Origin: a bacterium | GTDB lineage: Bacteria; UBA8248 | Assembly: GCA_965221165.1 (NCBI GenBank) | Contig: CBDCRP010000003.1 | Span: 288,001-352,000, forward strand | DNA length: 64,000 nt | Reading direction: 5' to 3' | Shown here: piece by piece, positions 1 to 64,000 of the stretch | How the letters are laid out: each line of letters starts with the position of its first letter | Position numbering within the stretch: the stretch's first letter is position 1 | The notes under the pieces: generated by a model | Database searches by the model: none | The model's input: the letters and a program-made list of their open reading frames with translations, nothing else | Told to the model about the DNA's origin: nothing | Translations under genes and position numbers: made by a program

Positions 1-571
1 CCAGGAGGCCGGGACCCAGGATCGCCACGGTGTCGGCGGGCTCTATGCCCGCGCGCTCGATGGCGTGGAGCGCGATGACGACCTGGTTCACGATCACCGC
101 GTCTTCCCACTTCATGGATTCGGGCATCTTGTGGAGGTTGTTCGCCGGCGCGACGCCGTATTCGCTGAACGCGCCGTTCGCCGTGTGGCCCAGCAGCTTG
201 TAGCCGCCGTCCGGCTTCGCGGCGTTCTCGCAGATGTGGTAGTCGCCCCGGATGCAGGTGGCGCACACGCCGCAGCCGACGGTCGGCTCCATGATGACGC
301 GATCGCCTACCTGGAGAGAGGTCTTCGCGCTGCTTCCGATGGCGGCCACCTCCCCCGCCCACTCATGCCCCTGGACGAAGGGATAAAAGGGCGGCCACAT
401 GGGGCGCATGTGCCCCTCGTAGATGTGGATGTCCGTGCCACAGATGCCGCAGGCGGCGACTTTGACCAGCACCTGGTCGGGTTCGTAATCCGGCACGGGA
501 ATCTGCTCGATGCGCACCTCGTGCGCGTCATGCGTGACGGCAGCCTTCATGGTTTCTGGAACATCGCTCAT
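1..571 (-). CDS. Zinc-dependent medium-chain dehydrogenase (MDR family), 3' part outside the window
   Basis: Read manually on the minus strand from ATG at 571: MSDVPETMKAAVTHDAHEVRIEQIPVP...VKVAACGICGTDIH...GHEWAGEV. It has the catalytic Zn Cys, the GHE motif and structural Zn cysteines, with an AGGAG RBS upstream. It is absent from the ORF track because it runs off the window. Confidence 0.9.
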   Translation of the reverse strand, partial: MSDVPETMKAAVTHDAHEVRIEQIPVPDYEPDQVLVKVAACGICGTDIHIYEGHMRPMWPPFYPFVQGHEWAGEVAAIGSSAKTSLQVGDRVIMEPTVGCGVCATCIRGDYHICENAAKPDGGYKLLGHTANGAFSEYGVAPANNLHKMPESMKWEDAVIVNQVVIALHAIERAGIEPADTVAILGPGLL

Positions 572-622
572 CTCACTCCCCTCCTTCGTTTAAGAGGATA
601 TTGATATTGTGTGGGTTCCGGT

Positions 623-1267
623 TCATCCCTTGGGGCTCATTTGCTGGACTTTCCTGTCGAGCCGCTGCATGTCGAACACGTCGTGCGAGCGGCAGTATCC
701 GTTCCCCGCGAGCCTGCCCACGGGCCTGAGCAGAACGGGGTCGATATATTTTCCGTCTTCTATCATCACGTCCTCGCGCACGTGCCAGCGCACCACCTCG
801 CCGATAATGACGTTCGTGAGGTGTTCGCGCCCGTTCGTGATGAGGTGGCGGAACTTACATTCCATGGCCACGGGGGCCTCGGCGATGCGCGGGGCCTTCA
901 CCAGGTCGGAATCCACCGGCGTCAGGCCCGACTCTTCGAATTCGCTCACCTCGAAGGGGTAGTCGTCCGCGCAGATGTTCATCTGCTCCTCCAGGCCGTC
1001 CACCACGGTGTGGATGACGTAGCCTTGCGTCTCCATGATGTTGCGCGCCGTGTCCTTGTACGCTTTTTCGCGCACGCCCACCGATATCGAGAGCAGGGGC
1101 GGGTCGTGGCCCACGCAGGTGAAAAAGCTGAAGGGTGCGAGGTTCACGTAGCCCTCCGCGCTGATGGTGCTCACCCAGGCGATGGGCCTCGGCACGACGG
1201 AGCCGACGAGCAGGCGATAGTTCTGCCGCCAGTGGTTATCGGCGGGGTCGATGGTTTTGTATTTCAT
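623..1267 (-). CDS. Flavin reductase-like FMN-binding split-barrel protein (DIM6/NTAB family)
   Basis: Motifs YRLLVGSVVPRPIAWVST...NLAPFSFF...KDTARNI...APRIAEAPVAMEC...VGRLAGNGY. Start placed at MKYKTIDP, downstream of a CAGGAG RBS. Confidence 0.9.
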   Translation of the reverse strand: MKYKTIDPADNHWRQNYRLLVGSVVPRPIAWVSTISAEGYVNLAPFSFFTCVGHDPPLLSISVGVREKAYKDTARNIMETQGYVIHTVVDGLEEQMNICADDYPFEVSEFEESGLTPVDSDLVKAPRIAEAPVAMECKFRHLITNGREHLTNVIIGEVVRWHVREDVMIEDGKYIDPVLLRPVGRLAGNGYCRSHDVFDMQRLDRKVQQMSPKG

Positions 1268-1327
1268 GAGTCTTTCATGCTCCTGTCGATGTGAACCCAT
1301 GAGCGCGCTCATCACGCGCATGAAAAA

Positions 1328-1735
1328 TCAAACGGGCGGAGCGAGATGTTCCACCACCGTAAAACACGCCCCCTGCGGGTCCATGAGTCCCCCGATCCTC
1401 ATTTTGTCCTCGATTTCCAGGGTATCGAACGTCGATTGGGGCCCCAGACCCCTTGCTTTTTCGAGTGCTGCGCCCAGGTTCTCCACCTGAAAATACACCC
1501 CCCGGTGCGATGGCATCTCGCCCCTATCGGGCCGGATTTCGAGCATTCCTGCGCGCGGCTCCTCGCCGCTCATGAAAACCGTGTAGTCCCCGCCCACGGC
1601 GTTCGGCACGATGCTCGTCGTCCAGCCGAACAGGGAAGTGTAGAAATCCTTTGCGACGCCTGCGTCCCGCGCCACCAGGTCGGCCCGGCAGAAACTCCCC
1701 GGCGCGTATTCTTTCTGCTCTGACACGAATTTCAT
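1328..1735 (-). CDS. VOC/glyoxalase family protein
   Basis: PGSFCRADL...AKDFYTSLFGW...VYFQVENL...DPQGA pattern. Exact start uncertain. Confidence 0.85.
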   Translation of the reverse strand: MKFVSEQKEYAPGSFCRADLVARDAGVAKDFYTSLFGWTTSIVPNAVGGDYTVFMSGEEPRAGMLEIRPDRGEMPSHRGVYFQVENLGAALEKARGLGPQSTFDTLEIEDKMRIGGLMDPQGACFTVVEHLAPPV

Positions 1736-1899
1736 TCCTCCATTGATCACGGCGAACGACACGAACCCTATTCCTCACTTTAGAACGGCGAACAACGACC
1801 CGGCATGATGCCTTTCGCGAAAGGCCACTCAAAAACTGCTACAGCCCTCTGGGAGTCGGCGAAAAATCATAGCGCGAAGCGGTGGCGGCGAACAAGCGC

Positions 1900-4038
1900 T
1901 CAAACACCCTCGTCGTATTCATAGCGCAGGCCGTCGGGCTCATCGGGATCGGCGAGACGCGAGGCGGGGCCCGATGCTTCACCGCTTGCCTCCGGGGGTT
2001 CGATCGCCTCTTCTTCCAGCAGCCAGCGCTCATACAATTCCTCGGGCAATTCCTCCACATATCTCGAAAGCCTCGAGAACGCGCCCATCTTCCACGCCTC
2101 GCTCTCGAGCATGGGCTGGCACATGTAGAGTTCGTCCTTCGCCCGCGTGAGGGCGACGTAGAAAAGCCGCCTCTCCTCTTCTTCCCCCTCGGGGTCGGCC
2201 AGCGACCGCGTCGAGGGGAAGCGGGTGTCGGTGAGCCAGAGGAGGAACACCACCTTCCACTCGAGACCCTTCGCCTGGTGAACCGAGCTTAAGACGATGG
2301 ACTCATCCGGCCCCTCACGCTCATCAGGCGCGGAGGGTCCTGTGGCGGCGGCTGTTCCCATGAGCGCCAGTTCGGATAAAAACGCCGTCGTCGCCTCGTA
2401 CTGCATGGCGAATTCCGCGAGTTGGCGCACGTCCTCTATGCGCGCTTCGGCGTCGTCGAAAGTGTTCTCGACGTAATCCTGATAAAACCGATCAAGCACG
2501 AGGTTTATCATCTCCGTCGGCGGGAGGGCGGCTTTCTCGATCCCGGCGGCTGCGCGGGGCGCGCCCGTGAGATCGGCGACCAGCTTTCTGAAAACCTCAA
2601 AACCCTTGCGCGCGTTCCTGGGGAGGGAACCCACCCCGCCGCGCGCGAGAAACAAGAAGGGCTCCGCCTGCGCCCTCACCTGCTCCCAGACCCTGTGCGC
2701 CGTCACGTCCCCTACCCCGGGAAGGAGCTTGAGCGCGCGCTTCCAGGCCAATTCGTCCGCAGGGGAGGTCACCAGCCTGAGAAACGCAGTGACGTCCTTG
2801 ATGTGGCGCTGCTCGAAAAAGCGCAGCCCGCTCCTGATCTCGAAGGGAATCCCCCGGCGCGTGAGCTCCATCTGAAGCTCCATGGAGTGGTAGTGCGCCC
2901 GGTAGAGCACCGCGATCTGGGAGAGCGGCACGTCATCCTCATCGCGCAGCGCCAGCGTTCGGTCGACCACGAAGTCGGCCTGTTGCATGGCGTCGCGCGC
3001 GGCCACGAGAGCGGGCTTCATTCCCTCGCCGCGAGAGGTTTTCAGGTTTTTCTTGAACTGCCGTTTGTTGTGGACGATGGAGGCGTTGGCAAGCGCCAAT
3101 ATGGAGGCCGTGCTCCTGTAGTTTTCCTCCAGGCGAAAGAGCCTGGCGTCTGGGTATCGCTCGGGAAAAGTGATGATGTTCTCGAAATGCGCGCCCCTGA
3201 AACTATAGATGCTCTGCGCGTCGTCCCCCACCACGGTGACGTTTTTCAGCTCTCCGGCCAGATGGTCCACCAGGTCGGCCTGCACCTTGTTGGTGTCCTG
3301 GTATTCATCCACGAGGATGTAGCGAAAACGCGCCTGGAGTTCTCTGCGCACCTCCTCGTGTTCGGCGAGTAAATCCCGCGTCAGCCTGAGGAGGCCTGAG
3401 AAATCCACCGCCTGAATCTCTTTTTTACGCTTCTCATAATGGACGGCGATTTGCTCTATCTCGCCCAGGCGGTTCGCCAGGTATGAATACCGGCCCAGCA
3501 CCGTCTCCGCAACGCCGCGATCGGTATCGGCGGCGAGGGCGAAGATCGACTCCAGAACGCGGCCTCTCGGGAAATACTTGTCCTTCGGGTCGAACCCCGC
3601 GAGGCGAACGCACTCGGTCACCAGGTCGGCTGCGTCCTCACGGTCCAGTATCGTGAAATTCGGCCCGTAGCCGATGAGTTCTCCATACCGCCTCAGTATT
3701 AAATTCCCCACGTGGTGAAACGTGCCGCCCCACACGCGCCGCGCGTCCGTCTGGATGAGGGAGGCGGCGCGGTGGAGCATCTCGCGCGCCGCTTTGTTCG
3801 TGAAGGTGACGAGGAGGATGGATTCGGGCGCGACGCCGTCTTCCACCAGGCGCGCGAGGCGGTAGGTGATGGTGTGCGTCTTGCCGCTGCCCGCGCCCGC
3901 GATGACGAGAAGCGGGCCCTCGCCCGCCATCACGACTTCCAGTTGCCGGGGGTTGAGCTTTTCTTCATACGCCTTGCGTTGCGCAGGCGATGGCGCGGGG
4001 CGTTTGAGCGTGTATGTCCTGTGCTCTCTCGCACTCAT
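1900..4038 (-). CDS. pcrA: ATP-dependent DNA helicase, UvrD/PcrA family
   Basis: SF1A motifs AGAGSGKT, LVDEYQDTN, VGDDAQSIYSFRGA, LEENYRS, VHQAKGLEW and EEERRLFYVALTRA. Confidence 0.93.
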   Translation of the reverse strand: MSAREHRTYTLKRPAPSPAQRKAYEEKLNPRQLEVVMAGEGPLLVIAGAGSGKTHTITYRLARLVEDGVAPESILLVTFTNKAAREMLHRAASLIQTDARRVWGGTFHHVGNLILRRYGELIGYGPNFTILDREDAADLVTECVRLAGFDPKDKYFPRGRVLESIFALAADTDRGVAETVLGRYSYLANRLGEIEQIAVHYEKRKKEIQAVDFSGLLRLTRDLLAEHEEVRRELQARFRYILVDEYQDTNKVQADLVDHLAGELKNVTVVGDDAQSIYSFRGAHFENIITFPERYPDARLFRLEENYRSTASILALANASIVHNKRQFKKNLKTSRGEGMKPALVAARDAMQQADFVVDRTLALRDEDDVPLSQIAVLYRAHYHSMELQMELTRRGIPFEIRSGLRFFEQRHIKDVTAFLRLVTSPADELAWKRALKLLPGVGDVTAHRVWEQVRAQAEPFLFLARGGVGSLPRNARKGFEVFRKLVADLTGAPRAAAGIEKAALPPTEMINLVLDRFYQDYVENTFDDAEARIEDVRQLAEFAMQYEATTAFLSELALMGTAAATGPSAPDEREGPDESIVLSSVHQAKGLEWKVVFLLWLTDTRFPSTRSLADPEGEEEERRLFYVALTRAKDELYMCQPMLESEAWKMGAFSRLSRYVEELPEELYERWLLEEEAIEPPEASGEASGPASRLADPDEPDGLRYEYDEGV

Positions 4039-4300
4039 CTTAATACTCTCTGGTGGAGTTCAGGCCCGGAGCCATCGTCCAGTAATGCGCGAATAGATAT
4101 CTCATCTGCCCGATTCATATTCTCTCATGGGGCTTCACGCCGGGCATCCTCCGGCGATGCGCGGATGAGGCCTGGCGACATTGATTTCAGCACCTTAACG
4201 CTTATTGGTGAAACGGCCCAACTACCCATCCGGTTGACAGGCGAACGGCTCCAAAGATAAGGTGTGTCCATACACAAACATCACAGGCTGGAGCGTTCTG

Positions 4301-4492
4301 ATGGGCGGATACCAGACATTCCTCGACGGAGCGGCGCTGGGCTTTTTCCTGGGTTTCATCGCCTGTTATCTGCTGCACCGCTACATGGCGTCGAAGCGGA
4401 AAAAACCAAAAACCGAGGTCGACCACCTCGTAGATGACATTCAGGACTACTACCGGAACGTCTCCGACCCCGAAGGCAAGGACTACGACTGA
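4301..4492 (+). CDS. Small hypothetical membrane protein
   Basis: One hydrophobic segment (GAALGFFLGFIACYLL) followed by a basic stop-transfer (KRKKPK). GGAG RBS before ATG 4301 and a TTGACA upstream. Confidence 0.6.
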   Translation: MGGYQTFLDGAALGFFLGFIACYLLHRYMASKRKKPKTEVDHLVDDIQDYYRNVSDPEGKDYD

Positions 4493-4534
4493 GCCGCGTG
4501 CTCACCCCGCGCCGGCGACCTCGCGGTCGCCACT

Positions 4535-5191
4535 TCAAATATAGGGCAAATACGAATTTCGCTCCGAGACGGGCGCGTCCTGAAGGTGCGCCAGCGAATT
4601 CATCGTCACGACGCTCCAGCCCCGCTCGGGCGAATGCTCGATGATGTTCATGGCGGCATTGTGCTGACGTATCCGTCTGAAGCCGTTGAGCTCCACGCCC
4701 AGAATCCTGCACAGGATCATGATGATCGCCAGATTGTGGCTCACCGCGGCGATAGTCTCGTTTTCGTGCGCCGCCAGGAACCGTCCCATCGCGGCCCATG
4801 CCCTCTCTTGTAACTCCGCGAGATTCTCGCCTCCGGGCATACGCGCTTCTGCGGGATAGTTCCGCCACACGTGCATGAAATCGGGGTGCGTCTCTGGAAG
4901 CCGGCGAAAGGCCTCCCCCTCGAGTTCGCCCTGGTTCAGCTCGGCGATGCCCGCCTCCTCGAACAAGGGCGCATCGAGGGCTTGCGCGACGATCTCGGCG
5001 GTGCGCCTCGCGCGCCTCAGCGGACTCGCGTAGACGCAGGCGATCGGACGCCCGCGCAGCGTGCAGGCGAGCGCTTCGGCCTGCGTGACGCCCACGTCGT
5101 TGAGCGCGGTGTCGGAAACACCCTGTATGCGCTGCTCGACGTTCCAGTCCGTCTCGCCGTGTCGCAAGAGATAAAGAAGCAAAGCGGTCAA
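4535..5191 (-). CDS. Histidine phosphatase family protein (GpmB/CobC-like)
   Basis: RHGETDWN, SPLRRA, ELNQGELEG, PGGE and VSH motifs. Confidence 0.9.
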   Translation of the reverse strand: MTALLLYLLRHGETDWNVEQRIQGVSDTALNDVGVTQAEALACTLRGRPIACVYASPLRRARRTAEIVAQALDAPLFEEAGIAELNQGELEGEAFRRLPETHPDFMHVWRNYPAEARMPGGENLAELQERAWAAMGRFLAAHENETIAAVSHNLAIIMILCRILGVELNGFRRIRQHNAAMNIIEHSPERGWSVVTMNSLAHLQDAPVSERNSYLPYI

Positions 5192-5226
5192 ACTCCGGTG
5201 GGGGCGACGCCCGGGCGAGGGTCGCC

Positions 5227-5790
5227 TTAGTTGTTGTCCTCTTTCAAGAAATCATCGGGCTTCAAGTCCTTGAGCCACTCCTTGATGTCCTCGGGCTCCT
5301 CCTCGACCGGCTTGTCCGCATCGGGGGGCTTGTCCTCCCTGTTGCGCGCCTCCACTCCGGAGACGCCCTCTTTGATTTCCTCTTCGTTGAACTGGATGCT
5401 CTTCGCCTCCTCGAGCACCTTCTCCTCCACGAATATCGGGCTGCCCATGCGAAGGGCCACGGCGATGGCGTCCGAGGGCCTCGAGTCGACGACGAATTCC
5501 GAGCCGTTCATGGAGAGATGAATCTCGGCGAAAAAGGTATTGTCCCTCAAGTCGTTGATGAGGATTTTATCCACCCGGCCTTTGATGTCGTTGATCAGGT
5601 TCTTGATCAAATCGTGGGTCATCGGACGCGGCGTCTCGAAGTTCTCGATCTCGCGCGCGATGGCGTGCGCCTCGAAAATGCCCACCCAGATGGGCAGTGC
5701 GCGATCACCCTCGGTCTCGCGCAGAACCACAATCGGCACATTGGTGTGCGGATCGAGCGTGAGGCCCTTGACTTTCATCTCGATCATCAT
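5227..5790 (-). CDS. Bifunctional nuclease family protein (DUF151)
   Basis: LPIWVGIFEAHAI, RPMTHDL and DSRPSDAIAVALR motifs. Overlaps the miaB stop codon. Confidence 0.92.
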   Translation of the reverse strand: MMIEMKVKGLTLDPHTNVPIVVLRETEGDRALPIWVGIFEAHAIAREIENFETPRPMTHDLIKNLINDIKGRVDKILINDLRDNTFFAEIHLSMNGSEFVVDSRPSDAIAVALRMGSPIFVEEKVLEEAKSIQFNEEEIKEGVSGVEARNREDKPPDADKPVEEEPEDIKEWLKDLKPDDFLKEDNN

Positions 5791-7214
5791 TCGTCTTCCT
5801 CCATCACCACGGCGCTTGGCGACGATACTCCGGCCAAAGAGTGAATGCCACCCCTCATGATTTTCACCTCGACCAACTCCCCGGGCGCAGGCGTAAAACC
5901 CTCTGCGTATAATTGTACCCTGTGATTGCCTCGGCTGCGACCCGCAAACCAGTTCGGAGCCGACTCATCCCCCACCTCCGGGCAGCCGGCGCATCCGGCG
6001 GGCGCGCTTTTGGGCGTCACCGACCGCTCGACCATCACCTCCTGCACACTCCCGACGAGTTCTGCATGCAGGCTTTCCGTCATCTCGCGCTGCACCCGGC
6101 TCGCCTCCTCGAAGCGCTCGGAGAGCGCCTCTTCGGGAAGCGTACCCTCCATGTCGAAGGCGGGCGTTCCGGGCCGGGGGGAGTATTTGAACATATAGAT
6201 GTTGTCGTAGCGCGCCTCGCGCAAAACGCGGAGCGTACCCTCGAAATCCTCTTCCCGCTCGCCGGGAAAACCGATGATGACGTCCGAAGTCAACACCCCG
6301 TTCTTCACGCGCTCCCTGAACAGGGAGACTTTTTCAAGATATTCTTCCGCCGTATATCCGCGCTCCATGCGCGCGAGCACCGGGTTCGCCCCCGATTGCA
6401 CCGGCAGGTGGAGGTGTTCGCACACCTTGGGGGATTTCCCCATGGCGTCGACCATATCCTCATCGCAATCCTTGGGATGCGACGTCATGAAGCGGATGCG
6501 TTCGAGCCCGTCCACGTCGTTCAGGCGCCTGAGCAGCCCGCCGAAGGTAAGATCGTCCGGGGATTTGCGGCCATAGGAGTTCACGTTCTGGCCCAGGAGC
6601 GTGACCTCGCGAAACCCCTCGGCCACCGCGCGTTCGACCTCGTCCACGATGAGTTCGCTCGGCTTGCTCCACTCGGGCCCGCGCGTGTAGGGCACGACGC
6701 AGAAGGTGCAGAAATTATCGCACCCGCGCGCGATGCTCACGAAGGCGTTCAGGCCGCCGCCGCGGACCATCGGCGCGAGTTCGGTGAAATCAGGCGCGAT
6801 AGGCGCGGTATCCACCACGCGCCTCTCCTCCATCTCCTCCAAAAGCATCGGGAGTTTGGCGATGTTCTGGGTGCCGAAGACGAGGTCGACCGCTTTCCCG
6901 CGCTTCGCAATCGCCTCCCCGTCGCGCGTGGCGAAACAGCCGCACACGCCGACTTTGAGGGCGGGGTTTGATTTCTTGAGCTTATCGAGGCGCCCGATTT
7001 GGCTATAGACCTTCTGCTCCGCCTTGTCGCGGATGGAGCAGGTGTTCAGCAGAATCAGATCGGCCGCCTCGTTCGATTCGGTCTCCTCGTACCCCTCCGC
7101 TTGGAGATACCCGGTGATGGTCTCCGTATCGTAGCGATTCATCTGGCAGCCGTATGTGAAAATCTTGAACTTCTTGCTCAAAGCGCGCTCCCCGTCGTGT
7201 TCCCGGTCCGGCAA
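5787..7214 (-). CDS. miaB: tRNA-2-methylthio-N6-isopentenyladenosine synthase (radical SAM methylthiotransferase)
   Basis: TYGCQMN, LNTCSIRDKAEQK, GCDNFCTFCVVPYTRG, LLGQNVNSYG, HLPVQSG and a C-terminal TRAM domain. Confidence 0.95.
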   Translation of the reverse strand: MPDREHDGERALSKKFKIFTYGCQMNRYDTETITGYLQAEGYEETESNEAADLILLNTCSIRDKAEQKVYSQIGRLDKLKKSNPALKVGVCGCFATRDGEAIAKRGKAVDLVFGTQNIAKLPMLLEEMEERRVVDTAPIAPDFTELAPMVRGGGLNAFVSIARGCDNFCTFCVVPYTRGPEWSKPSELIVDEVERAVAEGFREVTLLGQNVNSYGRKSPDDLTFGGLLRRLNDVDGLERIRFMTSHPKDCDEDMVDAMGKSPKVCEHLHLPVQSGANPVLARMERGYTAEEYLEKVSLFRERVKNGVLTSDVIIGFPGEREEDFEGTLRVLREARYDNIYMFKYSPRPGTPAFDMEGTLPEEALSERFEEASRVQREMTESLHAELVGSVQEVMVERSVTPKSAPAGCAGCPEVGDESAPNWFAGRSRGNHRVQLYAEGFTPAPGELVEVKIMRGGIHSLAGVSSPSAVVMEEDE

Positions 7215-7381
7215 CCCGTTTTGCGATACACTTTATCGATGCCGGCCCTCAAGAGATTCTTGCGGGTCATATTGCGAGGGCGCGTTTTCGATGTCAACTT
7301 ACAAGATGGAAAAGACGCACCGATTCTGATAAGGCTGTCGAGGGTTTACGCTTTCGTTTCTCTTCAAAATCGAGAATTCCC

Positions 7382-7945
7382 ATGCGCGTGGTTTGTTTTC
7401 ATGGAAGACGGGAAATCGGCGGAGAGAGTCTTTTTCTGGGCGCGGCGCGCATCTTCGCCGAAGCGGCCAACCGCGCGGGGCTTTCGGCCCAGGTGCGCAC
7501 GCCCGGCTTCCCCTCGCCCCCGGGCTCGCCCGACAGGGCTGTGGTGAAGATTTCTGAAGAACAACTCGCCGACCTCGCCATCCCGGCGGACTATGATCTC
7601 GAAATCGTCTGCGACCCCCACCTCGCCGTCGTACCCCCCATGGGGGGCGCCCTCAAAAAACCCGGCGGCGTACTCGTCCTCAACACAAAAAACGCCACCC
7701 AAAGCGCGGATATCCGCATCGCATCGGTGGATTTGGACGCCATCGGCTCAAAACACGCCGCAGCCCCCGAGGCGGCGCACCTGGGCGCGGCCCTGGCCGC
7801 CTGGGAGGAGTTCGAGAGAGGGGTTTCCGCTCAAAACCTCATCGAGGCGTATCGCGAAATTCAAGGGAAACCCATGCGCGAGGCGGAAGAGGCGGCGCTG
7901 GCCGAAGCCGCTTGGATGGTGAGAAGAGCGTTGAGCGACGGGTAG
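7382..7945 (+). CDS. Divergent 2-oxoacid:acceptor oxidoreductase gamma-subunit-like protein
   Basis: FHGR...AARIFAEAA..AG..AQ...AVVKISEE..., GALKKPGGVLVLNT and AAHLGAALAA resemble PorC/gamma domains, but the GRGGQG motif is degenerate. Confidence 0.6.
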   Translation: MRVVCFHGRREIGGESLFLGAARIFAEAANRAGLSAQVRTPGFPSPPGSPDRAVVKISEEQLADLAIPADYDLEIVCDPHLAVVPPMGGALKKPGGVLVLNTKNATQSADIRIASVDLDAIGSKHAAAPEAAHLGAALAAWEEFERGVSAQNLIEAYREIQGKPMREAEEAALAEAAWMVRRALSDG

Positions 7946-8164
7946 CGAGAATTCGGCTTGAGCGAGAGGCGATTTTTCGCCCGGCATCCACCCTTTTTTT
8001 ACTTAATCCGCCCGTTTTCCGTTGACCGCCCCTCGGCGCAAAGTGTAGTTTGTGCGCGTCATAACCCCGCCCCGGAACGAGAAGAGAGCGCCCGACACAT
8101 TTTCGGCGCGCCCAAGCGCGGTTTTCACCATCGACACCCGCCCCAAGGAAAACGGAAAACCCGG

Positions 8165-9409
8165 ATGAAACGACTCCCGCGCATAGGCGCGCCCTGCGTC
8201 TTGCTCATGACCATCCTGGTTTCAGGGTGTTCTTCGGTTCACCAGAATTTTCTCATCCGCCTCCTCACGCCCAAGCGGTTCGAGATCGGCCTCTGGGTGC
8301 AGGCGGAAGGCGCGAACAGAACCCTCGATAGTGCCGAAAAAATCAAAGCGCTCGTGAAGCGCGCGCGCGCCGCCGGGGTCACGGACATTTATGCGCAAGT
8401 CTATCGCTCGGGCCGTGCATGGTTCCCCACGAATCTCGCCGATGATTCCCCCGCAAAGCGGGCGGGGCAAGACCCGCTGGCGCTCCTGCTCACCCTGGCA
8501 TCCCGAGGGGAGGAATGCGATTGCCCCATCAGGGTCCACGCCTGGATCAACGCATTCGCCCTGGCGAGAAACAAAAAAGCGCCCATCCTCCGTCAACTCG
8601 GGAGGCAGGCCGTGCTCAAGGATCAATACGGGCGCTCCCTGCTCGAATATCCCCTTTCGGGAAAACCCGAGTGGGCGAAAGGCTTCGGCCTGGGGACGCC
8701 CGGAATTTTTCTCGACCCGGGCAATTTGGGCGTGCGGGGGCGCATCATCGACGTCACGGCGGCGTTGGTGCGCAATTATCCGGGCCTTGCGGGAATACAT
8801 CTCGACTTCATCCGCTATCCCTATGCGCTTCCCATATCGCCGGGTTCGCGTTTCTCCCCGCGTCTTGATTTCGGCTACAACGAGGCTTCCGTCGCCCGGT
8901 TCGAGCGAAAGACCAAAAAAACCGCCCCGCGCGCAGGAGCAAGCGTAAAGAGCGCGGACGGTGCGGCATGGGATGAGTGGAGGCGCGCGCAAGTGACGGC
9001 GGCGGTTCGCGGCGTTCATAAAACAACTAGAAGTTTAAGGAGACAAGTAATTGTTTCCGCTGCTGTTCTTCCCTGGGCGGAACGAGCCTATCTCTCCGCG
9101 TTTCAGGACTGGCGCACCTGGCTCGAACGCGGATTTCTGGATAAGGCCATCGTGATGAATTACACCACCGACGCGCGGCTGGCCGCTCAAATCAGCCGAA
9201 GCACGGTTGCTTCGAAGATGGTGAAGACATCGAATCCGCGCGCGCCCAGGGTCGTCATCGGCCTGGGTGCGTATCTGTTCACCAGCCGTCCGGAGGGTCT
9301 TTGGCGTGAATGGCGCGCCGCCCGAAAGGCCGGTGCCGACGGCGTTGCCCTCTTCTCATACGATCAGATGGTCGAAAACGATGCGATATGGAAATTTCCC
9401 GTCCGGTGA
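8165..9409 (+). CDS. GHL10/DUF187 (YddW/DigH-like) glycoside hydrolase lipoprotein
   Basis: Lipobox ILVSGC; motifs IYAQV, DPLALL, IRVHAWIN, FLDPG, GIHLDFIRYP and FQDWRTWL..G.LD. Confidence 0.85.
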   Translation: MKRLPRIGAPCVLLMTILVSGCSSVHQNFLIRLLTPKRFEIGLWVQAEGANRTLDSAEKIKALVKRARAAGVTDIYAQVYRSGRAWFPTNLADDSPAKRAGQDPLALLLTLASRGEECDCPIRVHAWINAFALARNKKAPILRQLGRQAVLKDQYGRSLLEYPLSGKPEWAKGFGLGTPGIFLDPGNLGVRGRIIDVTAALVRNYPGLAGIHLDFIRYPYALPISPGSRFSPRLDFGYNEASVARFERKTKKTAPRAGASVKSADGAAWDEWRRAQVTAAVRGVHKTTRSLRRQVIVSAAVLPWAERAYLSAFQDWRTWLERGFLDKAIVMNYTTDARLAAQISRSTVASKMVKTSNPRAPRVVIGLGAYLFTSRPEGLWREWRAARKAGADGVALFSYDQMVENDAIWKFPVR

Positions 9410-9445
9410 CTCCGCCGCCCCCTTCGGGAAACAGGCATTTCGTGC

Positions 9446-9474
9446 TTGCCCAAAATGGCGTCGAAAGCTATAAT
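9446..9474 (+). promoter_or_regulatory. Sigma70-type promoter for the HU gene
   Basis: TTGCCC (9446-9451), 17 nt spacer, TATAAT (9469-9474). Confidence 0.7.
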
Positions 9475-9629
9475 TCCCTTGGAAAAACGTGATTCCCCGC
9501 CCCGATCGCTCATTTCGCCCCCACATAATTTTGATTTTTATTTGTGAATGCAGTTGCACCAGACAGACAAGACCTTAGTGCGCACTCGCCGCCCGGGAAC
9601 CGCTCAAGGCGAAAAAGGAGAAGAACAAC

Positions 9630-9902
9630 ATGAACAAAGGCGAACTCGCAGATGCCATCGCGGCGCAAACGGACTTGAGCAAATCGAACGCCCAAGGCGT
9701 GATCAACGCATTCGTGGGAGCCGTAACCTCGGCTCTCAAGAGTGGGGACAAGGTGACGCTCACGGGCTTCGGTACGTTCAGCACCTCCAGGCGGGCGGCC
9801 CGCAAGGGGCGCAACCCCAGAACGGGTGAGGAGATTGACGTGAAGGCGGCCACGGTGCCGAAATTCAAGGCGGGCGCAGGCCTCAAAGCCTCTATAAGCT
9901 AA
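9630..9902 (+). CDS. hup: DNA-binding protein HU
   Basis: MNKGELADAIA...GFGTF...RKGRNPRTGEEI...VPKFKAG, with an AAGGAG RBS. Confidence 0.97.
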   Translation: MNKGELADAIAAQTDLSKSNAQGVINAFVGAVTSALKSGDKVTLTGFGTFSTSRRAARKGRNPRTGEEIDVKAATVPKFKAGAGLKASIS

Positions 9903-9969
9903 GAGGGTCGAGCCGATGGACGAAGCAACAGGCCCCAAGGCTCCATGAACCGGCCGCAGTCGCACTGAA

Positions 9970-10021
9970 ACTCCAGGACCGGCCGGCCCCTGGAGTCGAA
10001 CGAGGGGTATCCCCTCGTTCG
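9970..10021. terminator. Two adjacent GC-rich hairpins downstream of hup, between convergent genes
   Basis: ACTCCAGG/CCTGGAGT (9970-9996) and CGAACGAGGGG-TAT-CCCCTCGTTCG (9997-10021). No U-tract follows. Confidence 0.5.
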
Positions 10022-10148
10022 GGGGGCTATGGTAAAAGGATGTTCTTGCCCCATTAAACCGACGGGGCAAGATGGAAATGCGTTATTTGGGGTTTGACTG
10101 AGAACAACATCTTTGATGATTCGATTCGTTCCGAGAAAGCGAGAGAAA

Positions 10149-10958
10149 TCAGGAACTCTCGCCTTCTATGGCGGTTTCTCCCTCCCATGCCGTCCAGTTC
10201 GAGAGCGCGTCCACGGAATCGTCGATGAAACGCATGTAATCGCCCGTCATCCGCGCTCCCTCTTCGATGAGGCGACACGTCTTCTCCGTATTCTCCTCGC
10301 TGAAGGGCAGGCTGAGCTTCCTTAAAACGATTTTCGTTCGTCCACCCAGAAAAAGATTGTCGACATCGTGGAGGTCGCCATAAAACTTCCTGGGCGCGCC
10401 GCGCGCGCGCGCTACCTTCTCCGGCGCACAGCCATACAAAGCGCCGAGACCCTCGGCGTATTCTCGTTTTTGCGCGTCGCTCATGGCGTTCTGGGCGTCC
10501 CGGAGTTGCTCCCCCACCGTTCTGTCGTCGAGGTAAATGGCGTAATCCACCGCGATTTCGACCAGGACGTGCGCGAGGTAGTGGAGGCTCGCCTCATCTG
10601 TAGGAACACCCATTTCTTTCGTGAATTCGCGCATCAGGGGGATGAGCGTGGCCCCCTTGAGGTAGGTGTAGCCCCGCTTTTGAGAGGGAGACAATCCGTT
10701 CGCCGCCTTGGAGATGCTCCCGTAATGGCAGATGTTGTCGACCACGAGATGGCATTTCACCCACAAGAGTTTGGGGAATCGGCCCATCACCCCCGAAGGC
10801 GGAGCGAACCGGTGGGTTTGCCTCGGCTTGAACTCTCCCGAGAGGGGTAGTGAATCGGGCGCCACGTTGTAGACATAGGCGTCATCCCCGGGATGGGGCA
10901 TCTCGGGATGGCGCTCTATCAGCGCCCGCAGAACCAATGTGTGGCAGTTCGTGAGCAA
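10149..10958 (-). CDS. Zinc-dependent phospholipase C/P1-nuclease-fold protein
   Basis: N-terminal His, NVAPD, QTH, HLVVDNICH and AHVLVEIAVD give the metal-ligand spacing typical of Zn_dep_PLPC-like proteins. TTG start follows GGGAGG. Confidence 0.55.
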   Translation of the reverse strand: MLTNCHTLVLRALIERHPEMPHPGDDAYVYNVAPDSLPLSGEFKPRQTHRFAPPSGVMGRFPKLLWVKCHLVVDNICHYGSISKAANGLSPSQKRGYTYLKGATLIPLMREFTKEMGVPTDEASLHYLAHVLVEIAVDYAIYLDDRTVGEQLRDAQNAMSDAQKREYAEGLGALYGCAPEKVARARGAPRKFYGDLHDVDNLFLGGRTKIVLRKLSLPFSEENTEKTCRLIEEGARMTGDYMRFIDDSVDALSNWTAWEGETAIEGESS

Positions 10959-10971
10959 AAACCTCGCCTCC

Positions 10972-11802
10972 CTAAAGAGTCCCCGCCAGTGAATAGCGCC
11001 CATCGGCGCACTCGACTTCTCCGGATTCCACGAACTTCTCCAGATGCAAAGCTATCATGCGGGCGCCCAGGATTCTCTGGCGCTCGGGCAATTCCCGGTA
11101 TATCAGCTCCGCTATCTTGGCGGGCGTATCGTGGCCTGCGCCCAGCGCTTCGAGATACTGCGCATCGCGCATCTTGCGGTGTTCTATAAGTTCGTCGATC
11201 CTGCCGATCGGATCCTCGATCACCGGGCCGTGGCCCGGATAGATGAGGCGAGGCGCGAGTTCCCTCACCTTTTCCAGCGATTCGAGGTAATCGCCCAGAT
11301 TCCCCTTCGGCGCGACCACCGCCGTCGTCGAGGGGAGAAGAATGTTGTCGCCCCCCAGAAGAATCTTCTCCGCCTCCCACCAGAAGGAGAGGTGGCCCGG
11401 AGAATGGCCCGGCGTCAGAATGGCCTCGAAGCGCATTCCCGCCAATTCGATATTTTCCCCTTCCCTGAGCGGAGAAACCGCCAGACCCGGCTGCTCCTCC
11501 TCCAGAAGCTTCATCTCCAGAGGGTGGGCGTAGGCCCTGACGCCGAATCGCTCGCAGGCCGCCTTCGCGCCGCCTGAATGGTCGAAGTGGTGGTGGGTGA
11601 GGACGAGTTTCTCCAACGCGCCCCCGGCGCGCTCCTCCACCCAGGAGAGCATATCGGGAATGCACTCGCGGTAGCCTGCGTCGAAAAGAATACAAGGACC
11701 CTCCCCGATGAGGATCACCATGACGTGGGTCATGAACGAACCCGGGGGGGCTACCAGCCGGTGGGTCTGGATGAGGGGTGAGCCAATCAGTTTGTCGTTC
11801 AA
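10972..11802 (-). CDS. MBL-fold metallo-hydrolase (LACTB2-like)
   Basis: THHHFDHSGG, TPGHSPGH, GGDNIL and YPGHGP motifs; C-terminal winged-helix-like region. Confidence 0.9.
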   Translation of the reverse strand: MNDKLIGSPLIQTHRLVAPPGSFMTHVMVILIGEGPCILFDAGYRECIPDMLSWVEERAGGALEKLVLTHHHFDHSGGAKAACERFGVRAYAHPLEMKLLEEEQPGLAVSPLREGENIELAGMRFEAILTPGHSPGHLSFWWEAEKILLGGDNILLPSTTAVVAPKGNLGDYLESLEKVRELAPRLIYPGHGPVIEDPIGRIDELIEHRKMRDAQYLEALGAGHDTPAKIAELIYRELPERQRILGARMIALHLEKFVESGEVECADGRYSLAGTL

Positions 11803-11985
11803 GAAAAATCCTCGCTTGGAATTTCACCCGGTGGGAAAAAACCCTGCCGCGCCGCCGGCTCGATGAAGCGCCGGAATTCGCCTTCTCCCGCTGATTTCAA
11901 GAAATACGTTTCCCTTGGAGCATCTCTCTCGCGAGTGCGCAACAAATTCATCGGCTCGGAATTTCACCCGCCGGAAAAAGTAGCA

Positions 11986-12013
11986 TTGACAGATACGAAA
12001 AATCTGTTATTTT
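11986..12013 (+). promoter_or_regulatory. Putative promoter of the ABC operon overlapped by an inverted repeat
   Basis: TTGACA at 11986, 16 nt spacer ending TGT, then TATTTT. ACAGAT-N7-ATCTGT inverted repeat overlaps the spacer. Confidence 0.45.
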
Positions 12014-12166
12014 CACTACTACAATACTCCGTTCAGTGCAAAGAAAACAAGTAATAAGGACGTCGTTTTCTTGCGCGGTGAGGGTATGTTTTGAAAAGCG
12101 GAATAGTCTGATCCTTATAACCTGGGGCTTGACCCCCACTCTATTTCAGCTATGAGGAGATTCTCG

Positions 12167-13279
12167 ATGAAACACTTCATCCGCTACTTCGGCGCCATCG
12201 CCGCCATCGCGGCGCTGGCCGTCTTCGCCTCGGGCGCGCTCGTATCCGAAGCGATGATGAAAAACCAGAAAGAGCTCGTACGCGCGGCGAAAAAAGAGGG
12301 CGCCGTCACGCTCCTCAACCCTCTGTTCGGCGACCGGACGGCCAAGCGCCTGGGCCCGGCGTTCGCCAAGCACTATGGCCTCGGCAGCGGCTTCAAGTTC
12401 CGTAACCTGCGCAAAGGCACCGGCGCCACCGTCTCCCAGGTGCGCCAGGAGATGCGGGCCAACAAGTTCACCGTCGACGTCCACGTGGTGAGCGCGCCCG
12501 GCTTCTTCGCTGCGGCTCAAAAGCGCGGCGCGTACCACAAGCTCGACAGCGCCGAGTGGAACAAACATTTCGCGGGGGTGATCAAAAAGGCCGGCCAGTA
12601 CGCGAACTACCCCTACGTGGTCACGCCGCTGGCCTACACATTCCAGCCGGTGTGGAACATCTCCTGCCCGGGCATGAAGGACATCAACGTCACGTCCTAT
12701 GCGGACACCATCGCGAAGAACGTGATGGGCAAGACCATCGCCGGCGACATCACCAAGAGCTTCACCTACACCAACACCGTCATCTCGCTCATCGAGAGCG
12801 GCATGGACATGAACAAGTACTGGGACGCCCTGAAGGCCACGAAGCCCGTCGTCATGTTCCGCACGGAGCCGAAGATACAAACGATCATCAACTGCGAGCG
12901 CGGCCTCGACCCCTGGAACCTCTCCGGCCGCGTATGGCAGAACGTCCTGAAGAAGCCCGACCTCTCGAAAATCCTCAAGATCGGCTACTACAAAGAAGGC
13001 CAGGTCATGCTGGGCAACCAGGCGGCTGTTTTGAACGGCGCGCCGAACCCCAGCGCCGGCAAACTGCTGGTTGAATTCCTGCTCACCAAAGAGGGCACCG
13101 ACGTATACGTGGAAGGCGAGGCCGTCTACAGCTTCCGCGGTGGCTATTCGGCACCTAAGGCCGTGCAGCCCTATCTTCTCGACCTCAGCAAGCATAAGCT
13201 GCTGGGTCTCAAGGACTGGGTGGCAGCGCAGAAGAAGTTCAAGGCGACGCGCGCCGAGTTCATCAATCGCTTCAAGTAG
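12167..13279 (+). CDS. ABC transporter substrate-binding protein (AfuA/FbpA/thiamine-polyamine class)
   Basis: Signal peptide, LVRAAKKEGAVT and APNPSAGKLLVEFLLTKEG motifs. Lies upstream of a permease and two ATPases. Confidence 0.88.
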   Translation: MKHFIRYFGAIAAIAALAVFASGALVSEAMMKNQKELVRAAKKEGAVTLLNPLFGDRTAKRLGPAFAKHYGLGSGFKFRNLRKGTGATVSQVRQEMRANKFTVDVHVVSAPGFFAAAQKRGAYHKLDSAEWNKHFAGVIKKAGQYANYPYVVTPLAYTFQPVWNISCPGMKDINVTSYADTIAKNVMGKTIAGDITKSFTYTNTVISLIESGMDMNKYWDALKATKPVVMFRTEPKIQTIINCERGLDPWNLSGRVWQNVLKKPDLSKILKIGYYKEGQVMLGNQAAVLNGAPNPSAGKLLVEFLLTKEGTDVYVEGEAVYSFRGGYSAPKAVQPYLLDLSKHKLLGLKDWVAAQKKFKATRAEFINRFK

Positions 13280-13300
13280 GACGATTATCGGTTGTTGACC

Positions 13301-13341
13301 GGAACGGGTGGGAGCCTCTCGATAGGGGCTCCCACCCTTCC
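13301..13341 (+). terminator. Stem-loop after the substrate-binding gene (terminator or mRNA stabiliser)
   Basis: GGGTGGGAGCC...GGCTCCCACCC stem flanked by GGAA/TTCC and followed by GATTTT. Confidence 0.65.
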
Positions 13342-13367
13342 GATTTTAGTTATGGAGCGAAAAAAAA

Positions 13368-13462
13368 TCGCGGCGCGCCATGCCGCGAAGGTTCAGCCGA
13401 GGGCGCCCGGGAATTCGTCGGGAGCAAGGTAGGCGGAGCCTTCGCGATGTAGTGCGCCGCGA
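13368..13462. repeat. Long imperfect inverted repeat with 31-nt arms
   Basis: TCGCGGCGCGCCATGCCGCGAAGGTTCAGCC pairs with GGCGGAGCCTTCGCGATGTAGTGCGCCGCGA. Confidence 0.65.
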
Positions 13463-13573
13463 GGATATTTCATAAACTTAAGTTCCCTCTCGCAAATCAC
13501 CGGGTTGGTTCGTGAGAGAGAGCGTTTGAAAACGGCGTTTGACTCGCCGGAAAGATTTCATCCAAAAAGGCTT

Positions 13574-15322
13574 ATGACCACAGACACCGCTAAACCTCAA
13601 CTGGAAGTCGCTCCCCCGAGCGGCTGGCGCACATGGTTCACGCAGGAGAACCTCATTACGACCATCGTCGGCATCATCGTGGCGGTGGCGGTCTTCCTGC
13701 CGCTGTTCGCGCTCGTCATCAACAGCTTTCTGGTGCTCGACGACTTGGGGTTCGACACCGAATGGGGACTCCAGAACTACAGGGATGTATTCCAGGGCCG
13801 CGTCATCAGAAAAGCCCTCGTCAATACCGCCATCATCAGTACGGGCTGCACCATCCTGGCCACCTTACTGGGCGTATCGCTCGCGTGGATCAACGCGAGA
13901 ACCAACTGCCCGGCCAGAGAGCAACTCGAGCCTTTCAACCTCATCCCCTTCTTCCTGAGTCCTTTCGTCGGCGCCATCGCCTGGCACAACCTGGCCTCTC
14001 CCAAAATCGGCCTCATCAATAACACGGCGAAATCCGTTTTTGGCATTTCTTTCCCTCTTTTCAACGTAAACAACCTGTGGGGCGTCATCTGGGTGACGGG
14101 GATTTTCTTCGCCCCTCTCGTCTACCTGTTCGTGGTGGGTTCCCTCCGGCGCATGGACCCATCGCTCGAGGACAGCGCCCGAACCACGGGAGCGGGCCTC
14201 ATCCGAACCACCATGACCATCACGCTGCCCCTGGTGACGCCTGCGATCCTCTCGGGCGCCATCATCGTTTTCGTGACGACGGCCGGGGAGTTCGGCGTCC
14301 CCTTCAAGCTCTCCGCCCCCTTCGGCTGGGAGACGCTGACCACGCAGATTTTCACCAAAGCGGTGGGTGATGACGCGAACCACTACTTAGGCGCCGCCAT
14401 GAGCATGGTGGTGGGCGTGGTGACGGCGTTCTTCATCTGGATTCAGCACAGAATCATCGCGCCCCGCTCTTATACGACGGTGACCGGCAAGGGCTTCCGG
14501 CCGAATCTCATCGACCTGGGCAAGTGGAAGTGGGTCGCCTTCGGCTACAACGTATTCTACGTGTGCGTCGCCGTGATTCTTCCCATCATCTGCCTTTTCT
14601 TCGTGAGCCTTCACAAGATCTGGTCGGGGAGAATCATCTGGTCGGAACTCACCTTTTGGAATTACCAGAAGGTGCTTTTCTTCTGGTCGCCCGAGAGCAT
14701 CGACGCGGCCACCAACGGCATCATCAACAGCTTCATCCTCGCGTTCGGCGGCGCTTCGATCGCCATGGTGGTGGCCATCGTCGTGAGCTACATGATCCAC
14801 CGCACCAAGGGATTCGGTGCGAGAATGCTCGATTTCCTGAGCGTCATTCCCATCGGGTTCCCCGGCATCGTGCTGGCGATGGGCGTTCTCGTCACCTACA
14901 TCAGAACACCCATCTACGCCACGCTCTGGATACTGCTGCTCGGCTACATCACGCGCTTCTTCCCATACGGGCAGAGGAACATCTCCTCCATCATGATGGC
15001 CGTATCGGAAGAACTCGACCAGAGTTCGCGCATGGCGGGGGCTTCGTGGCTCACCACGCTCAGGAGAATCACCATCCCGCTTCTCAAGCCGGGCATCTTC
15101 GCCGGGTGGATTCTCCTGTTCGTCATATTCTTGAGAGAACTCTCTATTTCCATCATATTGTATTCCGCCGGCACGGAGACGCTCTCCGTCGGCGTGTATT
15201 ATCTCTCGAACTTTGAAAACGAACCCATGACGGCGGCCCTTTCCATCGCGCAGACGGTTGCGCTTTTGATTTGCGTCGTCATTTTCAGAAAGGTAGCCGG
15301 CAAAGAGGCGCTTACCGCATAA
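13574..15322 (+). CDS. ABC transporter permease with two fused domains (FbpB type)
   Basis: Multiple TM helices and two EAA-like loops (LEDSARTTGA, LDQSSRMAGA). Confidence 0.93.
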   Translation: MTTDTAKPQLEVAPPSGWRTWFTQENLITTIVGIIVAVAVFLPLFALVINSFLVLDDLGFDTEWGLQNYRDVFQGRVIRKALVNTAIISTGCTILATLLGVSLAWINARTNCPAREQLEPFNLIPFFLSPFVGAIAWHNLASPKIGLINNTAKSVFGISFPLFNVNNLWGVIWVTGIFFAPLVYLFVVGSLRRMDPSLEDSARTTGAGLIRTTMTITLPLVTPAILSGAIIVFVTTAGEFGVPFKLSAPFGWETLTTQIFTKAVGDDANHYLGAAMSMVVGVVTAFFIWIQHRIIAPRSYTTVTGKGFRPNLIDLGKWKWVAFGYNVFYVCVAVILPIICLFFVSLHKIWSGRIIWSELTFWNYQKVLFFWSPESIDAATNGIINSFILAFGGASIAMVVAIVVSYMIHRTKGFGARMLDFLSVIPIGFPGIVLAMGVLVTYIRTPIYATLWILLLGYITRFFPYGQRNISSIMMAVSEELDQSSRMAGASWLTTLRRITIPLLKPGIFAGWILLFVIFLRELSISIILYSAGTETLSVGVYYLSNFENEPMTAALSIAQTVALLICVVIFRKVAGKEALTA

Positions 15323-15326
15323 GACG

Positions 15327-16427
15327 ATGGCCGAAAACAACTATCTCCAAGTCGACAACCTCATCAAATACTTCGGCGACGACCGCGCCGTGGACGGAAT
15401 TTCCTTCGGCATCCCGGAGGGAAAGTTTCTCACCCTGCTCGGCCCCTCGGGCTGCGGAAAGACCACCACCCTCATGTGCATCGCCGGCCTCCACAAGCCG
15501 GATGCGGGCGAGATTCGCATCGGCTCGGAACCTGTCACCTCGATGGAGAAGCGCGTCAACATCGCTCCCGAGAAGCGCAACATCGGCATGGTGTTCCAGA
15601 GCTACGCCATCTGGCCGCACATGGACGTGACGCAGAACGTGGCCTATCCGCTCGAGATACGCAACATGGCGCAGTCGGAAATCGACGACCGCGTCGCCGA
15701 GGCGCTGAAAATAGTCGGTCTCTCCGATATGGCGGACAAAAATGCCACCCAGCTCTCGGGCGGCCAGCAGCAAAGGGCGGCCCTCGCGCGCGCCATGGTC
15801 TTTCGCCCGCGCCTTTTGCTCTTCGATGAGCCGCTCAGCAATCTGGACCTGAAACTCAGGGAGCAGATGCGCGTCGAACTCAAGCGGATTCAGCAAGTAA
15901 TCGGCATCACCTCGATCTACGTGACGCACGACCAGGCGGAAGCCCTCGTGATGAGCGACCAGATCATCGTGATGAGCAAGGGGAATATCGAACAAACGGG
16001 CGGACCCCACTCCATCTACGCGCGGCCCGTCAACAAGTTCGTGAGCGATTTCATCGGCGTGGCGAACCTGACCGAGGGACGAATCGTCGGAAACGGCGGC
16101 GAGGGAGCGGGAACCATCGAGATATCCCAGGGCGGCGAGAACGTACAACTGCCCTGCCTGCTCGCCGATGATGACCTCTCGGAGGGCGACCCCGCCTATC
16201 TCTCCGTTCGGCCCGAGAACGTGGATGCCTCGCGCGAGCCGATGGATGGCCCCAGAATCGAGGGCGAGGTGATTCAATCCGTCTTTTTGGGGAACTGTCT
16301 CGATTGCCGGGTGAAATGGGGAGAATTCGAATGGAAGGTGCTGGCGCATTCGCGAGAACGCCTGCGCGTGGGCGAGAAGGTGTATGTACGCCTCGACCCC
16401 GATCATACGTTGGCCGTTAAGCCCTAG
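15327..16427 (+). CDS. ABC transporter ATP-binding protein (PotA/FbpC family)
   Basis: GPSGCGKTT, LSGGQQQR, LLFDEPLSNLD and YVTHDQ motifs; TOBE-like C-terminus. Confidence 0.95.
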   Translation: MAENNYLQVDNLIKYFGDDRAVDGISFGIPEGKFLTLLGPSGCGKTTTLMCIAGLHKPDAGEIRIGSEPVTSMEKRVNIAPEKRNIGMVFQSYAIWPHMDVTQNVAYPLEIRNMAQSEIDDRVAEALKIVGLSDMADKNATQLSGGQQQRAALARAMVFRPRLLLFDEPLSNLDLKLREQMRVELKRIQQVIGITSIYVTHDQAEALVMSDQIIVMSKGNIEQTGGPHSIYARPVNKFVSDFIGVANLTEGRIVGNGGEGAGTIEISQGGENVQLPCLLADDDLSEGDPAYLSVRPENVDASREPMDGPRIEGEVIQSVFLGNCLDCRVKWGEFEWKVLAHSRERLRVGEKVYVRLDPDHTLAVKP

Positions 16428-16439
16428 AGGATAGCCGAA

Positions 16440-17537
16440 GTGTCATTCGTCGAAATAACGAAGCTGGTGAAATCATTTGGACCCGAAGTGGCCGTGGCGG
16501 GCATTGATTTATCCGTCGAGCAAGGCGAGTTCGTCACCCTGCTGGGGCCTTCGGGCTGCGGAAAAACCACGACTCTCAGGTGCATCGCCGGCCTCGAGCA
16601 TCCCGACAGCGGCGATATTCAAATCGAGGGAGACTACGTCACCTCCGCTACAAACGACGTTTTCCTGACGCCGGAAGAAAGAAACTTAGGAATGGTGTTC
16701 CAGAGCTACGCCGTCTGGCCGCACATGACGGTCTTTGACAACGTGGCCTACGGCCTGAGGATCAGGCGCGAAACCAGGGCCGCCATCAAGGAGAAAACAA
16801 CGAAAGCGCTCGAACTCGTGGGTCTGGGCCATCTCGCCGAGCGCTACGCCACCAAACTCTCCGGCGGACAGCGCCAGCGCGTCGCCCTCGCCCGCGCCAT
16901 CGTCTACAACCCCAAGGTGGTGCTGTTCGATGAACCCCTGAGCAACCTCGACGCCAAACTCCGTGAGCAGATGCGAATCGAACTCACGCGCTTGCAGCAC
17001 GACGTGGGCATCACCTCGATTTACGTCACGCATGATCAGACCGAGGCGCTCGTCATGAGCGACAGGGTCGTGGTGATGGACAAAGGGGTGATCCAGCAAA
17101 TCGGCGATCCCGAAACCATCTACGCCGAACCCACGAATGCGTTCGTGGCCAATTTCATCGGCGTGGCCAACCTCCTGGAGGGCAAGCTGCTTGGCCACGA
17201 CGGAAACCTGACGGATATGGAAGTTCCCCTTGGTGGCGGAATCGCCCCCGTCCGCCTCCAGGCCACCGGCGCGGAAAGCGCGTCCGTTGGGGGAAAAATC
17301 ATCCTGAGCATCCGCCCCGAGGACATCCTGCTTCACCTCGAAAAGCCGGCCGACGCGATGAACCTCATGGAAGGCGAGGTGATCGACACCGTATATCTGG
17401 GCAACTTCCTCGACTGCCAGGTCCAGGTCGGGCCATACGAAGTCGGCGTGCAAATCGACCACTTCGAACAACTCGAACCCGGCCAGAAGGTGTATCTCTC
17501 CTTCACTCCCGACCACGGTCTTTGTCTCACTGAATAA
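16440..17537 (+). CDS. ABC transporter ATP-binding protein (PotA/FbpC family), second paralog
   Basis: GPSGCGKTT, LSGGQRQR, LFDEPLSNLD and YVTHDQ motifs. Confidence 0.95.
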   Translation: MSFVEITKLVKSFGPEVAVAGIDLSVEQGEFVTLLGPSGCGKTTTLRCIAGLEHPDSGDIQIEGDYVTSATNDVFLTPEERNLGMVFQSYAVWPHMTVFDNVAYGLRIRRETRAAIKEKTTKALELVGLGHLAERYATKLSGGQRQRVALARAIVYNPKVVLFDEPLSNLDAKLREQMRIELTRLQHDVGITSIYVTHDQTEALVMSDRVVVMDKGVIQQIGDPETIYAEPTNAFVANFIGVANLLEGKLLGHDGNLTDMEVPLGGGIAPVRLQATGAESASVGGKIILSIRPEDILLHLEKPADAMNLMEGEVIDTVYLGNFLDCQVQVGPYEVGVQIDHFEQLEPGQKVYLSFTPDHGLCLTE

Positions 17538-17540
17538 GCC

Positions 17541-18587
17541 ATGTCCCCCCGCGCTCAAAATAACCCCAGACTTCTCGCGGGGGGAGACATCGCCATCAAC
17601 CGCGCGGAGGCGAAAGGCGCTTTCGGCCGTCTGATTCCCCTCTTCCGGGAAGCGGACGTCTCCTTCGCCAATCTGGAACTGCCCCTGTCCCGCGGCGGAA
17701 AGCCTGCGCCTGAGAAAATTCTACTGCGCGGCGCGCCGGATATGGCCCACGCCCTCACCGAAGCGGGCTTCGACGTCATGGCCTTTGCGAATAACCATGT
17801 GCTCGATTATGGAGAAGAGGCTTTTGCGGAAACCATGTCGCTCATGGATTCCCTCGAGATTGCGCTCGTGGGCGGCGGCATGAACCTTCAGCAAGCGAGA
17901 AGACCTGTTCTCATCGAGCGCGGAGGCCTTAAAATCGGCTTTCTGGCGTATTGCTCCATCATCCCGAGAGGGTTCGAGGCATCGGCGGCCGAGCCGGGCG
18001 TGAACCCTATACGCGCACACACGGCCTATCGCCCCTGGCGCGACCTTTCCGAATACCCGGGCACCGCGCCTAGAATCGACACCTGGGCGGAACCCGCCCA
18101 TCTCGCGCGCATGAAGCGCGACGTCAGAAATTTGAGGAAAAAAGCGGACCTTGTGGTGGTGAATCACCACTGGGGCACGAGCATGACGCACGAGGTGATG
18201 GATTTTGAACGCGAAATCGCCCACGCCACCATCGACGCGGGCGCGGATCTCGTTTTAGGCGGTCACCCGCACGTTCTCCAGGGGATCGAGTTCCACAAGG
18301 GCGCGCCCATCGTCTACAGCATGGGGAATCTGATATTCGATTTTGAGATTCCCTTCTTCACCGAAGAAACGCACGAGACCTTCCTGTTCGGCTGCACCCT
18401 GACCAAAACGGGGGTGAAAGAGCCCTACCTGATGCCCGTGACGGCGGGCGTATTCTCCAGACCCAGGCGCCATTCCCCCAAGCGGGGAGAGGGCCGCAGA
18501 ATCTTAAGCGTCATGAATGCGCTCAACGAACCCTTCGGAATAAAACTGGAAGTGCAAGACGAGCGGGTTTTGATATCGGCCCCGTGA
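17541..18587 (+). CDS. CapA/PGA_cap family metallophosphoesterase
   Basis: GGDI, FANLE, ANNHVLDYG, HHWG, GGHPHVLQGIE and YSMGNL motifs. Confidence 0.9.
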   Translation: MSPRAQNNPRLLAGGDIAINRAEAKGAFGRLIPLFREADVSFANLELPLSRGGKPAPEKILLRGAPDMAHALTEAGFDVMAFANNHVLDYGEEAFAETMSLMDSLEIALVGGGMNLQQARRPVLIERGGLKIGFLAYCSIIPRGFEASAAEPGVNPIRAHTAYRPWRDLSEYPGTAPRIDTWAEPAHLARMKRDVRNLRKKADLVVVNHHWGTSMTHEVMDFEREIAHATIDAGADLVLGGHPHVLQGIEFHKGAPIVYSMGNLIFDFEIPFFTEETHETFLFGCTLTKTGVKEPYLMPVTAGVFSRPRRHSPKRGEGRRILSVMNALNEPFGIKLEVQDERVLISAP

Positions 18588-18651
18588 GAGGCCACTTCCT
18601 CTCGGACATCAATCGCCCTCACCGGGCGGAGCTTTCTCTTTCAGGATTTTC

Positions 18652-19017
18652 CTAACTCAACACCCCGTCGGCATCCCGAACCGGCCCCTTGATGATGATG
18701 GCCCGCATCTTCTCACCGACCGCCGCCGTCTTGTGCTCCATCCCTGCGGGGATGAAGGCCACCGCACCGGGGTATAAGTCTATTTTTTCGCCGTGCGTCT
18801 CCGTGTAGCCCCGCCCGCTCAGCACCCAGATGACCTCCTCCTGTCCGGGGTGCGCGTGGGGCTCATGCGGGGTAGCGGGATCGTATTCGGTGAGTCCCAC
18901 GCGCACGTGCTCTGAGCCGTTTGAGGTCGGGCTCACCAGAATTTTCGTCTGTCCCCACGCCACGGCCTTAAAAGCCGCCTGCTCGACGTCCACTACTGAT
19001 TTTTCCGACATCTCCAT
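18652..19017 (-). CDS. Cupin domain protein
   Basis: HEPHAHPGQEEVIWVLSG...FIPAGMEH cupin motifs. Confidence 0.9.
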   Translation of the reverse strand: MEMSEKSVVDVEQAAFKAVAWGQTKILVSPTSNGSEHVRVGLTEYDPATPHEPHAHPGQEEVIWVLSGRGYTETHGEKIDLYPGAVAFIPAGMEHKTAAVGEKMRAIIIKGPVRDADGVLS

Positions 19018-19055
19018 CTCCTATATTCTACTTTAACTATCTACCATAAACATTT

Positions 19056-20111
19056 CTATCTTAATCTATTTCTTACGGCATCACCGCATTCTATGGTGTT
19101 CAACCCGCCTCCCAGATCCGCTGTGCGCTCCCCTTGCGCGATGGCTTCTTCCACGGCGCGCCGCATGGCTTCCCCGCCCGCCCCGCAGCCTAAATGATCC
19201 AGCAAAAGCGCGCCCGTCAATATGGCGGCCATCGGGTTGGCGATGCCGCGTCCGTAGATGTCGGGCGCCGTGCCGTGCACCGGCTCGAACATCGAGACCC
19301 CCTCGAGATTCACGTTCGCCGAAGGCGCCAGGCCCAGCCCGCCCACGAGACCCGAAGTGATGTCGCTCAGGATATCGCCGAACATGTTGTTGGTGACGAT
19401 GACGTCGAATTCCTTGGGGTGCTGAATGACCTCCATCGCCACCGCGTCGATGTGTTTGGCATCGGATTCGATATCTTCGAAATCCGCTCTCACCTCCTCG
19501 AACACGCGGCGCCATATCCCCCCTGCGTAGCGAAGCCCGCTCGCCTTGTCCGCCATGGTGACTTTCCTGCGCTTATGACGCCTCGCGAACTCGAACGAGG
19601 CCCGGATGACGCGCTCCACCCCCTTGTAGGTGTGTACTTCTTCCTGCAAGGCGACCTCGTCTTTCGTGCCCTGCTTGAAAAATCCGCCCACGTTCACGAA
19701 CAGGCCTTCGGTGTTCTCGCGAACCACGACGTGGTCGACGTCCCCCGCCCCCATGTTCTTGAGCGGCGTCAAATCCTCATGATAGAGCCTGCAGGGCCGG
19801 ATGTTGGCGTACAGATCAAGCCCGAAGCGGACGCCCAGAATCACTTGTTCCTGCACGATCGACCCCGGAACCCTCGGGTCGCCGACCGCGCCCTGGAACA
19901 CGGCGTCGAAGTTCGCCTGAAGCGTCTCGCACCCATCCTCGGGCATGCCCCTGCCGTGTTCCAGATACCGATCGCTTCCCCAGTCGAAGTATTCGAACTC
20001 CACCGGAAACGAGGCCGCCTCGGCCGCCGCCCGGAGCGTCTCCTCCGCCTCGGGCATCACCTCGTTCGCGATTCCGTCTCCGCGCACCACCGCTATGCGA
20101 GCCACTTTCAT
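19056..20111 (-). CDS. Isocitrate/isopropylmalate/tartrate dehydrogenase family (beta-decarboxylating dehydrogenase)
   Basis: GDGIANEV, YANIRP, VVRENTEG, NMFGDILSD and FEPVHGTAPDI motifs. Confidence 0.92.
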   Translation of the reverse strand: MKVARIAVVRGDGIANEVMPEAEETLRAAAEAASFPVEFEYFDWGSDRYLEHGRGMPEDGCETLQANFDAVFQGAVGDPRVPGSIVQEQVILGVRFGLDLYANIRPCRLYHEDLTPLKNMGAGDVDHVVVRENTEGLFVNVGGFFKQGTKDEVALQEEVHTYKGVERVIRASFEFARRHKRRKVTMADKASGLRYAGGIWRRVFEEVRADFEDIESDAKHIDAVAMEVIQHPKEFDVIVTNNMFGDILSDITSGLVGGLGLAPSANVNLEGVSMFEPVHGTAPDIYGRGIANPMAAILTGALLLDHLGCGAGGEAMRRAVEEAIAQGERTADLGGGLNTIECGDAVRNRLR

Positions 20112-20285
20112 CTCTCCCCTCTTCAAAATCGTTTCTTGAGAAAAGAAGCGCATTTTGACAAAAGGCGAGCGCAACCCGCAAGGTGCGGCGCAGCCCGGCG
20201 CGACTTCCCGAAAAACGCATAGACGGGCTAATATGGCCAAAGTTCATCGCAGCATTAAAAATCAAAATTTTTTGAGGAGATTTTC

Positions 20286-21383
20286 ATGGTCGAGTCCGGT
20301 CCACTACCCGAAGGAACGGTGCGTTTTCCCTCGGAAGTCATCGAAGAGTTCGTCTACACCATATTCCGCAGCAAGGACGTGCCCGAGGATGACGCCCGCC
20401 TGGTGGCGAAAGTATTGGTCAGCGCCGATTTGAGAGGCATCCGCAGCCACGGGGCGGCGCGGCTGAGCTTTTTCATGGTTCGCCTCGAAAACGGCGTACT
20501 GAACGGCAGACCCGACATGAAATTCTACCAGGGGAGCGACACCACCGGCCTTCTCGACGCGGACGACGCCATCGGCATCGTCGCCTCGAACCGCGCGATG
20601 GATGAGGCCCTCGCCATGGCGGAAAAACACGGTTCCGGCTTCGTGACCGTCCGCAACAGCAGCCACTTCGGCTATGCGGGCTATTGGGCGAAAAAAGCGA
20701 TGGAGGCGGGCTTCATCGGCATCAGCATGACGAATGGCGGACGCCGCACCGCGCCCACTTTCGGGGCGGAGGCGATCTTCGGCACCAACCCGATGAGCGT
20801 GGCGATACCCGGAGGGCCGGGAGGAACCGATTTTCATCTCGACATGGCCACCGCCGTGACGGCCGTCGGCAAAATCGAGACGGCGCTGCGTGAGGGACGC
20901 GAAGTCCCCAAAAGCTGGGTGCTCTCCTCGATGGGAACGCCGACGCTCAACGAGAAGAGCATCCTGAACTACGAGGTGCCTCTTGCGCCCCTGGGCGGCG
21001 AGGGAGACGAGAACGGCGGCCATAAGGGCTACGGCCTCCAGTTGATGGTGGATATTCTGTGCGGTGTGCTCTCGGGCGCAGGTCTGGAAAGCCGTCTGGC
21101 GGGCGCGGCGGGCACGGCGAAATCCGCCACGGGCCACTTCATGGGCGCGATCAAGACGTCCGGCTTCAGGGACCTGGCCGCCATATTCGGGGATATGACG
21201 AAACTCTTCGAGACCATCCGGGGGGCGAAGAAAGCGCCGGGCCACGATCGAATCTACATTCACGGCGAGCCCGAGGCCATTGCCGAGGAGGAGAACAGGC
21301 GCATCGGCATCCCCATTACGCCGGCCGTTTTGGAGCAGATGCAAAGGCTGAACGAAGATCTCGAACTCGGCTTCGAGCTTTGA
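20286..21383 (+). CDS. Ldh_2 family oxidoreductase (malate/L-lactate/sulfolactate dehydrogenase-like)
   Basis: ADLRGIRSHG, NSSHFG, GTNPMS, LDMAT, GHKGYGL and YIHGE motifs. Confidence 0.92.
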   Translation: MVESGPLPEGTVRFPSEVIEEFVYTIFRSKDVPEDDARLVAKVLVSADLRGIRSHGAARLSFFMVRLENGVLNGRPDMKFYQGSDTTGLLDADDAIGIVASNRAMDEALAMAEKHGSGFVTVRNSSHFGYAGYWAKKAMEAGFIGISMTNGGRRTAPTFGAEAIFGTNPMSVAIPGGPGGTDFHLDMATAVTAVGKIETALREGREVPKSWVLSSMGTPTLNEKSILNYEVPLAPLGGEGDENGGHKGYGLQLMVDILCGVLSGAGLESRLAGAAGTAKSATGHFMGAIKTSGFRDLAAIFGDMTKLFETIRGAKKAPGHDRIYIHGEPEAIAEEENRRIGIPITPAVLEQMQRLNEDLELGFEL

Positions 21384-21450
21384 GGCTTTATGCGGTTTCC
21401 CAAAATCACTCCTCCGTATTGGTCGGGGCGAATGCGGGAGAACACACAGG

Positions 21451-21521
21451 TGGCAGACATATATGTCTGACCCTGCAAAACCATTCGCGCCTCCCGTAGG
21501 GGCGGACCTGCGTGTCCGCCC
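21451..21521. repeat. REP-like (GTAG-type) inverted doublet
   Basis: GTAGGGGCGGACCTGCGTGTCCGCCC at 21496-21521 (GTAG followed by an 8-bp palindrome). A degenerate inverted copy lies at 21451-21476. Confidence 0.6.
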
Positions 21522-21852
21522 GTTGTTCGTTTTTGATCGTCATTCCGCAGTGCTTGAATGTTGGTGGCAATCGATAGATTGACCAGGCGGACGAGAAATT
21601 CATCGTCAATCCAAACCGAAGGGGGAGGAATTGTCCCGACCGGAGAGAGAGGGAATGTCCCTACAGGCAAAGGCTGATGCGGTGGGAGGTCAATCCCGAC
21701 TGATGAGGGAGGGATTCATCAGGGGTTGATATAAAAACCGGGCGGACACCGGGGTCTGTGGAACAGCCCAGAGGAGCGGCCGCCACTACACAGTTCTTCC
21801 CTTCCCCATCGGAACTGATCTCTCGCTCGGAGTGCCCGGTCAGGACGTTCGT

Positions 21853-22440
21853 CTAGGGCTTCGCCGCTCCCTTGAGATAGGCGACGACGGCAGGCGCGTC
21901 CCATTTTCTGTTGCCGATTATTTTCTGCAAAAGACGCCCCTTGGGGTCCACGATGAAAGTCTCCGGCACGCCGGTCGTCCGGTAGAGCTTTTTGATGCTC
22001 CCGCGCGGGTCCAGAAGAATCGGGAACGTGAGGCCGAAGCGCTCGACGAATTTTTTGACCGCGTCCGCCCCCAGGGCGTCGATGCTCACCGCCAATATCT
22101 CGAACGGCGCGCCCTCTTTTTTCATCCTGGCGTAGAGGCGTTGTAAGTCCGGCATCTCATCCAGGCACGGGACGCACCACGTGGCCCATACGTTGATGAG
22201 CACCACCCTGTTCTTCTGGCCCGTCAGGGAGGCGCTCCCCCCGCCCAGAAGCGGATATTCGAAAGACGGGGCCTGGCCGCCGATTTCCAGGTCGGGCGCG
22301 GGCGCTTCCTCGACACGTTCGGTAGTCAGGCGCTCGCCCACCGCCCAAAGAAGCGTCAGCAGCACCGGCGCCAGAATGAGAGAAACGGCCAGCCTCTTCG
22401 CCTTTCGCTGATCGGGGCTTGCGCTTTTCGAGGCGTCCAT
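21853..22440 (-). CDS. TlpA/ResA-family thiol-disulfide oxidoreductase, membrane anchored (CcmG-like role)
   Basis: N-terminal TM helix; NVWATWCVPCLDEMP and GVPETF motifs. Confidence 0.9.
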   Translation of the reverse strand: MDASKSASPDQRKAKRLAVSLILAPVLLTLLWAVGERLTTERVEEAPAPDLEIGGQAPSFEYPLLGGGSASLTGQKNRVVLINVWATWCVPCLDEMPDLQRLYARMKKEGAPFEILAVSIDALGADAVKKFVERFGLTFPILLDPRGSIKKLYRTTGVPETFIVDPKGRLLQKIIGNRKWDAPAVVAYLKGAAKP

Positions 22441-22444
22441 GCTC

Positions 22445-23128
22445 TCAGCTTTTCTCATCGAGCAGATGCCCCACCAGTGCGAAGGCCGCCTCGTTGTCCC
22501 ATTCGCGGGGCCCTGCGCCATACCCCGCCACCTGTCCCTTTCTGTCCACGAGGTATGTCGTCGGCAGGCCGCGAACCTTGTAGAGCGCCTTCGCCTTGTG
22601 CTCGGGATCGAGGACGATGGGGAAAGTCAGTTTCAGCTTCGAGACGAATTCGCGCACCTCATCCTCATTGCCCTGGTCGAGCGATATCGCCACTATTTCA
22701 AAGCCTCGCGCCTTGTATTTCTGGTAAAGCCGCTCGATGGAGGGCATCTCCCGAATGCACGGCTGGCACCATGTCGCCCAAAAATTCACCAGGACGATCT
22801 TTCCGGCATACTGCTCGAGGGAATGGTTCTGCCCATCGAGCGCTTTCAGAAAAACACCCGGCGCATCGGCGCGCTTCACCTGCTTCAAAAAACTCATATC
22901 GCGATACAGGACGGCGTCATCTCCCCGGAACGCCGTTCGCTTCGTCTCCTCTTGTTTTTTTTCTATTTTCCGCGCCGGCCCATCGTCCAACCCCGCGAAA
23001 TGAACCATCGCCCAAACCACCAGGACGAGGCTGATCGTCATCCCGATAAGCCGCCACTTAATGCTCCGGCGGGGGGTCGAGAGCCCATCCAGATTTCTCG
23101 CGAGTTCGGTTTTGGGGTTGTATTTCAT
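22445..23128 (-). CDS. TlpA/ResA-family thiol-disulfide oxidoreductase, membrane anchored
   Basis: TM helix; NFWATWCQPCIREMP and GLPTTY motifs. Confidence 0.9.
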   Translation of the reverse strand: MKYNPKTELARNLDGLSTPRRSIKWRLIGMTISLVLVVWAMVHFAGLDDGPARKIEKKQEETKRTAFRGDDAVLYRDMSFLKQVKRADAPGVFLKALDGQNHSLEQYAGKIVLVNFWATWCQPCIREMPSIERLYQKYKARGFEIVAISLDQGNEDEVREFVSKLKLTFPIVLDPEHKAKALYKVRGLPTTYLVDRKGQVAGYGAGPREWDNEAAFALVGHLLDEKS

Positions 23129-23159
23129 CTAAAAACTCCCGGCTTGCGGGAATGGCGGC

Positions 23160-23645
23160 TCAAGGCTCGAAATCACCGAGTTCACGACTCAGGCGATTTT
23201 CCATGGGGTCATCCAGGACTTCGCTCGGGGGAGCTTCTCCCCTCTCCCCGCTTTCCTCCCCCTCTTCCGGGCGTCTCGTCCAGGCCCTCACCAGGACAAT
23301 CACCACGCCGAAGCCCGCCAGCAGGCCCCCGAAAGGAAGAAGCCAGGCGGTGAGGTAAAACCCCTCCGCCGGGGGTTTGGGCAAAACATCCCGGCCGTAT
23401 ACTTCGACGAAATACCGGACGATCTGATCTTTCGTCTCCCCGGCGAATATCTTGCGGCGCACGAGTTCCCTGAGTTGTGCGCCCTCGCTGCTCGGGCAGT
23501 CGTGCAGCAATTTCCCCGGACAGACGGGACTCATGATGGCCCCCGCCACCTCGGAGAAGGTGGTCTTCGCTCCCGGCGTCTCGGCCTGCGCCAAAGGATG
23601 CGCACAGAAGAGGACCACAAGGCACGAGGCGAGCCAAAAACGCAT
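23160..23645 (-). CDS. ccmH: Cytochrome c maturation protein CcmH (variant Cys spacing)
   Basis: Signal peptide, IMSPVCPGKLLHDCPS, IVRYFVEVYG..VL..PP and a TM segment AWLLP. Located in the ccm operon. Confidence 0.85.
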   Translation of the reverse strand: MRFWLASCLVVLFCAHPLAQAETPGAKTTFSEVAGAIMSPVCPGKLLHDCPSSEGAQLRELVRRKIFAGETKDQIVRYFVEVYGRDVLPKPPAEGFYLTAWLLPFGGLLAGFGVVIVLVRAWTRRPEEGEESGERGEAPPSEVLDDPMENRLSRELGDFEP

Positions 23646-23779
23646 CACGAGGAATCTCCCCTGGGGTTCAATTTTTTCTCCTCCTCGAGCAAAGTATCCA
23701 TCCGCGCATGAAGAGTCCACCAATAAAGCGCAAACCCACCCAAAACGACGATGTACGCCGCCGTCACGTAGCCCATCAT
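23645..23779 (-). CDS. ccmD: Heme exporter protein CcmD (44 aa, below the ORF-track cutoff)
   Basis: Read manually: MMGYVTAAYIVVLGGFALYWWTLHARMDTLLEEEKKLNPRGDSS. Y-V-x-A-A-Y TM motif; ATGA overlap with the ccmC stop and TGATG overlap with the ccmH start. Confidence 0.8.
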   Translation of the reverse strand: MMGYVTAAYIVVLGGFALYWWTLHARMDTLLEEEKKLNPRGDSS

Positions 23780-24471
23780 GCCCCCTCCCGCGCGGCGCGG
23801 GCTTCTTCCACCCGCGCGTTCAGACGCTCAATCTGCGCGCGCTTTCGGACGAAGCAAACGAACAGAAGCGTAAAGGCCAGCAGGGAGCTCCACAGCGCGA
23901 CGTGCATGGAGTCGGGCAGTTCTCTCAACCCACCCGAGCGCATCACCACGGGCTTGGGATGCAGCGTGCGCCACCATTCCACCGACATGTGCACGATGGG
24001 TACGTTCAAAAAACCAACGATCCCCATCACGGCGGCGAAGCGCGCCCTTTGTTCAGGTTCCGTCATGTAGGCGCGCAACATGAGATAACCCACGTATATC
24101 ATCCACAGGATGAGCGTGGTGGTGAGCCGCGCGTCCCACGTCCACCACACGCCCCATACCGGACGCGCCCAGATGGGGCCGGTGATCAACACAAGCGTAC
24201 AAAATACGACTCCAGCCTCAGCGCAGGCATGCGCTCGGATGTCGTCGTCCGGATTTCTTTTCACCAGATATTTAACCGAAAAAATGAACACCAGGAAAAA
24301 GGCGAAAAACGCCACCCAGGCCGATGGCACATGGATGTAGAAAATCCGCTGCGGCGGCCCCTGTAGCCTGTCGGTGACGGCGATGAATAAATCCGCAAAA
24401 ATGGCGAAAGCGAGGACACACAGGGTGAGAAGCGGCAGCCACCTGAAGACTCCCCGCTCTTTTCGATACAT
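23776..24471 (-). CDS. ccmC: Heme exporter protein CcmC
   Basis: IFYIHVPSAW, WWD domain TGPIWARPVWGVWWTWDARLT, and VHMSVEWWRTLHP. Confidence 0.95.
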   Translation of the reverse strand: MYRKERGVFRWLPLLTLCVLAFAIFADLFIAVTDRLQGPPQRIFYIHVPSAWVAFFAFFLVFIFSVKYLVKRNPDDDIRAHACAEAGVVFCTLVLITGPIWARPVWGVWWTWDARLTTTLILWMIYVGYLMLRAYMTEPEQRARFAAVMGIVGFLNVPIVHMSVEWWRTLHPKPVVMRSGGLRELPDSMHVALWSSLLAFTLLFVCFVRKRAQIERLNARVEEARAAREGA

Positions 24472-24553
24472 CAATCGTTCCTCCCGGCGGCCCGAAACGG
24501 GGACGACAGCACATAAAGTATTTCTGGAAGTATAGTTATATATACCATTGATA

Positions 24554-25243
24554 TTATTCTTCCAGGATATATTCAAAGACCAACGAGGCGGCCACCAAGA
24601 ATATCACATCATACACCAACATCAACCGAAGCCAATCCTTTGCATCCGCCCACCCGCCACCGCCGAGGTGGGCTTCGGTCGCCTTTACGGCGGCGATCAG
24701 AACGGGCACGAGGGCGGGAAACATCAAAACGGGCAGCAAGACCTCGCGCGTTCGCGTGCGGGCGCTCATCGCGGAGAACAAAGTGCCCGCGGCCGCGATT
24801 CCCAAGGTGGCGGAACCGGCGACGAGCGCAAGCGCGCCGGCCGATTTCCACACGTCCGCGCTGTAGAGAACGGCCAACACTGCGAAACCCGCCAATTCCA
24901 TTATCCCCATCAAAACGAGCGCCGACGCCACTTTGCCCAGATAGAGAGCAGAAGGATCGGAGGGGCTTGCGTACATGGCCGAAAAACCCGCGCTCTCGCG
25001 CTCCACGCCCATGGTCCGCGAGAGTCCGATGACACAGGCGAACAAAAACGATATCCACAAGATTCCCGCCTGCACGGCGCGCGCGCCCTCTCCGCTCCCG
25101 CCGCCCGGACCGAAGGCGAAGCTGAACAGAGTGAGCACCAAAAGCGCAAAAACAACCATGACGAGGAGGCTCTCTTTCGTCCGCCATTCGAGGCGCAAAT
25201 CCTTTTCCACCACCGCGAAGAGGACGGAGAAAAAACGTTTCAT
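24554..25243 (-). CDS. ccmB: Heme exporter protein CcmB
   Basis: KDLRLEWR, GILWI and REVLLPVLMFP motifs; about six TM helices. Confidence 0.93.
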   Translation of the reverse strand: MKRFFSVLFAVVEKDLRLEWRTKESLLVMVVFALLVLTLFSFAFGPGGGSGEGARAVQAGILWISFLFACVIGLSRTMGVERESAGFSAMYASPSDPSALYLGKVASALVLMGIMELAGFAVLAVLYSADVWKSAGALALVAGSATLGIAAAGTLFSAMSARTRTREVLLPVLMFPALVPVLIAAVKATEAHLGGGGWADAKDWLRLMLVYDVIFLVAASLVFEYILEE

Positions 25244-25944
25244 TCCGAGCTCCCGGGGGTTTCATCGAATGCGGCCAGCACCTCTTCTTCGCTCGAATTT
25301 TGGGCATCCGCCTCATAAACAAGTCTGCCCGCGGCCAAAACGGCGATTCTGTCCGCCATATCGAAGACTCTGGATATATCGTGCGTCGTGAACACCAGAA
25401 TGCGCTCGCGCCTGTCGCACATCTCGTGCACGACGCTCTCCAGGCGTCCCGACGCCTCGGGGTCGAGACCGGAAAACGGCTCATCGAGCAGCACGACATC
25501 GGGCGCATGCAAAAGCGCGCGCATAAACGCCGCGCGCTGTCTGAGACCCTGGCTCAAGACGCGCACCGGCTCATCGAGGCGCTCCGAAATGCCGAGTACA
25601 TCCGATAAGAGTTTCACCCGCTCCGGTATTTCCCCGCGATCCATGCCGAAGAGCCCGGCGAAGTATTCGAGGTTTTCCCGTATCGTCAACCCCACGTAGA
25701 GCATGGGTTCGTGCGAGAGCAGGCCGATTCTCCCCTTCGTCTCGCGGGAAAGCGGCTCGCCGGCCACGCGCACCGCCCCCTGGGTGGGCCTCAACAGGCC
25801 GGCGAGAGTTTTGAGAAGCGTGGTCTTGCCCGATCCGTTCTTTCCTAATAGAGCAAGCGTCTCCCCTGGGGAGACGGCGAGGTCCAAATCCCTGAGCGCC
25901 CACCGCCAACCATACCGCCTGGATACGCCAAGAGCCTCCAGCAT
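25240..25944 (-). CDS. ccmA: Heme ABC exporter ATP-binding protein CcmA
   Basis: GKNGSGKTT, LSQGLRQR and LLDEPFSGLD motifs; immediately upstream of ccmB. Confidence 0.9.
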   Translation of the reverse strand: MLEALGVSRRYGWRWALRDLDLAVSPGETLALLGKNGSGKTTLLKTLAGLLRPTQGAVRVAGEPLSRETKGRIGLLSHEPMLYVGLTIRENLEYFAGLFGMDRGEIPERVKLLSDVLGISERLDEPVRVLSQGLRQRAAFMRALLHAPDVVLLDEPFSGLDPEASGRLESVVHEMCDRRERILVFTTHDISRVFDMADRIAVLAAGRLVYEADAQNSSEEEVLAAFDETPGSSE

Positions 25945-25957
25945 GGCATCCGCCCTC

Positions 25958-26860
25958 TTAATCCGAGAGTTCTTTGAGACGTTCAAAACGCGGGGCGCGC
26001 TCGCGGGCGTGCTCGCCTGAGGTAATATCTCCCGCCGCGAACCTGTCGTCGAGCACAGCGATGGCGCGCAATATCTCCTCGCGCTCCGCCTCGGCGGAAT
26101 AGGCCTGATTCCTCCTTTTGCGGAGGTAAAGCCCCAGCCCCAGACTCAAGGCGGCCACGAGACCGCCCACGACGTAGAAAACCCCGAGACCGCCCATCGA
26201 ATCCGGCGCCTGCATGTCGATGCGCACCACCGCGCCCGCCGTGGCGGTCCCCACGAAACGATTGTATTCCCTGTTCTGAAACTGAACGGCAGGCTGCGCG
26301 GAAAGATCAGGCGCCGCGGCCTGCACGCGGTCCTTCTCGGGCAGGACGGCGAAACTCGGCGTGTCGTAGAGAATCGGCTTCTCCACGCGTATGCCGCCGA
26401 ATTCATCTTCGAGACGATAGAGCAGGACGATGAATTTACGCCCCGGCGGGATGGGCTCGCTCGTCCGGAGTTCATCCCCCACCGAAGTGATGAATTTAGG
26501 GTCCAGCCCGGCGGGCGCCGCTCCCCAGCGGGCGCGGGGGTTTCTGATGTTGCTGCTCCTCGGCAGTGCGAACCGCAGCGTGGGAGCGCCGTCTTTCGAG
26601 ACGATGGTGGCGCTCCCCTGGTTTTCGAAATCCATCATCTCCACCACCTCGAAAAAACCCTTATCCAGCCGAATGGTGAGGATGTTGCGCTTTAATGCGA
26701 GTTGGGAGAGATCCGTCGTCGTGGGACCGGGTGCTTCGGCGCTTTCCCTGGGAGGTGCGGCCTCGAGTTTCGCCGGTCCTGCGTATGAGAAGGCGGGCGG
26801 AGAGCAGAGCAGGAACAAGACGAGGGAGAGGAGGATTCGAGCGTGCCCGATGCGCTTCAA
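25958..26860 (-). CDS. Hypothetical exported protein with a C-terminal TM anchor and CcmI-like cytoplasmic helix
   Basis: Signal peptide, beta-rich domain, TM segment (VFYVVGGLVAALSLGLGLYL) and tail LRAIAVLDDRFAAGDITSGEH. TTGA overlap with the upstream gene. Confidence 0.75.
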   Translation of the reverse strand: MKRIGHARILLSLVLFLLCSPPAFSYAGPAKLEAAPPRESAEAPGPTTTDLSQLALKRNILTIRLDKGFFEVVEMMDFENQGSATIVSKDGAPTLRFALPRSSNIRNPRARWGAAPAGLDPKFITSVGDELRTSEPIPPGRKFIVLLYRLEDEFGGIRVEKPILYDTPSFAVLPEKDRVQAAAPDLSAQPAVQFQNREYNRFVGTATAGAVVRIDMQAPDSMGGLGVFYVVGGLVAALSLGLGLYLRKRRNQAYSAEAEREEILRAIAVLDDRFAAGDITSGEHARERAPRFERLKELSD

Positions 26861-27465
26861 TTGAGCCCACGTCCACAGGCGGCGCAAAAATTATCCGCTT
26901 CATCCACCGTATTTCCGCACGAGGCGCAAAACCGGGGTTTTATATTTTTCGCTTGTTCATCCGGTGGCGAATCGGGCAAATCTTCCTGCGGGTTGCCCGC
27001 ATTTTTTCTGTAGCGCAGGATTTCCGCCTCCAGTCGCTTATCCAGCGACGGTGGCTTCTCGACGGCGGCTTCAGGGGAAGACGGGCGCTTCCCTTCGAGC
27101 CGGGCCGCCGCCTCCGCCGCCTCGCGTTCGTTCAACTGGAGGGGCGCCATGCCCTCCTTCACCCCTCTGGCGTCGAGGCGTCTCAGCACCTCCACCGCCT
27201 GGGCGCGGGCGGGCTTCATCATCTGGTTATAATCTTCGTCCGAAAGCTTTCCCATTTCCTTGTCGAACTCGATGTCCAGGATGTTCTTGTAGGCCTGCTC
27301 GCGCTCCATCAACAACCGCGTCAATTCCCGGCTCGAAAGCGGTCGCGCGCTTTCCGCATCGGGCAACACGCCCGAGGCCGCCTGGGGGCGCATGATGGGC
27401 CAGATGGTGTAGAAAAAAGCGGCGCCGATGGCTCCGCAAGCGATGATGAGGCCCAAAATCTCCAT
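26857..27465 (-). CDS. Membrane-anchored zinc-ribbon protein (CcmI N-terminal-like)
   Basis: N-terminal TM helix, ILDIEFDKEMGKLSDEDY, and C-terminal CASC...CAAC zinc ribbon. Confidence 0.8.
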   Translation of the reverse strand: MEILGLIIACGAIGAAFFYTIWPIMRPQAASGVLPDAESARPLSSRELTRLLMEREQAYKNILDIEFDKEMGKLSDEDYNQMMKPARAQAVEVLRRLDARGVKEGMAPLQLNEREAAEAAARLEGKRPSSPEAAVEKPPSLDKRLEAEILRYRKNAGNPQEDLPDSPPDEQAKNIKPRFCASCGNTVDEADNFCAACGRGLN

Positions 27466-27468
27466 GCT

Positions 27469-29433
27469 TTAAGCCTGCTTTTTTCTTCGCCGGCCCCATC
27501 GCTCGGGCAAAAAGCAAATGATGGAGCCGAGCGTGAAGACGATACCTCCCGCCCACACCCAGTTCACCAGCGGGTTGATCATGAACTTGAACGTGGCGGT
27601 GCCGTCGGAGTCCGCCTCGGCGAATACGGCGTAAATGTCCGAACGCGCCCCACGGCGGATGCCGGGTTCCGTCGTCGGCTGCGGGGGCGTGAAATACAGC
27701 CTTTTCTCCGGCTCCACCTCCCCGATGCGATACCCCGCCCGGTAGACGCCCAGGCGCGCGAAGGCGGAGCGGTATTGCGGCGTCGCGTTCTCGCGAATCC
27801 CCTCATAACGCATCCGCACGCCGTTTAACGCAAAACTCTCGCCCAGGCGCAGGCGCACCTCGCCCACCTCCTGATAGGCGGAGGACGCCGCCACGCCCAC
27901 GAACAATATCGCCATCCCCAGGTGAACGATGTAGCCCCCGAATCGCCTCTTGTTTCGCATGGTGAGCTCCCACGCGGCACGGGCGATGCGCTCTTCCTGG
28001 TGACGCACGCGCGAGGAGATTCCTCTCCAATACTCCAGGACGACCGTTCCCACCACGAACGCGCAGAGGCCGAACGCGAGCGTCGCATAGACGTGGCGAG
28101 CGCCGAAGAACACCAGGACGAGCAAGGCGCCCACGGCCACTACCGAGGGGTAGACGAAACTCTTGTTCATCTGTTTTCGCGACGTCTTGCGCCATGCGAA
28201 AAGGGGGCCCGCGCCGCAAAGCAATATCAGCAAAAGCCCTATCGGCACGTTCACCTGATTAAAAAACGGCGGCCCCACGGTGACCTTGATTCCCTTCACG
28301 GCTTCTGAGACGACCGGAAAAATCGTTCCCCAAAAAACGGCGAACGTCATGCCCACGAGCACGACGTTGTTGAGCAGAAAACTCGCTTCCCGCGAGAAGA
28401 AGCTCTCCATCTCGTGCTCGCTTTGAAGCCTGGGCAAGCGCCAGATCACCAGGGAGAAGGAGACGACGAGCGCCGCCAGCAAATAGGCCAGGAACGCCCA
28501 GCCGAACGATGAGTTCGCAAAAGCGTGCACGCTCGAGATGATGCCGCTTCTCGTCAGAAAGGTGCCGAATATCGTGAGGGCGTAGGTGATGATGATGAGC
28601 GAGACGTTCCAGACCTTGAGCATCCCGCGTTTTTCCTGAATCATCACCGAATGGAGAAAGGCGGTTCCCACGAGCCAGGGCATGAGGCTCGCGTTCTCCA
28701 CCGGATCCCACGCCCAGTATCCGCCCCAGCCCAACTCCTTGTAGGCCCATGCGCCGCCGAGCAGAATGCCGACCCCGTTGAAAAACCAGGCGAACAGCGC
28801 CCAGCGCCGCGTCGAGGTAATCCAGTCCGTGTCGAGCTTGCCGCTCGCCAGAGCGCCGATGCAAAACGCGAAGGGCACGGCGAAGCCCACATAGCCCAGA
28901 TACAGATTGGGCGGGTGAATCACCATCCCCCAGTCTTGCAGGAGAGGGTTCAGGCCGCGTCCATCCGAAGGCGGGGCGGCGAGCGTATCGAAAGGCGGTG
29001 TGACGAAATTCAGAATGACCAGGAAGAACAGCGCCGTGGCCATGAGCGTGGCCGTCACATAGGGCATCAACTCCAGGTTCTTGTCGCGGTTTTGCCGGAT
29101 GAGGACGAATGAATACACGCACAAGAGCAAAAGCCAGAGCAGCAGGCTCCCCTCCTGCCCTCCCCAGAACGCGCTGAAGCGATAAAAACCATTCAGCGTG
29201 TTGTTGACGTGCCCCGCCACGTACTCCACGCGGTAGTCGCGCACCATGAGCAAATAGACGAGGGCCGCGCTCGCGCCGCTCACCAGCCAGAAAACACAGA
29301 CGGCGGCGTTGCGGCCCGCAGCGATGAGGTCGGCCCTGCGCTTCTGGGCGCCGATGACGGCGGCGCCGATGGCGAACACCGCCAGGACGAGCGACGCCAG
29401 CAAGCTGTAGTGTCCGAACTGAATGGCGATCAA
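27469..29433 (-). CDS. ccmF: Cytochrome c heme lyase subunit CcmF
   Basis: WGGQEGSLLLW, GLNPLLQ, IHPP, WAYKELGWGGYWAWDPVENAS and TRSG..SVHAF motifs. Confidence 0.97.
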   Translation of the reverse strand: MIAIQFGHYSLLASLVLAVFAIGAAVIGAQKRRADLIAAGRNAAVCVFWLVSGASAALVYLLMVRDYRVEYVAGHVNNTLNGFYRFSAFWGGQEGSLLLWLLLLCVYSFVLIRQNRDKNLELMPYVTATLMATALFFLVILNFVTPPFDTLAAPPSDGRGLNPLLQDWGMVIHPPNLYLGYVGFAVPFAFCIGALASGKLDTDWITSTRRWALFAWFFNGVGILLGGAWAYKELGWGGYWAWDPVENASLMPWLVGTAFLHSVMIQEKRGMLKVWNVSLIIITYALTIFGTFLTRSGIISSVHAFANSSFGWAFLAYLLAALVVSFSLVIWRLPRLQSEHEMESFFSREASFLLNNVVLVGMTFAVFWGTIFPVVSEAVKGIKVTVGPPFFNQVNVPIGLLLILLCGAGPLFAWRKTSRKQMNKSFVYPSVVAVGALLVLVFFGARHVYATLAFGLCAFVVGTVVLEYWRGISSRVRHQEERIARAAWELTMRNKRRFGGYIVHLGMAILFVGVAASSAYQEVGEVRLRLGESFALNGVRMRYEGIRENATPQYRSAFARLGVYRAGYRIGEVEPEKRLYFTPPQPTTEPGIRRGARSDIYAVFAEADSDGTATFKFMINPLVNWVWAGGIVFTLGSIICFLPERWGRRRKKQA

Positions 29434-29502
29434 CTACAAACCCCCGGAATGGAGCGGATTTTCAAGATAGAGGAGATAAGGTCGTTCTGCGTGAACTCCA
29501 GG

Positions 29503-29979
29503 TCATCGAGCCGACGGCATTTCCTTTCGCTTCGCGGTTTTCTCCATCAAAGCCTTGTGGTCCGTCGGTATGTTTTCGCCCGCCTCCTTCATTTCCTCGA
29601 ACTTCGAGGGACATGCGACCATCAAATTCTTCGCCACCAGAATCCCCTTGTCGTTGAGCTTTCCCTCGGCAATGACCGGAAACCCGTTTTCGAGCAAATC
29701 GGGGGGAACCCCCTTGTAGCTGACGGCCAAGGTTTTCTCCTCGCCTTGTATATGGAAGGCGAGCTGCATGGCGTCGGGATTTTTCAGGAGCGTCCTGGGC
29801 ACGATCCTGCCCTGCACCCTGATGCCGCGACCACCCAGAGTCGGCGCCTTCCGGGACACTTCATCCACGGTCAGGAAATACACCAGATTCTCGCTCTGAA
29901 ACCCCGAGACGGCCAGATAGGCAAACGCGCTCAGGATGACAGCGCCCGCGATGAGAAATTTGATTTTCTGAACGCTCAT
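29503..29979 (-). CDS. ccmE: Heme chaperone CcmE, Cys-type (CPSKF)
   Basis: N-terminal TM helix, VYFLTVDE, IRVQG, YKGVPPDL, and ACPSKF at the heme-binding position. Confidence 0.9.
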   Translation of the reverse strand: MSVQKIKFLIAGAVILSAFAYLAVSGFQSENLVYFLTVDEVSRKAPTLGGRGIRVQGRIVPRTLLKNPDAMQLAFHIQGEEKTLAVSYKGVPPDLLENGFPVIAEGKLNDKGILVAKNLMVACPSKFEEMKEAGENIPTDHKALMEKTAKRKEMPSAR

Positions 29980-30089
29980 CCATTACCTCTCGGCGGCCAA
30001 CAACAGCGTCTTTCAAGAATACGACGCTCTTTTGTTTCTTTCAAGCAGGTCGAGATCATAACCCCCGGATAATTCAATATTTTTCAAAG

Positions 30090-30121
30090 AAAAACCGGCG
30101 GAGTCCGGAAAACCCCGCCGG
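30090..30121 (-). terminator. Rho-independent terminator after ilvC
   Basis: On the minus strand a CCGGCGG...CCGCCGG stem is followed by TTTTTCTTT. Confidence 0.7.
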
Positions 30122-30145
30122 CCTGAATTTCTCGAAAATGCCCTC

Positions 30146-31183
<1,038 letters not shown>

Positions 31184-31310
31184 GGCCTTTGGCCCTCCAG
31201 GATTCGCAGCCCTCGCCGCGCCGTCAAAAAACGATCAACATGGGCGGAAAACACCCGCCTCTCGAAAGGTAGTCGGCTTCTCGTGGGAAACCGCTGAAAA
31301 AAGAGACCCT

Positions 31311-31339
31311 AATCTAGGAGCCGGAAGCGGGAGCGTCAA
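31311..31339 (-). promoter_or_regulatory. Sigma70-type promoter for ilvC
   Basis: Minus strand TTGACG, 17 nt spacer, TAGATT. Confidence 0.65.
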
Positions 31340-31476
31340 GGCGCTCCAGACATCGGGGCGCGAATTCAAAAACGCCGCGTTCCTTCCTCGGACCCGTCCG
31401 CTCAAAAGCCCCCTGCGAATACCGCCCGGTCTATGGAGGAAGCGTTTTACTCTTCGGCAGAGGACCCGAGAGACGC

Positions 31477-31508
31477 AAAAAAGCCGAAGCAATACGCCCC
31501 GGCTTTTT
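31477..31508 (-). terminator. Rho-independent terminator after the desaturase gene, possibly bidirectional
   Basis: AAAAAAGCCGAAGC-AATAC-GCCCCGGCTTTTT hairpin with A and T tracts on either side. Confidence 0.75.
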
Positions 31509-31520
31509 AAGAATTCTCTT

Positions 31521-32981
31521 CTATATCGCAGAGGAGATGACGGGTCTTTCGATTCCCTTGAAGGCGACCGCAATCTCATCGGCCGCTTTCGAGGCCGCAT
31601 CCGCCGCTTCCTGCGCAAGCGCTTTTGCTCTTTCAGCCGCCTGATGAGCGGATTCCGTCGCCCTGTCCTTCGCATCCGCCAGATACGCGCTCGCTTGGGC
31701 TGAGAACTCGGCGGCTTCCGCCGCGGCGTATTTGGCCTGCTCGACGGCCGCCATCGCCAAATCCTTTGCCTTCTCCAGCATCTGGCGAACGGCCTGGTCG
31801 GTATTTTCTTCTTTATGCCGAAGCGCATGCGATGCATGCTCAAGGGCCGTACCGACCGATTCCATGGCTTTTCGGGCCGATTTCGCCGCAGCCTCGCTCG
31901 CTTCCGTCAACGAAGGCATCTGGGGCACTTCCAGCGGCATCGTCGGGTCCGTCATCGTGTGAAGCACTTCGGGCTGCGCTTTCACCGGAGCGGACCTTCT
32001 GGTCTCGGTGGCGCGCTCCGCCTCATCGTCCACCATGATGTCGAGCCTTTTCGCCACGACGCGCTTGCTCGGCTCCAGCACCCGCCACGCCAATCCCAGG
32101 AACTCCAGGGTCTTGATCAACCGGTAGGTGATGTCCACCTCGAACCACCGGTGGCCATGGGCCGCCGAGCGCTGGTCCGCATGGTGGTTGTTGTGCCATC
32201 CCTCGCCGAAGGATATCAGCGCGACGAGCCAGTTGTTGGTGCTTTCCTCATCCGTGTTGTAATTGCGGTAGCCGAAGGTGTGCGTCACCGAATTCACAGC
32301 CCAGGTGTTGTGCCACAAAACCACCGTCCGCACGAAAACGCCCCAGACGAGCCAGGACATGCCCAGGCCGCCGTACCATTCTCCGGCGTAATAAATCGCC
32401 ACCGCCGTCAGGACATAAATTACGAAAAAGTATCTATCGAAAAACCGCTGCCACGGGTCGCGGTGCAAATCCTTCGCGAAGCGCGAATACTCGTCGTAGG
32501 TGTGCGCGTCCGGCAAATTGACGAAAAGCCATCCCGCATGCGCCCACAGAAAATTCACGAGCGGGGAATGGGGGTCGGGCTCCTCGTCCGATTCCTTGTG
32601 ATGAATCCGGTGCATCGCCACCCACTCGATGGGTCCGCTCTGAAGCGCCTGACAGGCGCAAAACGTAAAGAAATACTCTAGCGGCTTATACGTCTGGAAG
32701 CTTCTGTGGGTCAGAAGCCGGTGATAGGAAATCGTCACTCCCACCATACCGGCCACGTAATACATGACGATTCCCACGACGAGACCGGAGACGCTGAAAT
32801 AATCCAAATTAAAAGCCATCAGGGCGAGCAGGTGAATCATCCCGATGACGATGATGGTGCTCCACTGGAGCTTTCTTTCGTCTTTTCTGTGAATAGCGAG
32901 GCTGTGCTTCTTCGGCACCGTAGACAAGAATTTTCTCCCGTTTTGGATATTCTTTCTTATAAGAGCATCCCAGAGTTTCAT
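31521..32981 (-). CDS. Delta-9 type membrane fatty acid desaturase with an Ala-rich helical C-terminal extension
   Basis: His boxes HRLLTH, HRIHH and HNNHH, plus NSVTH and GEGWHNNHH. About 170 extra residues follow the desaturase domain. Confidence 0.92.
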   Translation of the reverse strand: MKLWDALIRKNIQNGRKFLSTVPKKHSLAIHRKDERKLQWSTIIVIGMIHLLALMAFNLDYFSVSGLVVGIVMYYVAGMVGVTISYHRLLTHRSFQTYKPLEYFFTFCACQALQSGPIEWVAMHRIHHKESDEEPDPHSPLVNFLWAHAGWLFVNLPDAHTYDEYSRFAKDLHRDPWQRFFDRYFFVIYVLTAVAIYYAGEWYGGLGMSWLVWGVFVRTVVLWHNTWAVNSVTHTFGYRNYNTDEESTNNWLVALISFGEGWHNNHHADQRSAAHGHRWFEVDITYRLIKTLEFLGLAWRVLEPSKRVVAKRLDIMVDDEAERATETRRSAPVKAQPEVLHTMTDPTMPLEVPQMPSLTEASEAAAKSARKAMESVGTALEHASHALRHKEENTDQAVRQMLEKAKDLAMAAVEQAKYAAAEAAEFSAQASAYLADAKDRATESAHQAAERAKALAQEAADAASKAADEIAVAFKGIERPVISSAI

Positions 32982-33213
32982 TTCAGGTATGACAGACGAT
33001 CGGGCGATGTTGCCAAGTCAAGTTTTCGTCAAACCCAACGCTGTGCTGAATCTTGCCTATCATGGGCCAGACGGGCCCTGAAATCAAGTCCCTAAAAAGA
33101 AAGCAAGCCCCTCGGCGACGTATCTTTAACAAATCTTTATCTGTGGCACCCATGAGGGCGCGGAGCGAATTCAGACTACGAGGATTCCAAGCACATTCAA
33201 CGGCCATGGGGGC

Positions 33214-34050
33214 TCACACCTCGATATCGAGAAGATCGCGCCCGAGGATGACTTCTCCGTCGAAATCCCGCCGGACATCCTCCTCTATCGCGCGCATGAG
33301 GCTCTCCGGCTTCGCGCGAAAATGGGTCAGGACGAGTTTTTTGACGCCTGCGCCCGCCGCAATCTTTCCCGCCTGGGCCGAGGATGGAAACAGGTGCCGG
33401 GTCAGGCGTTCGGTGTGCGCATCGGTTACCTCCGCTTCGGCCAGATAACAACACAGGACGAGCACGTCCGCCCCGCGCGCCAGACGCGCCAGTCCCTCGC
33501 AGGGGACCGTATCCCCGCTGATGGCCACGACTTTCCCGTCCCCCTCCAGGCGGTAGCCCAGAGTCACCCAGTCGAAATCCGGGATTCCCAGGCCCTGCCC
33601 GTGCTCGACGAACTCCGCAAAAACCTTCCAGTCCCCTCCGTCATGGACCAGGCCCGCGCCGGTTTCGCTCACCGTCACCGGCTTCCATCCCCCTACGGCG
33701 GGCTCTCCCTCGGCCCGGAAACGAATGTCCCTGGCGTACACCCGATCGATAAGGGCGGAAACGATGTCCGCCGTTCCCGCCGGACCGAAAATGCGCAAAA
33801 CACCCGGACGGCCCTGGAGCCAGGTGCTCAGGATCACGTCGCCGAGATCGCTGATGTGATCGTAGTGATGGTGGGTGATGAAGACGGGATTCACCTGCCC
33901 GAGAGGCGCTCCCGCACGGACGAGTTGGGTGACCGCCCCGCGGCCGCAATCGAAGAGCAGCCACTCCTCCCCGACGCGGACTACGAGAGAAGAACCCTGG
34001 CGCGCCGGATCCGGCCGGGGGCCGCCCGTGCCGAGCAATGTGATCCTCAT
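33214..34050 (-). CDS. RNase Z/AtsA-like MBL-fold hydrolase
   Basis: ITLLGTGGP, LFDCGRG, THHHYDH, ISGDT and LVLTHF motifs. Overlaps the tctA stop codon. Confidence 0.88.
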   Translation of the reverse strand: MRITLLGTGGPRPDPARQGSSLVVRVGEEWLLFDCGRGAVTQLVRAGAPLGQVNPVFITHHHYDHISDLGDVILSTWLQGRPGVLRIFGPAGTADIVSALIDRVYARDIRFRAEGEPAVGGWKPVTVSETGAGLVHDGGDWKVFAEFVEHGQGLGIPDFDWVTLGYRLEGDGKVVAISGDTVPCEGLARLARGADVLVLCCYLAEAEVTDAHTERLTRHLFPSSAQAGKIAAGAGVKKLVLTHFRAKPESLMRAIEEDVRRDFDGEVILGRDLLDIEV

Positions 34051-35555
34051 TCTTCCTCCTCCCGAGGGAAGCGCGGGGTACCCTTTCCGCGCGTGAAAAA
34101 TGGATAGAGGAGAAGGATCGCCGAGACAATCCATGCGAGCAGGGCGAGGGGGTGCGCGATGAAGGTTTCATAGCTTCCGCGCGAGATGACGAGCGACTGG
34201 CGAACCTTTTCCTCGAACAACTGGCCCAGGACGAACGCGAGAACCAGCGGAGCCCCCGGATAGTCCAGTTTGCGCATCATATAGCCCAGGAGCCCGAAGA
34301 CCGCCATGAGCAGGACATCCATCGGGTTGTTGCTCACGCTGTAAGCGCCGATGCCGCAGAACAGAAGAATCATGGGCCACAGGTAGCGATAGGGCACGGT
34401 GAGCAGGCGCGCCCACATGCCCACCAGCGGCAGGTTGAGCAGGAGGAGCAATACGTTTCCGGTGTACATGCTCGTCACCACCCCCCAGAAGATGGTGGGG
34501 TGTTCGGTGATCAGGAGGGGGCCGGGCTGCACGCCATGGGTGAGAAAGGCCGCCGTAAGAACGGCCACCGCCGCGCTCGGGGCGATCCCCAGCGTGAGGA
34601 GGGGAATCATGCTGCCCGCCGTGGCGGAGTTGTTGGCCGCCTCCGGTCCCGCCACGCCCTCGATCACCCCTGTGCCGAACATCTCGGGTCTCTTGGAGAT
34701 GCGCCGCTCGAGCGAGTAGGAGAGAAAAGGGGGCACGATGGTGCCCATGCCGGGCAGTATCCCCATGAAAAAACCGATGACGCTCCCTCGCCCGATTGCC
34801 GGAGCCGAGTCCCGCCAATCCTGTCGCGTGGGCCACAACCCCTTGATGCGGCCCGTGAACACTTCCATCTTCTCCTTTTTCTCCAGGTTAATCAGCACCT
34901 CCGAGATGCCGAACAAGCCGATCACCAGAGGAGCGAAGCCCACCCCGTCCATCAGGGTGAAGGTGCCGAAATCATATCGCGGCGTGGATTCCACCGGGTC
35001 CAGGCCGACCGTGGAGAGGAGGAATCCGAGAAGAGCGGCCGCCGCGGCGCGCGGGCGCGAGCCGCCGCTGAACTGGATCACCAGCAAGAAGCTCAGGCAC
35101 AGGAGCGCGACCAGCTCCGGCGGGCCGATCTTCACCGCCATCTCGGCCAGGGGAGGCGCCATGAGCATGATGCCCAGAACGCCCAGCGTTCCCGCGATGA
35201 ACGAGCCCCAGGCGCAGATGGCGAGTGCCGGTCCCGCCCGCCCTTGCCGCGCCATCTGGTAGCCGTCCAGGGTGGTCACGACGGAAGACGCCTCGCCGGG
35301 CAGGTTGAGCAGAATGGACGTGGTGGAACCGCCGTACATCGCTCCGTAAAACACCCCCGCCATGATGATGATGGCGGCCGTGGGCTCCATCTTGATGGTG
35401 ATCGGGAGGAGGAGGGACATGGTGGCGACCGGGCCGAGGCCCGGAAGCACCCCGATGGCCGTCCCGACGAAGACGCCCATGAAGCAGGCGAACAGGTTGT
35501 GCGGGGCGAAGCTCACCGAGAAGCCGAAATAGAGGTTGGAGATAAAATCGCCCAT
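34047..35555 (-). CDS. tctA: Tripartite tricarboxylate transporter large permease
   Basis: GVLPGLG, YGAMYGGSTTSILLNLPGE, DGYQMA and GPEAANN motifs. Confidence 0.93.
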   Translation of the reverse strand: MGDFISNLYFGFSVSFAPHNLFACFMGVFVGTAIGVLPGLGPVATMSLLLPITIKMEPTAAIIIMAGVFYGAMYGGSTTSILLNLPGEASSVVTTLDGYQMARQGRAGPALAICAWGSFIAGTLGVLGIMLMAPPLAEMAVKIGPPELVALLCLSFLLVIQFSGGSRPRAAAAALLGFLLSTVGLDPVESTPRYDFGTFTLMDGVGFAPLVIGLFGISEVLINLEKKEKMEVFTGRIKGLWPTRQDWRDSAPAIGRGSVIGFFMGILPGMGTIVPPFLSYSLERRISKRPEMFGTGVIEGVAGPEAANNSATAGSMIPLLTLGIAPSAAVAVLTAAFLTHGVQPGPLLITEHPTIFWGVVTSMYTGNVLLLLLNLPLVGMWARLLTVPYRYLWPMILLFCGIGAYSVSNNPMDVLLMAVFGLLGYMMRKLDYPGAPLVLAFVLGQLFEEKVRQSLVISRGSYETFIAHPLALLAWIVSAILLLYPFFTRGKGTPRFPREEEE

Positions 35556-36016
35556 CAAAATCCCAGCAAACCCCGGGGGAAGTGCACGTTCAACACCTTG
35601 ACGAAGAGGAGAAAGGCCGCAGTTGAGGCGATCGCCGAGATCAGGAGACCCCGGAGAAAGGGCTGGCGGTCTACGGCGAGCCAGCAAAACGCCATGAAGA
35701 TGAAAGTCGTGGTCAGGAACCCGAACACTTCGAGTAGCAGCCCGAAGAGCGCAGTCCCCGCCATGACGGAGAAAACCCGCCGGCACCCGGCGAACGTAAA
35801 TACCGCCCCGGTCTCGGAGGACGCTTCCTCATCCGGACTCGGACGGAGGGATTGCGCCATCAGGCGCACCGAGGTGGCCGCGAGGCCCGCGCATATCCAA
35901 AAAGGGAAAAATCCCGGGCCGGGCCGGGTGATGCTCCCCAGCCCGAGCCGGAAGGCGAACCACCCCATCAGCAACGAAACGATGAGCAGCGCCGCGGGAG
36001 TGGCAATCCTGCGCAT
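35555..36016 (-). CDS. tctB: Tripartite tricarboxylate transporter small subunit
   Basis: PGPGFFP, four TM helices and a C-terminal FPRG; lies between tctC and tctA. Confidence 0.88.
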   Translation of the reverse strand: MRRIATPAALLIVSLLMGWFAFRLGLGSITRPGPGFFPFWICAGLAATSVRLMAQSLRPSPDEEASSETGAVFTFAGCRRVFSVMAGTALFGLLLEVFGFLTTTFIFMAFCWLAVDRQPFLRGLLISAIASTAAFLLFVKVLNVHFPRGLLGF

Positions 36017-36026
36017 GACGGCCGCT

Positions 36027-36995
36027 CTATTTTTTCTTGATGCCAACGGCCTTCATGATCTCCTTGGACGTATCGTGGTCCTGCCGGGCGAGCTTCTTCG
36101 CTCCCTCCCCGGACACGAATTCCACCCGGAAGCCCGCCTTGTTCAGCTTTTTCACCACCGCCGGGTCCGAAGCCGTCTTCTGGAGCGCTGCGGACAGTTT
36201 GGCGAGAACGGCCTTGGGAGTTCCCTTCGGCGCCCACAGACCGGCCCAGAGCCCGATGCTCGCTCGTCCGAGTCCCTTTTCCTTCAGGGTCGGAATCTGG
36301 GGAAACTTCGGGTCGCGCTTGTTGTCCGTGATGGCCAGACCCACCAGCTTGCCCGCCCGGAGGAGCGCCTGCATCGCGCCGAATCCGCCCGCCGAAAAAT
36401 CCACGTGGCCGCCCAGAGCGGCGTTCCGCGCGGGGCCTGAGCCCTTGTAATGCACCGGGGTGGCTTTCAAGCCCCGTATGGCGAGAACGGCCGCCATGGT
36501 GAGATAAGGCGCGGTCGGCGCTCCGCTCGTGCCGTAGTTCAGTTTTCCGGGATTTTTCTTGATGTAGGCGAGAAGACCATCCAGGTCCTTCCATCGCTTG
36601 TCGGGTTTGGAAACGATGCCCGTCGCGCCGAAGGCGTACGCGCCGATGTACTCGTAATCAGCCAATGCGAAAGGCAGGGTGCGCAGCGCCGTTCCTACGG
36701 TGAGGGGCGCGGACATGGTGGAGAGAATGGTGTAGCCGTCCGGCTTGGCCTTCTTGACGTAGGTGTAGGCGATGGCGCCGCCGGCGCCGGGCTTGTTGAT
36801 GAGTTGGATGGCGCCGCCGAAATTTTTCTGGAGGGCAGAATGGATGATGCGGATCGTGGTGTCCCCGGGTCCTCCCGGCGGGAAGGAGATGATGAACTGT
36901 ACGGGGTAGCGGGGATATTCCGCCGAATGCGCGCTCTGAAGCGGCAAACAAATCAGCGCAAGGACAAGCAGGAGAAACAGCGAACGACGTAGCAT
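36027..36995 (-). CDS. tctC: Tripartite tricarboxylate transporter substrate-binding protein (Bug/TctC)
   Basis: Signal peptide; FPPGGPGD, NKPGAGG, KPDGYT, VHYKGSG and PQIPTLKE motifs. Confidence 0.92.
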   Translation of the reverse strand: MLRRSLFLLLVLALICLPLQSAHSAEYPRYPVQFIISFPPGGPGDTTIRIIHSALQKNFGGAIQLINKPGAGGAIAYTYVKKAKPDGYTILSTMSAPLTVGTALRTLPFALADYEYIGAYAFGATGIVSKPDKRWKDLDGLLAYIKKNPGKLNYGTSGAPTAPYLTMAAVLAIRGLKATPVHYKGSGPARNAALGGHVDFSAGGFGAMQALLRAGKLVGLAITDNKRDPKFPQIPTLKEKGLGRASIGLWAGLWAPKGTPKAVLAKLSAALQKTASDPAVVKKLNKAGFRVEFVSGEGAKKLARQDHDTSKEIMKAVGIKKK

Positions 36996-37325
36996 GACAT
37001 TTTCCTCCATGCTGCAGGAAATGCGGGGAACTGCGCCGCCCGACCGAACCGGATCCCGCCCCCGATACATCTCCCTGGCTCAAAGATTGGAAAAACCTCT
37101 TCAGATGCGGATTGTACGTGGTTTCCGGGAGTGTACCAAAATGGTGCGCCGAGCGCCATCGGGCGAAATCGGCGCCTTCCGACCAAATTTGCTCCACCGC
37201 GCACCATGAGGGCGCGGCGCGCGAAAGTGAACACAGGAGAATTCACTCATCCGCGTTGTCATTTTCCTGATTCTCCCGTAAGAAACGAATTCCATATCTA
37301 AATGTCATCTTGCGAGGAGAACACC

Positions 37326-38210
37326 ATGCCCGAAGTGAAAACAAACGGCGTCAGACTGTACTATGAAGCCAGCGGCGAGGGTGCGCCCGTCGTCTTTGTT
37401 CACGAGTTCGCGGGCGACTGCCGCAGCTGGGAGGATCAGGTCCGGTATTTCAACCGCAGATACCGGGTCATCACCTACAACGCGAGAGGATTTCCGCCCT
37501 CCGAGGTGCCGGAAGACGCATCGCAATACAGCCAGGATATCGCCGTGAGCGACCTGGCCGGCCTCATCAGAGATTTGGACCTGGCGCCCGCCCACGTCGT
37601 GGGGCTTTCCATGGGTGGCTATGCGACCCTCCACCTCGGCCTGCGCCACCCCGAACTCACCCGTTCCATCGTCGTGGCCGGGTGCGGCTACGGCTCCGAA
37701 CTCGACAAGCGCGAGCAGTTTCAAAAAGACGCAGAAATCGTGGCCGATCGGTTCCTGAACGAGAGTATGGAGAAATTCGGCCCCGTCTACATCGCCGGAC
37801 CCACGCGAATGCAGCTCAAGAGAAAAGACATGATCGGCTATCAGAAATTCATCGATCACTTCATGAGCCACTCTCCTCTGGGTTGCTCCAACACGATGCG
37901 CGGGGTGCAAAGCGCGAGGCCTTCTGTCTATGAACTCGGGGAGCAGATGAAGAACTGCTCCGTGCCCACGCTCGTTCTGACGGGAGATGAGGATTACCCC
38001 TGTCTGGAGCCCGGGCTTTTCATGAAGCGCAACATCCAGACGGCCGCCCTCGTCACCTTCCCCAACGCCGGACACCTCATCAACCTCGAAGAACCCGCCA
38101 TGTTCAACCGGGTCGTTCTCGAGTTCATCACCGAGGTGGACGCCGGACGCTGGCCGACGCGCGACCCGCTCTCGATGGGGGAATCCGCGTTGCTGCCGGA
38201 TGAGGAATAG
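37326..38210 (+). CDS. Alpha/beta hydrolase
   Basis: VFVHEFAGD, nucleophile elbow GLSMGG, GDED and AGHLINLE motifs. Confidence 0.9.
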   Translation: MPEVKTNGVRLYYEASGEGAPVVFVHEFAGDCRSWEDQVRYFNRRYRVITYNARGFPPSEVPEDASQYSQDIAVSDLAGLIRDLDLAPAHVVGLSMGGYATLHLGLRHPELTRSIVVAGCGYGSELDKREQFQKDAEIVADRFLNESMEKFGPVYIAGPTRMQLKRKDMIGYQKFIDHFMSHSPLGCSNTMRGVQSARPSVYELGEQMKNCSVPTLVLTGDEDYPCLEPGLFMKRNIQTAALVTFPNAGHLINLEEPAMFNRVVLEFITEVDAGRWPTRDPLSMGESALLPDEE

Positions 38211-38233
38211 TTTTTCATGTCAAGGAGCAAGAC

Positions 38234-38995
38234 ATGCCGGGCAAGCTGGAAGGAAAAAGAGTCATCGTCACGGGCGCATCATCCGGCATCGGCGCGGCCA
38301 TCACGCGCAGATTCAGCGCGGAGGGCGCATCCGTCTGGGCGGCGGGAGGCTTCAACCAGGAACGCTTGGGTGGAATCATCGCCGAGTGCGGAGCGGGGGG
38401 CGGCGAAATCGATGGCCGATGCTATGACTTGAGAGATGCAAAAAAAGCGAACGATGTAATGAGCGACGGCGCGCAATACCTGGGCGGTCTCGACATCATG
38501 GTGAACTGCGCCGCCATGCGGGGGCACAAGAGTTTTCTTGAATTCACGGATGAGGAGATCGACGACCTGTATGAAGTGAACGCGAAATCCGTGTTCATCG
38601 CCACGCGCGAGGCGGCCAAACTCATGGCGCCCCAGGGCAAGGGCAAAATCCTGATGATAGGCTCCATCGACGGCGAGCGCGGCGTCCCCGGCAACGCGCT
38701 TTATTGCGCCACGAAGACCTCCATGCACAATTTAACGCGCGCCCTGGCCGTGGAGCTCGGCCCGATGGGGCTGCGCATCAACTGCCTCATGCCGGGCACT
38801 ACCGAGAGCGAACGCGTAAAGGAGATCCACATCAACGACCCGGTGCGCGCCAAGGCGAAACTTCCCCGAATCCCCGTAAACCGTTTTGCGAGTCCCGAGG
38901 AGATGGCCGAAGTCTCGCTCTTCATGGTCTCGGACGAGAACGATTTCATGAACGGCGCCTTCATATCGTGCGATGGCGGCACCCTCGCGATGTAG
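38234..38995 (+). CDS. Short-chain dehydrogenase/reductase
   Basis: TGASSGIG, YCATK catalytic motif and DGG terminus. Confidence 0.93.
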   Translation: MPGKLEGKRVIVTGASSGIGAAITRRFSAEGASVWAAGGFNQERLGGIIAECGAGGGEIDGRCYDLRDAKKANDVMSDGAQYLGGLDIMVNCAAMRGHKSFLEFTDEEIDDLYEVNAKSVFIATREAAKLMAPQGKGKILMIGSIDGERGVPGNALYCATKTSMHNLTRALAVELGPMGLRINCLMPGTTESERVKEIHINDPVRAKAKLPRIPVNRFASPEEMAEVSLFMVSDENDFMNGAFISCDGGTLAM

Positions 38996-39042
38996 GCTCC
39001 ATCGGCGATGCGGGCTCTTCCCTCCTAGGCGCACGGCGGCGC

Positions 39043-39831
39043 TTAAGGCGTCGCCCGGCGGCTGCCGCCATCCATGTAGATGGAACTGCCGTTCACGTAA
39101 GAGCACGCGGCGGAGGCAAAAAACGCGGCGACGTTCGCCACTTCCTCGGGATCGGCGATTCTGCCGGCCGGCGTCCTGGCACCTACCTCTTTCAGAAACT
39201 CCTCGACGTCCTTGCCCGCCTTGTCCGCCGGACCCTGCATGACATCCCGCGCGCGCTGCGTATTCGTCATGCCCGGGCATACGGTGTTCACCTGAATCCC
39301 CTCCCCCGCCACGGCGTCGGAGAGCGCTCTCGTGTTGTTGAGCACCGTGATGTTCGCAGCACTCGTCGGGATGTTTCCCCGCGCCGGGCTCGCGCCCGCT
39401 CCGCCCGCGATGTTCACGATGCGGCCCCATCCGTTCTTTTTCATGTGGGGGATCACCAACTGGGACATGCGCAGATACCCGTAGGTCTTGAGCGTGAGCG
39501 CTTCTGTGATGAACTCCGCATCGAGCGCCAGGATGTCTCCGCCTCGCGCCGCGCCCGCGCTGTTGATGAGGACGTCCACGCCGCCGAAATTCGCCACACA
39601 CGCATCGACCACCTTCTTGCAGCCATCCAGCGAGGTCAGATCGGAGGAGACGGACATACCCTCGCCCCCTGCGGCATTCACATCTTCTACCGCCGTAGCC
39701 AAAAGCCCCTCATCACGCGCCGTGACGCACACGCGGGCGCCCTCTTTCGCCAGAGCGATCGCGCATTCGCGGCCGATGCCGCGGCTCGCGCCCGTCACGA
39801 TGGCGATTTTTCCCTTCAAACCAAGGTCCAT
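39043..39831 (-). CDS. Short-chain dehydrogenase/reductase with an atypical active site
   Basis: TGASRGIG, NSAG and DGG are present; the YxxxK position reads TSAAN. Confidence 0.9.
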   Translation of the reverse strand: MDLGLKGKIAIVTGASRGIGRECAIALAKEGARVCVTARDEGLLATAVEDVNAAGGEGMSVSSDLTSLDGCKKVVDACVANFGGVDVLINSAGAARGGDILALDAEFITEALTLKTYGYLRMSQLVIPHMKKNGWGRIVNIAGGAGASPARGNIPTSAANITVLNNTRALSDAVAGEGIQVNTVCPGMTNTQRARDVMQGPADKAGKDVEEFLKEVGARTPAGRIADPEEVANVAAFFASAACSYVNGSSIYMDGGSRRATP

Positions 39832-39879
39832 CTCTTTTCTCCTTAAGAAATCATGAATAAAGCGATAAAATGATGCTTG

Positions 39880-40968
39880 CTACACCAGTACGAGCTGGCA
39901 AGGGTTCGTGGCCCGGTACTCGGCCTTCTTGTCGGTAATCTCCATCACCCTGGGCAGGTTTTCGATCCCATGCTCCTCATGCGTGATGAGCGAGCGTACG
40001 TCAATCCTTCCGCCGGCCACCCACTTTCCGCCCAGGGCCACGGTGTCCGCGCCGTGGCCTTCCGGATAGATCCACCGAACCCCTTGCGCGCGCATGAAGA
40101 CCGGGTCGAACCGCACCTCGCCGATGAGGCCCGCGATTTGCACGATGCGCCCGCCGATGCGGACCATGCGCGTCGCCTGATGGAGCGTGGCGTGGCCCGA
40201 GAGTCCCTGATCCGCATTTCCGCCGGCGCATTCGAAGGCGAGGTCGACGCCCTTGCCCGCCGTTATCTCCATCACCCTCTCTACGGGGTCATCCACTCTC
40301 GCGTCGATGACTTCATCCGCACCGAACTTGCGGCTCAAGGCGAGCGATTCTTCCTTCACGTCGCTCACGTAGACGGCTCCCGCCCCGCAGGTGCGCGCGG
40401 CTTGCAAGGCATACAGGCCCATGACCCCCTGGCCGGTGATGGCCACCGTCTCACCCGGCTGAATTTTCGCATCGCGCATGGCGGCGACCGTGGAGGAGAG
40501 AGGTTGCAGGCAGGAGATGGATGAGTCATCCAGCGTCTGGGGCGGCCTCACGAGCCCGTGCGCCGGAAGACAGATATACTCGGCGAACGCGCCCGGCGTG
40601 TTGATGCCCACGTGCAGCTTGTCGACGCAGTACATCTCCCTGCCCTCGCGGCAGAACTCGCATTTCAGGCACGGAACGTGGCCGGAGGTGCACACCCTGT
40701 CGCCTGGCTTTAGATGCGTGACGCCGTCGCCCACCTCGACTACTTCGGCGCTCATCTCATGGCCCAGCAACTGCACGGGCGCATATTTGTCGAGCATTTC
40801 TTTCAAAAGCGCCGAGTTGATGGTCCCGATCCCCAAGGATCGCTGCACGTCGGTAATGCTCGGCTGCACCCGCCGCACCCTGCACAAGGCCCAGCCCGGC
40901 TTCACCTCGGGGTCGGGCACCTCATCCAACCGCATATCGCCAAAGGCGTAGAAACGCCATGCTTTCAT
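39880..40968 (-). CDS. Zinc-binding MDR dehydrogenase (sorbitol/threonine dehydrogenase-like)
   Basis: GHE, structural Zn CLKCEFC...C, and GQGVMG Rossmann motif. Confidence 0.9.
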   Translation of the reverse strand: MKAWRFYAFGDMRLDEVPDPEVKPGWALCRVRRVQPSITDVQRSLGIGTINSALLKEMLDKYAPVQLLGHEMSAEVVEVGDGVTHLKPGDRVCTSGHVPCLKCEFCREGREMYCVDKLHVGINTPGAFAEYICLPAHGLVRPPQTLDDSSISCLQPLSSTVAAMRDAKIQPGETVAITGQGVMGLYALQAARTCGAGAVYVSDVKEESLALSRKFGADEVIDARVDDPVERVMEITAGKGVDLAFECAGGNADQGLSGHATLHQATRMVRIGGRIVQIAGLIGEVRFDPVFMRAQGVRWIYPEGHGADTVALGGKWVAGGRIDVRSLITHEEHGIENLPRVMEITDKKAEYRATNPCQLVLV

Positions 40969-41096
40969 ACTTGCGAACCCTCCACATGTAAAGGCAAACT
41001 CGTAAGCAATAGCTCTTAGCACTCTTTTCCCCATCCGCCAAGACGAGGCCGGGGATTTATCTGCGCGCGGCTATCCTGCCCGCACGAGGAGAAAAG

Positions 41097-42146
41097 ATGG
41101 CGGATATCAAGGTTCACCCAAAAGATCTTCATGCGTATCTCGCGCGCGTCTATCAGGCCCTCGGCCTGCCCGAGTCGGACGCCGGAATGTGCGCGGCCCA
41201 GATTGTCGATGCCGAACTCAGGGGCGTGAACTCACACGGGTGCGTTCGTTTCGGGGTTTTCGTGGAGCGCCTTCGCAACGGAACGGCGAACCCGAGACCG
41301 AGCGTACGAACCATCACCGACCTGCCCGCTTTTTCTCTCCTGGACGGAGACTACGGCATGAGCGCCGTCGTCGCGCGGCGCGCCATGGGGGTAGCCATCG
41401 AGAAGGCGAAAACCGGCGGCATCGGCGCGGCCGCGATTAGAAAATCCTCCCATACGGGCCACATCGGCTATTTCGCCTCCATGGCGCTCGAGCACGGCAT
41501 GATCGGGGTGGTCATCAGCGGCGCGGTGGGAAACCTCGCCCCGTGGGGCGGCTCCGAGAGAATGATCGGGAACAACCCGGTGGCCTTCGCGGTCCCCTCC
41601 AACCAGGAATATCCCGTCCTCTTCGACATCGCCACATCCAAGGTGGCGAGAGGCTATGTCCTGCTGGCCGCCAAGGCGGGCGAGGCGATTCCCGAAGGCT
41701 GGGCGCTCGACCCCTCGGGCAACCCGACCACGGACGCCGCCCTCGCCGCCAAGGGAACCATGCAGCCCCTGGGCGATTACAAGGGGTACGGCCTGGCGCT
41801 CATGTTCACCTTCCTGACGGGCGCCTTGACCGGCAACGGCTTCGACGCCGACCAGCCCGACTGGCTGGAAACTGATAAACCCTTCGGCCTTCCCATGTTC
41901 GCCATGGCGATAGACCCGGAGAGATGCCTGGGCGGCGACTACAAGGCGGCGGTCGACGAAGCCGTCACGCGAATCAAGGCGTCGGGCCTGGCGCCCGGGT
42001 TCGATGAAATCCGCATCCCCGGCGAAGGCGCTCACCGCAGGTACCGGGCCGCACTGACCGAGGGCATCACGCTCAAGGAAGCGCTTGCCCGGGATTTGGA
42101 CCGAATCGCGGCGGAAGTGGGCGTGGCGCCGCTGCCCAAGGGTTGA
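41097..42146 (+). CDS. Ldh_2 family oxidoreductase
   Basis: AELRGVNSHG, SSHTG, GNNPVA, FDIATS, YKGYGL and RIPGE motifs. Confidence 0.92.
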   Translation: MADIKVHPKDLHAYLARVYQALGLPESDAGMCAAQIVDAELRGVNSHGCVRFGVFVERLRNGTANPRPSVRTITDLPAFSLLDGDYGMSAVVARRAMGVAIEKAKTGGIGAAAIRKSSHTGHIGYFASMALEHGMIGVVISGAVGNLAPWGGSERMIGNNPVAFAVPSNQEYPVLFDIATSKVARGYVLLAAKAGEAIPEGWALDPSGNPTTDAALAAKGTMQPLGDYKGYGLALMFTFLTGALTGNGFDADQPDWLETDKPFGLPMFAMAIDPERCLGGDYKAAVDEAVTRIKASGLAPGFDEIRIPGEGAHRRYRAALTEGITLKEALARDLDRIAAEVGVAPLPKG

Positions 42147-42288
42147 GCCTCATGAAAATCCCCGCCTTTGTTGAAGTGTTTGTTGCCATGCGTTAGGTTT
42201 ATGGCTCGTTGATTGGACGTTCCTCACATATCCGTCACATGATTGGGTGCGAGGTGCTTTCGCACCCTGAATTTTTGAAGGAGAAGAT

Positions 42289-42582
42289 ATGCCGGTAACA
42301 GCCATGATCATCGAAAAGGGAGACAACGTCGCCACCTGTCTCGAAAAAGTGTCAAAGGGAAGGTCCGTTCGCCTCATGCTCAACGGAAAGATGGGCGAAA
42401 CGCTCAAGGCTAACCAGGCGATCCCCTACATCCACAAAATCTGCATCAAGCCCCTGAAAAAGGATGAGCACTGCATGAAATACGGCCTGTCCATCGGTGT
42501 GGCGAGCAAGGACATCAAGGTGGGCGACTACATTCACGTTCACAACATAGAGAGCGCCCGCGGCCGCGGCGACCTCGCGTAG
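42289..42582 (+). CDS. UxaA-family dehydratase/lyase small SAF subunit (SuyA-like)
   Basis: DNVAT, IPYIHKI, KYGLSIG and GDYIHVHNIES motifs. Confidence 0.9.
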   Translation: MPVTAMIIEKGDNVATCLEKVSKGRSVRLMLNGKMGETLKANQAIPYIHKICIKPLKKDEHCMKYGLSIGVASKDIKVGDYIHVHNIESARGRGDLA

Positions 42583-42597
42583 AAGAGGAGGTTCATC

Positions 42598-43809
42598 ATG
42601 GCCAGAAGAAACGGAACAGGCGCAAGATCATCGAAACGGCCGAGAAAAACCTGGTGGGGATACCCCAGGGAAAACGGAGACGTGGGCGCGAGAAACTACC
42701 TGCTCCTGCTGAGCGGCACGCTTTACGCCAACCCCACTTGCGAGCGCGTCGCCAGAACCTTGCGGCATAGCGTCGCCCTCACCCACCCGCTGGGACGCTG
42801 CCAGATCGGCCCCGACATCCAGCGCACGTTCGAAACCCTCGTCGGGCACGGGCAAAACGCCAACGCGGGCGCCGTCATCGTCATCGACCACCACCGCGAG
42901 GAAGGCTGCACGGCGGATGAGATCGCCCATGAAATCGCCAAAACGGGAAAACGGGTGGAGGCGTTAAACATTCGCGAGGACGGCGGCGCGATAGACGCCA
43001 CCGCCAAGGCCACGCGCATCGGCATGGAGATGCTCAGAGAACTCACGAACGAACGCCGCCGGGAAGTGCCCATAAGCAAACTTCTGCTGGGTCTCAACTG
43101 CGGAACGTCGGACACGACGTCGGGCCTCTCCCACAACAAGGCCACCGGCTGGGTGACGGACCAGGTCGTCAAGCAGGGCGGACGCGCGCTTCTGGCCGAG
43201 ACCACGGAGATGATGGGCGGCGAGGGCGTACTGGCCGCCAAATGCGTGAGGCCGGCTCTGGGCAAGCGCATCTGGAGAATGGTGGAGGAAATGGAAGAGC
43301 GCATCCTCGCCTGCGGCGTCGATCTGAGAGGAAGCCAGCCCACGGGCGACAACATGGAGGGCGGCTTGTCCACGATTGAAGAGAAATCGCTGGGCGCCAT
43401 CCAGAAGGCGGGTTCGGCCCCCATCGTGGACGTGATCCCCTGGGCGAAGCGCGCGAACCGCAGAAGCGGCCTCCATGTGATGGACACCCCCGGCCACGGA
43501 GGGGAGTCCATTACCGGCATCGCCGCGGGCGGCTCCCAGGTGCTCATCTTCTCCACGGGAGGCGGCCATACCATCAACCACCCCCTGATGAGCACCATCC
43601 GCATCACGGGCAACCCGCTTTCGGCGAAGTTGCAGGCCGATACCACGGACGTGGACGTGACGGACATCTTCGAGGGCGCGCCCATCGAAGTAGCGGGACG
43701 GCGCGTCTACGACGAGGTGCTCGACGTCGCGAGCGGAAAGATGACGAAGGCCGAAATTCTGCATGAGGACAACGCCTTCGCCATCAACAGGAATGGGCCC
43801 AGCGTCTAG
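42598..43809 (+). CDS. UxaA-family dehydratase/lyase large subunit (SuyB/altronate dehydratase-like)
   Basis: GYPRENGDVGARN, CGTSDTTSGL, ETTE, GGLSTIEEKSLGAI and FSTGGG motifs. Confidence 0.9.
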   Translation: MARRNGTGARSSKRPRKTWWGYPRENGDVGARNYLLLLSGTLYANPTCERVARTLRHSVALTHPLGRCQIGPDIQRTFETLVGHGQNANAGAVIVIDHHREEGCTADEIAHEIAKTGKRVEALNIREDGGAIDATAKATRIGMEMLRELTNERRREVPISKLLLGLNCGTSDTTSGLSHNKATGWVTDQVVKQGGRALLAETTEMMGGEGVLAAKCVRPALGKRIWRMVEEMEERILACGVDLRGSQPTGDNMEGGLSTIEEKSLGAIQKAGSAPIVDVIPWAKRANRRSGLHVMDTPGHGGESITGIAAGGSQVLIFSTGGGHTINHPLMSTIRITGNPLSAKLQADTTDVDVTDIFEGAPIEVAGRRVYDEVLDVASGKMTKAEILHEDNAFAINRNGPSV

Positions 43810-43942
43810 GAGTTTCACCACAAACCCCCGGGAGATATTTTCCGGAGATTTGTTTGGTGCGGCGCGGCGGGCGCATTCCCCCGTAGAGGCGATTCGCTTT
43901 CTCACGGCAAGCGGTGAAGATTCCCCTCGCTCGGGGTTTTAG

Positions 43943-44515
43943 ATGAAACCCCTCCCCTACGCCGAGGCCGTCGCGAGGCTCGCCGAAGAAGAACGGGGGG
44001 ATGGCTGGCTCGTTTACTGTGAGAGGGAAAACCTCTACCAGCTTCCCGTGGTCGAATGGCTGGATGCGCTGACAAAAGAAATCTCCGCTCTGGCTCCTGA
44101 AACACCCCTGGAGGTGGGGGCCGGCGACGGCATGATCGGAAAAGCCTTGCAAGCGGGCGGGGTGAACCTGAAACTGACCGACCCGGCCGGATGCGACGGC
44201 ATAGAAACCCTGGACGCGAGAGATGCGCTCAGCACCCATGCGCCTGATTTCGTGTTTTCATGCTGGCTGCCGTTTGATTCGGGCGCCGAGCAGTCGATAT
44301 TAGACACACCGAGTCTCCGCTGGTATCTGGCGGTGGTGCAACAGGGGCCGGGTTACGCCGGGGGTGAAGCGCTACGGGATGCGCCCGGCTGGGGCGTGCG
44401 TGCGTTGAGCGGGGTGAACCGCTGGTCGGTTTCCCGGGCGGATTTTTTGAGCGACGTGGACTCAGGCGAACACATCAGACACGGGATGGCGTATCTGTTC
44501 ACGCGTGAGGGCTGA
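43943..44515 (+). CDS. Hypothetical protein with a class I SAM-binding-like motif
   Basis: LEVGAGDG motif I and FVFSCWLP; abuts the downstream gene. Confidence 0.6.
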   Translation: MKPLPYAEAVARLAEEERGDGWLVYCERENLYQLPVVEWLDALTKEISALAPETPLEVGAGDGMIGKALQAGGVNLKLTDPAGCDGIETLDARDALSTHAPDFVFSCWLPFDSGAEQSILDTPSLRWYLAVVQQGPGYAGGEALRDAPGWGVRALSGVNRWSVSRADFLSDVDSGEHIRHGMAYLFTREG

Positions 44516-45565
44516 ATGGGCGGACATACGACGGGCGAGAAGCTCCATGTTTTTTTGCACCGGGTCTTCACCAAGCTGGGCCTGGCCGAAGAGGACGCCT
44601 CATGGACTGCGGAGACGCTCGTGGCGGCCGAGTTGCGCGGCGTCACCAGCCACGGCGTGATTCGCATGCCGCACTACGCCAGGCGCCTGGAAATCAATCT
44701 GGCGAATCCCGCCCCTGATTTCCGGGTCATCAAGGACGCAGGCGCCTTGGCGCTCGTAGACGGCGACAACGGCATGGGCCAGGTGGTCTCCAAACGCGCG
44801 ATGGAAGAGGCCATCGCCCGCGCCCGCACCCACAACGTGGGCGTTGTTCTGCTCAAGGAGAGCAACCATTTCGGCGCCGCCGCGACATATGCGGCCATGG
44901 CCCCGGAAGCGGGCATGGTGGGAGTCGTGACCACGAACACGCTGCGCGTCTTGCCCCCGGCGGGAGGAAAGGAAGCCAGAATCGGCAACAATCCCGTCTC
45001 GGTCGCCCTGCCGAGCGACCCGCCCATGGTGCTGGACATGGCGCTCTCCGTCGTGGCCCGAGGCTACATCATCGAGGCGGCGCGCGCAGGCGAACTCATC
45101 CCCGAAGGCTGGGGGCTGGACAAGGAGGGAAGACCCACTACGGACCCAAGTCGGGTTCTCGAAAGCTCCCTCCTCTCCCCGATTGCGGGCTATAAGGGAA
45201 GTGGCCTTTCCATCGCGATCGACGCCATATTGGGGTCGCTCGCAGGCGGAGGCCACAGCCACGAGATCGTGGGCATCAACGAGTTCAGCGGTAAAAGCCG
45301 CATCACGAGCGTTTTCGTGGCCATCAACATCGAGGCGTTGCTCCCTTTGTCGGAATTTCGCGCCGCCGCCAACACCTTCATCTCCATCATCAAGTCCACG
45401 CCGAAAGCGGCGGGTGTGGAAACGATTTTCATCCCCGGTGAAATCGAGCATCAAAAAGAAGAGGAGCGCAGGCGAAACGGGTTCGAGCTATCGCCCGAGC
45501 GGCTAGCGGAGCTCGATGAAATCGCCCAAAGGCTCGACTTGCCCCCTCTGGAGCGTACGCCATGA
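44516..45565 (+). CDS. Ldh_2 family oxidoreductase
   Basis: AELRGVTSHG, ESNHFG, GNNPVS, LDMA, YKGSGL and FIPGE motifs. Confidence 0.92.
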   Translation: MGGHTTGEKLHVFLHRVFTKLGLAEEDASWTAETLVAAELRGVTSHGVIRMPHYARRLEINLANPAPDFRVIKDAGALALVDGDNGMGQVVSKRAMEEAIARARTHNVGVVLLKESNHFGAAATYAAMAPEAGMVGVVTTNTLRVLPPAGGKEARIGNNPVSVALPSDPPMVLDMALSVVARGYIIEAARAGELIPEGWGLDKEGRPTTDPSRVLESSLLSPIAGYKGSGLSIAIDAILGSLAGGGHSHEIVGINEFSGKSRITSVFVAINIEALLPLSEFRAAANTFISIIKSTPKAAGVETIFIPGEIEHQKEEERRRNGFELSPERLAELDEIAQRLDLPPLERTP

Positions 45566-46464
45566 ACGACCCTACTCCCCAGGACCTGGGCGAGGCGGCT
45601 TCCAAATTCGCCCGCGAGGCGGGAGAAATCCTGATGGGGCTTTTCGGCAAGCAGGTGGAGGTCGATTACAAAAACAAGGCCGAAACCGACCCGGTGAGTG
45701 AAGCCGACCGCGCGAGCCAGGAGTTCCTGACGAAAGCGATAAACGAGAACTTTCCCGCCCATGGCGTATTGGGCGAGGAGAAGCCCGAGGATGAACAGGA
45801 AGCCAAAAGGCAGGGCGCGCGCGAGGTGCCTGAGTATCTGTGGGTTCTGGACCCTCTGGACGCCACGAAAAATTTCCTGAACGGACTACACGTCTGGGGC
45901 TGCTCCGTGGGCGTCCTGAAGCGCGGACGCTCGATTGCGGGCGCCATCTTCACGCCCGAGGACAAAGGCACCATTTACCGCGCATTCGAGGGGGGCGGAG
46001 CGTTCCGCAACGGGCACCGAATCGGGGTGGCGCAAGAAGACAAGCCCACGGGAAAGCGCATCGTCGCGCTGCCCGGCTCCTATTGGACGCAATTCCGCCC
46101 CACGGGGCCGCTAAAAAAGAACCTGGGCGAGGTCCGCTCCACCGGCTCCATGTGCTACGAGCAAGCCCTGGTGGCGCGCGGAGGCCTGCACTATACGCTC
46201 TTCGGCGTTCCCAGCATCTGGGATGTGGCGGCGGGCGCCGTCATCGTGAAAGAAGCGGGAGGGGTGACGCTCGCCCGGCGGCGCTATACGAACCAATGGC
46301 GAGAGTTGGACACATTCTTCTCCGAGGAGAACACGCCCAAAGATTTGGACGCCGCGCGCAAGTGGCGGCAATCCCTCCTCATAGGCAACCCCAAACTCGT
46401 GGAATACATCGCTAGGCACATCAAAAAAGTAAACCGGCCCAGACTCGGGCGCAAGAAGAGATAA
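45562..46464 (+). CDS. Inositol monophosphatase family protein
   Basis: VSEADRASQ, LGEE, WVLDPLDATKNF and WDVAAG motifs. Confidence 0.92.
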   Translation: MNDPTPQDLGEAASKFAREAGEILMGLFGKQVEVDYKNKAETDPVSEADRASQEFLTKAINENFPAHGVLGEEKPEDEQEAKRQGAREVPEYLWVLDPLDATKNFLNGLHVWGCSVGVLKRGRSIAGAIFTPEDKGTIYRAFEGGGAFRNGHRIGVAQEDKPTGKRIVALPGSYWTQFRPTGPLKKNLGEVRSTGSMCYEQALVARGGLHYTLFGVPSIWDVAAGAVIVKEAGGVTLARRRYTNQWRELDTFFSEENTPKDLDAARKWRQSLLIGNPKLVEYIARHIKKVNRPRLGRKKR

Positions 46465-46541
46465 GGCTTGAGGGAAAGAGGAAATTCTTCTCTATTCCAC
46501 TTTAAGACATACCTATTAAATAGTTGATATTTATTATATGT

Positions 46542-47858
46542 CTAACGTATATCCGGCACTCTTACCGGCGCGAATCGATCGCTTTGGGGGCCTTTGCCGC
46601 CTCCGCTCAAACCTTCGATTTCCATGATTCGCTCCTCCTTTGGATTGCGATATGCGGAGCCGGATATCACTTCGAGTTCATAACCGGGAGCAGCACTCCC
46701 CCTTTTGGGAGATTTGCCGCGGACGGGAAAAGAAAACGGGCGGCTCTCGCCGGGTCTCAGATGTTTGAGCCAATGCCTGGTGCGGCAGCATCGCCGTCCG
46801 TTTCGGATGAGTTCAACCCGCAACCCCACATCGAAGGAAAAATCCGGGTCCGTGTTGTGCAGTGTTCCGTGGACGCGCAGGTAGGGTTTACAAGATTTGC
46901 ATCTGGGTTTCCTGAACACCTCGACTTCGGCGTTCTTCACGCGCACCCATTTGTTGGCCTGGCGATCCCTCTCTCTCGCCATCGCGGCAATGGAGGAGAG
47001 GATTCGCTCTTTGTGAACCGAATGGGGATAGCGCTCGATAAATTGCTCGAGCGCCGCGACGCGGCCCGAACGCTCGGCTCCTTCCAGCGCCCGCGCCTCC
47101 ATGCGCTGCTGCATGAGAGCGGCTTCTTTCGAACCTTCGAATCTGCGGATAAAGGCCTTCCAGTCCGCCTCTAGCTCCGAGCGCATCGCCACTTCGAATC
47201 TCGCCGCGCGCAAAGCGTCTTTCGCCTCGGGAAGATATGAGCTCAGAGGATTGTCAAAGACGAATCTTTCCAGTTCGAGAACATCGCCCGAGGCTTTCGC
47301 CGCATCGAGCAGGAGCCTTTCGAGGCGCTGGGTGACCGCTTCGGTCCACTCGCTCCGCGCATTCTTGTATTTTGCAATAAACGCCCTGTAGGAGGAGACG
47401 TCGTTTATCTCCTCCAGGGCCTCATATTCACTCTTTTGGAGGTCGACGTTCGAGACCTCCTGGAACCAATCTTCGGGAAAGCCCTTCAGGAACTTTTCGA
47501 GGGCGCCGGTCTCTTTCGATTCGAGCGCTTCTTGATACTTGAGCCGCTCCCACCAGTAGCGCGCCCGGCGGACGTGCTCGCCGTCAAAATGATAGCCCAG
47601 ATACTCTTTGTAGGCCTTGGCCGTATGTATTCGAGACACTCTCTGAAAATCGAACTCGTCGAGTTCTTCCAGAAACACCTTCGATTGGGGATGAGCGGGG
47701 TTGTCGTGAACGAACCAGCGCTTTTCGTTCATCTCATCGCGTGGCGCTCTCCTGCGCACGCGCGGACCATCCAGACACCCGACGAGAGTCGCGCATAGGG
47801 TAATGAACAGAAGAAGAAACAACAGCCGATTCCAGGTCAGGCTCGTATTGACTCTCAT
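46542..47858 (-). CDS. Hypothetical lipoprotein with helical repeats and a C-terminal beta-sandwich domain
   Basis: Lipobox TLVGC; about six repeats such as LEQFIERYPHSVH; C-terminal VHGTLHNT...LRPGESRPFSF. Confidence 0.75.
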   Translation of the reverse strand: MRVNTSLTWNRLLFLLLFITLCATLVGCLDGPRVRRRAPRDEMNEKRWFVHDNPAHPQSKVFLEELDEFDFQRVSRIHTAKAYKEYLGYHFDGEHVRRARYWWERLKYQEALESKETGALEKFLKGFPEDWFQEVSNVDLQKSEYEALEEINDVSSYRAFIAKYKNARSEWTEAVTQRLERLLLDAAKASGDVLELERFVFDNPLSSYLPEAKDALRAARFEVAMRSELEADWKAFIRRFEGSKEAALMQQRMEARALEGAERSGRVAALEQFIERYPHSVHKERILSSIAAMARERDRQANKWVRVKNAEVEVFRKPRCKSCKPYLRVHGTLHNTDPDFSFDVGLRVELIRNGRRCCRTRHWLKHLRPGESRPFSFPVRGKSPKRGSAAPGYELEVISGSAYRNPKEERIMEIEGLSGGGKGPQSDRFAPVRVPDIR

Positions 47859-47903
47859 GACCTACACCTCAGTGTTTCACCATTTTCCCGGATTTTATGA
47901 AAA

Positions 47904-48689
47904 TTATTCAAAAGACCAGTGAATACGCCTATACTCCTCCGGAGTCGGCAAGCATGGGTTTTCCCTGAACTGAATCACCCTTTCGAGAAAAACATCCACC
48001 TCCTCAGGCTCTAAAAGCGCATCCATCTCACCTCTTAAAGAGTTGTCACGATTACCCAAGCTGTCTTCCAGGCGCTTGATATCCTTCACCTGCTCCTCGG
48101 GCAGGGAAATTCCCGAGTAATCCCAGATGACGGTTCGCAGCTTCGGCTCGGAATGAAACGTGAGGCCATGGTCAATTCCCCAGACGCGACCGTCTTCGGA
48201 CTTGAAGCAATGCCCTCCCTTGCGATCCGTGTTGTTCACCATGATGTCGAAAGCCGCCAGCAACAATAACTCCGGGCGCTCCTCCTCCCGGAGCGTGAAA
48301 TAGTTCGATTTCCCGTCATAAGGCACGCACAACTGCATGGAACCCTCGCCATGCGGGCCTTCGCGAATCACCGTCGGGGGAACGAGATGCCATCCCAAAT
48401 GGTGGCTCACCAAAAAAGAGCATCTCTCCCGGAAATGAAGCGTCCCGTAAGGAAAATCCCAAAGGGGCCTCTCCCCGCTCGCCGGCTTGTATATCCCCCA
48501 AAACTGAAAATCCCCAGCACCCATCTTGACGGCGAACGTATAGTTCGAGCCTTGCGGCACCAGCTCGCCGTCCAGAATTTTTGAATTCAGAAGGAGGTTT
48601 TCGATTTCCTCTGGTTCGAACCGATACGCTTGCGATTCCGGCGGATCCACAATTTCCGGGCCTCTACGAGGTGAAGATTTCCGGGCCAC
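47904..48689 (-). CDS. SCO1664-family protein (PI3/PI4-kinase-like)
   Basis: GSNYTF, IYKPASGERPLWDFP.GTL, VPPTVIREGPHGEGSMQ, NNTDRKGGH, GIDHGLTF and KLRTVIW motifs. Confidence 0.88.
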   Translation of the reverse strand: MARKSSPRRGPEIVDPPESQAYRFEPEEIENLLLNSKILDGELVPQGSNYTFAVKMGAGDFQFWGIYKPASGERPLWDFPYGTLHFRERCSFLVSHHLGWHLVPPTVIREGPHGEGSMQLCVPYDGKSNYFTLREEERPELLLLAAFDIMVNNTDRKGGHCFKSEDGRVWGIDHGLTFHSEPKLRTVIWDYSGISLPEEQVKDIKRLEDSLGNRDNSLRGEMDALLEPEEVDVFLERVIQFRENPCLPTPEEYRRIHWSFE

Positions 48690-48721
48690 GAGATTTTCCT
48701 GTCGAATAAGATGGCAGCGAT

Positions 48722-49297
48722 TTAATGATGAAAATGCCCGTTCGTATTGGGGTCGACCTTGCCGGTGGCCACCATGGCATGACGGGAGAGCGCATCCGTC
48801 CCCCGCCCGGACGAGCATTCATTCAGGCTTTGGGTAATGAATTCATCCATCTGCGTATGCGCGAGATTCACTTGCAACGCGGCGGGGCCGATAGCTTCTT
48901 CTTCGAATTCTTCTTCTGAAGGCTCCTCCTCCGTGGCAACCTCATCGCGCTCATCATAAAAAAAGACCGTAACGCGACCCTTACCCGGACCATGCGCCAG
49001 CCCCAAACGACTTACCTTGAACTCGATCGACCCCCCGGAACTCACCGGAGCGGAATCCGCCTCGCCAATGTCCGGAAAATCCGCCTCCTCCTCCACGCGC
49101 CCTTCTTCTCCCTTCGCTTCGGCCATCTTCTTCATCGCCATCGAAAGGCCGTAGACCTGTTCTTTTTCCAGCCAAAGCGTGGCGGCCGCCTTCGAGGGGC
49201 AATCGATCAGAATGCGAAAAATCCTTTTCCCGGCAACGCCAATCGCTTCTGTTTGAATTTTTCCGACTTCGCCGAAATTATATTTTGCAGAATCCAT
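48722..49297 (-). CDS. DUF3090 family protein
   Basis: EAIGVAGKRIFRI, LWLEKEQV, EFKVSRLGL, SSGR and a C-terminal DPNTNGH; directly upstream of the SCO1664-like gene. Confidence 0.75.
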   Translation of the reverse strand: MDSAKYNFGEVGKIQTEAIGVAGKRIFRILIDCPSKAAATLWLEKEQVYGLSMAMKKMAEAKGEEGRVEEEADFPDIGEADSAPVSSGGSIEFKVSRLGLAHGPGKGRVTVFFYDERDEVATEEEPSEEEFEEEAIGPAALQVNLAHTQMDEFITQSLNECSSGRGTDALSRHAMVATGKVDPNTNGHFHH

Positions 49298-49483
49298 GTG
49301 AGATATAAAACTCCGCGATGCGAATAAGAAACATCTCTTGAAAGATATACCATAAACGGATGTCCCACCCTTGTCTATTCAATTTTCCCTCGCCATCGCT
49401 TTCGGTTTCGCTGATGAGAAATTGCGTTTATAATCCCGCAAACAGCCCGCACCACATTAACCTATGGCCCGAGAATACAGCGC

Positions 49484-49645
49484 ATGGCGAAAAAAAATCC
49501 CCGCAAACCCGCCGCCGTCAAACACGGCTTGCTGGAGTATCTGCTCTTGAGCGTTCTCGTGCTCGTCGTCGTCGTTACGGCATGGACGCTCTACGACAAC
49601 GGAATCATCGACACGTTCATGGATATCATCAAAGGCAGCCCCTGA
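49484..49645 (+). CDS. Small Flp-pilin-like membrane peptide (53 aa, below the ORF-track cutoff)
   Basis: Read manually: MAKKNPRKPAAVKHGLLEYLLLSVLVLVVVVTAWTLYDNGIIDTFMDIIKGSP. Basic leader, GLLEY and a hydrophobic helix; a TATAAT lies upstream near 49428. Confidence 0.55.
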   Translation: MAKKNPRKPAAVKHGLLEYLLLSVLVLVVVVTAWTLYDNGIIDTFMDIIKGSP

Positions 49646-49648
49646 ATT

Positions 49649-50269
49649 CTACCCGCCGGACAACCGCGCTTCCTCTTCTGCGAGGTCCGCAGCCCCCGCC
49701 GCACCCTCGAGCGCCTCATCCAGGCGAACGCCCAGACCCAGGGCCACACGGTTGATGAAATTAAAATAGGCCGTCACGGACACCAACTCGACGATGGCGG
49801 CGTCATCGAGCCCCGCCTTTCTTAATTCTTCCACGTCGGACCTATTCATATCACTCGGCGAGGTCGTCAGCTTTCGGGAAAATTCGAGCATCGCCCGCTC
49901 GCGATTCGTGAGGTCAGCACTCTCAGGCTCTCGCTTGAGCGCCTTTGCGCGATCGTCATCGCCCGACGCCTGACGGAGAAACTCCCCGTGGCTGGTGGTT
50001 CAATAAAAACAATCGTTTTCCTTCGATACCGCGGTAGCGATGAATTCGCGCTCGGCTTTCGTCAGATTCTCCTCCGTCTGCATCAGGGTGAGGTAGAGCC
50101 GGCGATGCGCGCGCATGATCTCGGGCCGGTTCCCGAACGGGCGCGAGATGTTGACGATATAACCAAGCGCTTTGAGATTGGCGTCATAGGTCTGCTTCAC
50201 GATTCCCGTAGCCTCCTCCACGGGAACCGTATATACCCAGGCGGGCGCCTTGTCGGCATCATTCATCAA
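49649..50269 (-). CDS. AhpD/carboxymuconolactone decarboxylase-like peroxidase-related selenoprotein (CxxU)
   Basis: ORFs 50000-50269 and 49649-49891 are in the same frame and separated only by TGA at 50002-50000: EREFIATAVSKENDCFY-U-TTSHGEFLRQ...RERAMLEFSRKLT...YFNFINRVALGLG. This matches the AhpD ExxAxxVSxxNxCxxCxxxH motif. Confidence 0.88.
49973..49989 (-). promoter_or_regulatory. Putative bacterial SECIS element
   Basis: ACGGGGA-GTT-TCTCCGT is a 7-bp stem (one G.U pair) with a G-containing apical loop, starting at +11 after the UGA. Confidence 0.7.
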
Positions 50270-50435
50270 TCCACGTTTCTCCCATAAATTCGACTCACCA
50301 AAGGCGAAGCATCAAGTCTCCATACCATGGATCCAGGGCAAACAAAATCGGAGTGCGAAAAGCGGAAACCCGCTACACAGCTTCGGGTGAAAAATGGTAG
50401 CCTCCATCACATCGTAAACCAACAGAGGACGCTCA

Positions 50436-51242
50436 TTGGCTCGGCTCATATCCAAAACGATACACACTCCCGACGGCCCGCTCGCCTATACGGAAGCGGG
50501 GTCACTCGATAAAGATCCCCTCCTCTTCGTTCATGGAGGCTTCGGGGCGGCGAACCACTGGCTCAAGAACCAGGCCTTCTTCGCCGCGCACTACCGCACC
50601 CTGGCGGTCGACCTCCCCGCCTTCGGCGAAAGCTACCTGCCGCCGAAACCACACACGGCCGCTTCGGTCACCGGGGGCATCGGGCGTCTGCTCGACGGGC
50701 TGGGAATCGGGGAGTGCGCATGCGTGGCCTTTTCTTTCGGCGCTACGATGAGCGTGACGTATTGCCAGGAAAACGCCTCCCGGTTCAGGAAACTCGTTTT
50801 GCTGGGACCGGGGGGGCTCGGGCTCACGGGCGACGTCAAACTAGGGGATGAGCGCCGCGTCACCAGAGAGATGAGTCCCGAGGAAAAACACGAGGTATTC
50901 GTTCACAACCAAAAGGCGCTGATGTTCAAAAAACCGGAGTGCGCCGATGAAGCGTATCTCCTCCAGGCCTGGGCGAATCTCAAGAATTCGCGAATGAACA
51001 TCTACGCCATGAACCGCGAACCCTACTTGCCGGATTTGCTGCCGGCGTGTTCCATGCCCTTGCTCATATTGTGGGGGGATGCCGACGTAATCGCCCACCC
51101 GACGCCCGAGGAACGCCGGAACGCTTGCCAAAAAGCCGCCCCCCATGCAGAACTGGATATTATTCCGGACGCCGGCCACATGGCCCAATGGGAACAACCC
51201 GACGTTTTCAACGAACGTGTATGGAAATTCTTGAGGTCATAA
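50436..51242 (+). CDS. Alpha/beta hydrolase
   Basis: FVHGGFG, DLPAFGES, AFSFGA, WGDAD and AGHMAQWEQP motifs. Confidence 0.88.
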   Translation: MARLISKTIHTPDGPLAYTEAGSLDKDPLLFVHGGFGAANHWLKNQAFFAAHYRTLAVDLPAFGESYLPPKPHTAASVTGGIGRLLDGLGIGECACVAFSFGATMSVTYCQENASRFRKLVLLGPGGLGLTGDVKLGDERRVTREMSPEEKHEVFVHNQKALMFKKPECADEAYLLQAWANLKNSRMNIYAMNREPYLPDLLPACSMPLLILWGDADVIAHPTPEERRNACQKAAPHAELDIIPDAGHMAQWEQPDVFNERVWKFLRS

Positions 51243-51272
51243 AAATTCATCATCCTCCGAGGAGAACGCTTC

Positions 51273-52040
51273 ATGGGTAATACGAGCTTTGATTTTTCCG
51301 GACAGGTCGCCGTCGTCACGGGCGCATCGCGCGGCATCGGCAAAGGATCGGCGGAGAAATTCGCCGAGGCGGGCGCCAAGGTGTATCTCATCGACATCGA
51401 CATCGATCCCGGAGAGGCCGCCGCCGCAGGTATCCGCGAAGGTGGGGGCGACGCCACTTTTATCGATTGCGACCTCACGGATTCCGTGGCCGTAAAACAG
51501 ATGATTGAACGCATCGCAAGCGAAGGAGGCAGCATAGATATTTTCGTCAACTGCGCGGGCGGTTTTTACCAGCAGCTATCCACGGGCGATACGTCGGAAG
51601 ATGAATGGGACGCCGTAGTGGACAGAAACTTGAAAAGCGTATTTTTGACTTCGAAACATCTGACGCCTGTTTTCGAGCGACAAAACAGCGGCTGCGTTAT
51701 CAACCTGGGCTCCATGTCGGGCATCACCACGCTCCAGCCGTCCTCCCCGCCCTATGCGGCCGCCAAGGCGGGCGTTCATGCCCTGACCCGCGTGCTCGCC
51801 TACGAGCTGGGGCAATACAACGTGCGCGTGAACGCCATTGCGCCGGGAACGACGGCGACCGAGCGCGTCATCGCGGTGCGCTCCGAAGAACAGCGCGAGA
51901 TGATCGGCAAGGGCACGCTTTTGGGCCGCATCGCCGAGGTGGACGACATGGTGGGCTGGGTGCTCATGCTGGCCTCGCCCGAATCCGCCTATCTCACGGG
52001 CCAGACCATCGCCGTGAACGCGGGACGCTACATGTCTTAG
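51273..52040 (+). CDS. Short-chain dehydrogenase/reductase
   Basis: TGASRGIG, NCAG, YAAAK and NAIAPG motifs. Confidence 0.93.
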   Translation: MGNTSFDFSGQVAVVTGASRGIGKGSAEKFAEAGAKVYLIDIDIDPGEAAAAGIREGGGDATFIDCDLTDSVAVKQMIERIASEGGSIDIFVNCAGGFYQQLSTGDTSEDEWDAVVDRNLKSVFLTSKHLTPVFERQNSGCVINLGSMSGITTLQPSSPPYAAAKAGVHALTRVLAYELGQYNVRVNAIAPGTTATERVIAVRSEEQREMIGKGTLLGRIAEVDDMVGWVLMLASPESAYLTGQTIAVNAGRYMS

Positions 52041-52086
52041 ATGTGGCGATGATTTTACGCACTGACAGCTATTTCGAGGACCTTCG

Positions 52087-52710
52087 ATGAGCGAATACCA
52101 GGAATTCGACCCCAACGAGATAGAGCGGCGCGAGGTGTACCGGCTGCTCACCGGCTCCATCGTTCCCCGCCCCATCGGCTGGGCGTCATCCATCAGCAAA
52201 GACGGGATTTACAACATAGCGCCTTTCAGCTTCTTCACCTGCGTGTGCGTCGCGCCGCCGATGATATCGCTCACCGTGGCGCGAAATCCCGATGGAACCA
52301 AAAAGCACACACTCATCAACGCGGAGGAAACCGGAGAATTCTGCTTCAACGTGGTCACCGAGCGCCACTGGGAGCAGATGGTCGATACGGCGAACGGCAT
52401 TCCGGCGCAGGAGAGCGAGTTCGACGCCACCGGCCTCGAACAGGTTCCCGCCAAGAAAGTGAAAGCGCCCCGCATCAAGGACGCGCCCATTCACTTCGAG
52501 TGCAAGACCCACAACGTGTTCGAACTGGGACCGAACAAACACCCGCTTCTAATCGGAGAAGTCGTCTATTTCCACGTCAATCCGGACGTCATGACGCGCA
52601 AATACATCGACATGAAAAAACTGGGTCCCATCGGCCGCTTAAACGGCTTTTGGCAATGCACGCTCGGGGAACTCCTGGAAAGAAGTTTCGAGGACGGCCA
52701 ACCGAGATAG
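52087..52710 (+). CDS. Flavin reductase-like FMN-binding protein (DIM6/NTAB family)
   Basis: YRLLTGSIVPRPIGW, NIAPFSFF, APRIKDAPIHFEC and IGRLNG motifs; paralog of the gene at 623-1267. Confidence 0.9.
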   Translation: MSEYQEFDPNEIERREVYRLLTGSIVPRPIGWASSISKDGIYNIAPFSFFTCVCVAPPMISLTVARNPDGTKKHTLINAEETGEFCFNVVTERHWEQMVDTANGIPAQESEFDATGLEQVPAKKVKAPRIKDAPIHFECKTHNVFELGPNKHPLLIGEVVYFHVNPDVMTRKYIDMKKLGPIGRLNGFWQCTLGELLERSFEDGQPR

Positions 52711-52807
52711 GGCGGGGAGGCTTCATCCCGGCCGTTTTGGCGATGCGGAGCAGAACGAGCCTGAAAATAACTAGAATATACTTTATATATTCAACATAAT
52801 ATATTGT

Positions 52808-53014
52808 TTACCCTGCATCGAATCCGGTATCTTGAACGGCGGCGCGCAAGGCGCCGAGAGTCGTCGCCTTTTCATCGAAAACGACCGTCGCCTTGCCCCC
52901 CTCCAGATCGACGGCGGCCTCGGCCACGCCTTTTACACCACTGAGCGCCTCGTGCACTGCGGATTGGCACATCTCACAACTCATTCCGCCTACGGCGATC
53001 TCCGCTTTTTCCAT
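52808..53014 (-). CDS. copZ: Copper chaperone (HMA domain)
   Basis: GGMSCEMC in a single HMA domain, downstream of copA. Confidence 0.9.
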   Translation of the reverse strand: MEKAEIAVGGMSCEMCQSAVHEALSGVKGVAEAAVDLEGGKATVVFDEKATTLGALRAAVQDTGFDAG

Positions 53015-53136
53015 TTGAAATCTCTCTCCATTCAAGAAAACCGAGTCGATACAGGGTCCACAAAGGCTCCGGGATTACTCCAAAACATGCCTCGGGCGAG
53101 AAAACAATGGCCCCGCGGCAAGCCGCCCGCCGAAAT

Positions 53137-55548
53137 CTAGTCCACACTCCCCGAATGGGTGGGCTTCCATTTTCGCAACAACAAGGTGTTCGACACGACG
53201 GATACGGAACTGAACGCCATGGCCGCCCCCGCAACGACGGGGCTTAAAAACCCGAACGCCGCCAGGGGTATGCCGAGAACGTTGTAGAAAAACGCCCAAA
53301 ACAGGTTCTGGCGAATTTTCCGCATCACAGTCTTCGATAGGTGAACCCCCGCCACGACGCCCATCAAATCGCCCTGCATCAGCGTGATGTCCGATGCCTC
53401 CATGGCGATGTCCGTCCCCGTACCAATCGCGAACCCCACGTCCGCGGCGGCCAGAGCCGGGGCGTCGTTGATGCCGTCGCCCACCATGCCCACCTTTTTG
53501 TCGCCTCGTCTGAGTTGCTCCACCATGGCGGCCTTTTCATCCGGCATCACGCCCGCCATCACTTGGGCGATGCCCGCTTGCGACGCCATGGCCCGCGCCG
53601 TTCGCTCGTTGTCGCCCGTCATCATATAGACCTCGATTCCCATGCGCTGGAGCGCTTCGACCGCTTCGGCCGAACCCTCCTTCAGGGTATCGGCGACGCC
53701 GATTGCGCCCAGCAAACCCTCTCGATCGGCGATGAGCACCACGGTTTTCCCCTGCGACTCGAGATGGTGAATCTCATCGATATGGCCAGGTGCGCCCACG
53801 CCATGCTCGGCCATGAACTTTTCGTTGCCCAGGTATATTTTTCGCCCCCCTACTCCCGCTTCCAGGCCATGTCCGGGGTAGGCCCTGAAATCACGCATCT
53901 CGAGTAATTCCGCGCCGCGCGCTTCGGCCTCATCCACTATCGCCACCCCCAAGGGGTGTTCCGAACCTTGCTCCGCACTCGCCGCGAGCCTGAGCAACTC
54001 CCCTTCGGGCAACCCGTTCAGCGGCAATATGTCGGTCACCACGGGGGCTCCCCGGGTCAGCGTGCCCGTCTTGTCCATGACGATGGCGTCGAGTTTGTGC
54101 GCCGTTTCCAGAGACTCGCCGCCTTTGATGAGAATGCCCGCCTCGGCCCCTTTTCCCGTGCCCACCATGATGGCCGTAGGCGTCGCCAGCCCCAAGGCGC
54201 ACGGGCACGCGATGACCAAAACGGCGACGGCGTTTATCAGCGCGGGCGCGAACGGCCCCACGGCGTCCCATAGAACATACGTGACGACCGCAATTACCAG
54301 CACGACGGGCACGAAAATGCCCGAAACCCTGTCCGCGGTGCGCTGAATCGGGGCCTTGGAGCCTTGCGCCTGCTCCACCATGCGTATTATCTGGGCCAGC
54401 AGCGTTTCTTTTCCCACCCTCAAAGCCCGGAACTTCACCGCTCCGTCGATGTTGAGCGTAGCCCCGGTAACGCCGTCCCCCACTTGTTTTTCCGCGGGAA
54501 TGCTCTCGCCCGTGAGCATCGACTCATCCACGGAAGTCGCGCCCTCCACGATAATCCCGTCCACAGGATATTTCTCGCCCGGCCGCACCATCACGACGTC
54601 CCCAACCCGGACTTGATCTACGGGGACCTCGTGCTCCTCCCCGTCGCGGAGTACCCGCGCCGTCTTCGCCTGAAGCCCCATCAATTTTTTTATCGCCTCG
54701 GAAGTTTTGCCCATGGCGCGCTCTTCGAGCACCTTTCCGAGCAAAATGAGCGTAATCAGAATCGCGGACGCCTCGAAATACACGTGGTTCGCGCTCAAGC
54801 CCCACAGGGTCACCACGCTGCTGTGCAGCCATGCCGCGCTCGTACCCAGGGCGACGAGAACGTCCATGTTCGCACCACCGCCCATCAGCGAATGATACGC
54901 CCCCCGGTAAAACCGCCGGCCCACGATGAACTGCACGGGCGTGGCGAGTGCGAATTGCCACCATCTGGGGAATTCCCAGCCCCCTGCGCCCGGGAGCATG
55001 CCCGCCATCTGTATGAGAAGCGGTGCGGATAAAACTGAAGAGAGGAGCAAAAGACGCATATTTTTTTGAAGCTGCCGCTCTCGTTTCAGCTTCTCCGCAT
55101 CTTGTTCTTCATCCATCACGAGACGGGCCGGATATCCCGCCTGCTCCACGTATTCGAGAATCTCATCGGCAGAAACGACGGCCGGCTGGAATTCGACCCG
55201 GCCACGGCCCCTCATGTGGTCCACACGGGAGGATAAAACGCCATCGAGCCCGTTTAACCGTTCCTCCAGGCGGGCGGTATCCGTCGCGTTGTCCAACCCT
55301 TCTATGGCGAGTTCGACTTGGGAATGCGGAACGCGGAAACCTGTTTTTTCGACCCTTTCGGCGATATCGGCGGGCGTCACCTGGGCGGGAACGAACTCGA
55401 CCTGCGCGCGCGCCAGGGTCAGATTCACATTGGCGCGCAATACGCCATCGAGCGCGCCGAGCCGTTTTTCCAGCCTTGCGGAACACGCCGCGCACGACAT
55501 GCCCTCGACCGGAATCTCCAATTTTTCAGGAATGGAATTTATCGACAT
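53137..55548 (-). CDS. copA: Cu(I)-exporting P1B-type ATPase
   Basis: [33 protein letters not shown] and MAFSS motifs. Confidence 0.95.
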
Positions 55549-55557
55549 ACCGCACTC

Positions 55558-56706
55558 CTAGCCCAAGGCCTGAAGTTTTACGCTCACGCTCATCCGGTTC
55601 CCGCCGCGCATGTAGTGGACTTCTACGACGTCCCCCACCTTATGCGCATCCAGCGCGTCCAATAAGTCATCGAGCGAGGCAACGGATTTCTCCGCCACGC
55701 CTACAATAACGTCCCCGAGCACGAGCCGGCCTCCCCGGCCTCTTCCCGTGCCGCGCAACCCTGCGGCCTCGGCCGCGCTGCCTTTTTGCACGCGAATGAT
55801 CAACACCCCTCGTATTCCCAGGCGCTGCGTCGTTCCCCTGTCGGCCACGTGGATGCCGAGACCCGGCCTGATGACGCGGCCATGACGAATCAGTTGGGGC
55901 ACCACCCTGTTCACGGTATCCACGGGAACCGCGAAACCGATGCCCGAACTGGAGCCGGAAGGGCTGAAAATGGCGGTGTTGACGCCTATGAGACGACCGG
56001 CGCTGTCCAGGAGAGGTCCCCCGGAATTCCCCGGGTTGATCGCCGCGTCGGTTTGAATGACGCCGCTGATTTTTCGGCCCGACACGCCGTTTATCTCGCG
56101 CCCCAGGGCGCTGATGATCCCCGTCGTGAGCGTTTGGTCCAACCCGAAGGGATTGCCGATGGCGAACACCCTTTGGCCCACCTGCAAGTTGCCCGACTGG
56201 CCGATGGCGATCGGCTTCAGGCGGGTTCTCGGCGCGTTGATGAAGAGAACCGCCAGATCCCGATCCGGCGATACTCCCACCACGCTCGCATCCCACTCGG
56301 AGTTATCCGCCAGGGTGACGCGCAGGGAGCTCGTTCCCTGAACGACGTGAAAGTTCGTGATGATGTGTCCCTGATTGTTCCAGACGATGCCCGAGCCCGT
56401 GCCTTGCGGAATCTCGAACGTGTTGAGGCTGAACCTGTCGCGCCTCATCGCCAGCCTCGTGATGTAGGCGACCGACGGGGAGGAGATGCGGAAAAGCTCT
56501 ATGTTGGATTTTTCTTCGGAAGCGAGATCGCCACGCGGGGTGACGACGCGGGGCACGGCGTTCGGGTCATGAACACCGCCGAAATAGCGCTCCGCGAACA
56601 GCCACGCGAGGGCTGCGCCCAGTAAAAAAACGCACCACAGGAGCCATCGCCATCTGCTGGATCGCAGGTGGCTGCCCCGCCTGAATTCATGATCTCCCCC
56701 GTTCAT
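55558..56706 (-). CDS. HtrA/DegP-family serine protease with one PDZ domain
   Basis: TM anchor, GSG, TNFHV, DLAVL, TDAAINPGNSGGPL and a PDZ domain. Confidence 0.93.
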   Translation of the reverse strand: MNGGDHEFRRGSHLRSSRWRWLLWCVFLLGAALAWLFAERYFGGVHDPNAVPRVVTPRGDLASEEKSNIELFRISSPSVAYITRLAMRRDRFSLNTFEIPQGTGSGIVWNNQGHIITNFHVVQGTSSLRVTLADNSEWDASVVGVSPDRDLAVLFINAPRTRLKPIAIGQSGNLQVGQRVFAIGNPFGLDQTLTTGIISALGREINGVSGRKISGVIQTDAAINPGNSGGPLLDSAGRLIGVNTAIFSPSGSSSGIGFAVPVDTVNRVVPQLIRHGRVIRPGLGIHVADRGTTQRLGIRGVLIIRVQKGSAAEAAGLRGTGRGRGGRLVLGDVIVGVAEKSVASLDDLLDALDAHKVGDVVEVHYMRGGNRMSVSVKLQALG

Positions 56707-57335
56707 TCCGACTTCCCTTTCTGCGCCCAAGGCAGGCTCATGAAAGCACGCTCGCAGTCTTCGTATAAAGATGCCTCATCCCGGGAGCACCTCGCAATGA
56801 TATGCGCACCCTGAATTTGGGAGAAAAAAGAACGCGCATGTACAAGCGGGTCGACATTTTCGGGAAGTTCCCCCTCATCTTGCGACTGCGCCAATGCACG
56901 AGCGATTTTCTCGAAAACCCCGTCCCAAACCCCTTTGAGCCGCAGGCGCATCTCCTCATCCAGGGCGCTGAGTTCGAGCGACATGTTCCCGATGGGGCAT
57001 CCGCAGCACGGGGAATCCTGCATCGGCATCCGGGCGTAAAGCTCCGCCAGACGCCTTATTTTCTCACGCCCCTTCACTTGTGCATCAAACGAAGGGGAGA
57101 GGTAGTTTTCGTCAAGAAGATATTCATAGTGATCGATGACGGCGAGCCCTAAATTTTTCTTGGAGCGGAAAAAATAATACAAACTCCCCCGGTTCACCCG
57201 GGCGGCTTGCGCCACCATATCCAGCGAAGTGGCGTGAAACCCTCTGTGATAGACGAGCCTTGCGGCCGCTTCTATGATTTTTTGTTTCGTCGGGGATGCC
57301 TTTGGGCCTTTTGGGGGCGCCGTAGCCATTTCCAT
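56703..57335 (-). CDS. TetR/AcrR-family regulator (NemR-like C-terminal domain, Cys-rich)
   Basis: HTH GFHATSLDMVAQAARVNRGSLYYFFRSK and PCCGCPIGN. Confidence 0.92.
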   Translation of the reverse strand: MEMATAPPKGPKASPTKQKIIEAAARLVYHRGFHATSLDMVAQAARVNRGSLYYFFRSKKNLGLAVIDHYEYLLDENYLSPSFDAQVKGREKIRRLAELYARMPMQDSPCCGCPIGNMSLELSALDEEMRLRLKGVWDGVFEKIARALAQSQDEGELPENVDPLVHARSFFSQIQGAHIIARCSRDEASLYEDCERAFMSLPWAQKGKSE

Positions 57336-57426
57336 CTTCTCTCCCCTGTGCAAGTTGAAAACTCGCCTCCTTGAACCAATGCGCCGAAACCAGACCGAAA
57401 AGGCGCACAAGGCATATATAATATTT

Positions 57427-57448
57427 TTTAGTTAGTTAGTCAACTAAA
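57427..57448. promoter_or_regulatory. Candidate TetR operator
   Basis: TTTAGTT-N8-AACTAAA inverted repeat in the AT-rich region upstream of the TetR gene. Confidence 0.5.
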
Positions 57449-57484
57449 TTGGGGATATTTTCATAAGCCCATCGCGAAAATCCG

Positions 57485-58423
57485 TTACGCAGAGAGTTCT
57501 TGTAAGTGCGCTGCGACGGAACGCTCCAGGGCGTCGAGATCGTATCCGCCCTCGAGCAGGCTGATGAGGCGCCCCTCGCACAGGTTTTCGGCAAGCGTCT
57601 TCATCCAAGCGGTCAAGCGGGCGAAACCGGCTTCTGTGATCATCAGCCCCCCGAGCGGGTCGTCGCGGTGCGCGTCGAAACCCGCCGATACGACGATTGC
57701 CTCCGGTCCATGCGCTTCAACGGCGGGGATGACGGATTCTCGAAATTTCACCAGATATTCTTCCTCGGGAGTTCCCGCCGCTATGGGAATGTTCAGCGTC
57801 TTGCCCTCACCGGCCCCTTCTCCCGTCTCGCCCGCGAGCCCCGTGCCCGGGTAGTGGGGATGTTGATGCAGGGAAATGAAAAGCACGTCCGGATCGCGCC
57901 AGAAGATATCCTGCGTGCCGTTTCCATGGTGCACGTCCCAATCCACCACGGCGATTTTCTTAGACCCATGTTTTTCCCGTAGATATCGAACCAGGATAGA
58001 CGCGGTGGCGAACAGGCAAAAACCCATGGATTGAAAGGGCAAGGCATGGTGGCCCGGCGGTCTTGCGGCGCAAAAGGCGTTGTCCACCTCACCGGCGGCG
58101 ACGGCGTCCGCCGCACTCAAGGCGGCATCCACGGCGGCGAGCGCGGCCTCATAGCTTCCGGGGCCGGCCTGCGTGTCGCCGCCATCCAGAATACACCTGC
58201 CCGCCGCGCACGTTTCGCGCACGAACCGGTGGTGTGATTCCTCATGCACCCGCAAAACCCACTCCGAGGGCTCGTGGGGCGTAATCTCCATATGTCTGAG
58301 CGATGGGACTTGCGGAACAATCCTCTCGGGCGCGAGGCGTCTGGCGCGCTCGACGTTCTCCACATGGCGGCCATTGTCGTGCAGCAGCGATTCGGGCGTC
58401 CAGAAATACGCAGTCCGGCTCAA
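57485..58423 (-). CDS. Histone deacetylase family amidohydrolase
   Basis: HVE..ER, RPPGHHA, GFC, DWDVHHGNGTQ, SAGFDAH.DDPLG and LEGGY motifs. TTGA overlap with the permease stop. Confidence 0.93.
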   Translation of the reverse strand: MSRTAYFWTPESLLHDNGRHVENVERARRLAPERIVPQVPSLRHMEITPHEPSEWVLRVHEESHHRFVRETCAAGRCILDGGDTQAGPGSYEAALAAVDAALSAADAVAAGEVDNAFCAARPPGHHALPFQSMGFCLFATASILVRYLREKHGSKKIAVVDWDVHHGNGTQDIFWRDPDVLFISLHQHPHYPGTGLAGETGEGAGEGKTLNIPIAAGTPEEEYLVKFRESVIPAVEAHGPEAIVVSAGFDAHRDDPLGGLMITEAGFARLTAWMKTLAENLCEGRLISLLEGGYDLDALERSVAAHLQELSA

Positions 58424-59337
58424 TGGAGTCTCACCCTGGGGTCGAGGACGGAATACATCAAATCAACAATGAGGTTCAAAGACACGAAAATCAGGGCGGT
58501 AATGGTCACCGAGGCCTGCACCAGGGGGAAATCCTTGGCGTAGACGGCCTGGATCAGGAGCCTCCCCACGCCCGGCCAGGAGAAAATCGTCTCGACGATT
58601 ACCGCACCCCCCAGCAGGTGCCCGAATTCCAGACCAATAATCGTAATCACCGGAATCATGGAGTTCCTGAGCACGTGCAGATTAATGACGATCCACTCGG
58701 AGAGCCCCTTCGCACGGGCGGTCTTCACATATTCATGACGCAGAACCTCCAGCATGGAGCTTCGGACCACCCGCGTATTTCTCGCAATCGAGTAGGTGGA
58801 AAGCGCAATGGCGGGCAATACGAGATGCTCCCAGCCGCTTCTTCCGCTGACCGGCAGCCACCTCAGACTCACTCCGAAGATCAGGATCAGCATCAGCCCG
58901 AGCCAGAAAACGGGCATGGATTGCCCCAGGAGCGCGAAAAGCATTCCCCCATGATCGTATGGGGAGCCGCGCTGCGTCGCGCTGACGACTCCTAACGGAA
59001 ACGCCAGGATAATCGAGAGTACGAGCGCCACGAGGGCGAGTTCCAGAGTCGCGGGCAGACGCTCCATAATGAGTTCGAACGCGGGCTGGCGATAGCGCAG
59101 GCTTTCGCCGAAATCACCCTGCACGGCCCTGCCCACGTATCGCCCGTATTGCACGAACCAGGGCTTGTCGAGACCCATGTCCTGGCGGAGTTGCTTCACC
59201 TCCTGGACCGTCCAGTCCTCACCCACCATGGTGTCCGTCGGGTCGCCCGATAGGAACAAGACGGCGAACGAGATGAAGCTCACGCCGGCCACGACAACGA
59301 TGGCCCGGATGACTCTTCTGAAAAGATAAGCGCCCAT
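58420..59337 (-). CDS. Peptide/nickel ABC transporter permease (DppB-like)
   Basis: GLDKPWFVQY, GDFGES, YVKTARAKGL and ETIFSWPGVG motifs. Confidence 0.93.
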   Translation of the reverse strand: MGAYLFRRVIRAIVVVAGVSFISFAVLFLSGDPTDTMVGEDWTVQEVKQLRQDMGLDKPWFVQYGRYVGRAVQGDFGESLRYRQPAFELIMERLPATLELALVALVLSIILAFPLGVVSATQRGSPYDHGGMLFALLGQSMPVFWLGLMLILIFGVSLRWLPVSGRSGWEHLVLPAIALSTYSIARNTRVVRSSMLEVLRHEYVKTARAKGLSEWIVINLHVLRNSMIPVITIIGLEFGHLLGGAVIVETIFSWPGVGRLLIQAVYAKDFPLVQASVTITALIFVSLNLIVDLMYSVLDPRVRLH

Positions 59338-59338
59338 C

Positions 59339-60886
59339 TTATTGTTTCGCTTCTTTCAACCGAATCGCGGGCAGATAGATTCTCTCATCCGGCCTCGGCG
59401 TCCACTGCGTTCTGGCGCTTAAGCCGAAAAAATCATACTGGTTCCATAAAAATACCCACGGGCTTTCCTCATGAACGATGCGCTGCATCCGGTAGCTGAT
59501 TCGCCTGCGCACGTCGGGGTCGAACGTCTGGCCGAGCATCTTGTAATTTTCAATAAACTCCCGGTTCCTCCAGGCGGTGAGGTTGGCGAAAAGGTTAGGC
59601 CGCAAAACGCCCAGGTCGAGTTCTTCGTTGAAGGCGGAGCTGAACCCGTGAAAATACAGGGGCGCCAGCGTCTTTTTTCTTCTTCTGGCGAGGAAAACGG
59701 ACCACTCCAGGGGAATGACCTCCACCAGGACGCCCACGGCGCGGAAATAAGCCGCTATGAATTCTGACATCTCCTTTCCTTTCAAGTACCTGGAGGATGG
59801 AACTTCAAGTTTCAGTTCAAATGGTATGCCATTCGCCTCCAGGACGCCGTCTCCATTGGTATCCTTGAGACCGGCCTCGGCGAGGAGCGCTTTCGCCTTT
59901 TGGGGATCGTAGGCGTCGGCCTTCATGTTCGGGTCGGCGTTCGGGGCGTTCACGATGCTCCTCATCCGCGAGCCGTGACCCAGAAATACGTTCTTGACGA
60001 TAGCTTCGAAATCAACCGCGTGGTTCAGCGCCCGGCGGACGCGCGCATCGCCCAGCACGCCATGGTCCGTGCGAATTCCCAGATAAATCCTGCGTCCTCC
60101 CCGAGCCCCCTTGAGTTGGAGACCCTCTTCCCTCGCCATGATGGTTTTCGACTGATCGGGCGAGATGTTCATGATGACGTCGGCCCCGCCCGTCTCGAGC
60201 TCCCCTATGCGGGCCGAAGCCTCGGACACCGGCCGCCAGACCACCTTTCCTATTGCAGGCTCACCCCGCCACCAGCTATCGTTGGCCTCCATCTCGATGC
60301 GGTCGTCCTTGATCCACTTCACCAGTTTGTACGGCCCCGTGCCCACGGGCTTTCGCAGCAATTCCTTGGGCGGAGTGGATGAATAGTATTTCGGCGGCAA
60401 CATGAACGCGTTCACCATCCACACCGGCAGGGTGGCGACCGGGCGCCTGGTGTGAATCTTCACGGTGTGGGAACCCACTTTTTCTATCCTGTCCAGGAAA
60501 ATCCTGCGGTAGACCGTGATGCGGGGCTTGAGCTTCGCATCGCGCATGCGCTCGAACGTGTATCGCACGGATTCGGCATCGAACGGTTCACCGTTATGAA
60601 ACCTGACCCCCTTGCGCAGATGAAACGTCCAGACCTTTTTCGTCTCGTCCACCTCCCAGCGCTCGGCCAGGGCGGGCGCAAGCTTCATGTCGTCGCGCCG
60701 CTCGATGAGAGGGTCGAACATGTTCATCAAGATGCTCCACTCGATGGTGGCGGTCGCAAAATGGGGGTCCAGCGTATTGGCCTCCACCGAGAGGAGGACC
60801 GTAAAGGGCCCTTCTCTCGCTTCGCGGCCGCAGGCGGCGAGCCCTAAAAGCAACAGGCAAATTCCACCGAGCAGGAGCCTTTTCAT
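59339..60886 (-). CDS. Peptide/nickel ABC transporter substrate-binding lipoprotein (family 5)
   Basis: Lipobox LAAC; TLDPH, LRKGVRFHNG, PVGTGPY and VRRALNHAVD motifs. Confidence 0.93.
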   Translation of the reverse strand: MKRLLLGGICLLLLGLAACGREAREGPFTVLLSVEANTLDPHFATATIEWSILMNMFDPLIERRDDMKLAPALAERWEVDETKKVWTFHLRKGVRFHNGEPFDAESVRYTFERMRDAKLKPRITVYRRIFLDRIEKVGSHTVKIHTRRPVATLPVWMVNAFMLPPKYYSSTPPKELLRKPVGTGPYKLVKWIKDDRIEMEANDSWWRGEPAIGKVVWRPVSEASARIGELETGGADVIMNISPDQSKTIMAREEGLQLKGARGGRRIYLGIRTDHGVLGDARVRRALNHAVDFEAIVKNVFLGHGSRMRSIVNAPNADPNMKADAYDPQKAKALLAEAGLKDTNGDGVLEANGIPFELKLEVPSSRYLKGKEMSEFIAAYFRAVGVLVEVIPLEWSVFLARRRKKTLAPLYFHGFSSAFNEELDLGVLRPNLFANLTAWRNREFIENYKMLGQTFDPDVRRRISYRMQRIVHEESPWVFLWNQYDFFGLSARTQWTPRPDERIYLPAIRLKEAKQ

Positions 60887-60915
60887 GCACAAATTCCCTT
60901 CAAAAACCAAAATGC

Positions 60916-61848
60916 CTACATATCATCGCCGAGGCGGGGGTCCATGTAGTCCCGCAGCCAGTCGCCGATGAGGTTGATGCTCAGCACCGTCGCCATGATG
61001 GCGAGCCCCGGAAAGGTCGCCATCCACCAGGCGCCGCGTAGATACTCGCGCCCCTCGGACAACATGCCGCCCCAGGTGACGACCGAAGGCGGAACGCCCA
61101 GGCCCAGAAAACTCAGCGAAGATTCGGAAATAATGTTTCCCGCCACGGCGAACGTGGCGATGACGATCAGAGGCGACAAGGTATTGGGCAGAATCTGCAT
61201 GAACAATATGCGGTACAGCGGGTAGCCCAAGGCGTGTGTGGCTTCCACGAATTCCCGCTCCCTGATCGAGATGACCTGGCCTCTGACCACGCGGCCGTAG
61301 GCCACCCAACGGCTGATCCCCAGCACGATGATGATGTTGAGGAGACCCGGCCCGAGGACCGCCATGATCGTGATGGCCAGAAGAATGAAGGGAAACGCCA
61401 GTTGAATTTCTGAAAACCCGCTGATGAGATCGTCTATTTTTCCGCCGAAAAAGCCCGAAACGAGGCCCAGGACGATGCCGATGACCCCTGAAATCACCAC
61501 CGAACTCAAACCCACAAGAATCGAGACGCGGCCTCCGTAAATGAGCCGGCTTAGAATATCCCGGCCCAGCGCATCGGTTCCCAATGCATAACTCGCGCTA
61601 CCTCCCTCCACCCACACGGGAGGCTTCAGGCGCAGATTCACATCCACTTTCCGCGGGTTTTGGGGCGCGATGAGAGGGGCCGAAAGAGACACGACGACGA
61701 GCAGGATGAGGAAAACGCCGCCGAGCATCGCCGGTTTGGCGCGCATCATGCTTCGGCGAAATTTCTCCCACCTCAGCTCCGAGGCCGACATCACGGTGTA
61801 TTCACCCGCATCAAAAGCCGATTCGGGCATTTCTCTCTCTTCCGCCAT
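60916..61848 (-). CDS. Peptide/nickel ABC transporter permease (DppC-like)
   Basis: LGTDALGRDILSRLIYG, EFVEA, LSFLGLG and GDWLRD motifs. Confidence 0.93.
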   Translation of the reverse strand: MAEEREMPESAFDAGEYTVMSASELRWEKFRRSMMRAKPAMLGGVFLILLVVVSLSAPLIAPQNPRKVDVNLRLKPPVWVEGGSASYALGTDALGRDILSRLIYGGRVSILVGLSSVVISGVIGIVLGLVSGFFGGKIDDLISGFSEIQLAFPFILLAITIMAVLGPGLLNIIIVLGISRWVAYGRVVRGQVISIREREFVEATHALGYPLYRILFMQILPNTLSPLIVIATFAVAGNIISESSLSFLGLGVPPSVVTWGGMLSEGREYLRGAWWMATFPGLAIMATVLSINLIGDWLRDYMDPRLGDDM

Positions 61849-62069
61849 GTATGAACTCTCGCGCCTTGGTGGCGTTATTTCAGGATGTGAGACATTTCAT
61901 ATCCTAGCATAGCGCTGGGTGAGTTGCAGAAGCCCCCGAGGGTGAAATCGCCATTTCCCAAAACGTCGAATTATGTTGATATCCGCGAGGCTATCGAATT
62001 AGAATCTCATGTTTTTTGTTTTGGAATCGGCTGCCTATTTGTGGTGATTTTCCAAAAAGGGATGCCTCC

Positions 62070-63506
62070 TTGTCTCGATACACGAAAGATGATTTTAACG
62101 GGATGTTGACCTCCGCAGTTCCGGCCGGCTCGATATTCGGCTTCCAGGGCCTGCGCTCCACCGATTCGATTACCGTGGAAAATATCGTCCCCCTCGATTT
62201 CCTCATTGCCTGTGATTACGGGATAGACGGGCCGGAATGGGACGAACGCCTCCGTTATTTCGCCGTGGAACGCGGCCGGAAAAAACGAATCGTGTGGACG
62301 CATTCATCACTCGTGGAGGCGTACGAAGGAGCCCTGGGGCCGCAAATTCGTGAATTTCTCTCGCAAGGGAATGGCCGCCAATACATCATCCCCTATCGTT
62401 CCACGGAATTTCTCGGCCAACTCGCGGAACAAGCCGGGGGAAGGCTCCGCATTCTGGCGAATCCGGTGGAAATCAAGACGAGATTCGACGACAAGGTATC
62501 CTTCCGCCGCCAGGCCATCGAAGCGGGGCTCGGCGTTCCTCCGGGCGAAGTGGTGGCCCTGGGAAGCCTCGGCGCCAAAGAGCTCGAAGAATTCGGACCC
62601 GTCATGATTATTTCGGAGAGAATCGGTTCATCCGGCAACCAGACGCACCTCATCGACTCAACCGAAGCGCTCTCGCAGAAGCGAAATGAACTCATCGATA
62701 AACTGGGTCTCGATGCGCTGGTGATCGTGACCGCATTCCTGGATGGTCCCGCCCTCGGCGCAGCGGGGGTGATCTGCAACGGAAAACCCTGGATGTCCCA
62801 CCCTTCGGTGATGTTCACCGGAATCCCCGGCTGCTCGATGCACCGCTTCGATTACGCCGGCAGCGACTACGCGGCGTATCGGCAGGTTTCACGGGAGAGC
62901 CGGCGGAAAATCGAGGAAGCCACCCTCAAGATCGGAGACTGGATAGCGGAGGCGGGCTACCGGGGGATATACGGCGTCGATTTCATCGTCCATCGGGACG
63001 AACCCTACGCCATCGAACTCAACCCGCGCGTGCTGGGAACCACCCAATTGATGACCGAACTCGAAGAAATCCATAGCAACGCCCCCACCACCACCTATTG
63101 GCATTTGGCGGAATTTCTTGACCGGAGCGACGATATCGACGCGCATCGGGATTTACTCGCCGATCTCGGCCAACCTGATTTGTCCGGTTTTCAGCTTTTG
63201 ATTCGAAACACGAGCTCTCAGCGAGTGAAAATCGGCCACTCGCTGGCGCCTGGAATCTACACCCTCCCAAAAAAGAGCCCGGAATTCATCAGGCAGGGGC
63301 ATCGCTTGCGTGAGGTTCAGGAACAAGATGAGGTTCTGGTTACTTGCTCTCCTCCGGCGAAAGGCACCATAGTAGAACCGAGGGGGACGTTCTGTAAGCT
63401 CGAGGGCGTTTCATCGATCTATGAGGGAGGGGAAAAACAGATATCCGAAGACGCTCAGGAAATGATACATACATTCATTCGCCATCTCGCTCTTTCTCCT
63501 GCTTAG
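62070..63506 (+). CDS. ATP-grasp fold ligase, putative amino-acid or peptide ligase
   Basis: FDDKVSFRR..IEAGLGVPPG, GSSGNQT and GIYGVDF...AIELNPR motifs. Start uncertain (62016, 62070 or 62103). Confidence 0.8.
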   Translation: MSRYTKDDFNGMLTSAVPAGSIFGFQGLRSTDSITVENIVPLDFLIACDYGIDGPEWDERLRYFAVERGRKKRIVWTHSSLVEAYEGALGPQIREFLSQGNGRQYIIPYRSTEFLGQLAEQAGGRLRILANPVEIKTRFDDKVSFRRQAIEAGLGVPPGEVVALGSLGAKELEEFGPVMIISERIGSSGNQTHLIDSTEALSQKRNELIDKLGLDALVIVTAFLDGPALGAAGVICNGKPWMSHPSVMFTGIPGCSMHRFDYAGSDYAAYRQVSRESRRKIEEATLKIGDWIAEAGYRGIYGVDFIVHRDEPYAIELNPRVLGTTQLMTELEEIHSNAPTTTYWHLAEFLDRSDDIDAHRDLLADLGQPDLSGFQLLIRNTSSQRVKIGHSLAPGIYTLPKKSPEFIRQGHRLREVQEQDEVLVTCSPPAKGTIVEPRGTFCKLEGVSSIYEGGEKQISEDAQEMIHTFIRHLALSPA

Positions 63507-63520
63507 GACATAGTAAAAAA

Positions 63521-64000
63521 TTGAGAGTAGATTTTTTCGCATCCACCGCACGAGGATTGTTCCTGTCCCCCGAAAGCCCCTACGCGTTTCAGGCGGATTT
63601 CACGCCCGACCCGCAGCCAGTTCCCTCCAACGGAATCGCCCTGGGTGAAGTCGTCGATGTTCCCGAAAACGCTCCCATCAATCGCCTCGAGACGCTGGAG
63701 GCCCTCCCGGGAACGCAGGACGCGTGGAACACGAGTGAAACGAAGCTGCAGAAAAAAATGAACCTGGCCGTAGCGATTGGCGGGCGCTACGCGAATCGCA
63801 GCATTTCGGGCCGCGAGCCGGATACGCCCTCCCCACCCGGGACGGTACTGGACCTGCTGAACGTCGGCGGCGTCGCCGGGGTGTGCGGGAACCCCCAAAC
63901 GCCATGCGTGAAAATAGAAGTGAAAGGAAGCATTCCATTACGGGGGAAACCCGCCCAGCTTCCCCATCTGCCCGTCATCCCCGACACCCGGTGCCCCGTT
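63521..64000 (+). CDS. DUF1611-like protein, N-terminal part, truncated by the window end
   Basis: Read manually, open from TTG 63521 to the end: MRVDFFASTARGL...AVAIGGRYANRSISGREP...GTVLDLLNVGGVAGVC...KIEVKG. This resembles DUF1611 N-terminal regions. It starts 14 nt after the ATP-grasp stop. Confidence 0.55.
   Translation, partial: MRVDFFASTARGLFLSPESPYAFQADFTPDPQPVPSNGIALGEVVDVPENAPINRLETLEALPGTQDAWNTSETKLQKKMNLAVAIGGRYANRSISGREPDTPSPPGTVLDLLNVGGVAGVCGNPQTPCVKIEVKGSIPLRGKPAQLPHLPVIPDTRCPV

Follow-up and report, generated by a model that had tools for sequence, protein, structure and literature searches.

The window analysed here, a 64,000-nucleotide stretch of bacterial DNA, carries on its reverse strand (49649-50269) a single frame of 206 codons and a TAG, in which, by reading-frame translation, the lone internal stop is a TGA. 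The TGA is codon 90 (50002-50000) and lies within the sequence C-F-Y-[TGA]-T-T-S-H. The gene and the features around it are as follows.

49649..50266, reverse strand: gene of an AhpD-like (TIGR01926, peroxidase-related enzyme) selenoprotein, 205 aa from ATG 50266 or 206 aa from TTG 50269, with the stop TAG at 49651-49649
50000..50002, reverse strand: in-frame TGA, predicted to be read as Sec90 (TTG numbering), the second CxxU position, aligned to the second Cys of solved AhpD-like structures
49988..50047, reverse strand: codons of the predicted catalytic helix pair, with Glu75, Cys87, Tyr89, Sec90, and His94 at the AhpD proton-relay positions, from homolog conservation and the relay given in PMC3141380
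49968..49992, reverse strand: bacterial SECIS-type hairpin (candidate), with a 7-bp upper stem (49989-49973), a GUU loop (49982-49980), and a 3-bp lower stem past a 2-nt bulge
50279..50283, reverse strand: Shine-Dalgarno-like GGGAG before the start, seen in the sequence
49484-49645, forward strand: unlisted 53-aa ORF with one hydrophobic stretch, ending 3 nt from the selenoprotein stop; relatives are 45-94% identical
47904-49297, reverse strand: DUF3090 (PF11290) and SCO1664-family (TIGR03843, over the cut-off) gene pair, conserved beside the site across the family

The two pieces of the open-reading-frame track, of 89 aa (50000-50269) and 80 aa (49649-49891), lie in the same frame, as the sequence-only reading had claimed when it took them for one gene interrupted solely by the TGA at the second Cys of a CxxC motif. 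Its further statement that the conserved His and the fold continue past the TGA without another stop also agrees with what is found, the frame being open to the TAG and His94 being kept. The proposed length of about 206 aa holds if translation begins at TTG 50269; the likelier start is the ATG at 50266, giving 205 aa, because all five close orthologs begin at the equivalent ATG and none of them has the preceding TTG. The GGGAG motif, a putative Shine-Dalgarno sequence, is likewise present upstream in all five. A scan for promoters and terminators gave counts no higher than the shuffle level, and two antisense ORFs (49988-50287 and 49360-49755), neither with a Pfam match, were rejected as shadows.

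A contig from run X1 has zero differences from 49973-50567; X1 may be the source sample, and the agreement is not independent. In the same run, contigs of two strains about 12-13% apart both break at the 29 bases 49973-50001, which cover the hairpin, suggesting that these bases are identical between the two strains.

Family and predicted fold

The read-through protein scores 160 bits against TIGR01926 (cut-off 81.8), covering model positions 2-175 of 178, and is also over the cut-offs of TIGR00778 and Pfam CMD. With NF041238 (AhpD_rel_CFYUT), a (seleno)protein family, it shares the CFYUT motif of that family's name; it is not a member, because its score of 91.2 bits is below the cut-off of 175 and only positions 145-345 of the 357 in the model are covered. 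The AlphaFold2 model, built from a 97-sequence alignment with Cys standing in for Sec, is an all-helical AhpD fold with a pLDDT of 96.3, and its best structural match is 6K40, D. radiodurans DR1765 (E 3.4e-12, rmsd 1.4). The Glu, Cys, Cys/Sec, His relay sits on a helix pair in this predicted fold. Among 96 full-length database homologs, the relay residues are strongly represented (Glu75 in 91, Cys87 in 89, Tyr89 in 86, and His94 in 92). The gene is a new member of the predicted AhpD-like selenoprotein family (TIGR01926, CxxU).

The 80-aa C-terminal piece is on public record as a protein of its own (NCBI, ENA), in line with the expectation that pipelines would call the gene in fragments; the protein collection has no entry identical to the N-terminal piece of 89 aa. 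Relatives are on record as pieces of 80-152 aa, together with an N-terminal piece whose end lies immediately ahead of the TGA column. According to the review PMC13188914, GenBank and RefSeq do annotate many selenoproteins. Where a gene such as the present one is catalogued as a fragment, the redox capacity and the selenium demand of the lineage are undercounted.

The hairpin and the decoding of TGA

A 7-bp stem with a GUU loop, said in the earlier reading to start 11 nt after the UGA, is found at 49989-49973; its first base, 49989, is the 11th past the TGA, and its loop lies 17 nt from the TGA. The energy is -7.5 kcal/mol for the upper stem and -11.4 kcal/mol with the lower stem (49992-49968). 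The bacterial SECIS model given in a figure legend of PMC13188914 has a loop of 3-9 nt, a stem of 4-16 bp, G in the first two loop positions, a spacing of 16-37 nt, and an energy of at most -7.5 kcal/mol. By our own ungapped script, which is not bSECISearch, the hairpin conforms to this published model: the loop has 3 nt and opens with G, the stem has 7 bp, the spacing is 17 nt, and the energy lies just at -7.5 kcal/mol. The hairpin is no more stable than shuffled sequences (z from -1.04 to -1.06), and a rough ungapped version of the model matches the ends of 5-7% of long ORFs overall, namely 87 where the stop is TGA (1500 tested out of 1816), 52 where it is TAA (out of 1038), and 81 where it is TAG (out of 1096). 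The same version passes 4 of 11 candidate Sec TGA sites and misses the other 7. Taken alone, the hairpin is modest evidence.

The comparison of homologs gives stronger evidence, pointing to synonymous codon choice that preserves the hairpin. It covers 42 of the 65 TGA loci, aligned with near-duplicates and distant paralogs left out. Over these 42 sequences, 87.4% of the stem cells show standard pairing, against 36-63% in slid controls, and the mean number of pairs is 6.12 out of 7, compared to 3.86 expected with the amino acids fixed and the codon usage of the genome. All seven pairs are present in 28 of the 42, and only two pairs in four related sequences. For the window gene itself, genome codon usage and fixed residues would produce all seven pairs with a probability of 0.009. 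Two-sided changes are seen at three pairs, in one sequence each, and the covariation score is not above shuffles (142/500). In the control with Cys forms (n = 5), the single form that could reach seven pairs has four, equal to chance, whereas another has five against 2.86 expected.

The claim that the organism decodes Sec had been tied to the presence of selA, selB, selC, and selD, and a genome lacking the Sec machinery would have spoken against it. Profile searches find all four above their cut-offs, so that the machinery is complete: selA (564 bits) and selB (384) together on contig C3, and selD (330), which itself has an in-frame TGA, and tRNA-Sec (selC, 75.9) on C2. Completeness of the genome is 96.3% and contamination 8.5%; the flanking genes that the locus shares with orthologs in other genomes speak for a native locus. 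In the set of relatives, selB is present in 35 of 41 genomes, the window genome included.

A sequencing error at this codon, or a reassigned code that reads TGA as Trp or Gly throughout the genome, would account for the internal TGA in another manner, and Trp or Gly does occupy column 90 in 10 of the 96 database homologs, perhaps through calls under other codes. The X1 contig is, however, identical at this position, and five other genomes have the same TGA. Release factor RF2 is present and over its cut-off, and TGA, the commonest stop, ends 1816 long ORFs; TGA is therefore a normal stop here. The tRNA-Trp has the anticodon CCA, and TCA occurs in the genome in tRNA-Sec only. We regard error and reassignment as having practically no chance of being correct, in view of the TGA of the five orthologs, the TGA-ended long ORFs, and RF2. 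The database homologs P0010, P0016, and P0075, as well as other alignment rows, have Trp or Gly at the Sec column, and could represent Sec genes that were translated with genetic code 4 or 25.

At column 90, 92 locus rows were aligned, of which 70 are distinct, almost all of them from one phylum and related, so that the counts are not independent. Among these 70 loci, 57 are of the CxxU form, 8 of the UxxU form (TGA in 65/70), and 5 have a Cys codon (TGT/TGC). The full-length database homologs have Cys in 80 cases, Gly in 7, Ser in 5, Trp in 3, and Ala in 1, and the solved homologs carry Cys. The interchange of Cys and TGA expected at this column is seen in the genomic loci. The TGA is kept in all five intact same-genus orthologs, and neither these nor the X1 contig has the Cys codon that would have counted against Sec. 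A quick protein tree, which leaves 53 of 99 inner branches open, groups the nine syntenic orthologs included into one clade (97) and says nothing firm on the number of Sec origins.

The selection test used six orthologs, 82-91% identical to the window copy and without indels, with pooled dN/dS. The ratio is 0.055 for residues 7-89, 0.177 for residues 101-184, and 0.315 for the tail, and dS for residues 91-100 is 0.155 compared to 0.48-0.55 on the flanking sides. Both halves are under purifying selection, which is about 3 times less strict after the UGA than before. Relaxed selection past the UGA had been named as grounds for giving up the claim; the purifying selection found there leaves it unrefuted, with the qualification that this selection is weaker than before the UGA.

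The higher dN/dS after the UGA would also be expected of a nonsense-mutated pseudogene, or of a split AhpD whose halves are made separately, and the same reading could appeal to the loss of the gene in the genus (15 of 22 genomes, see below) and to database entries in which the N-terminal and the C-terminal parts appear as proteins of their own (P0089, P0005, P0168). However, the stop at column 90 is never TAA or TAG in the same 70 loci, and residues 91-102, which lie past the UGA but ahead of any later start, retain both His94 and the frame in all six orthologs. The recorded C-terminal pieces, moreover, begin at differing places (80, 105, 117-152 aa), as arbitrary gene calls do. A pseudogene or split gene is on these grounds very improbable, and the available sequence data make it nearly certain that the TGA would be read as Sec.

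Paralogs, neighbourhood, and loss within the genus

Counting the window gene, contigs C2 and C3 of the genome contain 14 loci of the AhpD/CMD fold in which TGA takes the place of the second Cys; the genome also has two CxxC forms. Two of the 14 are apparently damaged and one has TGA at both positions; the ten paralogs found with the window protein are just 27-29% identical to it. The paralog at C2:914845 seems to lack part of the N-terminal half, and the one at C3:1727810 runs into another stop some 45 codons past the TGA. A hairpin whose GGUC loop is placed 21 nt past the UGA is common to several of the 14. The paralog with two TGA codons is located as follows.

G000:C3:1674074-1674607, forward strand: AhpD-like UxxU paralog (L026), TGA at both CxxC positions

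The UxxU form occurs at 8 distinct loci, which belong to the genus or to a single further genus. A UxxU AhpD is absent from Table 1 of PMC13188914; the supplements of the cited papers and BSepDB may list one, or the window gene. Candidate partners are encoded elsewhere in the genome, with 13 AhpC/TSA-family loci over the cut-off and 5 loci with biotin/lipoyl domains. Seven of 14 AhpC/TSA (peroxiredoxin-family) matches contain one in-frame TGA, and more selenoproteins are likely among these matches, judging by their reading frames.

The window gene is alone on its strand. Divergent upstream are alpha/beta hydrolase, SDR, and flavin-reductase-like genes; convergent downstream is the 53-aa ORF, followed by the DUF3090 and SCO1664-family genes. 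The 53-aa ORF has no Pfam match and may resemble a Flp-type pilin. The site is common to other genera of the family, there without the hydrolase. The scan of the neighbouring ORFs identified no gene for a peroxiredoxin, a thioredoxin, or a lipoyl protein.

Among 22 other genomes of the genus, the gene is intact in 5 and deleted in 15, where the flanks are joined, the TGA region is missing, and the breakpoints differ; of the remaining two, G008 shows one flank only and G017 is split over contigs.

G001, G002, G006, G007, G009-G012, G014-G016, G018-G021 (same-genus genomes): gene deleted between conserved flanks

G006 and G015 additionally lack much of the adjacent hydrolase. The ortholog in G023 (L042, G023:C75) has a frame break after residue 112, due to damage or assembly error, and that in G003 (L039, G003:C181) stops three codons early. 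On the tree of the neighbouring DUF3090, a one-gene tree of 27 rows that omits G017, intact copies are scattered among deleted ones (e.g., the deleted G007 is sister to the intact G022, 100/99), and the loss has therefore happened more than once. The gene is under selection where it is kept, yet appears dispensable in most of the genus, and such dispensability fits the redundancy of 14 AhpD/CMD-fold TGA loci in one genome.

Predicted function and known relatives

SelB-dependent decoding of Sec is established for bacteria. In the present gene, SelB-GTP-Sec-tRNA would bind to the hairpin, 17 nt past the UGA, delivering Sec in competition with RF2. Successful decoding would give the 205-aa all-helical protein, and failure a stump of 88/89 aa without Sec90, His94, and all later helices. 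The second Cys of AhpD is reportedly the His-activated nucleophile (Koshkin et al., 2003). At the corresponding position, the Sec90 selenolate, placed by a Glu75-water-His94 relay, would attack a hydroperoxide or an oxidised partner (e.g., a peroxiredoxin disulfide). Cys87 would then resolve the Sec90 intermediate to a selenenylsulfide, to be re-reduced by a dihydrolipoyl or thioredoxin-type donor. We infer these catalytic steps from Cys homologs, and the label of peroxidase is likewise a prediction from homologs. A chain of this type, NADH-Lpd-DlaT-AhpD-AhpC, is described in PMC12028322. Against such a role, the Cys homolog PA0269 is given in PMC3141380 as a weak peroxidase only. An antioxidant or disulfide-reductase role is nevertheless probable. 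As a whole, a single intact gene for a Sec-containing AhpD-like thiol/selenol oxidoreductase is very likely the correct explanation of the locus.

We have also considered that Sec is right but that the enzyme, instead of being a general antioxidant, reduces particular small molecules, for example as a Bmp8-like dehalogenase or a detoxifier of halogen oxidants, the 14 paralogs having diverged in substrate. One member of the fold is the debrominase Bmp8 (6OHI/6OHJ; E 1.9e-6 by sequence and 3.4e-7 by structure, TM 0.74), fourteen divergent paralogs exceed the needs of simple antioxidant redundancy, and the family's other genera have, upstream, an SDR in divergent orientation together with a flavin-reductase-like gene. 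Selenium is known to serve reductive dehalogenation in the deiodinases. However, the peroxidase-related structures match far better (E of about 1e-11, 28-36% identity) than Bmp8, which at 20% identity ranks under them in the sequence and structure comparison. The scan of the neighbours turned up no gene of halogen metabolism, and there is no shared operon, because the neighbours are on the opposite strand. Such an enzyme is therefore unlikely. Equally doubtful is the broader proposal of a lineage-wide radiation of selenium-containing AhpD-fold reductases with specific substrates, as opposed to redundant peroxidases, some of which, possibly the window gene among them, would dehalogenate or detoxify halogen oxidants. 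If true, it would be a bacterial parallel to the deiodinases on a different fold, and distinct substrates for the paralogs would mean new selenium chemistry.

Returning to the thiol/selenol oxidoreductase, it can be compared with known systems. Bmp8 (6OHI, 6OHJ) belongs to the same fold family (TM 0.74, 20% identity); it is a Cys enzyme according to its PDB entry title (C82A), and no halogenated-pyrrole gene context was identified at the window locus. The relay of mycobacterial AhpD, given in PMC3141380 as Glu118/Cys130/His132/Cys133/His137 (M. tuberculosis), corresponds to Glu75/Cys87/Tyr89/Sec90/His94 of the window protein, as does Glu36/Cys48/Tyr50/Cys51/His55 of P. aeruginosa PA0269 from the same source. 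The identity to mycobacterial AhpD is only 11-12%, with a weak structural E-value; the window gene has no adjacent ahpC, and Sec in place of Cys.

Closer relatives are DR1765 (6K40), Mlr4105 (3C1L), 2OYO, 2PFX, and 2PRR, which have the same fold (rmsd 1.4-2.5, TM 0.80-0.84), 28-36% identity in structural alignments, and a common E...CxYC...H arrangement, with Cys where the window protein has TGA. Among these five, function data were found for DR1765 only, the characterised homolog closest to the window protein, the loss of which leads to greater sensitivity to H2O2, complementation needing the CxxC motif, according to the review PMC8945050.

The closest known system is the catalogued family itself, and the statement of the sequence-only reading that AhpD-like selenoproteins had been described is accurate. 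They appear in the Sargasso Sea study (PMC1088965), 27 sequences of the family were reported in 2005, and "AhpD-like 1" counted 299 sequences in 2008 (PMC2398784). Table 1 of PMC13188914 lists an AhpD-like protein (TIGR01926, CxxU, one Sec) as "predicted with high confidence". Compared to these catalogued selenoproteins (TIGR01926/COG2128), the window protein has the same HMM over the cut-off, the CxxU motif, one Sec, and a SECIS-type hairpin after the UGA, with no defining difference. The window copy has a C-terminal helical extension of about 20 residues, falls within a syntenic clade from a single bacterial family, and counts among 14 TGA-containing AhpD/CMD-fold loci in one genome. The reading is correct but ordinary, a single gene being added to a family known since 2005. 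As this family is listed as predicted only, the clean hairpin, the close solved homologs, and the natural deletion variants make the present gene a convenient first test case.
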